Under the pieces are notes generated by a model that ran no database searches, was not told where the DNA came from, and saw nothing but the letters and a program-made list of their open reading frames with translations. Shown piece by piece: positions 1-50,238 of a stretch of 50,238 nucleotides of DNA (positions are counted from its first letter, which is position 1; each line of letters starts with the position of its first letter). Position numbers and translations under genes: made by a program. Source of the DNA: Patescibacteria group bacterium (GTDB lineage: Bacteria > Patescibacteriota > Patescibacteriia > GWA2-46-9); assembly GCA_041660005.1 (NCBI GenBank), contig JBAZXG010000002.1, positions 188,037-238,274 of the forward strand. Reading direction: 5' to 3'.

Positions 1-1
1 C

Positions 2-733
2 GAAGCGTTCCTGGCGGAAATGTATGATACAAAATTCCGTGATTTGGGCTACACCGTGATTTTGGGTCACGACGGAATGCAGGGGGTTCAACTTATGAAA
101 AAGGAGAGGCCTGACCTCGTTTTGCTGGACATCATCATGCCGGGGGTTGACGGTTATGAAGTTTTAAAAATGGTACGCAAAGACCCAGAGACGAAAGATT
201 TACTCATTGTCGTGCTTTCGAACTTGGGGCAAGAAGAAGAAATCACCAAAGGGTTGCAGCTCGGTGCAGACGACTACTTAGTGAAGTCTGATTTAACGCC
301 GTCGCAGTTGGTGGAAAAAATTGAGAGCGTCATGCAGCGCGGCTCACGCAAGCATGAGACTGTCCGTGCACCACATATTTTGTTCATTGAAGACACGCCG
401 GATATTATCGAACTATACCAAGCTCGTTTTCAGAGTGAAGGATTTACGGTCGAAGTTGCCGAGAATGGCGCCTGGGGTTTGAAACTTGCGCAGACAAAGC
501 CCTTTGACGTTATTGTCATGGACGTTGCTATGCCGGCCTTGAGCGGCATTGATGCCTTAAAAACTATGCGCGCTACACCGAAATTGATAAGCACCCCCAT
601 TATTGTGTTTTCAAACACGGTTGAACCGGACGAGCTGAAAGAAGTGAAGGAAGCTGGAGCAACCGAGGTCTACTTGAAAGCGCGCGTTACACCAACTCAG
701 GTAGTGAATCGTATTCGAGAGTTAATTGCTTAA
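2..733 (+). CDS. Orphan response regulator with two tandem receiver (REC) domains and no output domain; 5' end cut by the window edge
   Basis: The frame stays open to nt 2 (EAFLAE precedes the first Met at 20). REC1 would lack its beta1 acidic pocket if it started at 20. Two phosphoacceptor signatures are present: DLVLLDIIMPGVDG and DVIVMDVAMPALSG. Paralogue of 33121-33930. Confidence 0.8.
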   Translation, partial: EAFLAEMYDTKFRDLGYTVILGHDGMQGVQLMKKERPDLVLLDIIMPGVDGYEVLKMVRKDPETKDLLIVVLSNLGQEEEITKGLQLGADDYLVKSDLTPSQLVEKIESVMQRGSRKHETVRAPHILFIEDTPDIIELYQARFQSEGFTVEVAENGAWGLKLAQTKPFDVIVMDVAMPALSGIDALKTMRATPKLISTPIIVFSNTVEPDELKEVKEAGATEVYLKARVTPTQVVNRIRELIA

Positions 734-824
734 AGTGGCGCGGCGTTGACCGCGACCATTATTGGTGTTACCGTGCGCGCATCGAAAGATGCGTTTTTTG
801 TTTGGGAACCCGGAGGGAAAGACC

Positions 825-1139
825 GTGGCAAGAACATTAGATGAAGTCGGAGCCGAGATCGAGAACCTGGACGCGTTCTTTGCGGCCTATCTCGCTCGTC
901 GTTTCGCGCTGGCAGCAGAGGCTGGCAAGATCAAGTTCGATGGTCGCGAGCAGATTGTCCGGCCGGCCGTAGAGCAGGCGAGAATCAGCCGAGTCGTCGC
1001 TTTGATCGAGGCAGCCAGGGTAGAGGGCCTCACAGGTGCCTTCGCGCGTGATTTGATGGCGAAGATTATCGCCGAGTGCCGAGCGTTACAAAAACCACCG
1101 CCCCCTATCCGTACAGGTTGGGGTTTCTCACGGCGGTAG
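825..1139 (+). CDS. Small helical AroQ-type chorismate-mutase-like protein (tentative)
   Basis: GGAGGG (812-817) lies 7 nt before GTG 825. The ~104-aa product shows an AroQ-like pattern (LDEVGAEIENLD..LARRFALAAEAGKIK...GREQIVRP...). The first conserved Arg position is Gly, so activity is uncertain. The gene is clearly GC-richer than its neighbours. Confidence 0.4.
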   Translation: MARTLDEVGAEIENLDAFFAAYLARRFALAAEAGKIKFDGREQIVRPAVEQARISRVVALIEAARVEGLTGAFARDLMAKIIAECRALQKPPPPIRTGWGFSRR

Positions 1140-1147
1140 TTCGACTG

Positions 1148-1182
1148 GGCGCGAGGGGGTTGTCGTTAAACCCCCTCGCGCC
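1148..1182 (+). terminator. Strong hairpin downstream of 825-1139
   Basis: Perfect 12-bp stem ggcgcgaggggg / ccccctcgcgcc with an 11-nt loop. The T-run (1193-1197) is displaced about 10 nt from the stem, so it is not a textbook intrinsic terminator. Confidence 0.5.
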
Positions 1183-1358
1183 TTGTACATTATTTTTGTC
1201 CCCAATACCTCATCGGCTTGCAAGGTTACAATACAGAAGACAAAAATATCCCTCGTAGCTTTAGCGAAGTGGGATTACCTTGCATACCCCGTCCGCTTTG
1301 GGCGTCTCGTTATTCGTAAGTGCTACAGGATCGCCGTACCTGTTTGGCGATGGGGTAG

Positions 1359-1396
1359 TTGCTTTTATTAAGTTTTGATGTATAGTGTACTAGTAC
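1359..1396 (+). promoter_or_regulatory. Putative promoter of the TrpR-like gene with an overlapping GTACTAGTAC operator
   Basis: TTGCTT (1359-1364), 16-nt spacer, TATAGT (1381-1386). The perfect palindrome GTACTAGTAC (1387-1396) abuts the -10, and the ATG is at 1416. Confidence 0.5.
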
Positions 1397-1415
1397 GTGA
1401 TCATTATTTAGACCT

Positions 1416-1709
1416 ATGGCAAAAAGCAGCAAAAAATACTTCGACGAGCTGGAACTCCTTTTGGCAAAAGCCGCCAAAGATCGGCGTATATTGCACGCGT
1501 TGCTTCTGGACTTGTTTACGCCAGCCGAGCTTGATGAAATTACCATTCGTTGGCAAATTATTAAAATGCTGGCAAACGGCGACTCACATCGCGATATCGC
1601 AGAAGCACTTGGTGTCGGGTTAGCAACCGTGGCCCGTGGTTCTCGAATGTTGATGAGACCAGATGGTGGGTTTAATCAGGCCTTTGATCGGGGGTATAAC
1701 AGGACTTGA
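1416..1709 (+). CDS. TrpR / YerC-YecD family HTH regulator
   Basis: 97 aa. The pattern LFTPAELDEITIRWQIIKMLANGDSHRDIAEALGVGLATVARGSRML matches the YerC/TrpR-like family (..T..E......R......L..G...R.I......S.ATI.R..R.L). Confidence 0.8.
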   Translation: MAKSSKKYFDELELLLAKAAKDRRILHALLLDLFTPAELDEITIRWQIIKMLANGDSHRDIAEALGVGLATVARGSRMLMRPDGGFNQAFDRGYNRT

Positions 1710-1739
1710 CGGTAAGTAGTTGTTCTTGTATGCTTCAGC

Positions 1740-1749
1740 GTACTAGTAC
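1740..1749 (+). promoter_or_regulatory. Second GTACTAGTAC palindrome, inside a promoter-like spacer
   Basis: Same 10-bp palindrome as 1387-1396. It lies between TTCAGC (1734-1739) and TATGAT (1758-1763). Confidence 0.45.
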
Positions 1750-1884
1750 ATGGTAAATATGATACATCTTTTTTCAATCAAACAATTTACGGTTTTCAAA
1801 AATGAGCACACCGTCTCGGCGTGGTGGGCTTTGCTTATCTTGGGTGAGCGAGCCTAGTTTGCTATAGCAATATAACAGTCTGGA

Positions 1885-1908
1885 CCCGCTCACTCGAGCG
1901 GGATTTTT
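1885..1908 (+). terminator. Intrinsic terminator/attenuator in the leader of ORF 1943-2377
   Basis: Stem cccgctc (1885-1891), loop actc, stem gagcggg (1896-1902), followed by ATTTTTG. Upstream gtgagcg (1844-1850) can pair with cgctcac of the left arm as an alternative antiterminator helix. Confidence 0.6.
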
Positions 1909-1942
1909 GTTGGGTTAAACACAATTCGTAAGGGGGAAAACA

Positions 1943-2377
1943 TTGAGCACAAAGACGTTTGAGGATGTTGTGATTAAGGCAGTGTACCGCGCCATCGCAA
2001 CGGTGACTCCTGCAAATGGGCAAGCGCAAGATACGGCCGAACAAGTTTGGAGGGTACTTGAAGCGGTCATCAGCGTTGAGTCACTATTTGATTACGTTTT
2101 GCGACGTAAGGCATTCAATAATGCCGCTGCGTTCCGTGAGCCGCTCTACAAAGGGCAAGCAGCGATTCTGGCGATTTTTTCGCTACCGCTGCAGCTTCGT
2201 GGAGCCATTCGCGAAGCAACCGTAGAGACGCCGAATATCCTCATGTTTTTTGAAAGGATCGTTTGGGAGTCCTGGAAAAATTTTGAGGATGGAATCGACG
2301 AGCAGATGGTGCGGGATTATCTTACCAAGCGGGACTTCAAGAGCCCGCCGATGCGAAGAAACGGTTGGGCGTTCTAG
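1943..2377 (+). CDS. Hypothetical protein (144 aa)
   Basis: TTG start preceded by AAGGGGGA about 7 nt upstream. No motif I recognise. Confidence 0.55.
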   Translation: MSTKTFEDVVIKAVYRAIATVTPANGQAQDTAEQVWRVLEAVISVESLFDYVLRRKAFNNAAAFREPLYKGQAAILAIFSLPLQLRGAIREATVETPNILMFFERIVWESWKNFEDGIDEQMVRDYLTKRDFKSPPMRRNGWAF

Positions 2378-2444
2378 TCCACAGTTGGGGCCGGGGAGTG
2401 CAGCACGCGCTTTCCGGCCCTACCAATTTATACTCCTATACATA

Positions 2445-2479
2445 CCCCGTCCCCTCTGGGGCGGGGTAATTGATTTTTT
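2445..2479 (+). terminator. Hairpin plus T-run after ORF 1943-2377
   Basis: ccccg(t)cccc tctg ggggcgggg (2445-2466), then taattgaTTTTTT (T-run 2474-2479). Confidence 0.45.
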
Positions 2480-2512
2480 ACACCATTTTGTGCGTACGCA
2501 CAAAATGGTGTA
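2479..2512. repeat. Perfect 34-bp palindrome
   Basis: tacaccattttgtgcgt | acgcacaaaatggtgta. The two halves are exact reverse complements. It sits in the convergent intergenic region. Confidence 0.9.
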
Positions 2513-2606
2513 AATTGCTGCTTGCGTAACTCTGCCGCGACCCATTTCTCAGTTCGCTAACGACCGAGCTAAGGGATCCAGGGCTTTGCCCTGGGGTTAA
2601 TACCAT

Positions 2607-2951
2607 TTATTTTGCGGAGTGTATTAACACGGCACCCAGTAACGCCATTATAATTCCTGCAATTTGAATAAAGCTTAAGTGTTCCTTAAAAAATATAATG
2701 CCAAAAATAACGCTGAGTATCGAATAAAATATAATGTAGTAGTTTGCATAAATAGCGAGCTCACCTTTGTATATAAAAATATAAATACCGAGAACGAGCT
2801 GTATAAAGTAAAGCAAGTAGACAAGCATCATCAGCGGGTCTCTCAGGGTCAAAAGGATGGTACCTGAGCTTACTCTTTTTAATATTGAGTCCGCAATAAT
2901 GACCGTTAGTGCAGACATGAAGACTAAAAAAATTTGGGTCAGATTGAGCAT
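2607..2951 (-). CDS. Small 4-TM DMT/EamA-like (SMR-like) membrane protein
   Basis: Start moved to the ATG at 2951 (MLNLTQIFLVF...). The 114-aa product is almost entirely hydrophobic with about four TM segments, ending ...IIMALLGAVLIHSAK as in single EamA repeats. Confidence 0.5.
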   Translation of the reverse strand: MLNLTQIFLVFMSALTVIIADSILKRVSSGTILLTLRDPLMMLVYLLYFIQLVLGIYIFIYKGELAIYANYYIIFYSILSVIFGIIFFKEHLSFIQIAGIIMALLGAVLIHSAK

Positions 2952-3063
2952 GAGATAATTATAGCAGGTTTCTGTTTTCAAGGTCCGATTCCCGTTTTTT
3001 CTTTCCAAGAAAATAACCCTCACATAAAGTGAGAGTTATTTTGACCAAAAGATAAAAACTATT

Positions 3064-3345
3064 TTAATTTGGTTTAGCCCGTATCGTCAGAGTTCTTTTC
3101 AAAAAACTTTTCAGCTGTTGATGGCCGTAGCCGCTTTTAAGAAATACCTCACGCGCTTTAGCGTCTTCCTTGTTGATAAAGTATTCGTAATGAATGAGTT
3201 TCAAAAACCTTCTGTGCTTGGTTGATAGTACCTTGCCTTGAGCGTGTGATTGTAAACGTTGCTTTAGATTCGCAGTAAAACCAATGTACAGTTCTTGGTC
3301 AACTGAACTTTTCAAAATATAAACGTAGTATTTATTGCTATCCAT
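3064..3345 (-). CDS. Stand-alone GIY-YIG nuclease-domain protein
   Basis: YYVYILKS..ELYIGFTANLKQRLQSH matches the GIY-(x10)-YIG motif plus the conserved R/H helix. Start set at ATG 3345 (MDSNKYYVY). Confidence 0.75.
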   Translation of the reverse strand: MDSNKYYVYILKSSVDQELYIGFTANLKQRLQSHAQGKVLSTKHRRFLKLIHYEYFINKEDAKAREVFLKSGYGHQQLKSFLKRTLTIRAKPN

Positions 3346-3479
3346 ACGCCTGCGACGTCTGACGTCGCACACACAAAATATAATTACCTATCCCGTCAAA
3401 CAAGACAGAATGTTTGACTTGCTAGGAATCTTGGCCCAGTCAAACTGGGCACACCTGCGTCAAACCAAGTTTGACTTGG

Positions 3480-3553
3480 TGGAGCGGGTAACGGGAATCG
3501 AACCCGTGACTCAACCTTGGCAAGGTCGTGTTTAACCACTAAACTATACCCGC
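3480..3553 (-). tRNA. tRNA-Gly (anticodon GCC), CCA encoded
   Basis: The reverse complement folds as GCGGGTA-TA-GTTTAGTGGTTAAAC-A-CGACC-TTGCCAA-GGTTG-AGTC-ACGGG-TTCGATT-CCCGT-TACCCGC-TCCA. Confidence 0.95.
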
Positions 3554-3627
3554 AAAGCGTAGCAATACTAGTACCATACGAACGCATTGAACGCAAGAGC
3601 CGAGCATGCTACGCTTGCCTTTCATTT

Positions 3628-5646
3628 ATGAAATTTCGTTTTACTTCAAAATTTAAACCGACCGGTGACCAGCCGCAGGCGATTCAAAAATTAACTTCGT
3701 GGCTGCAGGCGGGTAATACGCACCAGACGCTTCTGGGGGTAACGGGTTCAGGGAAAACGTTTACCATGGCGAAAGTTATTGAAGCTCAACAGCAGCCGAC
3801 CTTAATTATTTCGCCAAATAAAACGCTGGCCGCCCAGCTCTATGGTGAATTTCGGCAATTCTTTCCTGACAATGCTGTTCATTATTTTGTTTCTTACTAC
3901 GATTACTATCAGCCAGAAGCGTATATTCCGCAAAGTGACACGTATATTGCCAAAGAGGCGATGATTAATGACGAGATTGACCGCCTGCGCCACGCAGCGA
4001 CGCAATCACTTCTGACGCGCCCCGACACTATTATTGTGGCTTCGGTGTCGTGCATTTATGGTCTTGGTTCCCCGGTCAACTACCAGTCGCTTCGCTTGAC
4101 TGTCGATGCAGGATCGGTGATGAGCCGCCAAACTTTTTTGCAGCAGCTCGTGGCGTTGCAGTACAACCGCAACGACATTGATTTCCACCGTGGCACGTTT
4201 CGAGCGCGGGGCGATATTGTTGAAGTGCATCCCGTCATGGGCGAAGACATTCTTCGCTTTGAGTGGTTTGGCTCGACCCTAGAGTCGATTACGCTATTAC
4301 CCAATATTTTGGGCAATCCTCATGCGCCAGGTGTAAAAACCTTTGTGTCGCTCAAGACGGTTGATATTTACCCTGCAAAACATTTCGTTACGCCACTTGA
4401 TAACCAACATCAGGCGCTTTCTGAAATTCGCGATGAACTGACCGCGCGCGTTGAGGCGTTGAAAGCTGATAATAAACTTATTGAGGCGCAGCGGATTATG
4501 GAGCGTACGAACTATGATCTGGAGCTTATTGAGACCACCGGGTATTGCAATGGTATTGAGAATTATTCACGACACTTTGACGGTCGTTCTCCGGGCGAGC
4601 CGCCGTTTACTTTGCTCGATTACTTCAGTTACGCAGTGCGGGAGTCCGCCAGCCGGCGGAGTAAAGGATTCCTTACATTCTTGGACGAGAGTCATATTGG
4701 CGTTCCGCAAATTCGCGGCATGTATGCGGGGGACAAGTCGCGCAAACAAATGCTCATTGACTACGGTTGGCGTTTGCCGTCAGCGTTCGATAACCGGCCG
4801 CTGAATTTTCCAGAATTTTCTGAACGTGTTCGGCAGCTCATCTATGTTTCTGCAACACCGAACGAATATGAAATGCAGCTCTCTGGCGCGCCGCATGGCT
4901 TTCGTGATCTTTCCTCTGCCGAGCGTACGGCGTATAGCGTACAGCATACAGCTGTCATGCACGTGGCCGAGCAGCTCATTCGGCCGACGGGTATTCCGGA
5001 CCCCAGCGTAGACGTACGCAAAACCGATGGTCAGCTGGAAGACTTAGAAAAGGAAATTATTGTGCGCGTGGGTCGAGGTGAGCGTGTACTTGTTACAACG
5101 CTTACGAAACGTCTCGCCGAAGCGCTCACAGAATTTTTAGCAGAGCGCGGCGTCAAGGTGCAGTATTTACATTCAGACGTTGATACCCTGGAGCGCCTAG
5201 AAATTTTGAAAGATTTACGCTCGGGCCGCTATGACGTTTTAGTCGGAATCAATTTGCTCCGTGAGGGGTTGGACCTGCCAGAAGTGTCTCTTGTTGCAAT
5301 TCTCGACGCAGACAAAGAAGGGTTTTTGCGTAATGAGACGACACTCGTGCAAACCATGGGTCGAGCTGCTCGTCACCCTGAAGGTCAGGTCATTATGTAT
5401 GCGGATAATATGACAAGGTCGATGCGGAGCGCCATCAGTGAAGTAACTCGTCGCCGCGCAGTGCAGCTGGCATACAACAAGAAACACAAAATCACGCCCC
5501 GTGCGGCTGAGCGCCAAAACGTTGACCTTGTTAATTCAGAAGAAGAGGTGATGCCATCTGAAGAAATGAGTTTTTTCGAGAGAAAGAAAAAGGCAAAGAG
5601 GATTGTCAGCACCATGCGAAAAAGACCGCGGAAGCATAGGAGATAA
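3628..5646 (+). CDS. uvrB: Excinuclease ABC subunit B
   Basis: Start moved to ATG 3628 because the track start at 3517 overlaps tRNA-Gly. Motifs: GVTGSGKTFTMA (Walker A), FLDESH, YVSATP, GINLLREGLDLPEV, QTMGRAAR. The C-terminus is a basic tail rather than the usual UVR (LEFEEAA..RD) helix pair. Confidence 0.95.
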   Translation: MKFRFTSKFKPTGDQPQAIQKLTSWLQAGNTHQTLLGVTGSGKTFTMAKVIEAQQQPTLIISPNKTLAAQLYGEFRQFFPDNAVHYFVSYYDYYQPEAYIPQSDTYIAKEAMINDEIDRLRHAATQSLLTRPDTIIVASVSCIYGLGSPVNYQSLRLTVDAGSVMSRQTFLQQLVALQYNRNDIDFHRGTFRARGDIVEVHPVMGEDILRFEWFGSTLESITLLPNILGNPHAPGVKTFVSLKTVDIYPAKHFVTPLDNQHQALSEIRDELTARVEALKADNKLIEAQRIMERTNYDLELIETTGYCNGIENYSRHFDGRSPGEPPFTLLDYFSYAVRESASRRSKGFLTFLDESHIGVPQIRGMYAGDKSRKQMLIDYGWRLPSAFDNRPLNFPEFSERVRQLIYVSATPNEYEMQLSGAPHGFRDLSSAERTAYSVQHTAVMHVAEQLIRPTGIPDPSVDVRKTDGQLEDLEKEIIVRVGRGERVLVTTLTKRLAEALTEFLAERGVKVQYLHSDVDTLERLEILKDLRSGRYDVLVGINLLREGLDLPEVSLVAILDADKEGFLRNETTLVQTMGRAARHPEGQVIMYADNMTRSMRSAISEVTRRRAVQLAYNKKHKITPRAAERQNVDLVNSEEEVMPSEEMSFFERKKKAKRIVSTMRKRPRKHRR

Positions 5647-5759
5647 TTTTGAAAAGAAATTGAGGACTTTTTACGTGTGTCCTCTTCACGGATCTACCCT
5701 CTGTTCGGTAACGCGACTAGATCATGGTCGCGTGACTCGTTTGGCCTGTTCCGGCCGTA

Positions 5760-6323
5760 CTACCAGTAGGTCATTCTTCCGATCGGTGGCCAGTATTTGA
5801 GCGGTTTGGGCACTGGGCCGCCAATACGGAGCCCGTTTCTGCGGACGATGATGCCGAAGCCGGTGTCTCCGGTCCGGAAAGCATCCGAAAGGACGAGGAC
5901 GGTCGACCCGTCTGGTATCTCGCTGTCGGGCTGGGTGATGATCTCCGCACGGAAATCGTTTGCCCTTAGCGAGTCGACTATCGCTTGTGCGATGTCGGTT
6001 GGCTCCTCTTGACTGAAGAGTCCAAGGACGATGCTCTTGAGAGCGATCACTTTGTACCATTCGAACTCTGGCCGTCCGTCCAGGGCATCGACGCTGGTTC
6101 CTTCCTTGAACAGAAACCGCAGTACTCGGACTGTATTCAAGGTACCCACCGGTCTTCCGGTGGCGGTGGCGATTGCTTCCGTTACGGCCGCTTGCGACTC
6201 TTGCGAGTCGCAGATGAGCGTCGTGCCGTTCGGATCGAAGAACGGGATTGGCAAGTCCCTGACCGCAAGGGTCAAGAGTGCGACCAGGGTGAACGCGGTA
6301 GTGAAAAAATGCAGAACTTTCAT
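5760..6323 (-). CDS. Secreted hypothetical protein (signal peptide), GC-rich
   Basis: AGGAGG lies 8 nt upstream of ATG 6323. The N-terminus MKVLHFFTTAFTLVALLTLAV is signal-peptide-like. The region is so GC-rich that all frames are open; this frame was chosen for its RBS and signal peptide. Confidence 0.55.
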   Translation of the reverse strand: MKVLHFFTTAFTLVALLTLAVRDLPIPFFDPNGTTLICDSQESQAAVTEAIATATGRPVGTLNTVRVLRFLFKEGTSVDALDGRPEFEWYKVIALKSIVLGLFSQEEPTDIAQAIVDSLRANDFRAEIITQPDSEIPDGSTVLVLSDAFRTGDTGFGIIVRRNGLRIGGPVPKPLKYWPPIGRMTYW

Positions 6324-6546
6324 GACCAATGCCTCCTGCTGCTGTTGTCACGACAACCCGGATCGGTATGATCCTAATTTCGTGAGCCGATTACTATAGG
6401 GTTAATATGACCGTTTGTCAAGGTAAATCTGTCGGCTTTGTGACGTTGTTATTTGAAAAAAGTTGTATACCTTATTCATTACTATCCTACTGGCGTTGTT
6501 GGTAAGCCAGGGGTATAATTACTGCATCATTAGGAGGAATGTTTGT

Positions 6547-7053
6547 ATGCAGGATCCAGGACAACACCCACAGGAAGAAGAACGCTTAGCTGCGCTTGAA
6601 CAGCTCGGCTTACTTAACACGCCGCAAGAGGAGCGCTTTGATGATCTGACCAAGCGAGCTATGGCGCGTTTTGGTGTTCGCATGGTGGCGGTAACATTGA
6701 TTGATCGTAAGCGCGAGTGGTACAAGTCGTGCTGCGGCGATATTTGCCCGCCCGGGCGTGAAGGAGCCCGCAGCGTTTCATTTTGCGGGCATGCCTTGTT
6801 AGCAAACTACGTGTTTGTTGTTGCGGATACCTTGCTTGATCCTCGGTTCTCCGACAATCCAATGGTGCTGCACGCTCCTTTTATACGTTTCTATGCTGGT
6901 GTTGCTTTGCGTGAACATCTGAGTAACTTACCGGTCGGTGTTTTTTGTATAAAAGACACAAAACCACGTCAGCTGGAAACGCAAGATATCAACGATCTGA
7001 TAGATTTCGCTAAGCTTGCGGAAAAAGAGTTGCAAGTGAAGGAAGGGAATTAA
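6547..7053 (+). CDS. Stand-alone GAF domain protein
   Basis: RBS AGGAGGA before ATG 6547. EERLAALEQLGLLNTPQEERFDDLTKRA...LIDRKREWYKS...SFCGHAL...VADTLLDPRFSDNPMV..PFIRFYAGVAL...GVFCIKDTKPR is the classic GAF sensor pattern. Confidence 0.8.
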   Translation: MQDPGQHPQEEERLAALEQLGLLNTPQEERFDDLTKRAMARFGVRMVAVTLIDRKREWYKSCCGDICPPGREGARSVSFCGHALLANYVFVVADTLLDPRFSDNPMVLHAPFIRFYAGVALREHLSNLPVGVFCIKDTKPRQLETQDINDLIDFAKLAEKELQVKEGN

Positions 7054-7075
7054 AATTTAAATTTTCGTAAATTTG

Positions 7076-7105
7076 TCCGGTCATTAGACCGGATTATTTT
7101 TGTTT
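7076..7105 (+). terminator. Intrinsic terminator after the GAF gene
   Basis: tccggtc atta gaccgga (7076-7093) followed by TTATTTTTGTTTT. Confidence 0.7.
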
Positions 7106-7196
7106 TCCATCATGGGAGACAAAATACCCTGAGCGTAGTCGAGAAGTTGCAACATTCCTACATTCTTGAGAATGTCGGAATGACGTTTAGTGATAA

Positions 7197-8549
7197 TTAT
7201 CGTCGCAACAGTTTTTTTCTTCTGAGGAGTGTGTGGTAACTTTTGCAAAATCGATGGGCTTCATCACGGACGCGTTGCACAAGGTGCAGAGCTGACGAAG
7301 TTCGGGGAAGGACAATTGCGTCGACTCGTTTAGGTACAAAAATTTCTTCAAGACGTTTAGCAAGCGAGATTAATGGTACATCAAGGTTGAGTTCGCGCCA
7401 AACTTCGAGCGCTGCGCCAAGTTGCGGTCGGCCGCCGTCGACGACGACCAAGTCGGGCATAGGCCATCCTTCTTCGCCTTGGCTACGAAGGATAAGTTGG
7501 CCTTCGTTTGCTGCTGTTATTGAGTGTAAAAATCTGCGACGCAGTACTTCTTTTAAACTGGCAACATCATTCGCACCAATAACGGTTTTTATTTTAAATT
7601 TTTTATATTCACTCTTGTCCGCCACGCCGTCGATAAACACCACCATGGAGGCGGTTGTTAATGTTCCCGAAACATGCGAAATGTCGTAACCCTCGATGCG
7701 GTGCGGCGGTTTTGGTAATTCGAGAACATGGCCAAGTTCAACAACATCTCCTTCAACTTTTTCACTCTGTTGCAGAACGTGAGTCATAACAATAACTTTT
7801 TCTAACCATTGAATTTGCCGTTTTATAAGCTCTTCTTTATATTCATTTCTCATACCAACATTCTCAAGTTTGTTGGTATGTTGTTTGAGGGTTTTGAGTT
7901 CTTGTTTTAAGGAAGAAATGACTCGTCCACGCTTACCCTCAAAGAACATTTTTATACGTCGAATAGTTTTTTTGTATTCACGCGAGGTTACTCTGCCAGC
8001 GCAAACGCCTGGGCAGAGGCCAAGATGAGCGTCGAGACACCCAACTACGCTCTCCGAGCTACGCTGGGCAGGTGCGCGATATGAGTTTGGCTTGCACGTT
8101 GTGCGGTAGGGAAACATTTTTCTAAGTATGCGAAGGGTCTCTTTAACAGCCCGTGCGTCAGTGAATGGTCCGTAGTAGGTTCCTTCACTACCAATTTTTC
8201 TTGTCGGCAAAATCCGTGGATATTCTTCGTCGGTAATAACGACCGAGAGAAAAGTTTTGTCATCGCGGAGTAGCACGTTGTATGGTGGGCGGTATTTTTT
8301 AATGTAGTGTGCCTCCAATAACAATGCCTCAATTTCAGAATCAGTTTCTTCCCAAATAACGTCGCTCGCCTCAGCCATGAGCCTGTGCTTAGCAGAGGAG
8401 AGGTTGGCACTTACCCTGAAGTAAGAACTCACCCGTTTTTTGAGGTTGCTGGCTTTGCCAACATAAAGCACCGCGCGTCCTTTTTTATAGAAATAGACGC
8501 CAGGGGTTTCAGGGAGGTTTTTTTTGTTCAGACTTATCATCAAATTCAT
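7197..8549 (-). CDS. uvrC: Excinuclease ABC subunit C, short form (450 aa)
   Basis: N-terminal GIY-YIG (GVYFYKKGRAVLYVGKASNLKKRVSSYF) and a C-terminal endonuclease region (IEGYDISH...VVVDGG..QL...RDEAHRF). The protein ends right after that region, so the (HhH)2 domain is absent. Confidence 0.9.
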   Translation of the reverse strand: MNLMISLNKKNLPETPGVYFYKKGRAVLYVGKASNLKKRVSSYFRVSANLSSAKHRLMAEASDVIWEETDSEIEALLLEAHYIKKYRPPYNVLLRDDKTFLSVVITDEEYPRILPTRKIGSEGTYYGPFTDARAVKETLRILRKMFPYRTTCKPNSYRAPAQRSSESVVGCLDAHLGLCPGVCAGRVTSREYKKTIRRIKMFFEGKRGRVISSLKQELKTLKQHTNKLENVGMRNEYKEELIKRQIQWLEKVIVMTHVLQQSEKVEGDVVELGHVLELPKPPHRIEGYDISHVSGTLTTASMVVFIDGVADKSEYKKFKIKTVIGANDVASLKEVLRRRFLHSITAANEGQLILRSQGEEGWPMPDLVVVDGGRPQLGAALEVWRELNLDVPLISLAKRLEEIFVPKRVDAIVLPRTSSALHLVQRVRDEAHRFCKSYHTLLRRKKLLRR

Positions 8550-8621
8550 TATAACATTACGTCGATTTTAAGGGTTTATCTTAAGTCGTATAACGTACAG
8601 CCTATAGCGTTCATCCTATCA

Positions 8622-8649
8622 TTGTATAGTCTCAAGAATGGCGTATAAT
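8622..8649 (+). promoter_or_regulatory. Sigma-70-like promoter of 8683-9006
   Basis: TTGTAT, 16-nt spacer, TATAAT. The same module recurs at 10496-10523 and 11607-11634. Confidence 0.5.
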
Positions 8650-8682
8650 TGTACTGTTCACTAAATAAATTAACTAAACATT

Positions 8683-9006
8683 ATGTCTTTTTTTAGAAAA
8701 GCAGGAGCACCAGGAACAATAGGAGCAGATTCGGATCCGAGACATGAAGAACTTGTTGAGGAAATGAGAGTTGTCGCACAGGCACATGAAATATACGAAG
8801 GGCTGGTTGGAACCGGAGAAGTTGGGAATATTATGGAGATTCCTGAAGGCGGTTCCGAGTTAGATGGCGCAATACAAGCTGCCTGGGAAAGGGTTCAAGT
8901 CGAACTGAATGCAAAAGGAATTAAATCGACAGATAAAATCGGCGGAAAATTTCGCGGCGAACTTAATGACGCATGGGGTCTCAAACACGTAGGGGTCGAT
9001 TACTAG
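8683..9006 (+). CDS. Hypothetical protein (107 aa), acidic
   Basis: ORF only; no recognisable motif. It is the first gene of the AT-rich island. Confidence 0.45.
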   Translation: MSFFRKAGAPGTIGADSDPRHEELVEEMRVVAQAHEIYEGLVGTGEVGNIMEIPEGGSELDGAIQAAWERVQVELNAKGIKSTDKIGGKFRGELNDAWGLKHVGVDY

Positions 9007-9113
9007 ATTTTTGGAAATAGGTATTAGATGGTAGGAGTTGGTAACAAGAAAAATAATTTCTGACTTTAGTTTTTAATAGCACGGATATTAGTTCTAAAAA
9101 ACTAGCAGTTGAT

Positions 9114-9704
9114 GTGGTCATTCTTCCTCCGGTTGAGGTAATAGAGAAGTTGATAGATATTAATCGGCAGGCGACGGCAAAAAATGCGGCATGGGGGTCA
9201 TTGGCAAAAGACGACTTTTTGCCACACCTATCACTTGCAATGGGTGGTGTTGAATATGACAATCTCGAAAAGGTAAAAAATGTTATCAAAGACACGATAA
9301 GCGAGTTTGGTGCGATCTCAATAGAGTTAAATGAATTATATTTTGTCGAAAGACCGGATGGCTCGCGAAATTATTGTTTCAGAGTTAAAAACACGTCAGT
9401 TCTCCAGCAGTTGCATGAAAAATTAATGAATAATCTTCGACCATATTTTTCTTATGACTGCACAAAGGATTCACTTTTCTCAAAACCAGGAGAAGAAATT
9501 ATTGTGCCAGACTACCTTAACAAATACCTTTCGTCATACAGTTTTAATGCCTTTGAACCACACATTACCTTAAGAACCAAAGAAGCCGTTGGTCAGGAGT
9601 ATTTGCCAATCAAATTTATTGCAAATAAAGTCGCAGTTTTCCACGCCGGAGTAATGACTACCTGTAGAAAAGAATTTTTTGCAGTAGAGCTGGCGAGGTC
9701 TTAA
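9114..9704 (+). CDS. 2H phosphoesterase superfamily protein (LigT / cyclic-phosphodiesterase-like)
   Basis: Two H-x-S/T-x motifs at the expected spacing: PHLSLA (about aa 37) and PHITLR (about aa 150). GTG start. Confidence 0.65.
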   Translation: MVILPPVEVIEKLIDINRQATAKNAAWGSLAKDDFLPHLSLAMGGVEYDNLEKVKNVIKDTISEFGAISIELNELYFVERPDGSRNYCFRVKNTSVLQQLHEKLMNNLRPYFSYDCTKDSLFSKPGEEIIVPDYLNKYLSSYSFNAFEPHITLRTKEAVGQEYLPIKFIANKVAVFHAGVMTTCRKEFFAVELARS

Positions 9705-9734
9705 GATTTAACGAAGTAGGTTTTTAAATTTTTT

Positions 9735-10415
9735 ATGGAAAGAGAAACTTTCATTCATCCAAGCGGCAAGCGAGAATCAGAAGTAGATATTAATGAAGTG
9801 CGCGGGCTGGGGAGCGGTACATTCGGCTGGGTTCGCGAAGCTGTCGTAAGTAAAGGCAACGTCAAACGTACTATGGCTTTGAAGCATTTTTTTAAAGGTC
9901 GAGAACAAGCTCAAAGCGCTTTTGATAATTATAAGTTAGCAAAAAAAGCTGGCTTAAAAGTTTTTACCACATATCGTATCAGCAAAGAAGGGGACGCTAT
10001 TTTAATGACAAACGGAAATGATAAGGAAACTGTTTGTTTGTCCCTCAGTCCGAAGGAAGATAGACCAAAAGCATTGGACGGCGAGTCTATTGAAAAAATA
10101 GAAAATTTTGATGAACTATTGCAAAACTTATATCAAGAGGCAGAAAAAGCAACGAAGAATGGGCTTTATTTCAATGGTGATGAAATCTTCTTCCTCGTCG
10201 ATAAAAAAACAAAAACAAAGGTAAGTTTTGTTTTGGGAGATATGGACGGTATATCAGTAGACCCTATGAGATTTGAGGGTGTACCATATGACAATATCGC
10301 CGAAGTTGGGGCATCAGTTGTCGTGTTTTTAGATAAATATATGTCACCCGAAGTGAGCGAGGCTTACGCTCAAAAAGTACGAGAATTCTTTTCCCACAAA
10401 AAACAAAGCGCTTGA
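9735..10415 (+). CDS. Minimal protein-kinase-like fold protein (226 aa, atypical)
   Basis: Gly-rich loop GLGSGTFGWV, VAIK-type lysine (TMALKHF), and a DFG-like LGDMDG. No canonical HRD loop (NGDEIFFLVD sits in its place). Confidence 0.4.
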   Translation: MERETFIHPSGKRESEVDINEVRGLGSGTFGWVREAVVSKGNVKRTMALKHFFKGREQAQSAFDNYKLAKKAGLKVFTTYRISKEGDAILMTNGNDKETVCLSLSPKEDRPKALDGESIEKIENFDELLQNLYQEAEKATKNGLYFNGDEIFFLVDKKTKTKVSFVLGDMDGISVDPMRFEGVPYDNIAEVGASVVVFLDKYMSPEVSEAYAQKVREFFSHKKQSA

Positions 10416-10578
10416 AACTTTCAAGCATTTGTTACCGACGCCGATCCTAGGGGTTTGTTTAAGGCGTATAACGTACAGCTTACAGCTTTGATGGTTTGTA
10501 TCGTATCCAGAAAGGTGTATTCGTATTAAAATATATTAGCCGGAAGTGCGACCGAATGGTTATTTAATGGGGTAAGTT

Positions 10579-11586
10579 ATGACAAAAAAAGATTTTAAAA
10601 AAGGCGAAATAATAATTTACAAAAATCCTCAAAATGAGGTGGACTTGAGCGTAAAGCTGGATCAAGAAACGGTCTGGCTTTCTTTGGATCAAATGGCACT
10701 ATTATTTGACCGTGATAAATCGGTCATCTCCCGTCATATTAAAAATGTTTTCCAAGAAAATGAGCTTAAACAAGGTTCAGTTGTTGCAAATTTTGCAACA
10801 ACTGCCGTCGACGGAAAAACTTACCAAGTAGATTATTACAATTTAGATGTTATTATTTCCGTTGGTTATCGGGTGAAATCGCAAAACGGTGTCAAATTTA
10901 GAATTTGGGCTAGCAGAGTCCTGAAACAATATCTTACTAAAGGTTACACTATTAACGAGAAGAGACTTTTGGAAGCAAAAAATAAGTTTTACGAACTTCA
11001 AGAAGCGATTAGTTTTCTTAAAAAACAGTCCCAGAAAGAATTGTTGAGCGGACAGGAAACGGAAATTTTGAATTTACTGGCAGATTACTCAAAGACACTT
11101 TCTTTGCTCGACCAATATGACAAAAATAAACTAGGAGTTCAAAAAGGTAGAAAATCAAAGTTCGTTTTGCCGTATGAAGATTGTGTAAAAATTGTCGTCG
11201 AATTAAAAAAAGAACTTATCGCCAAAAAAGAAGCCGGTGATTTATTTGGGCAGGAGCGAGGTGGATGTTTTGAAGGAATTGTCAGGGGGCTTTACCAGAC
11301 GTTTGCCAAGAAAGAATTGTATCCAACCATCGAAGATAAAGCAGCTCATTTGTTCTATCTCACTATCAAAGATCATCCATTTTCTGATGGCAACAAAAGA
11401 ACCGCTGCATTTTTGTTTGTCTATTTTCTAGATAAGTCCGAATATCTTTTCAAAAAATCAGGTGAGCGGAAAATCAACGATAACGCTTTGACCGCGCTTG
11501 CACTATTAGTTGCCGTAAGTGATCCAAAAGATAAAGAAACGATGATTAAAATTGTTAAGAACTTAATTACCGAAGACGAAAAGTAA
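10579..11586 (+). CDS. RhuM-family N-terminal domain fused to a Fic/Doc domain
   Basis: The N-terminal ~130 aa (..LDQMALLFDRDKSVISRHIKNVF...YNLDVIISVGYRVKS..GVKFRIWA) are RhuM-like. The C-terminus carries the Fic/Doc motif HPFSDGNKRTAAF. Confidence 0.75.
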   Translation: MTKKDFKKGEIIIYKNPQNEVDLSVKLDQETVWLSLDQMALLFDRDKSVISRHIKNVFQENELKQGSVVANFATTAVDGKTYQVDYYNLDVIISVGYRVKSQNGVKFRIWASRVLKQYLTKGYTINEKRLLEAKNKFYELQEAISFLKKQSQKELLSGQETEILNLLADYSKTLSLLDQYDKNKLGVQKGRKSKFVLPYEDCVKIVVELKKELIAKKEAGDLFGQERGGCFEGIVRGLYQTFAKKELYPTIEDKAAHLFYLTIKDHPFSDGNKRTAAFLFVYFLDKSEYLFKKSGERKINDNALTALALLVAVSDPKDKETMIKIVKNLITEDEK

Positions 11587-11812
11587 TTTCCACAACATTT
11601 TGCGGTTTGTATAGTAACTAAAAGGGCGTATATTATAACCAGAACACGTTGGGCAGGAACGAGTTAAGTGAAGTATTCCTTTTTTTACGGGTTGTCATCC
11701 ATTGTTTGTTTTAATTATAGAGGGGGTATAAGGTGTTTTCTCCGTTCCGCCCCAAAAAGGATTTATTTATTAGGGGAAATTAAGTCCAATAACAATAAAT
11801 TGATTTGATCAT

Positions 11813-12754
11813 ATGGTAGAAGTCTCAAAAAAGTACAGAAAAAAACTCGATGAGATGAAACTACTTTTAGAAGCCATCAACTTTGATAACAGACAAAATA
11901 CTGACTTAACGGGCTGGTCAGTTTTGGCTTTACAAGATCACAACCCACAACAAACCAAGGCGGGATTTAACTCTCTGGCTGAGGGGGCAAGTATTAGAGA
12001 TATTTTGGACTTTTGTAGAGCTTGTGGGACAAATTACGCAGAGAATACTCGAGAAAGCTTACGAAAATTAAGCATAAAATATTTGGTAGATGCAGGTATC
12101 GTCGTCAGAAATCACGACAATCCAGGAAGACCAACAAATTCAGCAAAAACAAATTACATTCTAAACCAGGAGATTTTGAAAATCTTAGTGACAAAGGGTA
12201 AAGAAAAAACCAGATTGATAAATGCGTGGAAAAAGAAGTATTCTGCTGATACGAAAACTGACAACTGGAGACGAGATAAATCACTAAAAGTAACTTTTTC
12301 TGGATTCCATTATCAAATACACCCTTCTCCGCATAACTACCTATCAAAAATAGCGGTAGAAAAATTTTTGCCTGCGATCGAAGAACAATTTGAAATACTG
12401 TACTTCTCAGACACAGACGATAAATCTTTACATATAGCAGCCTCTTTAAAAAAATTTTTAGGCACGGGTTTTGATGTACATAAACATATGCCAGATGTTG
12501 TAGCGTACGGCTTAAAGTCTAAAACCTTATTTTTCATTGAATCTATTGCCTCAGCTGGCGAAATAAATGATCTGCGCAAAAAAGAACTTGATGAGTTATT
12601 TCCAGTTCAAAATGGAACAAAAAGACGCTATATTAGCGTCTTTTTGGACAGAAAGATATTTCGCAAATTTAGTGAAACCGTTTCAAATGGCACTGAAGCA
12701 TGGATAGCCAATAAAGTGCCTCACATTATTTCATTCCGGCCACTCAAGACATAA
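11813..12754 (+). CDS. Type II restriction endonuclease, BsuBI/PstI family (tentative)
   Basis: The C-terminal half (..HNYLSKIAVEKFLPAI..FEILYFSDTDDKSL....MPDVVAY....LFFIESIASAGEI...RKKEL) follows my recollection of the BsuBI/PstI catalytic domain. It is convergent with, and overlaps, an N6-adenine MTase. Confidence 0.6.
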   Translation: MVEVSKKYRKKLDEMKLLLEAINFDNRQNTDLTGWSVLALQDHNPQQTKAGFNSLAEGASIRDILDFCRACGTNYAENTRESLRKLSIKYLVDAGIVVRNHDNPGRPTNSAKTNYILNQEILKILVTKGKEKTRLINAWKKKYSADTKTDNWRRDKSLKVTFSGFHYQIHPSPHNYLSKIAVEKFLPAIEEQFEILYFSDTDDKSLHIAASLKKFLGTGFDVHKHMPDVVAYGLKSKTLFFIESIASAGEINDLRKKELDELFPVQNGTKRRYISVFLDRKIFRKFSETVSNGTEAWIANKVPHIISFRPLKT

Positions 12755-14301
12755 TTTGATTCATCTGGCGTTAAGCCATAAGCAGCATTGATAGCTTTTT
12801 CTAAGTGCTCATTATCTACTTCGTTTTTTGCAGCGTCCTTCAAAAAGTCAACATCATGAGGAATAGGGAAAATTCTAATTTCTTTAGCAGAAACTTGAGT
12901 ATTTCCATTTATAAGTCGAAATAAACGATCCCATAAGGCACTGTTTAACAAAATTTGTAGAATCTCAAGAGATGGAGCTTGTTCATGTTCTCGTTTGATA
13001 AAGTTTAAGTGGTTTTCCAAAAAATAACCTTGAGCATCCCCCGGAATTAATGCCCCCTCCAATCTTCGATTCTGTTCCTTAGTACTAATACGCTTGAATG
13101 CTAAAACTGGCTCACGCAATTTTTCAGTTTCAATTTCTTTGCAGTCGATCACCAAGTGTTGTCTGCCTTTCTGTTTTTTATTTGGCTCAAATTTACGCGC
13201 GGTTATATTGTGCGACCAATAAATTGGCCGGTGGTTTTTTTTATCATCTTCTGTCAAATATTCTTTCATCCTATAGGGTACTATTTGACCAGTGGAAACA
13301 CGCAAGCCAGCATGAGCAATTTTTTTAAACCCATTCTTAAAGCATTTGTTGACAAGTTGCATGTCAAACTTATTTGAGGGGATACAAATTATATCTTCCC
13401 AAAAAACAGTACTATATGGTGACTTAAATGTGCTTATCTCAAATTTCCCGTTCGTAAATGCCACACCCACCCTCACATCTTTTTTAGTCGGCTCTGAATT
13501 CTGAATAGTTAGCAAAACTTGTTCCTGCAACACATCTGGAAAAGTCCCCTTTCTTTCATAGAGAGTTATTATTTCTCCAGTGGAGACCTGTTCTGCTAAA
13601 ATTTGCCTTAATTTTGAAAAGTATGCGCCAGAAACAAAACTTTTAGGAATTATATAACCTAAACTTCCGCCCTTTTTTAACAAATTAATACCGGCCTCAA
13701 CAAAAGACGCGTATAAATTTGGATGACCAAGATTCTGTTTTGGAGAAGCCCTTAAATATGGTGGATTACCAAGAATACAGTCAAATTCATACTTTTTGGA
13801 AAATAGTCCATCTATACTTTCCAAGGAATTCTTACACTTAATATTGAAATCTGTATCTAAAGTTATTTTATAACCGTTTTTCGCAAGATAACCTCTAATA
13901 TTTGCTAAAGAAATCCTAATTAGAACCGGATCAATGTCAAATCCAAAAATTTTATTTTGTATGTCCTGTAAATCTGTGTGCGAATTTACTAACTTTTCGG
14001 TTACTGCAAGCAAGAACCTACCACTCCCGCAAGATATGTCAGCTACAGTATGTAATTTTTTATAGCGGGTACTTTTTATCAAATAGTCAACAATGCTCTT
14101 TGGCGTAAAAAATTGTCCATATTTAGATTTATGTTGCTTTGGTGCATTTTTTTCATAAAAACTTCCAAGCCCGTCCCAATCGTTTATATCAAAAGGCAAT
14201 TCCAAAATTTTCTTTGCACCAATAACATCACATGCCGCTTCAAACGACTCGCATAACTTGTCCCAATATTTAATATCATTGTTTGGCATTGGAAAATTCA
14301 T
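12721..14301 (-). CDS. N6-adenine DNA methyltransferase (gamma class, Eco57I/TaqI-like)
   Basis: GQFFTPKSIV, motif I ADISCGSGRFLL, motif IV ILGNPPYLRA. Start set at ATG 14301 (alternative 14289). The 3' end overlaps the REase gene by 34 nt. Confidence 0.85.
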   Translation of the reverse strand: MNFPMPNNDIKYWDKLCESFEAACDVIGAKKILELPFDINDWDGLGSFYEKNAPKQHKSKYGQFFTPKSIVDYLIKSTRYKKLHTVADISCGSGRFLLAVTEKLVNSHTDLQDIQNKIFGFDIDPVLIRISLANIRGYLAKNGYKITLDTDFNIKCKNSLESIDGLFSKKYEFDCILGNPPYLRASPKQNLGHPNLYASFVEAGINLLKKGGSLGYIIPKSFVSGAYFSKLRQILAEQVSTGEIITLYERKGTFPDVLQEQVLLTIQNSEPTKKDVRVGVAFTNGKFEISTFKSPYSTVFWEDIICIPSNKFDMQLVNKCFKNGFKKIAHAGLRVSTGQIVPYRMKEYLTEDDKKNHRPIYWSHNITARKFEPNKKQKGRQHLVIDCKEIETEKLREPVLAFKRISTKEQNRRLEGALIPGDAQGYFLENHLNFIKREHEQAPSLEILQILLNSALWDRLFRLINGNTQVSAKEIRIFPIPHDVDFLKDAAKNEVDNEHLEKAINAAYGLTPDESNYVLSGRNEIM

Positions 14302-14890
14302 AAGAATATATACCCCTAACAACACCCTCAATTCTAAAATCCTTACTTGCAACAAACGGTTCGTATTTGGAATTGAGCGAAGTCAGAATAATTTGCTTCC
14401 CCTTTTGAATTTTTTTAATCAAAGCTTCACCATCGTTTATACACAAAACTATACTTGCACTCTCGGCGTCATTTGCTCTGCGTACAATAACTAAGTCTTT
14501 GTCATTTATCTTTGGCGACATCGAATCCCCTTTTGCCTTTACCATAAAAGCTTCTTCAGAAGAAAATCCAAGTATTTTTGAAGCTATAGGCACTCTTTCA
14601 ATCGGACTGTCGTCTAGAATCGACCCTTTTGGTCCACAATGAGCAAGGCCATACATATTGAGGTATGTGATTTTCTTTTCGGGTTCATCTGCCAAAATTT
14701 GATAGTCTTGTGTATTAACTGGGTTGCGCCTCAAATAGCCCTTTTTTTCTAACTGTTGAATGTGGTGGTATACAAGACTCGGCGAAGAAAGACTCAACTT
14801 TTCCTGCATCTCACGAATTGTCAAAGGATCTTCTATATTAATTTTTAGAAGCTCCAATAACTTTTTTTGTGCTGGATGAAGTTTATCCAT
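14276..14890 (-). CDS. LexA-like repressor (winged-helix plus S24 autopeptidase)
   Basis: N-terminal wHTH (PLTIREMQEKLSLSSPSLVYHHIQQLEKKGYL), a cleavage-site-like GLAHCGPKG, the Ser nucleophile in KGDSMSP, and the Lys in LIKKIQ. ATG 14890 is preferred over TTG 14902. Confidence 0.75.
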   Translation of the reverse strand: MDKLHPAQKKLLELLKINIEDPLTIREMQEKLSLSSPSLVYHHIQQLEKKGYLRRNPVNTQDYQILADEPEKKITYLNMYGLAHCGPKGSILDDSPIERVPIASKILGFSSEEAFMVKAKGDSMSPKINDKDLVIVRRANDAESASIVLCINDGEALIKKIQKGKQIILTSLNSKYEPFVASKDFRIEGVVRGIYSYEFSNAKQ

Positions 14891-14911
14891 AAGCTTGTTC
14901 AACTTAACTTG

Positions 14912-14940
14912 AGTATAACCTGTGGATAGAATGAAGTCAA
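14912..14940 (-). promoter_or_regulatory. Sigma-70-like promoter for the lexA-like/MTase operon
   Basis: On the minus strand: TTGACT (14940-14935), 17-nt spacer, TATACT (14917-14912). Two direct TGTTCT repeats lie at 14954-14959 and 14966-14971, just upstream. Confidence 0.5.
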
Positions 14941-15284
14941 GAAGGTATTGACTTGTTCTATTATCTGTTCTACATTTGTATCGTTATCCAATAATTCCAA
15001 AAAAATGAGCAACTATCACGTTACCTAAAATAAAGATTCCAGCGTGTAGCAAGCCAAACGAGTTAGGGTTGAACGCGCAGGCGGACTCTACAACACTCAA
15101 GCCAAAGCCGAAAAAGCTACAAAAGGCTTTGTAGCAAATAACGGTAGAGGTGAAGTAAGAATTCACAGACAAAGCGGCCCGATTCGTGACAGCGATACTG
15201 TTGCGCCAGGAAGTGAGCCATACCAACCTAGGGACACTAAGTAATAATTCGTCACTTAGTTTTTAATTCTTAATTTTTAACCAT

Positions 15285-15656
15285 ATGGCAGATAAAAAAA
15301 CGATCTTTGTTGCTTTTGCAATTGAAGATGAGAGGCAAAGGGACTTTCTTAAAGGACAGTCCCTAAATACAGATTCACCATTCGAGTACGTAGATATGTC
15401 GGTTAAAGAACCATATGACTCCGACTGGAAAGAGCGCGTTCGCACGCGTATCCGCCGTTCCGATGGAGTCATTGCTCTTATAAGCAGAAATTCTCTTAGC
15501 TCAAGTGGTCAAAAGTGGGAAATCGAGTGTGCTCGGGAAGAAAAGAAAAAGATTTTAGGAATTTGGGTATACAAAGATGACCGAACTAATCTAGTCGGAG
15601 TAAATACAGTAGTGTGGACATGGGAAGCGATTAAAAATTTCATAAACAATCTGTAA
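15285..15656 (+). CDS. Stand-alone TIR-like domain protein (ThsB / DUF1863 type)
   Basis: [12 protein letters not shown]...[58 protein letters not shown] follows the DUF1863/ThsB TIR pattern, including the S..W.[IE]E catalytic-Glu context. Confidence 0.7.
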
Positions 15657-15657
15657 T

Positions 15658-16632
15658 ATGAGAAAAGCACTGATTGTAGGTATCGACTATTATGATTCAG
15701 CCAGCCAGTTATACGGCTGCGCCGAAGATGCACGCTCGGTTAAAGCTGTTTTAGAACGTCACGACGACGGTTCTGTGAACTTTGGCTGTAAGTTACTCAC
15801 AGGAACAAGCGATAAGGAACGAGTTAATCGAGGCGATCTCAAAGACAGCATTGAAGAATTATTTAAAAGTGATTCTGAGATAGTATTGGTTTATTTTGCT
15901 GGGCATGGTCACATCGAAGCGACAGGGGGATATTTAATCGCAACTGATTCTAAACGCGGAGATGAGGGAGTCGCTTTATCTGAAATATTGACTTTCGCTA
16001 ATCAATCACCAGCAGCTAATAAAATTATCATTCTAGATAGCTGTCATTCTGGTATTACGGGGGATAGCTCTGTAAATGGAAATCTGGCAGCTTTATCCGA
16101 AGGGTTAACAGTCCTAACCGCATCCACAAAAGATCAGTACGCAACAGAAGAAAATGGCAGAGGTGTATTCACAACATTGCTAGTTGATGCGCTCAATGGT
16201 AGTGCGGCCAACCTCACTGGCGATATTACACCCGGTAGCGTATATGCACACATTGACCAATCACTAGGCGAATGGGAACAGCGACCTGTTTTCAAAACAA
16301 ATGTAAAACAGTTTGTTTCCTTACGGAAGGTAGCGCAACCAATATCCCTTGGGGATTTACGTCGCATTACGGAATTTTTCTCCTCACCCGGATACGAGTT
16401 TCAACTTGATCCAACTTTTGAACCAGAAATGAAGGGGCGAGACGAAGGAATGCCAAAGCCAAATCCTAAAAATACAGAAAAATTTTCGGTACTTCAACAG
16501 TATAACAGGCTAAACTTGCTTACTCCTATAGGTGCATCTCATATGTGGCATGCAGCAATGGGAAGCAAATCATGCAGACTAACCGTATTAGGAGAACACT
16601 ATAGAAGACTTATAGAGAAAAATAGAATTTAG
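15658..16632 (+). CDS. Caspase-fold (peptidase C14) protease with an unknown C-terminal domain
   Basis: ALIVGIDYY..., catalytic His in VYFAGHGH and Cys in [10 protein letters not shown]. The last ~110-130 aa have no recognisable motif. The ATG is 1 nt after the TIR gene stop. Confidence 0.8.
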
Positions 16633-17086
16633 TGTTTGAAGTTGGTGTAATTCATCCCTCTTGGCCCCCTGTCTGCTATCCAAAATGGAAAAAGAAAGTT
16701 GAAATTTTTTTGGGATAATCCCATAGGATCGGCGTAGGTAATGACAAACGTAGAGAACCGGAAGAATGGTCGTGCTGTTTGACCCGCCTACATCTGAAGA
16801 AGTATGGCGGGGAGTTCACGGCCATCGCTTCTCGGAGTGCAGTCATGCCCCAGCCGAGTCCTTTGGGTGTCATTTTCTCGTTAGTCTTTTGGACAAGCAA
16901 AAGAGTAACAAATAGTCGCGAGGGCGTAGCCCGAGGACGTTATGATTTCTAATTTGTAATTGAAACAAAGAAATAGACAAACTACAGCCCCGTCAAACGG
17001 GACGAGGTTTATTGAGCGACAGACTCAAAGCCGCTCGTTGTCCGCGTGGACAAACCACTCTCCCCACGTTAAGATAGCTACTACTT

Positions 17087-20017
17087 ATGACTGAAAAGAA
17101 CGAAGAAAAAAAGGAAGAACCGCAAGGGTTACCAAAGCTCGAAGAAGACGTGCTCAAGTTTTGGGAAACTGAAAAGATTTTTCAGCGTTCCATAGATGAA
17201 CGACCTAAAAATAAGCCGTTCATTTTTTATGATGGCCCGCCTTATGCTACAGGACTACCGCACGTCGGGCATTTACTCGCTTCAACAGTAAAGGATGTCG
17301 TTCCTCGCTATAAAACAATGCAAGGGTATCGTGTTGAACGTCGTTTCGGTTGGGATTGTCACGGTCTCCCTATTGAAGTGCTCGTTGAAAAGGAGCTTGG
17401 CATCAATAGTAAAAAAGAGATCGAATCTCGTGGCATCGCGGCATTCAACGAAAAGTGTCGCGAAGTAGTGTTGCGCTACGTTGCAGAGTGGAAGAAAACT
17501 ATCACGCGCCTTGGTCGTTGGGTTGACTTTGAGAACGACTACAAAACGATGGACTTACCATACATGGAGTCGGTGCTGTGGGTATTCAAGCAACTCTACA
17601 CAAAAGGTCTCGTCTACCAAGACTACCGTTCCAGTTTGTATTGTACGCGGTGCGAAACGCCACTTTCCAAAATGGAAACAACGATGGACAACAGCTATGA
17701 AGATGTTGAAGATCCATCTATTTATGTAGCTTTTGAAATTCAAAATAAACCAAATACCTATTTTCTGGTTTGGACTACTACCCCGTGGACACTATCAGCA
17801 AATTTGGCTTTAGCCGTTGACGCCAAAGCAGAATACGCTGAGGTAGAACTAACTGCCGGAGAAGAGCCGTGGGTTGGTCGCCGCCTTATTCTAGCCAAAG
17901 AGCGATTAGCCGATGCTTTGACAGAGGGAACTTATGCAGTTAAAGGAAGCTATGTGGGCCAAGACTTTTTAGGCTGGGAGTATAATCCCGTTCAAAAATT
18001 TATTGAACCTGAAAAGCCAGCTTACAAAGTAGTGGCCGCAGATTTTGTAACCTTAAATGAAGGTACTGGAATTGTGCACATTGCTCCGGCGTTTGGCGAA
18101 GACGACTTTGACCTCGGCAGAAAAGAAGGTCTTCCGGTTCTCTTAACAATTGATGACTCTGGGAAGTTTTTACCAGCCATTACGCCGTGGGCCGGGCAAT
18201 ATGTAAAAGCCGCAGATGAATCAATCATAGAAGCTTTGCGCCGTCGGAGTATCTTATTTAGTAGCGGCACAGTCACGCACAGCTATCCATTCTGTTGGCG
18301 CTGCCATTCTCCGCTCATCTACAAAGTTCAACAGTCCTTTTTTGTAAAAGTGAGTGAATTAAAAGAATCAATGTATGCAACGAATGAGGAAATACATTGG
18401 GTTCCACAGCATCTTAAGGAAGGACGTTTCCGTAAAGGGATAGAAACAGCTCCCGATTGGGGTATTTCACGGAGTCGTTATTGGGGCGTACCTTTGCCTG
18501 TCTGGCGGTGTGACGTTGAAGCTTGCAAAAATGAATCAGTTGCGGGAAGTCTTGATGACATTGAAACTTTCTCTGGAACGAGACCAAATGATTTGCACCG
18601 GCCGACCATCGACGATGTCACTTGGCCTTGTACCTGTGGTGGCACTATGCGTCGGGTGAGTGAAGTGTTTGATGTTTGGTTTGATTCTGGTTCCATGCCC
18701 TATGGGCAGGTGCATTACCCGTTTGAAAACAAAGAACAGTTTGAGGCAACATTTCCAGCAGAATTCATCACAGAATATATTGGCCAGACACGGGGTTGGT
18801 TTTATTATTTGCATGTTTTGGCAAACGCCTTGTTCCAGAAACCGGCTTTCAGACACGTGGTAAACACCGGTATTATTCTGGCAACTGATGGCACAAAGAT
18901 GTCGAAGTCAAAAGGAAACATGCCTGACTCTAATCTTTTGCTGCAAAAGTATGGCAGCGACGCATTGCGACTTTATCTTGTGGCGTCACCGGTTATGCAA
19001 GGAGAGAATGTAAATTTTGATGAAGCGGGCGTTGCTGAAACATTGCGTCGGGCACTCTTACCGTTGTGGAACGTGTATTCGTTTTTTGCGCTGTATGCGC
19101 CGACGAGCGGCACGCTTTCTTTGAAGGAAAATCCGAAGCAGGTGCTTGACCGTTGGGTACTGGCGAAACTGGAAGAGTTAAAGAAAGAAGTGGGCGCAGG
19201 GATGGAGGCGTACGAATTATGGCGCGCCGTAAAACCCATCCAGCCGTTTATTACTGATCTTTCTACTTGGTATGTGCGACGTTCTCGTGATCGATTCAAG
19301 GGTACCGACGAAGAAGATAAACAAGCGGCTCTTGCGACTCTTTTTACGGTTCTTTTGGAAACGAGCAAAATCATCGCGCCGTTCACTCCTTTTATCGCTG
19401 AAACGTTGTATCAGCGGCTCCGACCATTACTGCAAGATGCAAAGGACTCCGTACATTTGGAAGCGTGGCCTGAGATAATTTCAAAAAACGAAGACGATGC
19501 ACTGCTTGTTGACACTATCCTGGCTCGTCGCGTCATTGAAGTAGGGCATGCCCTACGAGCACAGGAGAAAATAAAAGTGCGACAACCGTTGGCAACCATG
19601 AGCGTTGTTGGTGCAACGTTGTCAGAAGAAATGCAAAAGGTTGTGCTTGAAGAATTAAACGTAAAGACTTACACGAGTGAGCAACTGAGCCAACCGAAGC
19701 AGGTGAGCATGAATGACGAGAAAGGGTTAACGGTAACTTTCGATCTCGAGCTTACGGACGACCTCAAGCGTGAGGGACTTCGTCGGGAGTTTGTGCGACA
19801 AATTAACTCACTACGAAAAAAACGGGGGCTGACGATTCAAGATCGGGTCGTCATCGAATATACAACAGAGAGTAAAGCCATGCTCGAACTTTTTTCAGAG
19901 GATAAAGCAAGTATTCTCGGCGACACTCTGGCGACTGACCTCAAAGAAGGTTCTGGGGTAGAAATGGTTAAAGTAAATAATGAAGAGGTTGCGATTTCGT
20001 TAATACGAGTGAGCTAG
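17087..20017 (+). CDS. ileS: Isoleucine--tRNA ligase, type 2 (eukaryote-like)
   Basis: FIFYDGPPYATGLPHVGHLL (HIGH region), RRFGWDCHGLPIE, KMSKSKGN. The N-terminal pattern resembles the IleRS2 class rather than the E. coli type. Confidence 0.95.
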   Translation: MTEKNEEKKEEPQGLPKLEEDVLKFWETEKIFQRSIDERPKNKPFIFYDGPPYATGLPHVGHLLASTVKDVVPRYKTMQGYRVERRFGWDCHGLPIEVLVEKELGINSKKEIESRGIAAFNEKCREVVLRYVAEWKKTITRLGRWVDFENDYKTMDLPYMESVLWVFKQLYTKGLVYQDYRSSLYCTRCETPLSKMETTMDNSYEDVEDPSIYVAFEIQNKPNTYFLVWTTTPWTLSANLALAVDAKAEYAEVELTAGEEPWVGRRLILAKERLADALTEGTYAVKGSYVGQDFLGWEYNPVQKFIEPEKPAYKVVAADFVTLNEGTGIVHIAPAFGEDDFDLGRKEGLPVLLTIDDSGKFLPAITPWAGQYVKAADESIIEALRRRSILFSSGTVTHSYPFCWRCHSPLIYKVQQSFFVKVSELKESMYATNEEIHWVPQHLKEGRFRKGIETAPDWGISRSRYWGVPLPVWRCDVEACKNESVAGSLDDIETFSGTRPNDLHRPTIDDVTWPCTCGGTMRRVSEVFDVWFDSGSMPYGQVHYPFENKEQFEATFPAEFITEYIGQTRGWFYYLHVLANALFQKPAFRHVVNTGIILATDGTKMSKSKGNMPDSNLLLQKYGSDALRLYLVASPVMQGENVNFDEAGVAETLRRALLPLWNVYSFFALYAPTSGTLSLKENPKQVLDRWVLAKLEELKKEVGAGMEAYELWRAVKPIQPFITDLSTWYVRRSRDRFKGTDEEDKQAALATLFTVLLETSKIIAPFTPFIAETLYQRLRPLLQDAKDSVHLEAWPEIISKNEDDALLVDTILARRVIEVGHALRAQEKIKVRQPLATMSVVGATLSEEMQKVVLEELNVKTYTSEQLSQPKQVSMNDEKGLTVTFDLELTDDLKREGLRREFVRQINSLRKKRGLTIQDRVVIEYTTESKAMLELFSEDKASILGDTLATDLKEGSGVEMVKVNNEEVAISLIRVS

Positions 20018-20018
20018 C

Positions 20019-21131
20019 ATGGTGGCGCAAAGTACAATCACAAACCGTTTACAGAAACTGCGCCGTCTTCTTAAAAAGAAGCGTCTTGGTGCGTTTTTGA
20101 CGACCGATCCAACGACTCGCTACTATCTCACTGGTTTCCATGGCACGGCCGGAACGGTGCTCGTGACTTCAGCTGGGGCTCACCTTTATACTGACTTTCG
20201 CTATACCGAGCGGGCACTTTCTGAAGTGCCTGATTGCATAACCGTAACTGAAGTGAATGCTCAGGCAAAGGAGTTGATTACGCGGGAGTTACGACAAAAC
20301 AACGTTAAGCGTTTTGGCATTGAAGACAAGGCCATGACGCTCGCGAACTTTGAGCAGGCAAAAAAAGTGTACGGTCCGTTTACGCTTGTTCCTGTTGGGA
20401 ACATGGTCGAGGTGATGAGAAGCATAAAAGACGAAGAGGAGTTGGTGTTCTTGCGTGCGGCTATTAACGCGACTGATAATGTTTTTTATCAAGTCGTGCG
20501 CTGGCTGCGTCATGCGAAAAAAGTAAAACGTTTGCCGACCGAACAAGCGGTTTCAGATTACATTCGCGACGTCGTTCATGCCTTTCCGCATCATGAGCTT
20601 GCGTTTCCTTCGATTGTAGCGAGCGGGCCACACGCTGCGAGACCGCATCATGAACCAACGACCCGACGTTTGCGGTTACATGAAACAGTTATTATTGACC
20701 TTGGCGTAAAAATGCACGGTTACCATGCGGACATGTCGCGCACGCTTTTTTTAGGAAAGCCGAGTAGTGCGCTAACGCATATGTTTACCACAACGCTCAC
20801 TGCGCAAGGTAAAGCGTTTCGTTATATTCAAAAGGGTGGTCGAAGCGCACGCATGGCTGACCAAACCGCACGGGACTATATAAATAAATATTATCCGGGT
20901 TCATTCGGACATTCTTTGGGTCATGGCGTGGGGCTAGAAATTCATGAAGCGCCAACGTTGTCCGTTATTTCAAAAGATCAGCTGAAACCAGACATGGTGT
21001 TTTCTATTGAGCCGGGAATTTATTTGCCAGGCGTCGGAGGAATTCGCATTGAGGACTTGGCGCAGCTTACAAGTTCGTGCTGCCGGTTTTTGAGTACGTC
21101 GCCTAAGTCGTTAAACGAGAGTATTCTATAG
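20019..21131 (+). CDS. M24 family Xaa-Pro aminopeptidase/dipeptidase
   Basis: HGYHADMSRT, GHGVGLEIHE, SIEPGIY and GGIRIED are the metal-ligand motifs of the pita-bread fold. The ATG is 1 nt after the ileS stop. Confidence 0.85.
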   Translation: MVAQSTITNRLQKLRRLLKKKRLGAFLTTDPTTRYYLTGFHGTAGTVLVTSAGAHLYTDFRYTERALSEVPDCITVTEVNAQAKELITRELRQNNVKRFGIEDKAMTLANFEQAKKVYGPFTLVPVGNMVEVMRSIKDEEELVFLRAAINATDNVFYQVVRWLRHAKKVKRLPTEQAVSDYIRDVVHAFPHHELAFPSIVASGPHAARPHHEPTTRRLRLHETVIIDLGVKMHGYHADMSRTLFLGKPSSALTHMFTTTLTAQGKAFRYIQKGGRSARMADQTARDYINKYYPGSFGHSLGHGVGLEIHEAPTLSVISKDQLKPDMVFSIEPGIYLPGVGGIRIEDLAQLTSSCCRFLSTSPKSLNESIL

Positions 21132-21134
21132 CAT

Positions 21135-21719
21135 ATGATTGCAAGTCTTGAAGGTATCGTACTCAGTAAAGATCATCGCGCCGTTGTGGTGGGTGTGGGC
21201 GGCATTGGTTACCAAGTTTACGTCACACCAACAGCACTCGTGAGTCTCACGGTTGGAGATGCAGTGACCTTGTATACGCATCAATACGTTCGGGAAGATG
21301 CGCTGGAGCTTTATGGTTTTTTGGAAGCAGAAGAGCGCACCATGTTTACCATTCTCATTGGCGTGTCAGGCATTGGTCCTAAGAGCGGTCTCGGCATTCT
21401 CTCAATTACAACGCCTGAGCAATTGCGCTCAGCAATAGCCAGCGGGGATGTACACATTCTTACCAAGGTTTCCGGCATCGGTAAAAAAACAGCAGAGCGG
21501 TTGCTGATTGAACTCAAAGATGTTTTTGCTGCCGAAGCTAAAGCGCGTGGCGAAACAGCAAAAATGCCTGCAGGGGATGTTGAGGTTATTGAAGCGCTTG
21601 AGCGTCTTGGGTACAGTCCGATTGAGGCTCGTCGCGCACTTGAGACATTACCAGAAGATATTAAAGGTTCAGAGGAACGTTTGCGTGCTGTACTCCAGAG
21701 CTTAGGAAAGAAAAGGTAG
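21135..21719 (+). CDS. ruvA: Holliday junction branch-migration complex subunit RuvA
   Basis: MIASLEGIV....GGIGYQVYV...LYTHQYVREDALELYGF..ERTMF..LIGVSGIGPKSGLGILS, plus a C-terminal domain III. Confidence 0.9.
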   Translation: MIASLEGIVLSKDHRAVVVGVGGIGYQVYVTPTALVSLTVGDAVTLYTHQYVREDALELYGFLEAEERTMFTILIGVSGIGPKSGLGILSITTPEQLRSAIASGDVHILTKVSGIGKKTAERLLIELKDVFAAEAKARGETAKMPAGDVEVIEALERLGYSPIEARRALETLPEDIKGSEERLRAVLQSLGKKR

Positions 21720-21721
21720 CC

Positions 21722-22774
21722 ATGGAAGTTAACCGCATCGATGACGACGGCGTGTGGAATTATGCGCTGAAACAGTCTCCAAAAAGTCAGCTGTTACAAT
21801 CTTGGGAGTGGGGTATTTTCCAGCAGACCCTGCGACGTAAGGTGCATCATCTGCAGCTGGTTGAGGACGGTACGGTGTTAGCCCTTTTGCAGTGTTTTGA
21901 ACACACATTAGCAGCGGGTAAGCGCTACCTTTATGCGCCGCGCGGTCCGGTGGTGCTCGTGGACGACCCGCTCCTTTTTGATTCAATTGTGCATCATTTT
22001 ACGAGAGCGTTGCAGGAGTTGGCGAAGAGTAGTGGTGCTGTTTTTGTTCGCATCGAGCCATCAGGTTCATCGCAACTCACCGCACAATCATTTGTGTCTT
22101 TGGATTATCGCAGTGTACCTTCGGTGCAGCCAGGGAATGAACTTTTTGTGCGCGTGAACCATGAAGAACCAAAGTTACTTGCGGCCATGCACGAAAAGAC
22201 CCGCTACAATATTCGTCTGGCCTTAAAACGCGGTGTGCGCACCAGACTCATTGAAGAATTCGGCTACGCACGACGCGCCTTTCCTGCGTTTTGGAAGCTT
22301 ATTGAATCTACTGCAGAGCGTCAAAACATTAAAACGCATGATCGTTCGTACTACGAACGTATGCTTGAGGTACTCATGCCTAAAGGTGTTGTAAAAATGT
22401 TGGTTGCCGAATTTGAAAATGAAATTATTTGCGCAAACCTTCTTGGTGTATTCGGCGATACCGTGACGTACCTTCATGGCGGATCAAGTTATGAACACCG
22501 TGCATTGATGGCTCCATACTTATTGCACTGGGAGGGTATACGAATCACGCAGCAGTCGGGCCTTCGCTATTATAACTTGGGTGGCATTAGTCCTGAAGGG
22601 GCGGTGAATGATAAATGGGAAAACCTGACGCACTTTAAACAAGGTTTTGTTACACTGGGAGAGACCGGAGAGCACGTTACCTATATTGGTGGACTTGACT
22701 TGGTAACCCGTCCGCTTTGGTATAGGATGTACGGCACGGCGAAGAAAATAAAAAAGATGTTACATCGTCGCTAA
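21722..22774 (+). CDS. FemAB-family peptidoglycan aminoacyltransferase
   Basis: QSWEWG.F....., YLHGGSSYEHRALMAPYLLHWEGI......G.RYYNLGGI. This is the typical FemX/FemAB pattern. Confidence 0.75.
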   Translation: MEVNRIDDDGVWNYALKQSPKSQLLQSWEWGIFQQTLRRKVHHLQLVEDGTVLALLQCFEHTLAAGKRYLYAPRGPVVLVDDPLLFDSIVHHFTRALQELAKSSGAVFVRIEPSGSSQLTAQSFVSLDYRSVPSVQPGNELFVRVNHEEPKLLAAMHEKTRYNIRLALKRGVRTRLIEEFGYARRAFPAFWKLIESTAERQNIKTHDRSYYERMLEVLMPKGVVKMLVAEFENEIICANLLGVFGDTVTYLHGGSSYEHRALMAPYLLHWEGIRITQQSGLRYYNLGGISPEGAVNDKWENLTHFKQGFVTLGETGEHVTYIGGLDLVTRPLWYRMYGTAKKIKKMLHRR

Positions 22775-22892
22775 CCCGCCAATAGCTTCGCAATCAGGCG
22801 GGCCGGAGGCGGATCCGCCTCCCGTTCAGGGTCTGAGAACCCCTCAGGGTCTCGAACGACTGGCGGACAGCGCACATTTCTAACATACCCTT

Positions 22893-22964
22893 GCTCCCAT
22901 AGTTCAACGGATAGAACGTGGGTTTCCGGAACCTAAGATGGGGGTTCGATTCCCTCTGGGAGCA
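22893..22964 (+). tRNA. tRNA-Arg (anticodon CCG), no encoded CCA
   Basis: GCTCCCA-TA-GTTCAACGGATAGAAC-G-TGGGT-TTCCGGA-ACCTA-AGAT-GGGGG-TTCGATT-CCCTC-TGGGAGC-A. Confidence 0.9.
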
Positions 22965-23210
22965 GTGGTATGTTAGCAATAGGTTTCCGGAACCTGGGGA
23001 AGGGGTCGGGAAACCGGGAGGTTTCCCGCAGTGGAAGTACTGAAACCGCAAGGTGTCAGGGAGCAAAGCGACAAGTTCTAGGAGCTCCGCCTCCGCCAGG
23101 TGGCGGACGGCGGAATGACGGATTCTTGGCGAGGGCAGTAGAAAGGTGCGGGGCGGAACTAGAAGTAAGGTTCGATTGAGTCGAATTTCTGATTTGTTAA
23201 TTATTACGTT

Positions 23211-23789
23211 ATGAAAGATGCTGAAATTGAAATTCAAGTGCAGATTGAGGATGAGACACCTCTACGAAATTTTTTAAAAACTTCTGGTCGCTACGTTGGT
23301 GAGCTTCGTCAAGTTGATGAATATTTTACGCCACCCCATAAAGATTTTTTAGCCGAGCGCCCTGTGTCGGAGTGGCTGCGTCTGCGCGACGAGAACGGAA
23401 AGGCGAAAGTAACCTACAAGTTTGTTCATTTTAAAGAAAGCGGTGAGTCACATTTTCGCGATGAGTATGAAACTGCTGTCAGCGACATTCAAACTCTGCG
23501 TTCTATTTTTCAGGCGCTTGGATTTCGTTCAATAGTGACGGTGGATAAGGAGCGCCAGGTCTATGTGTATAAAGATTACGAGGTTGTTTTCGATGAAGTG
23601 GTTGGTTTAGGTAAGTTTACTGAGGTTGAATATAAGGGCGAAAGTAGTGTTGATGATCCGCAGCGCGTAACCGACGAAATGATTGCCTTTCTTAAAGAGG
23701 TAGGGTGCGTTACGATGAAGCGAAATTACCAGGGTTACCCATTTTTATTACTGTTTCCGAAAGAAGCCGTGTTCGAAGTTGTTACCTGA
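23211..23789 (+). CDS. CYTH domain protein (CyaB / thiamine-triphosphatase-like)
   Basis: N-terminal EIEIQV signature (the ExExK-type motif with Q in the Lys position), then alternating acidic/basic beta strands (WLRLRDE.GKAKVTYK ... FTEVEYKG). Confidence 0.7.
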   Translation: MKDAEIEIQVQIEDETPLRNFLKTSGRYVGELRQVDEYFTPPHKDFLAERPVSEWLRLRDENGKAKVTYKFVHFKESGESHFRDEYETAVSDIQTLRSIFQALGFRSIVTVDKERQVYVYKDYEVVFDEVVGLGKFTEVEYKGESSVDDPQRVTDEMIAFLKEVGCVTMKRNYQGYPFLLLFPKEAVFEVVT

Positions 23790-23790
23790 T

Positions 23791-25131
23791 ATGCAAACAT
23801 TGAAACGATTATTGCGCCGCCTTGCTCCTCGTTTTGCGATTCGAGGATATCATTTTGTTTTGGCAGAATTTGCGGCTTGGTATTATGGGTGGCCTTCAGA
23901 AAAATTAATTGTTATTGGCGTTACTGGTACGAAAGGAAAGTCCACAACAGCCAACTTGATTGCCCAACTTTTAGAAGCAAATGGTTATCGATCAGGCCTT
24001 ACCTCGACAGCCACGATGAAGGTCGGAGAAAAAGTTTGGCTGTCTGAAAATGGCATGACTATGCCCGGTCGTTTTCAATTGCAGAAATTACTTCATGATA
24101 TGGTGCGGGCGCAGTGTCAGTATGCGGTTGTTGAAACATCGTCAGAGGGTATTGAACAGTTTCGACATAGGGGAATTCATTACGACACGGTTGTTTTTAC
24201 GAACCTCACACCAGAACATATTGAAGCACACGGCGGATACGAAGCGTATCGTGGGGCAAAAGGAAAACTCTTTACGCACCTTCGAAACCTGCCGACAAAA
24301 CAGTTGCATGGCGTACTGATGCCGAAGCGCGTCGTCATCAACAGAGATGCCAGTGAATATGATTTTTACCATGCTTTCAATGCCGGTGAAGAGTGGTGTT
24401 TTGGTTTAGGGTCGGGCGAAGTTGAGAGTACTCAACATCTCGTCACTGGCAAAGTTTTGAATCTTGCAAAGGATGGGGCAACATTAAAAGTGCTGGGTCG
24501 GGAAGTGCACTCACCGTTCCTGTTTGCTTTTAATGCTGTGAATGTACTTGCGGCGTTGACCGCTTGTCTAGCGCATGGACTACCAAGCGATGGCCTGCTT
24601 GCTTCGGTTCCCGGATTAGCGCAAGTTCCTGGCAGGCAAGAATTCATTCAAGAAGGTCAGCCCTTTACGGTACTCGTTGATTATACCTATGAACCCACCT
24701 CCATGCGGGCGTTCTATGAGCATCTTTCCGTTGTGCCGCATAAGCGGTGCATTCATGTGCTTGGATCTACTGGCGGGGGACGGGACAAATGGCGTAGACC
24801 GGTGATGGGTAGTATTGCCGCAAGCAATGCGGACGTTGTTATTGCTACTACTGACGATCCCTACGACGACGATCCTTCAGTACTGACTGATGAACTTGTT
24901 GCGGGCGCCGAAAAAGTGAAAGCTGCCGGTCGGCCCGTTGAAGTGCTTAAAATAGTTAATCGCAGGGAAGCCATTATTGAAGCCTTTCGCCTCGCCATGC
25001 CCGGGGATCTCGTTCTTATTACGGGTCGCGGTGCGGAGCAAAAAATGGCTGTGGCTGGTGGCCGGTACGAGCCTTGGGACGATCGGCAAGTCGCAAGAGA
25101 AGCCCTGCGCGCACTTCTCCGTACGCTTTAA
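23791..25131 (+). CDS. Mur ligase family protein (MurE-like)
   Basis: P-loop GVTGTKGKSTT, then ETSSEG......YDTVVFTNLTPEHIEAHG and GRG.E. ATG 23791 is preferred over TTG 23779. Confidence 0.8.
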   Translation: MQTLKRLLRRLAPRFAIRGYHFVLAEFAAWYYGWPSEKLIVIGVTGTKGKSTTANLIAQLLEANGYRSGLTSTATMKVGEKVWLSENGMTMPGRFQLQKLLHDMVRAQCQYAVVETSSEGIEQFRHRGIHYDTVVFTNLTPEHIEAHGGYEAYRGAKGKLFTHLRNLPTKQLHGVLMPKRVVINRDASEYDFYHAFNAGEEWCFGLGSGEVESTQHLVTGKVLNLAKDGATLKVLGREVHSPFLFAFNAVNVLAALTACLAHGLPSDGLLASVPGLAQVPGRQEFIQEGQPFTVLVDYTYEPTSMRAFYEHLSVVPHKRCIHVLGSTGGGRDKWRRPVMGSIAASNADVVIATTDDPYDDDPSVLTDELVAGAEKVKAAGRPVEVLKIVNRREAIIEAFRLAMPGDLVLITGRGAEQKMAVAGGRYEPWDDRQVAREALRALLRTL

Positions 25132-25225
25132 GCTGTACGCCATACGTAGTATGATGAATGAAGTGAACTGCCCTCGATTCGTACCTCGTAAAGCGTAAAG
25201 CATATAGCGTTATAATTTTCTATCC

Positions 25226-25813
25226 ATGTTATTTAAACGTAAACACGTTCCAACCTGCCGTATTTACCCTCTCCAGTATCGCAAGATCTGGAAAAAACTG
25301 TTGACGTTTGAAGTGGGTGCCGGTGACAGCACTCGAAAAATATTGCGTCCGGTATTTGGCACGTTGTTTTCTGTCACGGGTATTTTTGTTCTCATCATCT
25401 TAACAACGCCCACTCAGGGTACGGTAAATTTCGTGGCGTTACTTGCACCGCTACTCGCTGTTTTTTTTGGACTCATCTTTTTTGTCATCATTTACGAATG
25501 GCTTTATCTTTGGACGTACTATTATGACTTTGATGATCACCTCGTACACATTCGCAAAGGCGTGATCATTCGACGTGAAATTTCCGTGCCCTATGACCGC
25601 ATTCAGGATATTTATTTTGACCAAGATCTCATGGATCACGTCTTCCATCTCTACGACCTTTATGTAGCCACCGCATCAAACACCTCATTTGATACCGCCC
25701 ATATTGACGGACTGAATCGGCACAATGGTCTTATCCTGCAAAATATGTTGTTTGAAAAGATGCGTGAAGCCCGGGGGGAGGAACCAAAAGCAGCAAATAC
25801 TTTAGGAAATTAA
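25226..25813 (+). CDS. Membrane protein with a bacterial PH (YdbS/YdbT-like) domain
   Basis: Two TM segments, then ...VHIRKGVIIRREISVPYDRIQDIYFDQDLMDHVFHLYDLYVATAS, the bPH_2 pattern. Confidence 0.65.
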   Translation: MLFKRKHVPTCRIYPLQYRKIWKKLLTFEVGAGDSTRKILRPVFGTLFSVTGIFVLIILTTPTQGTVNFVALLAPLLAVFFGLIFFVIIYEWLYLWTYYYDFDDHLVHIRKGVIIRREISVPYDRIQDIYFDQDLMDHVFHLYDLYVATASNTSFDTAHIDGLNRHNGLILQNMLFEKMREARGEEPKAANTLGN

Positions 25814-25984
25814 GGGCTTGACAACCTATTTTATACCTGGTACGTTACTTTCACTTTTAAACCAAACCTTCGGGCATGGTTTTTTATTGTTCAACTGGTA
25901 GCGCCGACAAATAAAGACGTTCGTACTCTCTTCTTTACCCCGAGAGGGGGTATTTTTTGTTTACTTTTTTAACGCTTGCGGTAC

Positions 25985-28900
25985 ATGGCCGATGCCAAAC
26001 GGATACGCTTCACGGTTGCCCATGAAGCGACGCCCCTTCCCGACCTAACCGCGATCCAGAAGCAGTCCTACGATTGGTTTCTTAAAGAAGGACTGCGCGA
26101 ACTTTTCGATGAGGTCAGCCCCATCGAGGATTTTACTGGTCGCGATTTGGAGCTCAGTTTTGTAGATTACTATCTCGACGAAGCCAAGTTCGACGAGGTA
26201 ACCAGTAAAGAAAAGAACGTTACCTATGAAGCGCCCTTGCGCGTTACGGCGAAGTTGACGAATCGCAGAACGGGTGAAGTACGCGAGCAAGAAATTTATC
26301 TCGGAGATTTTCCGCTTATGACACCGCGCGGTACGTTCGTGGTGAACGGTATCGAGCGTGTTGTTGTTTCACAGGTCATTCGTTCGGCCGGTGTGTTTTT
26401 TACGTCCGAATTTTCTCGCGGCCGTCGTTTGTATGGCGCAAAAGTTATTCCAAACCGTGGTGCTTGGCTGGAAATGGAGACCGACCAGTCGGGTGTCGTC
26501 TGGGTAAAAATTGATCGCAAGCGAAAAGTTGCGGTAACGGCTCTGTTGCGCTCTTTTGGCTATGGCACAGACGATCAGATTCGCCAGCTCTTTAAGGATG
26601 AAGCCATGCTGCCTTATCTAGAGGCAACTTTACAGAAAGATACGGCGTCCACCGAAGAAGAGGGTGTGCTAGAAGTCTACAAGCGTATTCGACCGGGGGA
26701 CTTGGCAACAACCGACAACGCCCGATCCCTCATTCATTCCATGTTCTTCCGTTTTGACCGCTACGATTTTGGTCGCGTTGGTCGACATAAGATGAATATG
26801 CGTTTTGGCGTTGATATTGCGAACACTAAAGAAAATCGCGTTCTGCGCCGCGAAGATTTGGTGCTTATAGCGAACGAGGTCATGCGTTTGAATGCCACAC
26901 AGGAAGAGGCAGACGACATTGACCACTTGGGGAACCGCCGCATCCGTGCCGTTGGTGAGCTCATTCAGAATCGATTCCGCGTCGGTATTTCTCGCATGGA
27001 GCGAATCATCAAAGATCGCATGAGCACTCTCGACGTCGCAGAGTTGAATCCTAATAAACTCATTAACGCCCGACCGGTCATTGGTGCATTGAAAGAATTT
27101 TTCATGTCGTCCCAGCTGTCACAGTTCATGGACCAGACCAACCCGCTGGCTGAGCTGGAGCACAAGCGCCGTCTCTCGGCCATGGGGCCGGGTGGTTTGT
27201 CGCGCGAACGTGCGGGCTTTGAAGTTCGCGATGTGCACCCGACGCACTACGGGCGCATTTGTCCTATTGCCACACCTGAAGGTCCGAACATTGGTTTAGT
27301 CGGCCACTTGGCGAGCTACGCCAGAGTTAACGAGTACGGGTTCATCGAAACACCGCTCCTGCGCGTTAAGCACGACGTTGTCAATGATTCCAAAGAAACG
27401 AAGGGTGAAATTTTACGCGAAGATATCACTGACCCGGCAACGGGTAAGGTCGTGGCTAAGGCAGGCAGTAGCATTGACGAAGCTTTGGCGAAAAAATTGG
27501 AAGGCATTGCCGACATAAAAAATATTCCGTTGAAACCACGCGTAACCAACGAGGTAGTTCATCTTGATGCCTTTACTGGTCAGCGTCACGTTACTACTGC
27601 TGCCACGACCCCCATTGACGAGAATGGGTACTTTACCGAAGAGCGCGCTGAAGTGCGCCGCCATGGTGAGCCGTCGGTCGATGAAGTAGCCACTATTGAT
27701 TATATGGATGTGGCGCCAAACCAAATTGTCAGTATCGGAACTTCTCTCATTCCTTTCTTGGAACACGACGACGCTATTCGCGCCCTCATGGGTACGAACA
27801 TGCAACGTCAGGCGGTTTCTTTGGTGAATCCTGTTGCACCGATTGTCGGTACCGGCATTGAGGCGCGAGCTGCGCGAGACTCTGGACACGTGGTTATTGC
27901 TGATGAAGAAGGAGAAATCGTAGAACTGGACGGGCAGCACATTGTTCTCCTTTCAAAGAGTGGCAAGCGCTACGTTTATGAACTTTCAAAGTTTGTTCGA
28001 TCAAACGCCTCAACCTGTTTGAACCAGCGGCCAATTGTTACGCTTGGACAAAAAGTTAAGAAGGGTGACGTCTTGGCGGATGGTCCCTCCACCGAGGGCG
28101 GCGAGCTGGCGCTCGGTCGCAATATTACGGTTGCTTTCATGTGTTGGGAAGGTTACAACTACGAGGACGCCATCATTATTTCTGATCGGTTAGTTCGTGA
28201 TGACGTTTACAGTTCTATTCATATTGAGGACTACACCGTTGATGTGCGCGAGACCAAGCTTGGCGCTGAGTTAATTACTTCTGACATCCCGAACATTGGC
28301 GAAGAGAAATTGAAAGATCTTGACGAAGAGGGTGTGGTGCGCATTGGTGCGGAGGTTTCTTCAGGAGATATTCTCGTGGGTAAGATTACGCCAAAAGGGG
28401 AGACCGAACTCTCTGCTGAAGAAAAATTGCTGCGCGCTATTTTCGGAGAAAAGGCCAAAGACGTTCGTGACACTTCGCTCTACCTTGAGCATGGCGAGCA
28501 CGGCAAAGTTGTTGACGTCAAAGTATTTTCACGTGATGCTGGCGACCGTTTGCCCGCAGGTGTTATTAAATCGGTACAGGTCAAAGTAGCCAACCTCAGA
28601 AAAATTCAGGTGGGAGATAAAATGGCGGGTCGGCATGGTAACAAAGGTGTCGTTTCGAAAGTGGTACCAACCGAAGACATGCCGTTCCTTGAAGACGGTA
28701 CGCCGGTCGACATCATTCTTTCAGCTTTGGGTGTCGTCTCTCGTATGAACCTCGGACAGATTCTGGAAACACATCTCGGCATTGCCGCTGATCGTTTAGG
28801 ATACAAAGTTGCTTCACCTGCACTTGATGGTGTATCGAGCGACAAGATTGCCGACGAGCTTGAGCGAGCAGGACTTCCTCGCGACGGAAAAATGGTGCTC

Positions 28901-29350
28901 TACAATGGGCGTAACGGCGAGGCCTTCACGAATCGCGTGACCGTCGGCGTTGTGTACATGCTGAAGCTGAATCACATGGTGGAAGACAAGATTCACCAGC
29001 GCTCCATCGGTCCGTACTCGCTTATTACACAGCAGCCGTTGGGTGGTAAGGCACAATTCGGCGGTCAGCGCTTTGGAGAAATGGAAGTGTGGGCGCTCGA
29101 AGGTTATGGTGCGGCTCATACGTTGCAGGAGATATTAACCATCAAGTCTGACGACGTACCCGGTCGGTCTAAAGCGTATGAAGCCATCATCAAGGGTGAA
29201 GAAATTCAAAAGATGAGCGTCCCAGAATCTTTCAACGTACTCATTCGTGAGCTCAAGGGGCTTTGTCTTGACGTCGAACTCTTGGACGTCAATGGGAAGG
29301 TTTTACATGAGCCAACGTCTGGCGGTACACCTGCTCCTGTTACAGCTTAA
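25985..29350 (+). CDS. rpoB: DNA-directed RNA polymerase subunit beta
   Basis: GDKMAGRHGNKGVVSK, QRFGEMEVWALE and other motifs. ATG 25985 is preferred over TTG 25976. Confidence 0.97.
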   Translation: MADAKRIRFTVAHEATPLPDLTAIQKQSYDWFLKEGLRELFDEVSPIEDFTGRDLELSFVDYYLDEAKFDEVTSKEKNVTYEAPLRVTAKLTNRRTGEVREQEIYLGDFPLMTPRGTFVVNGIERVVVSQVIRSAGVFFTSEFSRGRRLYGAKVIPNRGAWLEMETDQSGVVWVKIDRKRKVAVTALLRSFGYGTDDQIRQLFKDEAMLPYLEATLQKDTASTEEEGVLEVYKRIRPGDLATTDNARSLIHSMFFRFDRYDFGRVGRHKMNMRFGVDIANTKENRVLRREDLVLIANEVMRLNATQEEADDIDHLGNRRIRAVGELIQNRFRVGISRMERIIKDRMSTLDVAELNPNKLINARPVIGALKEFFMSSQLSQFMDQTNPLAELEHKRRLSAMGPGGLSRERAGFEVRDVHPTHYGRICPIATPEGPNIGLVGHLASYARVNEYGFIETPLLRVKHDVVNDSKETKGEILREDITDPATGKVVAKAGSSIDEALAKKLEGIADIKNIPLKPRVTNEVVHLDAFTGQRHVTTAATTPIDENGYFTEERAEVRRHGEPSVDEVATIDYMDVAPNQIVSIGTSLIPFLEHDDAIRALMGTNMQRQAVSLVNPVAPIVGTGIEARAARDSGHVVIADEEGEIVELDGQHIVLLSKSGKRYVYELSKFVRSNASTCLNQRPIVTLGQKVKKGDVLADGPSTEGGELALGRNITVAFMCWEGYNYEDAIIISDRLVRDDVYSSIHIEDYTVDVRETKLGAELITSDIPNIGEEKLKDLDEEGVVRIGAEVSSGDILVGKITPKGETELSAEEKLLRAIFGEKAKDVRDTSLYLEHGEHGKVVDVKVFSRDAGDRLPAGVIKSVQVKVANLRKIQVGDKMAGRHGNKGVVSKVVPTEDMPFLEDGTPVDIILSALGVVSRMNLGQILETHLGIAADRLGYKVASPALDGVSSDKIADELERAGLPRDGKMVLYNGRNGEAFTNRVTVGVVYMLKLNHMVEDKIHQRSIGPYSLITQQPLGGKAQFGGQRFGEMEVWALEGYGAAHTLQEILTIKSDDVPGRSKAYEAIIKGEEIQKMSVPESFNVLIRELKGLCLDVELLDVNGKVLHEPTSGGTPAPVTA

Positions 29351-29359
29351 CGCGCATAT

Positions 29360-32300
29360 ATGTTTATAGAGCCATCACCAACCGCCGACTTTACCGCCAT
29401 TCGTTTGAAATTGGCCTCACCTGAGGCAATCCGCCGGTGGTCATTTGGCGAGGTAACGAAGCCGGAAACCGTTAACTACCGAACACAGAAACCGGAAAAA
29501 GAAGGTCTCTTTTCGGAACGCATCTTTGGTCCTTCTAAGGATTGGGAGTGTTACTGTGGCAAGTATAAAAAAATTCGCTACAAGGGAATCGTCTGCGATA
29601 AATGCGGTGTTGAAGTAACACGCGCAGTGGTTCGTCGTGAACGTATGGCGCACATTGATCTTAAGGCGCCCGTTTCGCACATTTGGTTCCTACGCGGCGT
29701 TCCTTCGAAGATTGGCCTTCTGCTCGACTTGTCCATGCAGAATTTAGAGAAAGTTATTTACTTCGCGAACTTTATTATTACTGAAGTTGACGAAGAGTTG
29801 AAAGACGCAACCCTAGAACAGGTAAAGCAAGAGTATCAGTCGAAGCGAAAAATGATCGAGTCAGATTACCAGCGCGCTTTGCAAGAACTACAAGGCGGCG
29901 AGGGCGCTGTTGATAAAAAAGAAGCCGTGGTCAAGGTACGCGACGAACGGTTCATGGAGCTTGAAGAGGTATTCGCCGTTGCCGAACGGGAACTCAAAGA
30001 CATTAAGCCGTTGAAGATTATTTCTGAGAGTACCTACCACGATCTTTCTCTTAAGTATGGACACGTATTTACGGCCAGCATTGGCGCCGAGGCAGTATAC
30101 GGATTATTGCAGAAGCTTGATCTAGAACAGCTATTGAAACAGATGCTCGGTGAAAACGTGGACGCGGTCGGCGCTCGCGCTGAAAAATTAACGCGCCGTC
30201 TGAAATTGGTAAAGAGTTTCTTGCACAACCACTTGAAACCCGAATGGATGATTATTACGGTACTACCTGTCATTCCTCCGGATTTGCGACCAATGGTGCC
30301 GCTTGATGGTGGCCGTTTTGCTACCTCGGACTTGAACGATCTTTACCGCCGCGTCATCAACCGTAACAATCGTTTGAAGCAGCTTATAGAGTTGAACGCT
30401 CCTGAAGTCATCACCCGAAACGAGAAGCGCATGTTGCAAGAAGCGGTTGACGCACTCATTGATAACTCTGCACGCCACGGTAAGACGGTCATGGCAGCGA
30501 CTGGCCAGAAGCGCAGTTTGAAGTCGCTCGCCGACATGCTGAAAGGGAAGCAGGGTCGTTTCCGTCAAAACCTGCTCGGTAAGCGCATTGACTACTCAGG
30601 ACGTTCGGTCATTGTCGTTGGTCCGACCTTGAAAATGCACCAGTGCGGTTTGCCAAAGCGTATGGCGCTTGAGCTCTTCCGACCGTTTGTCATTAGTAAA
30701 CTTATTGCCAGAGAGTACGTGCACAATGTTCGTTCCGCCAACCGCTATATCGAAACGGGTCGAGCCGAAGTGTGGGACATTCTCGCTGAAATTGTTGCAG
30801 AAGCACATGTACTTTTGAACCGCGCACCAACGCTCCATCGTCTCGGTATTCAAGCATTCCGTCCGGTGCTGGTTGAAGGTAAGGCCATTCAGTTACACCC
30901 GCTCGTCTGTCCTGCCTTTAACGCAGACTTTGACGGCGACCAGATGGCTGTTCACGTACCGCTCACCAAAGAAGCGCGACGTGAGGCAGAGGAACTCATG
31001 CTGGCGAGCAAAAACCTACTGAAGCCCGCGCATGGTGAACCGGTGGCGAGTCCTAACCAAGACATCGTTTGGGGTATTCATTACCTCACGGGTGCCGATG
31101 AAAAGGTTAAAGACGCAAAGCTGCATTCGTTCAGTGGTGCTACTGAAGCCATTACTGCCTATGACTTGAAAGCAGTAACACTCCGCGAGTTGGTCATGGT
31201 ACGCGTTGAAGATAGAAGTATTATTGAAACGACGGTTGGGCGACTACTCTTCAATGAAGTCGTTCCTGACAGCGTCAGCTACCTCAACGAACAAATGGAC
31301 AAGCGCCGACTGAACCAGTTAGTGAAACAAGTTCTCGAGCTTGAGGGCGTGACGCGAACCGCCGAATTCCTCGATGGTCTTAAAGAGCTCGGTTTCCAAT
31401 ATCTGACGACATCAGGGTTGTCTTGGAGCATGGGAGATATCCCGGCCTTGCCACAGAAGGGACCCATCATTAAGGAAACTCAGTTGCAAATTGATGAAGT
31501 CGAAGAACAGTTTGCCGATGGACTACTTACGAACGACGAACGACACAGTCAAATCGTACAGCTTTGGACGAGCGCCAAGGATCGCGTTGTGGCGTTATCA
31601 AAAGGAATGTTCCCCAAAGATAGCCCTATCTTTACTATGGTGGAATCAGGGGCACGTGGTTCGTGGGGGCAGCTGACGCAGATCGTCGGTATGAAAGGAC
31701 TCGTGACGAACCCTGCTGGAGATATTATTGAACTTCCAGTGACGGGTAACTTTAGAGATGGCTTTGATGTTTTGGAATACTTTATTTCCACGCACGGCGC
31801 CCGTAAAGGTTTGTCTGATACAGCGTTGCGTACGGCAAACGCTGGCTACTTAACACGTCGTCTCGTTGACGTGGCGCAGGATGTGATTATCCAATCTGCG
31901 GATTGTGGTGACTTGGAAGGGCTCGTCATTACTCGAAAAGACGCTGAAGATGCTGCACAGACTCTCGAAGAAAAAGTTGTCGGTCGTACCTGTCTCGAGA
32001 AGGTGATGAAGCCAGGAACAAGAAAAGTGCTGGTTAAGGAAGGCGACATCATTAGTTCACTGCAAGCCGCCGCCATTAAAGAAGAGAAAGTCTCCGAGGT
32101 GCGCATTGCGAGTATCCTGAGCTGCAAGATTATACGCGGTGTCTGTAGTAAGTGTTACGGTCTTGATCTTGGCTACAACCGTCCGGTTGACCTTGGTACT
32201 GCGGTCGGTATTATTGCGGCTGAATCAATTGGTGAACCAGGCACACAGTTGACCATGCGTACCTTCCACACGGGTGGTGTTGCCGGGGAAGATATTACGC

Positions 32301-33076
32301 AAGGTCTGCCACGTGTTGAAGAGCTTTTTGAAGTTCGCCCGCCGAAGCGAAAAGCATTCTTGGCGGATGTTCCGGGCGTCGTTTCCATAACTCAGGCGGC
32401 GCGCACCGAGGGCAGTAGTGCGCCACGCGGCCAACGGCTGCTGAAAATTGTCAGCGACAAGCCGGTTGACGGAGCAAGCGAAGAAGATGCGAACATTCGA
32501 GAGTTCACTATTCCACCGGGGTATGCGTTGCTCGTCAAAGATGGAGATACGGTTGTTGTTGGTCAGCAGTTGACCGACGGGAGTCTTGATCTGCAGCAGC
32601 TCTTCCGTTTGCGTGGCCGGTTGGAAACGCAGCGCTACATCATGAAAGATATTCAGTACATTTATTCTTCGCAGGGTCAAAAGTTGAATGATAAGCATGT
32701 TGAAGTTATTGCTCGTCAGCTTTTCTCTCGTGTGTATGTGCGCGATTCTGGTGAGTCAGATTTGTTGCCTGGAGAAATTGTGGAGAAGTCACAGGTAGAA
32801 GAAGCAAACGCTTCCGGTCCTGCCTCACCCGTTCTTTACGACGAACTTTTGCTTGGTATGACCAAAGCCGCACTCTCAACCAAGAGCTTCTTGGCGGCGG
32901 CCTCCTTCCAAGAGACGGCGCGCGTACTTATTAATGCCGCCACCTCAGGCCGTGTTGATATGCTGGATGGTCTCAAAGAAAATGTACTTATTGGTCGTCT
33001 TATTCCGGCCGGTACTGGGTTTAACCCAAGGTTAGTTAAAGGTGACGTCACTCCCCCGAAGCCTGCGGTAGAATAG
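29360..33076 (+). CDS. rpoC: DNA-directed RNA polymerase subunit beta'
   Basis: Zn-finger [23 protein letters not shown], catalytic [14 protein letters not shown], and a trigger-loop region. Confidence 0.97.
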
Positions 33077-33081
33077 TTTTG

Positions 33082-33111
33082 TTGGTATTTGGTCGGGCAT
33101 CGTGGTATAAT
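33082..33111 (+). promoter_or_regulatory. Extended -10 promoter giving a (near-)leaderless mRNA for 33121-33930
   Basis: TTGGTA (33082-33087), 18-nt spacer, TGgTATAAT (33103-33111). The ATG at 33121 is only 9 nt past the -10 and no SD is present. Confidence 0.45.
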
Positions 33112-33120
33112 ATAAATACT

Positions 33121-33930
33121 ATGGATGGCAAAAAAATACTCATTGTCGAGGACAACGAAACCCTACTGAAGGCGTTGGAAAAAAAACTGCTCTCCTATGG
33201 TTATGAAGTACTCTTGGCTCGTGATGGCGCCGAAGGGTTAACGGCTATTCAAAACAGTAAACCCGATGTCGTGCTTTTGGATATTCTTATGCCCAATGTT
33301 GACGGTTTCACGGTTCTGGAGAAGTTGCACAATGACAACGTCATACCCGCCCTTCCTATCATTATTGTTTCCAATTCAGGGCAGCCGGTAGAAATTGACC
33401 GCGCTATTAAATTGGGCGCGCGTGATTATCTTGTTAAAGCAGAATTTGACCCAGAAGAGGTGGTTGAAAAAGTGCGCAAGGTGCTTGGTCAACCGTCACT
33501 CATGCACAGTGCGAGCACGAACAACGTCGACACGCCGGTGGTCATTCCTTCAAAAGATAGTAAACGGATACTCGTTGTTGAGGATGATCAATTTTTGCGC
33601 GACCTCTTGCAACGTAAACTGAAGGCCGAAGGATTTTTGGTTGAAACCGCTATTGAGGGAGAGGGTGCACTAGAGATAACAAAAAAGACGAAGCCCGATT
33701 TGATTTTACTGGATATCATTTTACCCGGTATTGACGGCTTCACTATTTTAGAGCGCTTAAAACAAGATCCAGATCTTGCCATGATACCGGTTATTTTGTT
33801 AACCAACCTTGGTCAGCGCGATGACGTTGATAAAGGGTTGAAACTGGGCGCGGTTGGTTATTTGGTGAAGGCACACTTTACGCCAGGCGACATTGTCGAA
33901 AAAGTTCGCAGCACGTTGAAAATGACCTAG
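33121..33930 (+). CDS. Orphan response regulator with two tandem REC domains
   Basis: KILIVEDN...DVVLLDILMPNVDG...DYLVK and RILVVEDD...DLILLDIILPGIDG...GYLVK. No output domain. Confidence 0.85.
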   Translation: MDGKKILIVEDNETLLKALEKKLLSYGYEVLLARDGAEGLTAIQNSKPDVVLLDILMPNVDGFTVLEKLHNDNVIPALPIIIVSNSGQPVEIDRAIKLGARDYLVKAEFDPEEVVEKVRKVLGQPSLMHSASTNNVDTPVVIPSKDSKRILVVEDDQFLRDLLQRKLKAEGFLVETAIEGEGALEITKKTKPDLILLDIILPGIDGFTILERLKQDPDLAMIPVILLTNLGQRDDVDKGLKLGAVGYLVKAHFTPGDIVEKVRSTLKMT

Positions 33931-33931
33931 T

Positions 33932-34168
33932 ATGCAGCAGGTGACAATTTATACCACGACAACCTGCCCTTTTTGCAAAATGGCCAAAGACTTCTTTACT
34001 GCGTCTGGCGTTCAGTTTACCGAGAAAGACGTCACCTCTGATCCTTTAGTGCAGCAAGAGATGATTGCTAAATCAGGTCAAATGGCGGTGCCGGTGATTG
34101 ATGTGGACGGTACGGTTGTTGTCGGTTTCAACGAAACAAAATTGCGTGAGCTCTTGTCTGCTCGTTAA
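33932..34168 (+). CDS. Glutaredoxin-like protein (NrdH/YruB type)
   Basis: 78 aa with VTIYTTTTCPFCKMAK...VPVI..DG..VVGF (CPFC redox motif). Confidence 0.85.
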   Translation: MQQVTIYTTTTCPFCKMAKDFFTASGVQFTEKDVTSDPLVQQEMIAKSGQMAVPVIDVDGTVVVGFNETKLRELLSAR

Positions 34169-34194
34169 GGTTACTCTTCGTTTTTGTTAAACAA

Positions 34195-34219
34195 CAAAAG
34201 GGTATAGCCCTTTTGTTTT
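34195..34219 (+). terminator. Intrinsic terminator
   Basis: caaaaggg tatag cccttttg followed by TTTT. Confidence 0.7.
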
Positions 34220-34233
34220 CATAAGCCACTCAT

Positions 34234-35766
34234 ATGCAAGTACGTGCAGAAAAAGCTAATGCCACAACCGTTGCCGCAGACGTCTTAGTTATTGGCGTCT
34301 TTGAGGGAGAAAAAAAACTCCACGACGCTGGAGCAGTTATTGACCGGGCCCTTGGCGGAGCGTTTAGCATGTACCTTCAAGAACATGGGTTCGAAGGAAA
34401 AAAACATGAGACCGTCATTATGCCGACTTACGGTAAGGTTGCTGCAAAACGGGTGCTCATTCTCGGACTTGGTAAACTAAAAGCATTTACTCCCGCGGTG
34501 TTAAGAGAAGCCGCAGCTTTTGCTGTCCGTCGTTGTGGCGCAGAACGTGCAAAACGCATTGCGGTTTGTCCTATACCAGCTACGAGCAGATCGACAAAGC
34601 AACTGCGTGATAATGTGGTAGTTTTTACGGAGGGCGTACTACTCGGATCCTATGCCTTCAGTCGTTATCATGGCAAAGAGCTCTTAGAAGAGCACGCCAA
34701 ACAACGCGCTGAGGAAGTTATCATGCTCTACGAAAACGCTCGTGACGTATCCATTGCCAAAGCCGCTATTGAAGAGGGTCAGTTATTGGCGGAAATGACG
34801 ATGACCACAAGAGATCTTGTTAATACGCCAGCAGCGGATATGACGCCGGAACATATGGTGGCTATTGCAAAAAAAATTGCCAAAAATCAGCCCCTTGTTG
34901 ATTTGGAAATTTTTGACGCCGCAGCAGCTCGAAAATTAGGCATGGGTGCTTTTCTCGGTGTAGCGAAAGGATCTGACGAACCCCCTTATTTCATTCATTT
35001 AACGTATCGTCCTCGCGGTGCCAAGAAAGTTAAGAAAGTATTCTTGGCTGGTAAAGGGATTACTTTTGACACCGGCGGCATCAGTCTGAAACCTGCGGCT
35101 GCCCTAGAGCAGTGGACGATGAAGATGGATATGGCTGGGGGTGCAATTATTTTAGGATTATTTTCTCGCATTGCGGCGTTAGGGTTAAAAAATGTTGAAG
35201 TCCATGGACTCATTCCGTGCACTGAGAATATGCCGTCAGGAAAAGCGATGAAGCCGCATGATATTGTCCGCGCCATGAACGGTAAGACCATTGAGGTTGT
35301 GAACACCGATGCCGAGGGTCGTCTGGTGCTTGCCGACGCCTTGTCTTTTGCCGTTGAAAAAAAGGCTGACGCAATTATTGACTTAGCAACACTAACCGGA
35401 GCTTGCATGGTTGCATTGGGGGATGAAATCGCGGGTTCTTTTGGTAATGATAAAAAGTTGCTCAGTCGCATTAAGAAAGCCGCTGACCTTTCGGACGAAG
35501 CGGTATGGGAATTGCCGCTCTCAGAGTCGTATCGTCCGCTACTAAAGAGTCGTATTGCTGACCTCAGAAATATTGGAACCAGCCGCTACGGCGATTCTAT
35601 TGTTGCCGGCCTCTTCTTGAAGGAATTTGTTGGCACAACTCCTTGGGTGCATCTTGATATCGCTGGACCAGCTTGGGCAGAGCGTGAAATGAAACCATCG
35701 ATGCCTCACGGTGCCACTGGTTTTGGTGTTCGATTGTTGGTGCAATTACTGCGAGATTTCTCTTAA
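34234..35766 (+). CDS. pepA: Leucyl aminopeptidase (M17)
   Basis: GKGITFDTGGISLKP, NTDAEGRLVLADAL and LATLTGA motifs. Confidence 0.92.
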   Translation: MQVRAEKANATTVAADVLVIGVFEGEKKLHDAGAVIDRALGGAFSMYLQEHGFEGKKHETVIMPTYGKVAAKRVLILGLGKLKAFTPAVLREAAAFAVRRCGAERAKRIAVCPIPATSRSTKQLRDNVVVFTEGVLLGSYAFSRYHGKELLEEHAKQRAEEVIMLYENARDVSIAKAAIEEGQLLAEMTMTTRDLVNTPAADMTPEHMVAIAKKIAKNQPLVDLEIFDAAAARKLGMGAFLGVAKGSDEPPYFIHLTYRPRGAKKVKKVFLAGKGITFDTGGISLKPAAALEQWTMKMDMAGGAIILGLFSRIAALGLKNVEVHGLIPCTENMPSGKAMKPHDIVRAMNGKTIEVVNTDAEGRLVLADALSFAVEKKADAIIDLATLTGACMVALGDEIAGSFGNDKKLLSRIKKAADLSDEAVWELPLSESYRPLLKSRIADLRNIGTSRYGDSIVAGLFLKEFVGTTPWVHLDIAGPAWAEREMKPSMPHGATGFGVRLLVQLLRDFS

Positions 35767-35844
35767 TAAATCGCTATCGTTTTCGTTAGGGGATTACGTT
35801 CGCTTATCACCACTTTTCAAGGGAAATTAGCCCCTGAATACCCC

Positions 35845-35872
35845 TTGACATCCTGTGGGTCTCGGGTATAAT
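35845..35872 (+). promoter_or_regulatory. Near-consensus sigma-70 promoter upstream of the 23S-5S operon
   Basis: TTGACA (35845-35850), 16-nt spacer, TATAAT (35867-35872). Confidence 0.65.
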
Positions 35873-35878
35873 AACTGC

Positions 35879-35993
35879 CACAGAAATCTACAGGTAACAA
35901 CCCATGCGCGACACCATATATACCTCTCAAAAGTTGGACGGCTAACAACACGCCATTCGTTGCTGTTGTCGCGCCGCCCACGGGCGGTTTTTT
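35879..35993 (+). ncRNA. Candidate ~115-nt short transcript or rRNA-operon leader, bounded by promoter and terminator
   Basis: It starts about 7 nt after the TATAAT and ends at the hairpin ccgcc-cacg-ggcgg (35974-35987) plus TTTTTT (35988-35993). No family is recognised. Confidence 0.3.
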
Positions 35994-36890
35994 CGTCCCC
36001 GCAGTATTCTTTTCAACTTTTTTCGCTGGTTGTTTTCAGAGTGGCGTTTCTTAACCTAGGTAAGAACCGCCCCTCTGGATGTAACGGCACGCAACTTAAC
36101 AAGTTCATAACATGAGCAAGCAAACATGAAGAAGAAGCATCATGTAACCTACATCTTGCAATGTAAGTAAAACTCGATGCTGACCAACGTCAGTACCGAG
36201 GCAAATAAGGGTAGACGGTGGATGCCTTGACACTAAAAGACGATGAAGGACGTGGCTACCGACGAAACGCTTCGGGGAGGTGGTGAGCAACCTTTGATCC
36301 GAGGATGTCCGAATGGGGAAACCCAGTTCGAGTAATATCGAATTATTGTGCGCTGAATACATAGGCGTATGAAGTTAACCCGGGGAACTGAAACATCTTA
36401 GTACCCGGTGGAAAAGAAAATAATTGCGAACTATTTTTTAGCTTTCAGCTTGCGGTTATCAGTGGTTGACCATACGACTTCGGTCGCGGTTGTGCTGCTG
36501 GTAGTTGCTTGCTGATAGCTACGAATACGTTCGTGCATTCCCTCAGTAGCGGCGAGCGAAAGGGGAATAGCCCAAACCTTAGCAGGTTGTGTGAAAGTGA
36601 CTGCCCCGCAAGGGGTGGAAATTTAAACGTAAAGGCTGCAGGGCCAATGCCCGCTAAGGGGTAGTAAAAGAGTAACGTCAGTGTTCCTGTATTGCACTGG
36701 GTAGCGGAATCAGCACACGCTGTATAATTTTTAGGAGAAGGTCCCTGGAATGGGCCACCAGAGAAGGTGATAGTCCTGTACTCGAAAAAAATTATAACGC
36801 TACGGTTATTTATTTTGAGTACCACGAGACTCGAGAAATCTTGTGGGAAACAGGGTCGACTACGATCCAAGGCTAAATACTTTTAGTGAT

Positions 36891-36927
<37 letters not shown>

Positions 36928-38463
36928 CACCCCGATGAGGGGAATGAAATAGTATCTGAAACCGTCTACTTACAGAGAGTCGGAGCCCCGACGTTACGTC
37001 GGGGTGACGGCATGCCTATTGAAGAATGAGCCAACGAGTTTGTTTCTATCGCTCGTCTAAGCCCACGTAGGGCGGAGGCATAGTGAAAGCGAGCGTTAAT
37101 AGCGCGAATTTCATACTTCAGTTATGTGGTTGTCCCGATGTAATGTCGGGATTGCCGCTGACTGCAGTATGAACCAGCGGTAGGAACAAGACCCGAAGCC
37201 GGGTGATCTAGCCATGGCCAGGATGAACGTTGCCGAAAGGCAACGGGAGGTCCGAACCCACGCGCCGTACAACACGCGGGGATGAGCTGTGGTTAGCGGT
37301 GAAATTCCAATCGAACTCGGCGATAGCTGGTTCTCCTCGAAATAGCTTTAGGGCTAGCGCTACAGTGACACTCAGGGGTAGAGCACTGAATGAGAGGCGG
37401 TGGAGCAATCCTACGACTTTCAACCAAACTCCGAATACTGAGATCGTTATACTGTGGTAGTCAGACTATGGGGGCTAAGCTCCATCAGTCAAAAGGGAAA
37501 CAGCCCAGACCGGCAAATAAGGTCCCAAAATCTCTTCGTACCTGCGGGTACGGAGCCCGGATTTTTGGCATATGCCAAAGAACGGGGGATTAAGTGTAAA
37601 AGGTGGTGAGATGATTGAAACAACCAGGAGGTTTGCTTAGAAGCAGCCATCCTTTAAAGAAAGCGTAACAGCTCACTGGTCAAATCGTCTTGCGCCGAAA
37701 ATATACCGGGGCTTAAATCCAGTACCGAATTTCCGGATCTTTCTGATTTATCAGAGAGATGGTAGAGGAGCGTTCTGAACTGCGTTGAAGGGAGACCCGT
37801 GAGGGATCCTGGAGCGTTCAGAAGTGAGAATGTTGGCATAAGTAGCATAAAGACGGGTGAGAACCCCGTCCACCGTAAGCCTAAGGGTTCCTGGGCAACG
37901 ACAATCGACCCAGGGTTAGTCGGTCCTAAGGCGAGGCCGAAAGGCGTAGTCGATGGATGAGCAGGTTAATATTCCTGCACTTGCTTCCGCGTAGAGCGTT
38001 GTGCGCTTTCCTCAGGTTTCCGCGTTTTTTGGCTATAAACGTGCCGCAAGGCGTAGACAAAGCCGCAAGGTGGAGTCAATGGAGACGTAGGGGGAGTCTA
38101 GAAAAGCAACGTATCAATCCGATGTAATGTTGGAATGGCGGAGGTAAACCGTACTGCAAACCGACACAGGTAGGCGAGGAGAGCATCCTCAGGTGTACGA
38201 GAGAACCCTCGTTCAGGAACTCGGCAAAACAGCGACCGTAACTTCGGAATAAGGTCCGCCCCGACGCAAGTCGGGGTCACAGCAAAAGATCTCAAGCGAC
38301 TGTTTACCAAAAACACAGGTCCCTGCGAAAGCGAAAGCTTATGTATAGGGGCCGATGCCTGGCCAGTGTCAGAACGTTAAGGGGATGGGTCATATCCTTC
38401 GGGATGGCAGCCTTGAACCGAAGCGCTGACGAACGCCGGCGATAACTATAATCGTCCTAAGGT

Positions 38464-38810
38464 TGAATGCTGCCTTAGTGAGGTGTAAGCCCTCCTCTGA
38501 ACTTCGTATGCCGCGAAGAGGTAAGAGAAAATTTGGCCAAATGCTGGAATATCTGATGAATCTGACACTACTAAGGAAACTTTTTTAAGTTACCAAGTGA
38601 CAATGTGATCAGTGCAGACAATCAGCAGGAAAGATCCCGATATTATATCGGGGAATCCTCAGAGACTAAACGCCAGATCCGCCAGTTGGCGGAAAGATAT
38701 AGTCCGAACTGCATGGCGACATGCAGAGACGAACAGAAATGATTTGTCCGCGTAACGATTGGCTATTCGCTATTTGCGATTTGCCAGTTTGTTGCGAAGC
38801 AACAGACTAG
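38464..38810 (+). mobile_element. ORF-less group I intron in 23S (after CCUAAGGU, about E. coli position 1931)
   Basis: The exon junction restores GGTCCTAAGGT|AGCGAAATTCC. The 5' exon ends in U, and the IGS gccttag (38472-38478) pairs with ctaaggt with a U.G at the splice site. The intron ends in G. Its core is shared with the second intron. Confidence 0.85.
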
Positions 38811-38863
<53 letters not shown>

Positions 38864-39351
38864 GAGAACTGTCTTAACGAGGGACTCGGCGAAATTGCAA
38901 GAGGGGTAAAGATGCCCTTGACCCGTAGCTGGACGAAAAGACCCCGTGAAGCTTTACTATAGCTTGCTATTGAGTTGGGAATACGCCTGTTCAGAATAGG
39001 TGGGAGCCGCAAGGCGACAGTGAGATACCACCCTTGTGTATTTACAACCCTAACCCTGTGCCATGAATCTGGCGCGGGGGACAGTAGCTGGTGGGTAGTT
39101 TAACTGGGGCGGTTGCCTCCTAAACAGTAACGGAGGCGTTTACAAAGGTTGGCTAGTCCCGGATGGAAATCGGGACGATAGGGCAAAGCCATAAGCCAGC
39201 TTTACTGCAACTCCTACAAGAGAAGCAGTTGCGAAAGCAGAACTTAGTGATCCGACGATCCAATGTAGGATGGTCGAAGCTCAACGGATAAAAGCTACTC
39301 CGGGGATAACAGGCTAGTCAGGCCCAAGCGTCCACAGCGACGGCCTGGTTC

Positions 39352-39384
<33 letters not shown>

Positions 39385-39418
39385 GTGGAGAAGCTCCCAA
39401 GGGTTTGGCTGTTCGCCA

Positions 39419-39462
<44 letters not shown>

Positions 39463-40209
39463 AAGACCTTGCTGTCTATAAATTCGGCTATATGCTGGAA
39501 ACCCTGACAGAACCTCAAACAGGAGTAGAGGTTCGAAGAATCTCACACTACGTGTTATAATATTACTATTATGATACGTGACAATGTGATGAGTGCAGGC
39601 AATCAGCAGGGAAGGTTATCGAAAGGTCCTAATCCGTGGTATGTATCAGGGTTCGTTGATGGTGAAGGGAGTTTCCATGTAGCGGTTTACAGAGATAGAA
39701 GAATGAAAACCGGCTGGAAGATTATTCCTGAATTTCATGTGTCACAACATGAATCAAGTCGATATGTGCTCGATGAGCTCATTTACTTTTTTCAATGTGG
39801 CTATGTGAAAGCTAACCATCGAGAGAAACCAAGTGACGTAACCGTCGTTTACGTTGTTCGTAATCGAAATGATCTAACAACAAAAATCATCCCGTTTTTT
39901 TCTGAGTACCCGCTGCGAACCGAAAAAAATAAAGATTTTCAGAGGTTCGCAAGAGTTCTGGATTTAATGAACAAAAACGCCCATAGAAATGGTGTGGGGA
40001 TGAAAAAAATTGTGAAGATTGCTTACGAAATGAATAAAAACGGTCGTTACAGAAAGAGACCACTAAAGGAAATTCGATAAAACCCTCAGAGACTATACGC
40101 CGAATCCGCCAGTAGGCGGAAAGATATAGTCCGAACTGCATGGCGACATGCAGATCTCGACGGAAACGCTCGAGACATTTCATTATTTAATGAAGTAGTA
40201 ACAAAGTTG
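39463..40209 (+). mobile_element. Group I intron in the 23S peptidyl-transferase region, carrying a LAGLIDADG ORF
   Basis: The junction restores GTGAGACAGT|TCGGTCTCCTATC. The IGS gctgtct (39471-39477) pairs with agacagt with a terminal U.G. The intron ends in G (40209). Confidence 0.85.
39571..40080 (+). CDS. LAGLIDADG homing endonuclease (single-motif type)
   Basis: [16 protein letters not shown] is the LAGLIDADG motif. The ~165-aa size fits the homodimeric type. The ORF lies inside the intron. Confidence 0.9.
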
Positions 40210-40550
40210 TCGGTCTCCTATCCGCTACGGGCGCGGAAACTTGCGGAGTCTCTTCCTTAGTACGAGAGGACCGGGAAGAACGAACCTCTGGTGTACCAGT
40301 TGTCCTGCCAAGGGCATCGCTGGGTAGCCAAGTTCGGTTAGGATAAACGCTGAAAGCATCTAAGCGTGAAGCCGTCTCCAAGATTAGGTTTCATTTAAGG
40401 CCTCCCAGAGATTATGGGATTGATAGGCGCTACGTGTAAGTCCCGCAAGGGATTCAGCGGAGGCGTACTAATCGGCCAATGCCTCGGTGCTGATGTTGGT
40501 TTACATCGCTTCTTTTTCTGATTGCAAATATATACTGTGAGCTCCACAGT

Positions 40551-40657
40551 CCTGGTGCTTCTTGCGGCGGGGGTACACCTGTTCCCATCCCGAACACAGC
40601 AGTTAAGCCCGCCAGCGCCGATGATACTCGAAAGGGGAAAGTAGGTCGGCGCCAGGA
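40551..40657 (+). rRNA. rrf: 5S rRNA
   Basis: CCTGGTG....CCCATCCCGAACACAGCAGTTAAGC...GCCGATGATACT...GGGAAAGTAGGTCGGCGCCAGG. It is flanked by the inverted repeat gtgagctccacagt / actgtggagctcac and then TTTTTATTTT. Confidence 0.95.
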
Positions 40658-40692
40658 CTGTGGAGCTCACTTTTTATTTTATCTTCATTACT

Positions 40693-40887
40693 GTAGCTCG
40701 TGATTCATCACGAGCAAGTCAAAGGTAAAGGATAAAATAATCCTCAGTGAATACGTAGGATTACCTAATTCTTTCTTTAGTAGCTCGCGATTTATCGCGA
40801 GGAAGTCAAAAGAAAAGGATAAAATAATCCTCCCTGTCCTGAGTCCTTCATTCCCTCAGGATAAACTGAGCGTAGCTATTTATCGCG
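40693..40887 (+). repeat. ~53-nt direct repeat, 2.3 copies, period ~87-92 nt, each with two hairpins
   Basis: gtagctcgtgattcatcacgagcaagtcaaaggtaaaggataaaataatcctc (40693-40745), gtagctcgcgatttatcgcgaggaagtcaaaagaaaaggataaaataatcctc (40780-40832), and a partial gtagctatttatcgcg (40872-40887). Confidence 0.85.
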
Positions 40888-40920
40888 TTCCTGTCTCTTT
40901 TTTGCTAGCATAGTGAGGCC

Positions 40921-41682
40921 ATGAAAAAATCACGCATTGGTGTAGTCATTTTAGCGGCAGGTAAAGGTAAACGCATGGCGCATCGTTTACCAAAAGTACT
41001 TATTCCTGTGGGTGGAACACCCATGATTTTGCGTGTACTTGATGCTGCCCTAGCAGCAAGATTTCAAACAAAGCCAATACTCGTTGTTGGCTATAAGAAA
41101 GATTTAGTAAAAAAAGTCGTCGGCAACCGTGCTCGGTACGCTGTGCAGCAAAGAGCGCTTGGTACGGGTCATGCCGTGGCAGCAGCCATGCCGTTATTAC
41201 GTAAAGACAAAGTTGACCGCGTGGTCGTCATTTATGGCGACCATCCTTTTGTAACTGCCATAATGTTAAAAAAGTTGGTGACTGCGCTTCAGAAAAAAGG
41301 AACTGTGCTCTCGTGCGTTACAGTGCGTGTTCCCAGTTTTCACGATGAAGGGCGAGCTTGTCTGCACTATGGGAGAATCCTTCGCGACAAAAGCAATCGT
41401 TATGTGCGAGCGTGTATTGAGTATAAAGATGCTACGGTAAAAGAACGCAAGATTCGAGAAGTTAATTCCGGGCAGTATTGTTTTGACGCAGTGTGGTTAG
41501 AGAAGTCTTTGCCGCGCTTAAAGAAAAAAAACCTGTCCCATGAGTATTACTTAACCGATCTCATTGGTTTAGCGGTTGCCGATGGCTACGGTGTCACTCC
41601 TATTACACCGCGTAATTGGCGCTCAGGATTAGGTGCAAATACCATTGAAGAGATTCAGCTGGCTGAGCGTTTCACGCATTAA
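40921..41682 (+). CDS. Sugar-1-phosphate nucleotidyltransferase (GlmU N-terminal-domain-like, no acetyltransferase half)
   Basis: VILAAGKGKRM...LPKVL.PVGG.PMI; QQRALGTGHAV; 253 aa with no left-handed beta-helix repeats. Confidence 0.75.
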   Translation: MKKSRIGVVILAAGKGKRMAHRLPKVLIPVGGTPMILRVLDAALAARFQTKPILVVGYKKDLVKKVVGNRARYAVQQRALGTGHAVAAAMPLLRKDKVDRVVVIYGDHPFVTAIMLKKLVTALQKKGTVLSCVTVRVPSFHDEGRACLHYGRILRDKSNRYVRACIEYKDATVKERKIREVNSGQYCFDAVWLEKSLPRLKKKNLSHEYYLTDLIGLAVADGYGVTPITPRNWRSGLGANTIEEIQLAERFTH

Positions 41683-41735
41683 CGGCAAATACTATGCAAG
41701 AGATCGCGTCCACTTATCATAATAGCTATTAAAAT

Positions 41736-42587
41736 ATGCCAGAGCAGCAGTCTTTTGTACCTGATTCTGCGCGTGAGCAAACGCCGAATATTTTCGTTGA
41801 GGTACTTCAGGGAGATAACCGCCAGGGTATTTCCGAGTATATCGACCACGAAGCCAATAACGGTTTTGAGACGCATACACAGAGAGCTGCTCGGTACCGT
41901 GAGCGGGGTATTATTGAACCACAGCTAAGCGACGACGATGCAGAGAAAAAGGCGCGTGAGCTTTTTATTGGCCAACGTCAAAAAGAAATTCAAGAAAACA
42001 GATTACAGGTGGTTATGGGCCGCGATGGGGCTGCCCCTGATGCACCGCTCGTTGCTACCAGTGTTGTAGTGCTTGAAAACGGCACGATGGGAAAAAAAAT
42101 TGGCCCAGACGAAGCGTGGGCCGCAGGAACTCTGGTTAAGCTTGACCAGCGAAGTTTGGCCATTGGTGAGCACATGGCCGCAGCCCAAGAAGAAATTGCG
42201 AAAGCGAACGGTAAAAAGGAATTACTTACGGGGATTGATGTTGATAACTTAGCAAGTATTGGACTGCGTTTAAAAGTTGGCTACGAACTTTGGCAAGTCA
42301 GAGAAGATGATAAATCGTATGGACTACGAAAAGACTTATCTACGGGAAAAACAGAGAGTGGATGGGCTTCAAAGGTGCTGGAGGGGACATTGCGTTTTCC
42401 GCCTGCCGATGCTGACCAATTCATCGATGAAGCAATACTCATAGATTCAAATGACACTGCCCGAGCGCGTGCTGCAATTGAGCAAGGGTATCGCGGTGTT
42501 GCGCTGCTTTGGAAGAAAAATTTTGAGGGTGTTCCTCCGCCGTTCGAAGGATCAGCTATCGTGTTTACGCGGGAGAACAAACCATAG
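41736..42587 (+). CDS. Hypothetical protein (283 aa)
   Basis: Long ORF with no recognised motif. Confidence 0.5.
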   Translation: MPEQQSFVPDSAREQTPNIFVEVLQGDNRQGISEYIDHEANNGFETHTQRAARYRERGIIEPQLSDDDAEKKARELFIGQRQKEIQENRLQVVMGRDGAAPDAPLVATSVVVLENGTMGKKIGPDEAWAAGTLVKLDQRSLAIGEHMAAAQEEIAKANGKKELLTGIDVDNLASIGLRLKVGYELWQVREDDKSYGLRKDLSTGKTESGWASKVLEGTLRFPPADADQFIDEAILIDSNDTARARAAIEQGYRGVALLWKKNFEGVPPPFEGSAIVFTRENKP

Positions 42588-42598
42588 GCAACTATCTT

Positions 42599-43861
42599 AT
42601 GCTCAATGAAGCAATCGTTGATCTCCATATTCATTCAAAGTTTTCTCGTGCTTGTTCTCGTGATCTGACGCTACCGAATATTGCGGCTACCGCCGCCCAC
42701 AAAGGCATTCACCTTATGGGGACGGGCGACTTTACCCATCCAGGTTGGCGGCGCATGATGCATGACGAACTCCAGGAGAGCAGTTCCGGATTTTACCAAT
42801 TGAGGCAGAATAAAAAATCCTTACCCGTTGAGTTTGTTCCGAGCGTAGAAATATCCTGTATTTATAGTAAAAACGGAAAGGTACGGCGGCAGCATGTGCT
42901 CATTATCGTGCCGACACTGAACGCCGCAGATACGCTTTCAAAGCGACTGGAACAAATTGGCAACCTGGCTGCTGACGGTCGGCCGATTCTTGGATTAGAC
43001 GCGAAGGAGCTATTAAAAATTACCCTTGATATTGCGCCAACAGCGCTCGTCATTCCGGCACACGCCTGGACGCCATGGTTTTCACTTTTTGGTTCTAAGT
43101 CGGGCTTTGACAGCATTGAAGAGTGCTTTGAGGAATTAGCGCCGCACATTTCTGCTATTGAAACAGGTCTCTCTTCTGACCCGCCAATGAACTGGCGTTT
43201 ATCAGCGCTTGACCACGTGACGCTTGTTTCAAACTCGGATGCGCATTCATTAGACAATCTAGGCCGTGAGGCAAATGTTTTTAAAAAAGGAAAGGGGTTA
43301 ACCTACGAGCGGCTGAGAGCCATTTTGCGGCAAGAAGAGCGCGGCGGCTTTCTTTACACCATCGAGTTTTATCCCGAGGAGGGAAAATATCACGCTGATG
43401 GTCACGCCGTTTGCGGCGTGCGCCTGCAACCAGAGGAAACAAAGAAATATGGTGGTCGTTGTCCGAAGTGTGGCCGTCCGATTACCGTTGGCGTGCTTAG
43501 CCGTGTGCAGATACTTGCTGACCGCGCGCTAACGAACAAGCGTGACGGTCGTGTGCCGTTCCGCTACATTGTGCCACTTCGAGAAATTATTGCTGAAGTT
43601 ATTGGCATTGGCAAAAAGACAAAGGGGGTAGCGCGCGTTTACGACGCGCTGGTACCGACTTTAGGTACGGAATTTGAAGTACTTCTTGAGGTACCGACGT
43701 CAGCTATTAAAGCAGCGGGTTTTCCTGAAATAGCTGAGGCGGTGCATAGAGTGCGTACGGGCAAAGTGACGGTACTACCCGGGTATGACGGGATATTCGG
43801 TACGGTCTCTGTTGGCGCACCGGGGCATAAACAAAAAACGCAGACGCCACTTTTTTTGTAA
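42599..43861 (+). CDS. PHP-domain protein, endonuclease Q-like (tentative)
   Basis: N-terminal VDLHIHSKFSRACS, later histidines (PAHAWTPW, NSDAHS), and a Zn ribbon CPKCGRPITVGVLSRV. This fits my recollection of the EndoQ/TIGR00375 family. Confidence 0.55.
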   Translation: MLNEAIVDLHIHSKFSRACSRDLTLPNIAATAAHKGIHLMGTGDFTHPGWRRMMHDELQESSSGFYQLRQNKKSLPVEFVPSVEISCIYSKNGKVRRQHVLIIVPTLNAADTLSKRLEQIGNLAADGRPILGLDAKELLKITLDIAPTALVIPAHAWTPWFSLFGSKSGFDSIEECFEELAPHISAIETGLSSDPPMNWRLSALDHVTLVSNSDAHSLDNLGREANVFKKGKGLTYERLRAILRQEERGGFLYTIEFYPEEGKYHADGHAVCGVRLQPEETKKYGGRCPKCGRPITVGVLSRVQILADRALTNKRDGRVPFRYIVPLREIIAEVIGIGKKTKGVARVYDALVPTLGTEFEVLLEVPTSAIKAAGFPEIAEAVHRVRTGKVTVLPGYDGIFGTVSVGAPGHKQKTQTPLFL

Positions 43862-43871
43862 CGGGAACAAC

Positions 43872-43904
43872 AAAAAAGAACCCCCACTTCGGGGGTTCTT
43901 TTTT
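43872..43904. terminator. Bidirectional intrinsic terminator
   Basis: AAAAAA gaaccccc acttc gggggttc TTTTTT, between convergent genes. Confidence 0.85.
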
Positions 43905-43915
43905 ACGACAGAAGT

Positions 43916-44017
43916 TTAGCGCTTCTTAGCTTTCTTAGCCTTCTTCTTAGTCGATTTCTTAGCGGCCTTTCGCTTTGGGGCTGCCTTCTTCTTTGCTGCT
44001 TTCTTTTTCTTTGCCAT
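43916..44017 (-). CDS. 33-aa Lys/Ala-rich highly basic microprotein (not in the ORF track)
   Basis: GGAGGTGA lies 6 nt before the ATG (44017). Translation: MAKKKKAAKKKAAPKRKAAKKSTKKKAKKAKKR. The gene ends 12 nt before the bidirectional terminator. Confidence 0.6.
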   Translation of the reverse strand: MAKKKKAAKKKAAPKRKAAKKSTKKKAKKAKKR

Positions 44018-44228
44018 TGAAATCACCTCCTTCCGGTGTAGCACTGTTCGTTTTAACCGTGCTCGTAAGTTTAAATATTTTTCGCACGTTTTGAACTATT
44101 CGTAAGTATACAACAAATAAAGTGTGTCAACAATAGTTTTTGCAAAAAATAAAAGTGAATTTGAAAATATTTTTTATAAAATTTTTTTAACGACCAAGTA
44201 TTACAAAATATTTTTTCATAATCGTAAA

Positions 44229-44304
44229 TGGTGGACTCGAGGGGATTCGAACCCCTGACCTCTCGGATGCAAACCGAGCGCTCTACCAACTGAGCTACGA
44301 GCCC
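44229..44304 (-). tRNA. tRNA-Ala (anticodon UGC), CCA encoded
   Basis: GGGCTCG-TA-GCTCAGTTGGTAGAGC-G-CTCGG-TTTGCAT-CCGAG-AGGTC-AGGGG-TTCGAAT-CCCCT-CGAGTCC-ACCA, with the G3:U70 Ala identity pair. Confidence 0.95.
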
Positions 44305-44618
44305 GCAGGCGAAACAGGAACAGGACCAAATGAGCGAAAGAGTCCCCCAAAAAGCCCTAAAACTACGTCTCCGATGAGTCCCGTCATCATCAGTAGACCA
44401 ACGATGATGGCAATGATGCCGACTAATTTATATCCAAGCCGAGAGCCGCCGTAGAAGCGGAGCCAGCTTTCTGCCCAGCCAATACTACCAGCAAAAGAGA
44501 GCACTGCTTCAGTGTAGATGATGAGCAGTGTGCCAAGCACTGCAATGACGAGTCCCCAGAAGAAAGCCATGGCCTGTGGATAACTTAGTAAGAAAAATCC
44601 CTCTTTGCCGATAATCAC
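44295..44618 (-). CDS. Small membrane protein (about 3 TM), hypothetical
   Basis: Hydrophobic segments. ATGA start/stop overlap with the upstream RNHCP gene. The last 10 nt overlap the tRNA-Ala 5' end, so the exact 3' end is questionable. Confidence 0.5.
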   Translation of the reverse strand: MIIGKEGFFLLSYPQAMAFFWGLVIAVLGTLLIIYTEAVLSFAGSIGWAESWLRFYGGSRLGYKLVGIIAIIVGLLMMTGLIGDVVLGLFGGLFRSFGPVPVSPAGS

Positions 44619-44914
44619 GGCAACGGGTTCTTTCCTAATAGTATAAGAAGTTGGAGATTATCGGAAGAGCTCGCACGATTCTTTTTTACCGCTCCGCATA
44701 TTTGGCACGCATGATATATGTTATAGCCGTCGCGACCATATCGAGAGGCGATTGGTTGCATCATACCATGGCACTGTGACGCCCTATCTCCCGGGTCAAT
44801 GTCGACAGGTTTTGACCAGAGGCATGACGGGCAATGATTGGTATAGCCATCGCTTGCGGCATGCGTTTCACAATGTTCGCAGACGAATGGTTCAATACGT
44901 CGGGTAAAGGACAT
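44615..44914 (-). CDS. RNHCP domain protein
   Basis: FVCEHCE....GYTNHCPSCLWSKPVDIDPGDR...C.G.M.P, a Cys-rich RNHCP signature with T in place of R. Confidence 0.65.
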   Translation of the reverse strand: MSFTRRIEPFVCEHCETHAASDGYTNHCPSCLWSKPVDIDPGDRASQCHGMMQPIASRYGRDGYNIYHACQICGAVKKNRASSSDNLQLLILLGKNPLP

Positions 44915-44996
44915 AAGGTATCAGTTGCCGCATTGTAGCGGGTTTTCCGAAACATGCAAGTACCGAGTTGCCGAACAGGACTAAGCGTTGTACGCT

Positions 44997-45497
44997 ATGC
45001 AAACTATGGTTGAACCAGATATAAAGTCGTTAGTTGCCAGTTTTGCTGACGTGTTACCAAAATTTCCTGATGGTCGCATCAACTACCGCGACGCTAAAAC
45101 AGCGCCGGTGCTGAGCGCTGTGGTGCGGCGTCAGCAGGAAATTTTATTGCTCAAACGAAGCGATCAGGTACGTTACTACCAGGGCAGGTGGAATGTTGTT
45201 GCAGGGTATATTGATGCAATGACTACACTTCAAGACAAAGTACTTGCTGAGTTGCATGAGGAACTTGGTGTGACCAATGAACTCATTCATGTTGTCGACT
45301 ATGGGATGCCGCGGACCGTTATTGATAAGGAAGTTGGCGTGCAGTGGATTATTTTTCCGGTATTGGTGGAGCTTTTGGTGAAACCGGTTCTGCAATTAAA
45401 CGAAGAGCACACGGAATATCGTTGGGTGCTGCCGGAAGAAGTCAAAAATTTTTCTACCGTCCCTCTTTTAGGTGACACGCTTGCGGCATTTCTATGA
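44997..45497 (+). CDS. NUDIX-like hydrolase
   Basis: W.VVAGYID....LQDKVLAELHEELGV is a degenerate Nudix box (..ELHEELGV). ATG 44997 is preferred over TTG 44988. Confidence 0.6.
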   Translation: MQTMVEPDIKSLVASFADVLPKFPDGRINYRDAKTAPVLSAVVRRQQEILLLKRSDQVRYYQGRWNVVAGYIDAMTTLQDKVLAELHEELGVTNELIHVVDYGMPRTVIDKEVGVQWIIFPVLVELLVKPVLQLNEEHTEYRWVLPEEVKNFSTVPLLGDTLAAFL

Positions 45498-46054
45498 CCA
45501 AACAGTTTGTCTCTCGCGCTGGGCAAAAGTTGCAGCATGCCCTTGATACTTTTGGACTCAACGTTCAAGAGTTAGTGGCAGCGGATCTTGGTTGCTCAAC
45601 CGGCGGGTTCACCGACTGCTTGCTGCAAAACGGAGCGGTTAAAGTGTATGCCGTTGATACGGCCTATGGGGTACTCGAATGGAGATTAAGAAATGATCCG
45701 CGTGTTGTGGTGTTGGAGAGGACGAATGCTTTGCATGTTGTACTACCGGAGCAAGTGGACTTCATTTCGATTGATGTCGGCTGGACGAAGCAAAAGCTGA
45801 TCGTGCCCTACGCGCTGACGTTACTCAAAGCAGGCGGCATTATAGTGTCGCTTATGAAGCCGCACTACGAGGCGGAGCGCTTGTGGCTGAACGCTGGCAC
45901 GGTGAAAGAAGAATTTTTACCAAATGTCATCGCCAAGGTCGAAAGTGAACTCGCTGCCGGAAACATTAAAGTAGAAAACATTACCGAGTCACCCATTATC
46001 GGCGGCAAGGGGGGGAATAAAGAATATCTCTTGCTTATTCGGAAGATGGGTTGA
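45494..46054 (+). CDS. tlyA: TlyA-family rRNA 2'-O-methyltransferase (no S4 domain)
   Basis: VSRAG.KL..AL..F......V.ADLGCSTGGFTDCLLQNGA.KVYAVD..Y..L.W.LR.D.RV...ERTN. 4-nt overlap with the upstream gene. Confidence 0.8.
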   Translation: MTKQFVSRAGQKLQHALDTFGLNVQELVAADLGCSTGGFTDCLLQNGAVKVYAVDTAYGVLEWRLRNDPRVVVLERTNALHVVLPEQVDFISIDVGWTKQKLIVPYALTLLKAGGIIVSLMKPHYEAERLWLNAGTVKEEFLPNVIAKVESELAAGNIKVENITESPIIGGKGGNKEYLLLIRKMG

Positions 46055-46114
46055 CATGCACAAGCTTTTCCTTTAGGGTAGTGGTGGGTTTTAATCACCA
46101 TAATTTATAACATT

Positions 46115-46366
46115 ATGGCGGAACGATTTCGGGGTGAGAACCCAGGCGCGTTTGATGCCGACGTTAGGGCAGCAGCCGCCGAGCAAGCAAGGTCGGCTAT
46201 GCGTGAGGCACGGGAGGCATTAGAAAGAGCGAAGGAGTTGGGCGTTCGGGTCGACGACCATCGTGATGCTGTGCGAGCCGCAGCCGCGGAGGTGCTCCGA
46301 ATCTGGCCGAGCGAAGCCACTCCACAGACAGAGGACGTGCCCCAAGAAATAAAAGAAGCCGCCTAG
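46115..46366 (+). CDS. Hypothetical Ala/Arg/Glu-rich helical protein (83 aa), GC-rich
   Basis: ATG-initiated ORF followed by a strong hairpin. Its composition is unlike the neighbours, and the opposite strand is also open, so coding status is moderate. Confidence 0.4.
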   Translation: MAERFRGENPGAFDADVRAAAAEQARSAMREAREALERAKELGVRVDDHRDAVRAAAAEVLRIWPSEATPQTEDVPQEIKEAA

Positions 46367-46386
46367 TATAAAATTTGAAATAGAAC

Positions 46387-46413
46387 AAATACCCCGGTTT
46401 CCCCGGGGTATTT
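46387..46413. terminator. 11-bp hairpin terminator
   Basis: aaataccccgg tttcc ccggggtattt. Confidence 0.7.
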
Positions 46414-46728
46414 GTTTAGTGCTTATCAAAAAAGCCGCGTCTCAAAATAGTATCCCAACTTCTTCTTTGAGACTTCTGGGGGTGGTCTTTTTGTGGGGAG
46501 TTTCCTACATGTTCTCCTGTTGGCGGCGGACAACTGAGACAGGGTTTATATTGTTCGTGCGTTTCGCAGAGCTCGAGCCTTATTTCTCCTTGTGGTGGTT
46601 GGTTTTTACCTTCGCGCATGTAAAAAGAGTAGCATAAATTGCTTTTTTATCAACTTTTACCAGCGTAACAGCTGAGCCAAACAATTCAATTAACCTTGCG
46701 GATGTTCGTAATTTTGCGGGGTAGTTGA

Positions 46729-46860
46729 TTAAGATAAGAGCCGAACGATAACCACAATGAGGGCAATAACGAGTAATGCATGAATGAGCTTGCCACCAAT
46801 TTTGAGGCCAAATCCAAGAAGCCAAAGAACAAATAAAATTATAATAACAGTCCAGAGCAT
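46729..46860 (-). CDS. lmo0937-family small membrane protein (43 aa, not in the ORF track)
   Basis: MLWTVIIILFVLWLLGFGLKIGGKLIHALLVIALIVVIVRLLS. It matches my recollection of the family pattern MLWTIIVIL..LWLLG......G.LIH.LLVIA....I.RL. Confidence 0.6.
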   Translation of the reverse strand: MLWTVIIILFVLWLLGFGLKIGGKLIHALLVIALIVVIVRLLS

Positions 46861-46901
46861 CGTTGTATTGCTAATTGCTTAAGCTCAGTTATTTGTGCAC
46901 A

Positions 46902-49301
46902 TTAAGCATTGTATAAGATTTTTAGTTTCTCGAGCCCGCGATGAACTTGTACCGCCAAAGTATTCTTTGACTGTCCGGTGATGAGAGACATTTCTTTCAA
47001 TGATAGACTTTGCATGTACCGCATCTTCATTACCTTTTGGTATTTTACGGGAAGTTGTTGAATCAAAAGGAATGCCGTCCTCCCATCTAAGGTGTTAACA
47101 AGACGGCTAGAATCATCGATGCTCGGCTCAAAAGCTTTTTCTAAATAACTATTATTTAACACGTCTTCAATAAGTTCTTTTTCTTTGGCTACAACATTAA
47201 CAGACAAAGGCAAGTCTGAAACCATTTCAATAAGTACCTCCTCAAGTGTTTTTATTTTTTTGTCTTGACCAGCCTGTTCGCCAAGCTTGGCAATAGAATA
47301 ATGCAATACTTTAAGCTCAAAACTCATTGCCTTATAATCCTCGCCAGTTCGTGTGCGCATGAGTGGCGCAATTTCTTTTTCTAAAAATAGTTTTTTATCT
47401 TCATTAAGTTTTTGCCAAAAAGTTTCATCAACTTTATCAATTTTACCTTTCGCATCCAAAATTACCACATTGTTTAGCGGAAGTTTGACGATATCTTCTT
47501 TTAGCTTTTGAATAGTATTTTGTACAAGCTCGGTATTGTCTTGTGATTCGGCAAGATTTAACTTTTGTAATTTAGTTTCAAAAAGACGGACAGGAAGCGG
47601 CTTTGATGGCTTGTCGATTTTGCCGGTCGGGTTCATCTGAAAGTATTCAAAATTTTCCCAACAATCAATTATGAGAAATTTATCTTTCACCTTGCACCAC
47701 GGCTTCATTTTTTTCGGTTCTAAAAGTCTAGTTCCTCGTCCGATCATCTGCCAGAATTTGGTATAAGAAAAAACAGGTTTTGCAAAAACAAGATTGACCA
47801 GTTCGCGGACATCTATGCCTGTATCAAGCATATCAACGCTAATGGCAATGCGTGGAAAATCTTTATTGATAAATTGATCAAGTAAACCGCCTTTTCCATA
47901 AACGCGAGAATCGTCCGAAACAATGACTTTGGCGATATTGCCTTTGTGTTCAGGATAGAGATCATCAAACACTTCCTGCAATCTGCGAGCATGCTTCATG
48001 GTCATTGCAAAGAAAATCGTTTTTCCTGGTAGTGTCCCGCTTTCATCTTTAATACATTCCTCCATGAATTCTTGCACGATCAGCGCATTCGTTCCTTTGT
48101 TGGTTACTTTTTTTTCAATTTCACTGCCCTCGTAATTTATTTCCGTTGGTTCTTTGCCGTCGGCAAGCAGTTTTTGCTGTTCGGCAATGGTAATATTATC
48201 TTTTCTAATACCTTCTTTTTGAAATTTGGTGCGAACTTTTAGAACTTCAAAGTCTGAAAGGTAGGGGGGCTTATTGTTTATCGCTTCTTCATATGAGTAG
48301 GCATAAGTTGGGATTCCATCTTCACATTCAAAAATTCCAAAAGTATTATGTTCAATTGCATCTTTTGGTGTAGCAGTTAGACCAAGCTGAACAGAGTCAA
48401 AATAATCAAAAATATTTTTGTAAACATTGTAGATTGATCTATGGCTTTCATCGGCTACGATCATATCAAAAAAATGCGGACTAAGCGGGCAGTCTTTATC
48501 TTCAATGATATTGAGCATTGTCGGATAAGTAGCGCAATAAATTCTTCTGTCTGTTACGATGTCGTGCTCGCCAACTTTTGGCCAAACTGGGGCATTTGGT
48601 AAGAATTCTTTAAAAGCGTCAAGTGCTTGGTTTCTAAGTGCAATTCGATCAACTAGAAACAAAACCTTTTGCACCTTGTTTGCTCGCATGAGTGCTTCAA
48701 TCATTGCTACGCAAGTTCTTGTTTTTCCTGTACCTGTTGCCATTACGAGCAAAGATTTTCTTTTTCCTTTATCTAAGTTTTCAAAAACAGAACGAATGGC
48801 TTCTATTTGATATGGTCGTCCGGCAATTTCTTTTTGGATTAATTCTTGGGAAAGTGGTTTTTCGTTTTTACGCAAAAACAACATTCTCTCTAAATCTTTT
48901 TTTGTTGGAAATCCATAAACTTTGCGAGGTGGGTATTTTTCGGTATCCCAAAAATAAATATCGTGCCCATTCGTATAAAAAACAAATGGCATATCTTTGC
49001 CGGAATTTTTTTGAATATTTTCTGCATATTGGCGTGCTTGTTCTTGTCCAACTCTTGCATCTTTTGAAGTTTTTTTAGCTTCTACAATCGCCAAAGGATA
49101 ACCACTATCACCAAGTAGGGCATAATCAGCAAATTGAAAGCCTTGATATTCGTGTTCCGGCTCCTTAACGCCCTCTGGCAAGCCAATCCAAATATCAAGC
49201 TCGGATGTAACTTGAGATGGATCACTAACACTCCAGCCGGCTTTTTCAAGCCGCTTGTCGATGATCTCTTGTCTAGTTTTAGCTTCGTTAATATTTACCA
49301 T
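46902..49301 (-). CDS. Orphan HsdR-like nuclease-helicase (type I R subunit, EcoEI-like) with a C-terminal sigma-70 region-4 HTH
   Basis: N-terminal NEAKTRQEIIDKRLEKAGW plus PD-(D/E)xK (FADYALL...LAIVEAKK). Helicase motifs MATGTGKT, VADESHR, GLTATP, QMIGRGTR. The last ~60 aa are LLIQQLPVKYQKVMKMRYMQSLSLKEMSLITGQSKNTLAVQVHRGLEKLK. Confidence 0.8.
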   Translation of the reverse strand: MVNINEAKTRQEIIDKRLEKAGWSVSDPSQVTSELDIWIGLPEGVKEPEHEYQGFQFADYALLGDSGYPLAIVEAKKTSKDARVGQEQARQYAENIQKNSGKDMPFVFYTNGHDIYFWDTEKYPPRKVYGFPTKKDLERMLFLRKNEKPLSQELIQKEIAGRPYQIEAIRSVFENLDKGKRKSLLVMATGTGKTRTCVAMIEALMRANKVQKVLFLVDRIALRNQALDAFKEFLPNAPVWPKVGEHDIVTDRRIYCATYPTMLNIIEDKDCPLSPHFFDMIVADESHRSIYNVYKNIFDYFDSVQLGLTATPKDAIEHNTFGIFECEDGIPTYAYSYEEAINNKPPYLSDFEVLKVRTKFQKEGIRKDNITIAEQQKLLADGKEPTEINYEGSEIEKKVTNKGTNALIVQEFMEECIKDESGTLPGKTIFFAMTMKHARRLQEVFDDLYPEHKGNIAKVIVSDDSRVYGKGGLLDQFINKDFPRIAISVDMLDTGIDVRELVNLVFAKPVFSYTKFWQMIGRGTRLLEPKKMKPWCKVKDKFLIIDCWENFEYFQMNPTGKIDKPSKPLPVRLFETKLQKLNLAESQDNTELVQNTIQKLKEDIVKLPLNNVVILDAKGKIDKVDETFWQKLNEDKKLFLEKEIAPLMRTRTGEDYKAMSFELKVLHYSIAKLGEQAGQDKKIKTLEEVLIEMVSDLPLSVNVVAKEKELIEDVLNNSYLEKAFEPSIDDSSRLVNTLDGRTAFLLIQQLPVKYQKVMKMRYMQSLSLKEMSLITGQSKNTLAVQVHRGLEKLKILYNA

Positions 49302-49303
49302 AA

Positions 49304-49513
49304 TTATTGTGTTAATTCATCAAGCGTAACCCCTAACCCCGTCGCAATCTTCTTTACGGTATCCAGCGTCGGATTGGTTACAGTGTCCGATTCAATCTTA
49401 ATCAAGGTCGGATAGGGAATATCCGCCTTCTTTGCGAGCTCATCCTGCGTTAAATCCCGTTTAGCTCTCCAAACTCGTATTTTCTGCCCAATTGTTGTCT
49501 CGTTATTTGTCAT
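49304..49513 (-). CDS. XRE-family HTH regulator
   Basis: IGQKIRVWRAKRDLTQDELAKKADIPYPTLIKIESD....PTLDTVKKIATGLGVTLDEL. Its stop is 2 nt before the hsdR-like ATG. The start could also be 49522. Confidence 0.8.
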   Translation of the reverse strand: MTNNETTIGQKIRVWRAKRDLTQDELAKKADIPYPTLIKIESDTVTNPTLDTVKKIATGLGVTLDELTQ

Positions 49514-49541
49514 AAACGGCATGTAATATATGGTTAGTTGT

Positions 49542-49569
49542 ATTGTATCGCTTTCACCTGATTTTACAA
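49542..49569 (-). promoter_or_regulatory. Sigma-70-like promoter of the XRE/hsdR-like operon
   Basis: On the minus strand: TTGTAA (49569-49564), 16-nt spacer, TACAAT (49547-49542). Confidence 0.5.
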
Positions 49570-49732
49570 GAGTTTTGCCAGACGTTCGAACCACAAACCA
49601 AAAGGTAACTTCTCTCCAATCTAAGCCATTTGTTTTTCATAATTCCGCCAAACAAGCCAAATGGTGTCCCCAGCGTTCGAACCGCATCAACACCGACAAA
49701 ACCGCTAACTTATACAGTAAACAAGCGCATTC

Positions 49733-49766
49733 CGCACAAAACAAAAATTCCACCTCTTCGGTGGAA
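49733..49766 (-). terminator. Minus-strand intrinsic terminator with no annotated gene upstream of it
   Basis: The minus strand reads ttccacc gaaga ggtggaa TTTTTGTTTTGTG. Confidence 0.6.
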
Positions 49767-49858
49767 CTAATGATGGTGAGATTATACGCTGATGTGCGTA
49801 CCCATTCTACCCGAAATATCGGCCTCTAGGGTAGTCATACAGGTAGTCATTCGCTCTA

Positions 49859-50080
49859 CCTCGGAATGACTACCCTGCGTTGCTGAAACCGCCCATCATT
49901 CCTCGCTTTTCTGACCTCGCCGCTCTCAATTTCCAAACCCGACTTCACTCCGGTTTACCCCTTCACGCACCCCTTCACTCGGGTACTGCCGGAATGAAGG
50001 GGTAGCTAGTCTCAATACCGCCTTCAATGCTCACTTTTCTGGCCTTGCCTAGTCAAAATCCCAAGTCCGACTTCACTCCG
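49859..50080. repeat. Two ~93-nt imperfect direct repeats (period ~130 nt) in a GC-rich non-coding region
   Basis: Unit 1 at 49859-49952 and unit 2 at 49989-50080 share cggaatga..accgcc..tca.t.c.c.cttttctg.cct.gcc....ccgacttcactccg. Each is preceded by a hairpin whose 3' arm is part of the unit (gggtagtcat/atgactaccc; ccccttca/tgaagggg). Confidence 0.8.
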
Positions 50081-50238
50081 CTCCGTCCTGCTGGCCGTCG
50101 CTCCGTGAAATGTCGCTGGTTCGTGTCTGGTGGCTCGGCCTTCTCCTTCCGTCCTGCTGTTTCTTTATTGATTGGTGGGGGGGGGTATAAATCGTGATTG
50201 AAAAATAATTATTGCTCATGGCCGCAAGGCCAAGAAAA

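Follow-up and report, generated by a model that had tools for sequence, protein, structure and literature searches.

A probable, horizontally acquired type IV Thoeris system in a defence island of an Uhrbacteria-like CPR bacterium

In a 50,238-nucleotide stretch of DNA from a Patescibacteria group bacterium (contig JBAZXG010000002.1 of assembly GCA_041660005.1; hereafter the window), a gene for a stand-alone TIR-like protein is followed at once by a gene for a caspase-fold protease. The initial annotation proposed that the two genes form a TIR-to-caspase defence module, and asked whether they represent a variant of Thoeris or a separate lineage. Type IV Thoeris has been published (bioRxiv 10.1101/2024.10.24.620036, Rousset et al.; cited as Science 387:510, 2025); it has been characterised both genetically and biochemically, and dedicated models now detect such loci. 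Its Pseudomonas sp. 1-7 representatives PsTIR and PsCaspase are named ThsB and ThsE by Yirmiya et al., and these names are used here for the two genes in the window.

Both genes lie on the forward strand. The first, thsB (15285-15656), encodes a 123-aa stand-alone TIR-domain protein, the putative signal synthase, and the second, thsE (15658-16632), encodes a 324-aa protein. The TAA stop codon of thsB (15654-15656) is separated by a single T (15657) from the ATG of thsE at 15658. The coordinates, lengths and 1-nt gap first claimed for these open reading frames match the sequence exactly, and the motifs quoted alongside them were all found: KWEIE, which contains Glu79 of the TIR protein, and AGHGH and DSCHSG, which contain His83 and Cys129 of the protease. 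The two genes are full length, with neither a frameshift nor an internal stop, and their products have the modal lengths of their families and keep all family-invariant residues.

The TIR protein scored above the Pfam gathering scores of both ThsB_TIR (PF08937; 37.2 bits against 21.2, E = 3.9e-9) and TIR_2 (PF13676; 29.5 bits against 28). It aligns with PsTIR over its whole length without gaps, with 87 of 123 residues identical (71%) and E79 falling on E79, and in an alignment of 18 family members it retains every one of the 38 invariant columns. Identity to EcTIR amounts to 31 of 137 alignment columns. PsTIR itself is at most 76% identical to the TIR protein of any locus compared, none of which is the Pseudomonas sp. 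1-7 system. A PDB sequence search with the window TIR protein gave no match. PADLOC 2.0.0 returned weak ThsB matches (best E = 1.7e-5); this release is older than type IV Thoeris and has no model for it, so the result neither supports nor contradicts membership.

Residues 1-213 of ThsE (15658-16296, forward strand) form the protease domain, which matched Peptidase_C14 (PF00656) at 61.6 bits (gathering score 21.4, E = 1.2e-16) and the generic PADLOC 'caspase' model (E = 3e-18). His83 and Cys129 were invariant among 35 homologues. An AlphaFold2 (AF2) model of the protein had a confident core, and its best Foldseek matches were MALT1 paracaspase (E = 1.6e-8), caspase-1/-11 and metacaspases, all caspase folds with sequence identities of only 13-21% to ThsE. 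The C14 caspase fold with an intact His/Cys dyad, as originally described, is thus upheld by the profile match, by the residues themselves and by the model. A PDB sequence search with ThsE retrieved metacaspases only, with no type IV Thoeris effector structure among the matches.

Comparison with PsCaspase spans just the first nine residues, of which eight are identical (MRKALIVGI in the window, MRKALVVGI in PsCaspase). Cys129 carries the same number as the PsCaspase cysteine changed in the C129A mutant, and it has been reported that PsTIR E79Q and PsCaspase C129A each abolish defence (10.1101/2024.10.24.620036). Over residues 1-324, the window caspase shares 69% identity with its counterpart in a Nomurabacteria genome listed in Table S1 of the type IV study (locus L065). 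It is 75% identical to the product of a Shewanella baltica plasmid gene that itself lies 3' of a 123-aa gene annotated as TIR domain-containing, and plasmid-borne copies from Rhodopseudomonas BAL398 and Sphingomonas paucimobilis match it at 58-59%. One strain each of Rhodopseudomonas BAL398 and S. paucimobilis appears in the same table (10.1101/2024.10.24.620036). For the putative membership of the effector in the PsCaspase family, from which the type IV study derived its caspase profile, the proxies used were the nine N-terminal residues, Cys129 and the relatives in Table S1, and all of them were positive.

The C-terminal part of ThsE (residues ~222-324; 16321-16632, including the TAG stop at 16630-16632, forward strand) had been noted as resembling nothing recognisable, and this impression held: its last ~100-110 residues had no match in Pfam, NCBIfam or PADLOC, and no significant match to a solved structure was obtained. 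It is nevertheless a conserved domain. Its mean column identity among 17 homologues was 83%, equal to the conservation of the protease domain, and H295, M296, W297 and the GEHYRRL stretch from G312 to L318 were invariant. Among 440 cluster representatives, the domain occurred only as the C-terminus of proteins of ~310-366 aa or of apparent fragments, and no fusion to another effector type was found. When modelled alone it gave a confident AF2 prediction (pLDDT 89.8, pTM 0.80), and a search of solved structures returned weak winged-helix-like matches (best E = 0.066, TM ~0.45-0.5). These matches, to MarR/PadR and ribosomal proteins, are non-significant and we make no fold claim. Rousset et al. 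put forward a sensor role for the C-terminal domain of the effector as a hypothesis (10.1101/2024.10.24.620036), and by analogy the domain encoded here may serve in N7-cADPR sensing and dimerisation.

The family to which the pair belongs is both widespread and uniform. Caspases 67-89% identical to the window copy were found across 255 species genomes, and at the species level an adjacent TIR-domain gene was present at all 80 caspase loci examined: 68 were detected by tblastn with the window TIR sequence, 10 have a TIR gene of the EcTIR type and two have a TIR_2 gene directly downstream, with the TIR calls confirmed by Pfam at representative loci. Adjacency without exception in 80 loci greatly exceeds what chance would give. 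The caspases paired with the EcTIR type are 67-77% identical to the window caspase; EcTIR-derived metabolites activate PsCaspase, which would explain how one caspase family can be paired with two TIR types. Mean column identity across the effector family is 83-85%, C-terminal domain included. With this degree of protein identity (67-89%) extending from an archaeon to CPR bacteria, type IV Thoeris is strongly conserved and mobile. A search of a phage collection yielded just two matches, both distant, and a phage-borne location of the system here is unsupported.

The MacSyFinder rule of Rousset et al. calls the system where at most one gene intervenes between a caspase-like gene and a TIR gene matched by PF08937 or PF13676; in the window, the profiles score above their gathering thresholds and a single nucleotide separates the two genes, which share a strand. 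Two of the checks proposed at the outset, profile searches with the TIR models and PF00656 and a survey of co-occurrence, thus came out in favour of the original reading. The question of lineage is settled by the 71% identity to PsTIR, E79, C129 and the effector architecture: judged by sequence, the pair is a copy of the published system, correctly recognised, and not a separate lineage. Homology to type IV Thoeris likewise favours the functional interpretation first given, of a TIR signal generator and a caspase-fold effector with a presumed C-terminal sensor in a defence island. The implied novelty did not survive, since the system had already been published and Table S1 records it in genomes of Candidatus Nomurabacteria and Parcubacteria (10.1101/2024.10.24.620036), so that its CPR setting is not new either; no experimental work on a CPR copy was found in the type IV Thoeris literature examined. 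We consider it very probable that the pair is an intact type IV Thoeris system of the Pseudomonas sp. 1-7 subtype, acquired horizontally by an Uhrbacteria-like CPR bacterium and placed in a defence island, with a mechanism assigned through homology.

The assignment of the host comes from the isoleucyl-tRNA synthetase (IleRS) encoded in the window, whose closest named relatives are from Candidatus Uhrbacteria (~65-66% identity), followed by Patescibacteria group, Magasanikbacteria and Falkowbacteria sequences (46-50%); a CPR host nearest to Uhrbacteria is accordingly supported as the probable source. The window also contains a 23S rRNA gene with a group I intron and no adjoining 16S gene, and a contig identical to that of the window is present in SRR18595301. 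For the thsB-thsE pair, identities reach 89-95% with homologues from metagenome-assembled genomes labelled Pseudomonadota, Gammaproteobacteria and Peribacteria, as against at most 66% for the adjacent IleRS. Together with an intermediate GC content, this points to a horizontal origin of the pair.

That GC content bears on the description of the pair as lying in an AT-rich island beside a restriction-modification (R-M) system and a Fic gene. The island (8900-14902) has a GC content of 36.5%, compared with 40.3% for the TIR gene, 42.2% for the caspase gene and ~46-48% for the flanking genome. The intermediate values place the pair at the edge of the island rather than within it, whereas the neighbours were correctly named. 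They include a RhuM+Fic protein identified by Pfam and a type II R-M system, which we regard as context outside the Thoeris locus, with a BsuBI/PstI-type endonuclease on the forward strand (11813-12754; PF06616, PF17728; PADLOC REase_II, 3e-50) and an Eco57I/N6-type methylase on the reverse strand (12721-14355; PF07669, PF02384; PADLOC MTase_II, 2.8e-69). No credible match was obtained when the 454-nt gap 3' of thsE was scanned permissively against Rfam. The interest of the locus in this respect is one of annotation: a small-genome, Uhrbacteria-like CPR bacterium appears to carry an intact, horizontally acquired abortive-infection system adjoining R-M and RhuM-Fic genes.

Upstream of thsB are two further genes whose relation to the pair has to be considered. 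The more distal, on the reverse strand (14276-14902), encodes a LexA-like repressor with a winged-helix DNA-binding domain and an S24 self-cleaving peptidase domain, matched above cut-offs by LexA_DNA_bind (PF01726, E = 3e-12) and Peptidase_S24 (PF00717, E = 2e-21). Residues equivalent to G85, S119 and K156 of E. coli LexA are invariant, with Cys-Gly as the scissile pair. With its winged helix, Ser/Lys dyad and Ala/Cys-Gly site, the product has the features of a LexA/S24 protein and is predicted to cleave itself. A copy 87% identical occupies the same position in a related locus (L004). Directly 5' of thsB, on the forward strand, lies a DUF2188 pseudogene (15005-15244) with in-frame stops at 15026-15028 (TAA) and 15047-15049 (TAG). 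With the stops masked it scored 41.6 bits against PF09954 (cut-off 22), and the stretch is 88% identical to an intact 80-aa gene in L004, from which both stops differ by single-base changes (AAA to TAA and TGG to TAG); the intact protein matched the PADLOC candidate PDC-S16 (E = 3.5e-19). Over this stretch the window has an exact counterpart in a second assembly (L005; 100% identity). An alternative genetic code was rejected as the source of the stops, given these single-base changes and the other examined open reading frames, which are intact under table 11.

The LexA-like gene is divergent from DUF2188-thsB-thsE, and the intergenic region contains a candidate promoter facing these genes (14948-14976, forward strand; TTGACT, 17 nt, TACATT). 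Its spacer holds a direct repeat, GTTC-N8-GTTC (14955-14970), which occurs once in the 50-kb window, is kept in L004 and is a candidate operator; no inverted-repeat operator was found in the LexA-like/DUF2188 intergenic region of the window. In the closest clade to the window, the pair is likewise headed by a LexA-like gene and DUF2188, and at other loci this head stands before CBASS, another Thoeris system and R-M systems. One tentative interpretation is that, in CPR bacteria and others not yet cultivated, a LexA-like S24 repressor, usually followed by DUF2188, would form a portable DNA-damage head over type IV Thoeris, CBASS, other Thoeris and R-M cargo, with the window representing a LexA-gated copy that recently lost DUF2188, and the repressor acting as a one-polypeptide analogue of CapH/CapP. 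If this were so, signalling-based immunity would gain an SOS-type input through a recurring head with interchangeable cargo behind it, and DUF2188, an uncharacterised family, would have a context in which its function could be tested.

The competing explanation, to which we give an even chance, is that neither the LexA-like gene nor DUF2188 is functionally connected to the pair, the LexA-like protein being a host SOS repressor or R-M controller alongside which defence genes accumulated. In keeping with this, most LexA-like relatives (50-75% identity) have no TIR-caspase pair nearby, ~75 more distant TIR-caspase loci have no LexA-like gene, and in both the window and L004 the LexA-like gene lies on the strand opposite to thsB-thsE, its end overlapping the methylase gene; shared ancestry of one island could also account for the pattern within the LexA-like sub-clade. 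Several observations nevertheless pull the other way. Two LexA-like subtypes, ~30% identical to each other, stand beside the same pair in two orientations, and in the tandem form the LexA-like, DUF2188, TIR and caspase genes are ~2-5 nt apart, which suggests one transcript. These four genes remain together while the R-M partner differs each time, the head also stands before CBASS and another Thoeris system, and the arrangement resembles the CapH/CapP-plus-DUF2188 operons of Lau et al. (10.1101/2022.04.27.489752). A narrower proposal, that the LexA-like gene and DUF2188 are dedicated type IV accessories, was discarded on account of the many LexA-like relatives lacking a TIR-caspase pair and of the other cargo of the head.

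The loss of DUF2188 raises a second alternative, in which the pair is a true type IV Thoeris system by descent that has become a silent or decaying passenger, the nonsense mutations marking erosion or causing polarity. DUF2188 does lie between the predicted promoter and thsB with two nonsense mutations relative to L004, a promoter scan of the region gave no more sites than expected from shuffled sequence, and no Shine-Dalgarno-like sequence is obvious 5' of thsB or thsE. However, both genes of the pair are intact and retain all family-invariant residues, the catalytic ones included, and four relatives without DUF2188 (L006, L087, L091 and L007) keep intact pairs, so DUF2188 seems dispensable for persistence of the pair. 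We therefore regard this alternative as unlikely.

If the pair is instead an active type IV system, as we favour, the following course of events may be proposed. Phage infection would activate the 123-aa TIR protein, whose Glu79 would convert NAD+ to the cyclic signal N7-cADPR. This molecule would bind the effector, probably in a pocket between the conserved C-terminal domains of an effector dimer, and would thereby switch on the His83/Cys129 caspase-fold protease, which would cut many cellular proteins after arginine, EF-Tu included. Growth of the infected cell would stop and no phage progeny would be released, as in abortive infection. The nature of the signal, the specificity of the protease, the part played by the C-terminal domain and the activity of the pair in its CPR host are all inferred by analogy with the characterised systems.

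A variant of this scheme would keep the type IV logic with different chemistry, using a signal other than N7-cADPR or a protease with another specificity or target. TIR products do vary among Thoeris types, 29% of the TIR residues differ from PsTIR, and the sensor function is a hypothesis for a domain whose fold has no informative solved homologue. Against this, EcTIR, divergent as it is, still yields a molecule able to activate PsCaspase, which makes it improbable that the signal has changed among Ps-type TIR proteins that are 71% identical, and the exceptional conservation of the effector (67-89% across phyla) argues for a single ligand and mechanism; we rate this variant as quite improbable. 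The notion that thsE is the caspase of another conflict system (EACC1-associated, type III CRISPR SAVED-CHAT/PCaspase or gasdermin-activating) with an incidental TIR neighbour draws on its best NCBIfam match, 'caspase, EACC1-associated type' (NF047832, E = 5.9e-29), but is scarcely credible, as this match (101.1 bits) falls short of the 140 bits set as cut-off and is confined to the generic protease domain (residues 3-203), the neighbourhood has no gene for EACC1, SAVED, CRISPR or gasdermin components, and the universal TIR adjacency and 71% PsTIR identity effectively refute it.

Among known systems, the type IV locus of Pseudomonas sp. 1-7 is the most direct point of reference. It shares with the window the gene order, tight coupling, a 123-aa TIR protein, the E79 and C129 numbering and a defence-island setting, as well as an effector architecture of caspase plus a C-terminal domain with no assigned function. 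The two differ in their junction, which is an overlapping TGATG in Pseudomonas and TAAtATG (1 nt) in the window, in their hosts (a pseudomonad and a CPR bacterium) and in the LexA-like gene and DUF2188 pseudogene upstream in the window. E. coli 328 (EcTIR and EcCaspase) also carries type IV Thoeris, but EcTIR is of another ThsB subtype with an 'LFISHSW' N-terminus. Type I and II Thoeris have in common with the window a ThsB-type TIR protein and, by analogy, an NAD-derived signal, a separately encoded effector and abortive infection. Their effectors, however, a SIR2-SLOG ThsA or a Macro-domain protein, act as NADases or membrane pores rather than as a protease, their sensors are SLOG or Macro domains, neither of which corresponds to the C-terminal domain of ThsE, and their signals are 3'cADPR or His-ADPR, as opposed to N7-cADPR in type IV; no SIR2, SLOG or Macro domain was found by Pfam or PADLOC in the open reading frames examined between 10579 and 16632.

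The caspase fold with its His/Cys dyad is shared with MALT1, metacaspases and the type III CRISPR PCaspase. MALT1 has arginine specificity, and activation in this group proceeds by scaffold-induced dimerisation or proteolytic processing, whereas the type IV effector responds to a small-molecule second messenger; the C-terminal domain of ThsE is also unrelated to the Ig3 domain of MALT1. Arginine-directed, promiscuous cleavage is common to the type IV protease and PCaspase (10.1101/2024.10.24.620036). For the upstream genes, the closest parallel is the CapH/CapP module of CBASS, a cleavable HTH repressor system that heads variable defence operons, often with DUF2188, and for which derepression on DNA damage has been proposed (10.1101/2022.04.27.489752). 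CapH/CapP consists of a separate HTH protein and metallopeptidase, whereas the head in the window has a single S24 LexA-like polypeptide predicted to cleave itself, and LexA-like heads of this kind are oriented either divergently from or in tandem with their cargo.

The initial annotation described two adjoining plus-strand ORFs 1 nt apart, and this is exact in the sequence, in coordinates and lengths: thsB (15285-15656), encoding a 123-aa TIR protein, and thsE (15658-16632), encoding a 324-aa protein with a C14 caspase domain and a C-terminal domain, are separated by a single T between the TAA of the former and the ATG of the latter. Pfam analysis bore out both domain calls, with scores above the gathering thresholds for the thsB protein (ThsB_TIR, PF08937, 37.2 bits, E = 3.9e-9; TIR_2, PF13676, 29.5 bits) and the thsE protein (Peptidase_C14, PF00656, 61.6 bits, E = 1.2e-16, residues 1-213). 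PADLOC returned weak ThsB matches for the thsB protein and a 'caspase' match for the thsE protein (3e-18), while the EACC1-type caspase domain model of NCBIfam gave the latter 101 bits, below its cut-off of 140. The motifs quoted for the catalytic Glu and the His/Cys dyad are present, and place the catalytic residues at Glu79 of the TIR and at His83 and Cys129 of the caspase.

The pairing of a TIR with a caspase is published as type IV Thoeris (Rousset et al., 10.1101/2024.10.24.620036): the cloned systems of Pseudomonas sp. 1-7 and E. coli 328 defend against phage T6, the E79Q substitution in the Pseudomonas TIR (PsTIR) and C129A in its caspase (PsCaspase) abolish defence, the TIR product N7-cADPR activates a promiscuous protease, and the activated protease needs arginine at P1 and has EF-Tu and many other proteins as substrates. 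When PsTIR, obtained by translating the cloned DNA in Table S2 of that study, was aligned with the window TIR, the two proteins, both of 123 aa, were identical at 87/123 positions (71%) without gaps, and Glu79 aligned with Glu79. Over the first nine residues compared, the window caspase reads MRKALIVGI and PsCaspase MRKALVVGI, and the catalytic Cys is numbered 129 in both. In contrast, the TIR of E. coli 328 (EcTIR) belongs to another ThsB subtype and agrees with the window TIR in 31 of 137 alignment columns. Judged by its sequence, the pair is an ordinary, intact type IV Thoeris member of the Pseudomonas sp. 1-7 subtype, and its original interpretation as a TIR-caspase defence module was right.

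Relatives of the caspase are widespread. The best 120 of 7,903 matches are nearly all exactly 324 aa long and 75-89% identical, and come from metagenome-assembled genomes labelled Pseudomonadota, Nitrospira, Zixiibacteriota and others. With one genome per species, 255 genomes encode a relative; the best 80 of these are 67-88% identical to the window caspase and include the CPR lineages Peribacteria, Moraniibacteriota and Nomurabacteria, as well as Bacteroidota, Cyanobacteria, Bacilli, Clostridia, Planctomycetota and one archaeon. Adjoining genes annotated as 'TIR domain-containing protein' and 'caspase family protein' also occur on plasmids of E. coli, Shewanella baltica, Plesiomonas and Providencia. 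The 80 species-level loci were searched by tblastn with the window TIR, and representatives called by eye were confirmed by Pfam. A relative of the window TIR was found in 68 of them, almost always a few nt upstream on the same strand, while 10 of the remaining 12 carry an EcTIR-type gene directly upstream of the caspase gene and the last two a TIR_2 gene directly downstream. Therefore, all 80 loci fall within the adjacency rule of Rousset et al., and the co-occurrence of the two genes extends across genomes. One caspase family with two TIR types agrees with the report that EcTIR metabolites activate PsCaspase (Rousset et al., 10.1101/2024.10.24.620036).

Across these loci (L006-L085), conservation of the ThsE family is very strong for a mobile defence gene, with a length of almost always exactly 324 aa, and identities of 67-88% across an archaeon, Cyanobacteria, Firmicutes, Bacteroidota and CPR bacteria point to strong whole-protein constraint together with frequent horizontal transfer. 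The operon is more complex at some loci: two tandem ThsB-type TIR genes precede the caspase gene in L061 (1212-3030), and in L077 (1024-4972) the genes ahead of it encode a ThsB-like TIR, a protein of 168 aa without a Pfam match, a TIR_2 protein and an uncharacterised protein of 426 aa.

The C-terminal part of ThsE had been described as resembling nothing known, and its last ~100-110 residues indeed have no match in the Pfam, PADLOC and NCBIfam profile libraries. In an alignment of 35 sequences, this region is conserved equally with the protease domain, with H295, M296, W297 and all positions from G312 to L318 among those that never vary. An AlphaFold2 model of the whole effector was confident in the caspase core and residues ~228-324, but not in the loops at 131-144 and 182-225. 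Its best structural matches were the MALT1 paracaspase (E = 1.6e-8), caspase-1/-11, metacaspases and the Geobacter protein GSU0716, and no Thoeris effector was among the PDB structure matches listed. Modelled alone, the C-terminal domain has a confident fold (pLDDT 89.8, pTM 0.80) that gave only non-significant winged-helix-like matches to solved structures (best E = 0.066). Among 1.84 billion cluster representatives searched with a sensitive method, 440 proteins carry this domain, always at the C-terminus of proteins of ~310-366 aa or in apparent fragments, and it is therefore apparently specific to the type IV effector. The expectation in the initial annotation that this region could be a sensor matches the published hypothesis that it binds the signal within an effector dimer (Rousset et al., 10.1101/2024.10.24.620036).

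Given the strength of this homology, the published type IV Thoeris mechanism is the best explanation for the window pair. Phage infection would activate the TIR, whose Glu79 chemistry would convert NAD+ into N7-cADPR; this signal would bind the effector, probably via the C-terminal domains of the dimer, and the His83/Cys129 protease would then cut many proteins after arginine, such that the infected cell would no longer support phage replication. In a later study, phages escaped either by means of a sponge protein that sequesters N7-cADPR or by mutating a capsid vertex protein (PMC13243611), and the latter route points to what type IV Thoeris senses.

Among named relatives, the IleRS encoded beside the pair is closest to that of Candidatus Uhrbacteria (65%), followed by those of Patescibacteria group, Magasanikbacteria and Falkowbacteria (46-50%). 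The 23S rRNA gene (36195-39521, plus strand) is interrupted by a group I intron (38454-38726), the 5S gene lies at 40551-40657, and no 16S gene adjoins the 23S gene in the window. Intron-split 23S genes lacking an adjoining 16S gene are common in CPR genomes. Together, the IleRS matches and the 23S gene identify the host as a CPR bacterium, as originally proposed. Horizontal gain of the pair is the simplest reading, because its identities to copies in other lineages (caspase up to 89%, TIR up to 95%) far exceed those between IleRS and its relatives (at most 66%), and because its GC content (40-42%) is higher than in the R-M/Fic island (36.5%) but lower than in the flanking genome (~46-48%). 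As far as detection goes, the CPR setting has precedents: several genomes of Candidatus Nomurabacteria and Parcubacteria already appear as carriers of type IV Thoeris in Table S1 of Rousset et al. (10.1101/2024.10.24.620036), including that of our Nomurabacteria locus L065. The system is thus already known and named, and its detection in CPR genomes is not new.

The R-M system and Fic gene reported as neighbours are present as a BsuBI/PstI-type endonuclease (11813-12754), an Eco57I-type methylase (12721-14355, minus strand) and a RhuM-Fic fusion protein (10579-11586, plus strand), and a LexA-like S24 repressor (14276-14902, minus strand) was additionally found. With its very strong match to PDC-S23 (E = 8e-126), a candidate defence family of PADLOC, the fusion protein is a second candidate defence gene within the AT-rich island. 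Near the start of this island lies a gene for a 2H-phosphoesterase-like protein of the 2'-5' RNA ligase superfamily (9114-9704, plus strand; 27.9 bits, cut-off 27) featuring HLSL and HITL motifs, followed by a gene for a 226-aa protein with no Pfam match (9735-10415, plus strand). Some 2H phosphoesterases degrade cyclic nucleotide signals, and the place of this gene in a defence island is possibly of interest. Rfam matches in the 454-nt non-coding gap between thsE and the IleRS gene (16633-17086) were not credible (best E = 0.58), nor was a T-box leader seen ahead of the IleRS gene.

Directly upstream of thsB is a DUF2188 reading frame (15005-15244, plus strand; PF09954, 41.6 bits with stops masked), which is interrupted by TAA at 15026-15028 and TAG at 15047-15049; intact DUF2188 matches the PADLOC candidate family PDC-S16. 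The contig of the closest relative (L004, caspase 89% identical) encodes a LexA-like protein on the minus strand, an intact 80-aa DUF2188 protein, a TIR and a caspase, and shares 88% nucleotide identity with the window along these genes. Compared with L004, each stop is a single-base change (AAA to TAA, TGG to TAG), and the window sequence recurs with 100% identity over 4,091 nt spanning the region in an independent assembly (L005), so the DUF2188 gene is a recent pseudogene. The LexA-like proteins retain the cleavage-site Gly and the Ser/Lys dyad, with Cys-Gly as the scissile pair. In both the window and L004, a promoter-like site (14948-14976, plus strand; TTGACT, 17 nt, TACATT) faces the DUF2188-TIR-caspase genes. 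Its spacer holds a direct repeat, GTTCTATTATCTGTTC (GTTC-N8-GTTC), which occurs nowhere else in the 50-kb window and is kept in L004, making it a candidate operator of the LexA-like protein. Peribacteria-type loci instead feature, at the start of their LexA-like gene, the palindrome CCATAC-N5-GTATGG in L006 and an imperfect version of it in L008.

Eleven distinct arrangements were found in the window's sub-clade, defined by caspases at least 80% identical; a LexA-like gene adjoins in nine, DUF2188 in seven and an R-M system in ten, its type different each time. The LexA-like gene is either divergent, as in the window, or in tandem with DUF2188, TIR and caspase genes across gaps of only ~2-5 nt, and the LexA-like proteins of the two forms are only ~30% identical. 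Most relatives fetched with the LexA-like protein have no TIR-caspase pair nearby. At loci with DUF2188 behind the LexA-like gene, the cargo varies: it can be a CBASS operon encoding a SAVED-HNH effector (E = 4e-144) and a cyclase (E = 6e-70), another kind of ThsB (E = 5e-73) paired with PDC-M50A, a gene for a trypsin-like PDC-S45 protein with a BglII/MT-A70 R-M system, or Dcm-type R-M systems. A LexA-like S24 repressor gene, usually with a small DUF2188 gene behind it, recurs beside type IV Thoeris or one of these other cargoes in the window (14276-15244) and at L004, L006, L008, L086-L093, L116, L123, L129, L135, L153, L155 and L158.

Our reading of these gene orders is that LexA-like and DUF2188 genes may form a modular head in front of interchangeable defence cargo, and that the window Thoeris follows a head of this kind. 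About equally likely is a trivial alternative, in which the LexA-like protein is a housekeeping LexA or controls an R-M system and its gene lies beside an insertion hotspot. A dedicated Thoeris accessory was rejected, given the varied cargo and the many LexA-like relatives without a TIR-caspase pair. A modular head could possibly confer SOS-type control on its cargo, and it is the only element of the window locus with some potential for novelty. A DUF2188 protein has been listed as an untested putative Thoeris effector (Yirmiya et al.), and DUF2188 occurs in operons headed by the DNA-damage-responsive repressor-protease pair CapH/CapP (Lau et al., 10.1101/2022.04.27.489752, who credit Burroughs & Aravind (2020) with linking it to defence). 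The window-type head is similar to that of these CapH/CapP-plus-DUF2188 operons, but its repressor and protease are one polypeptide.
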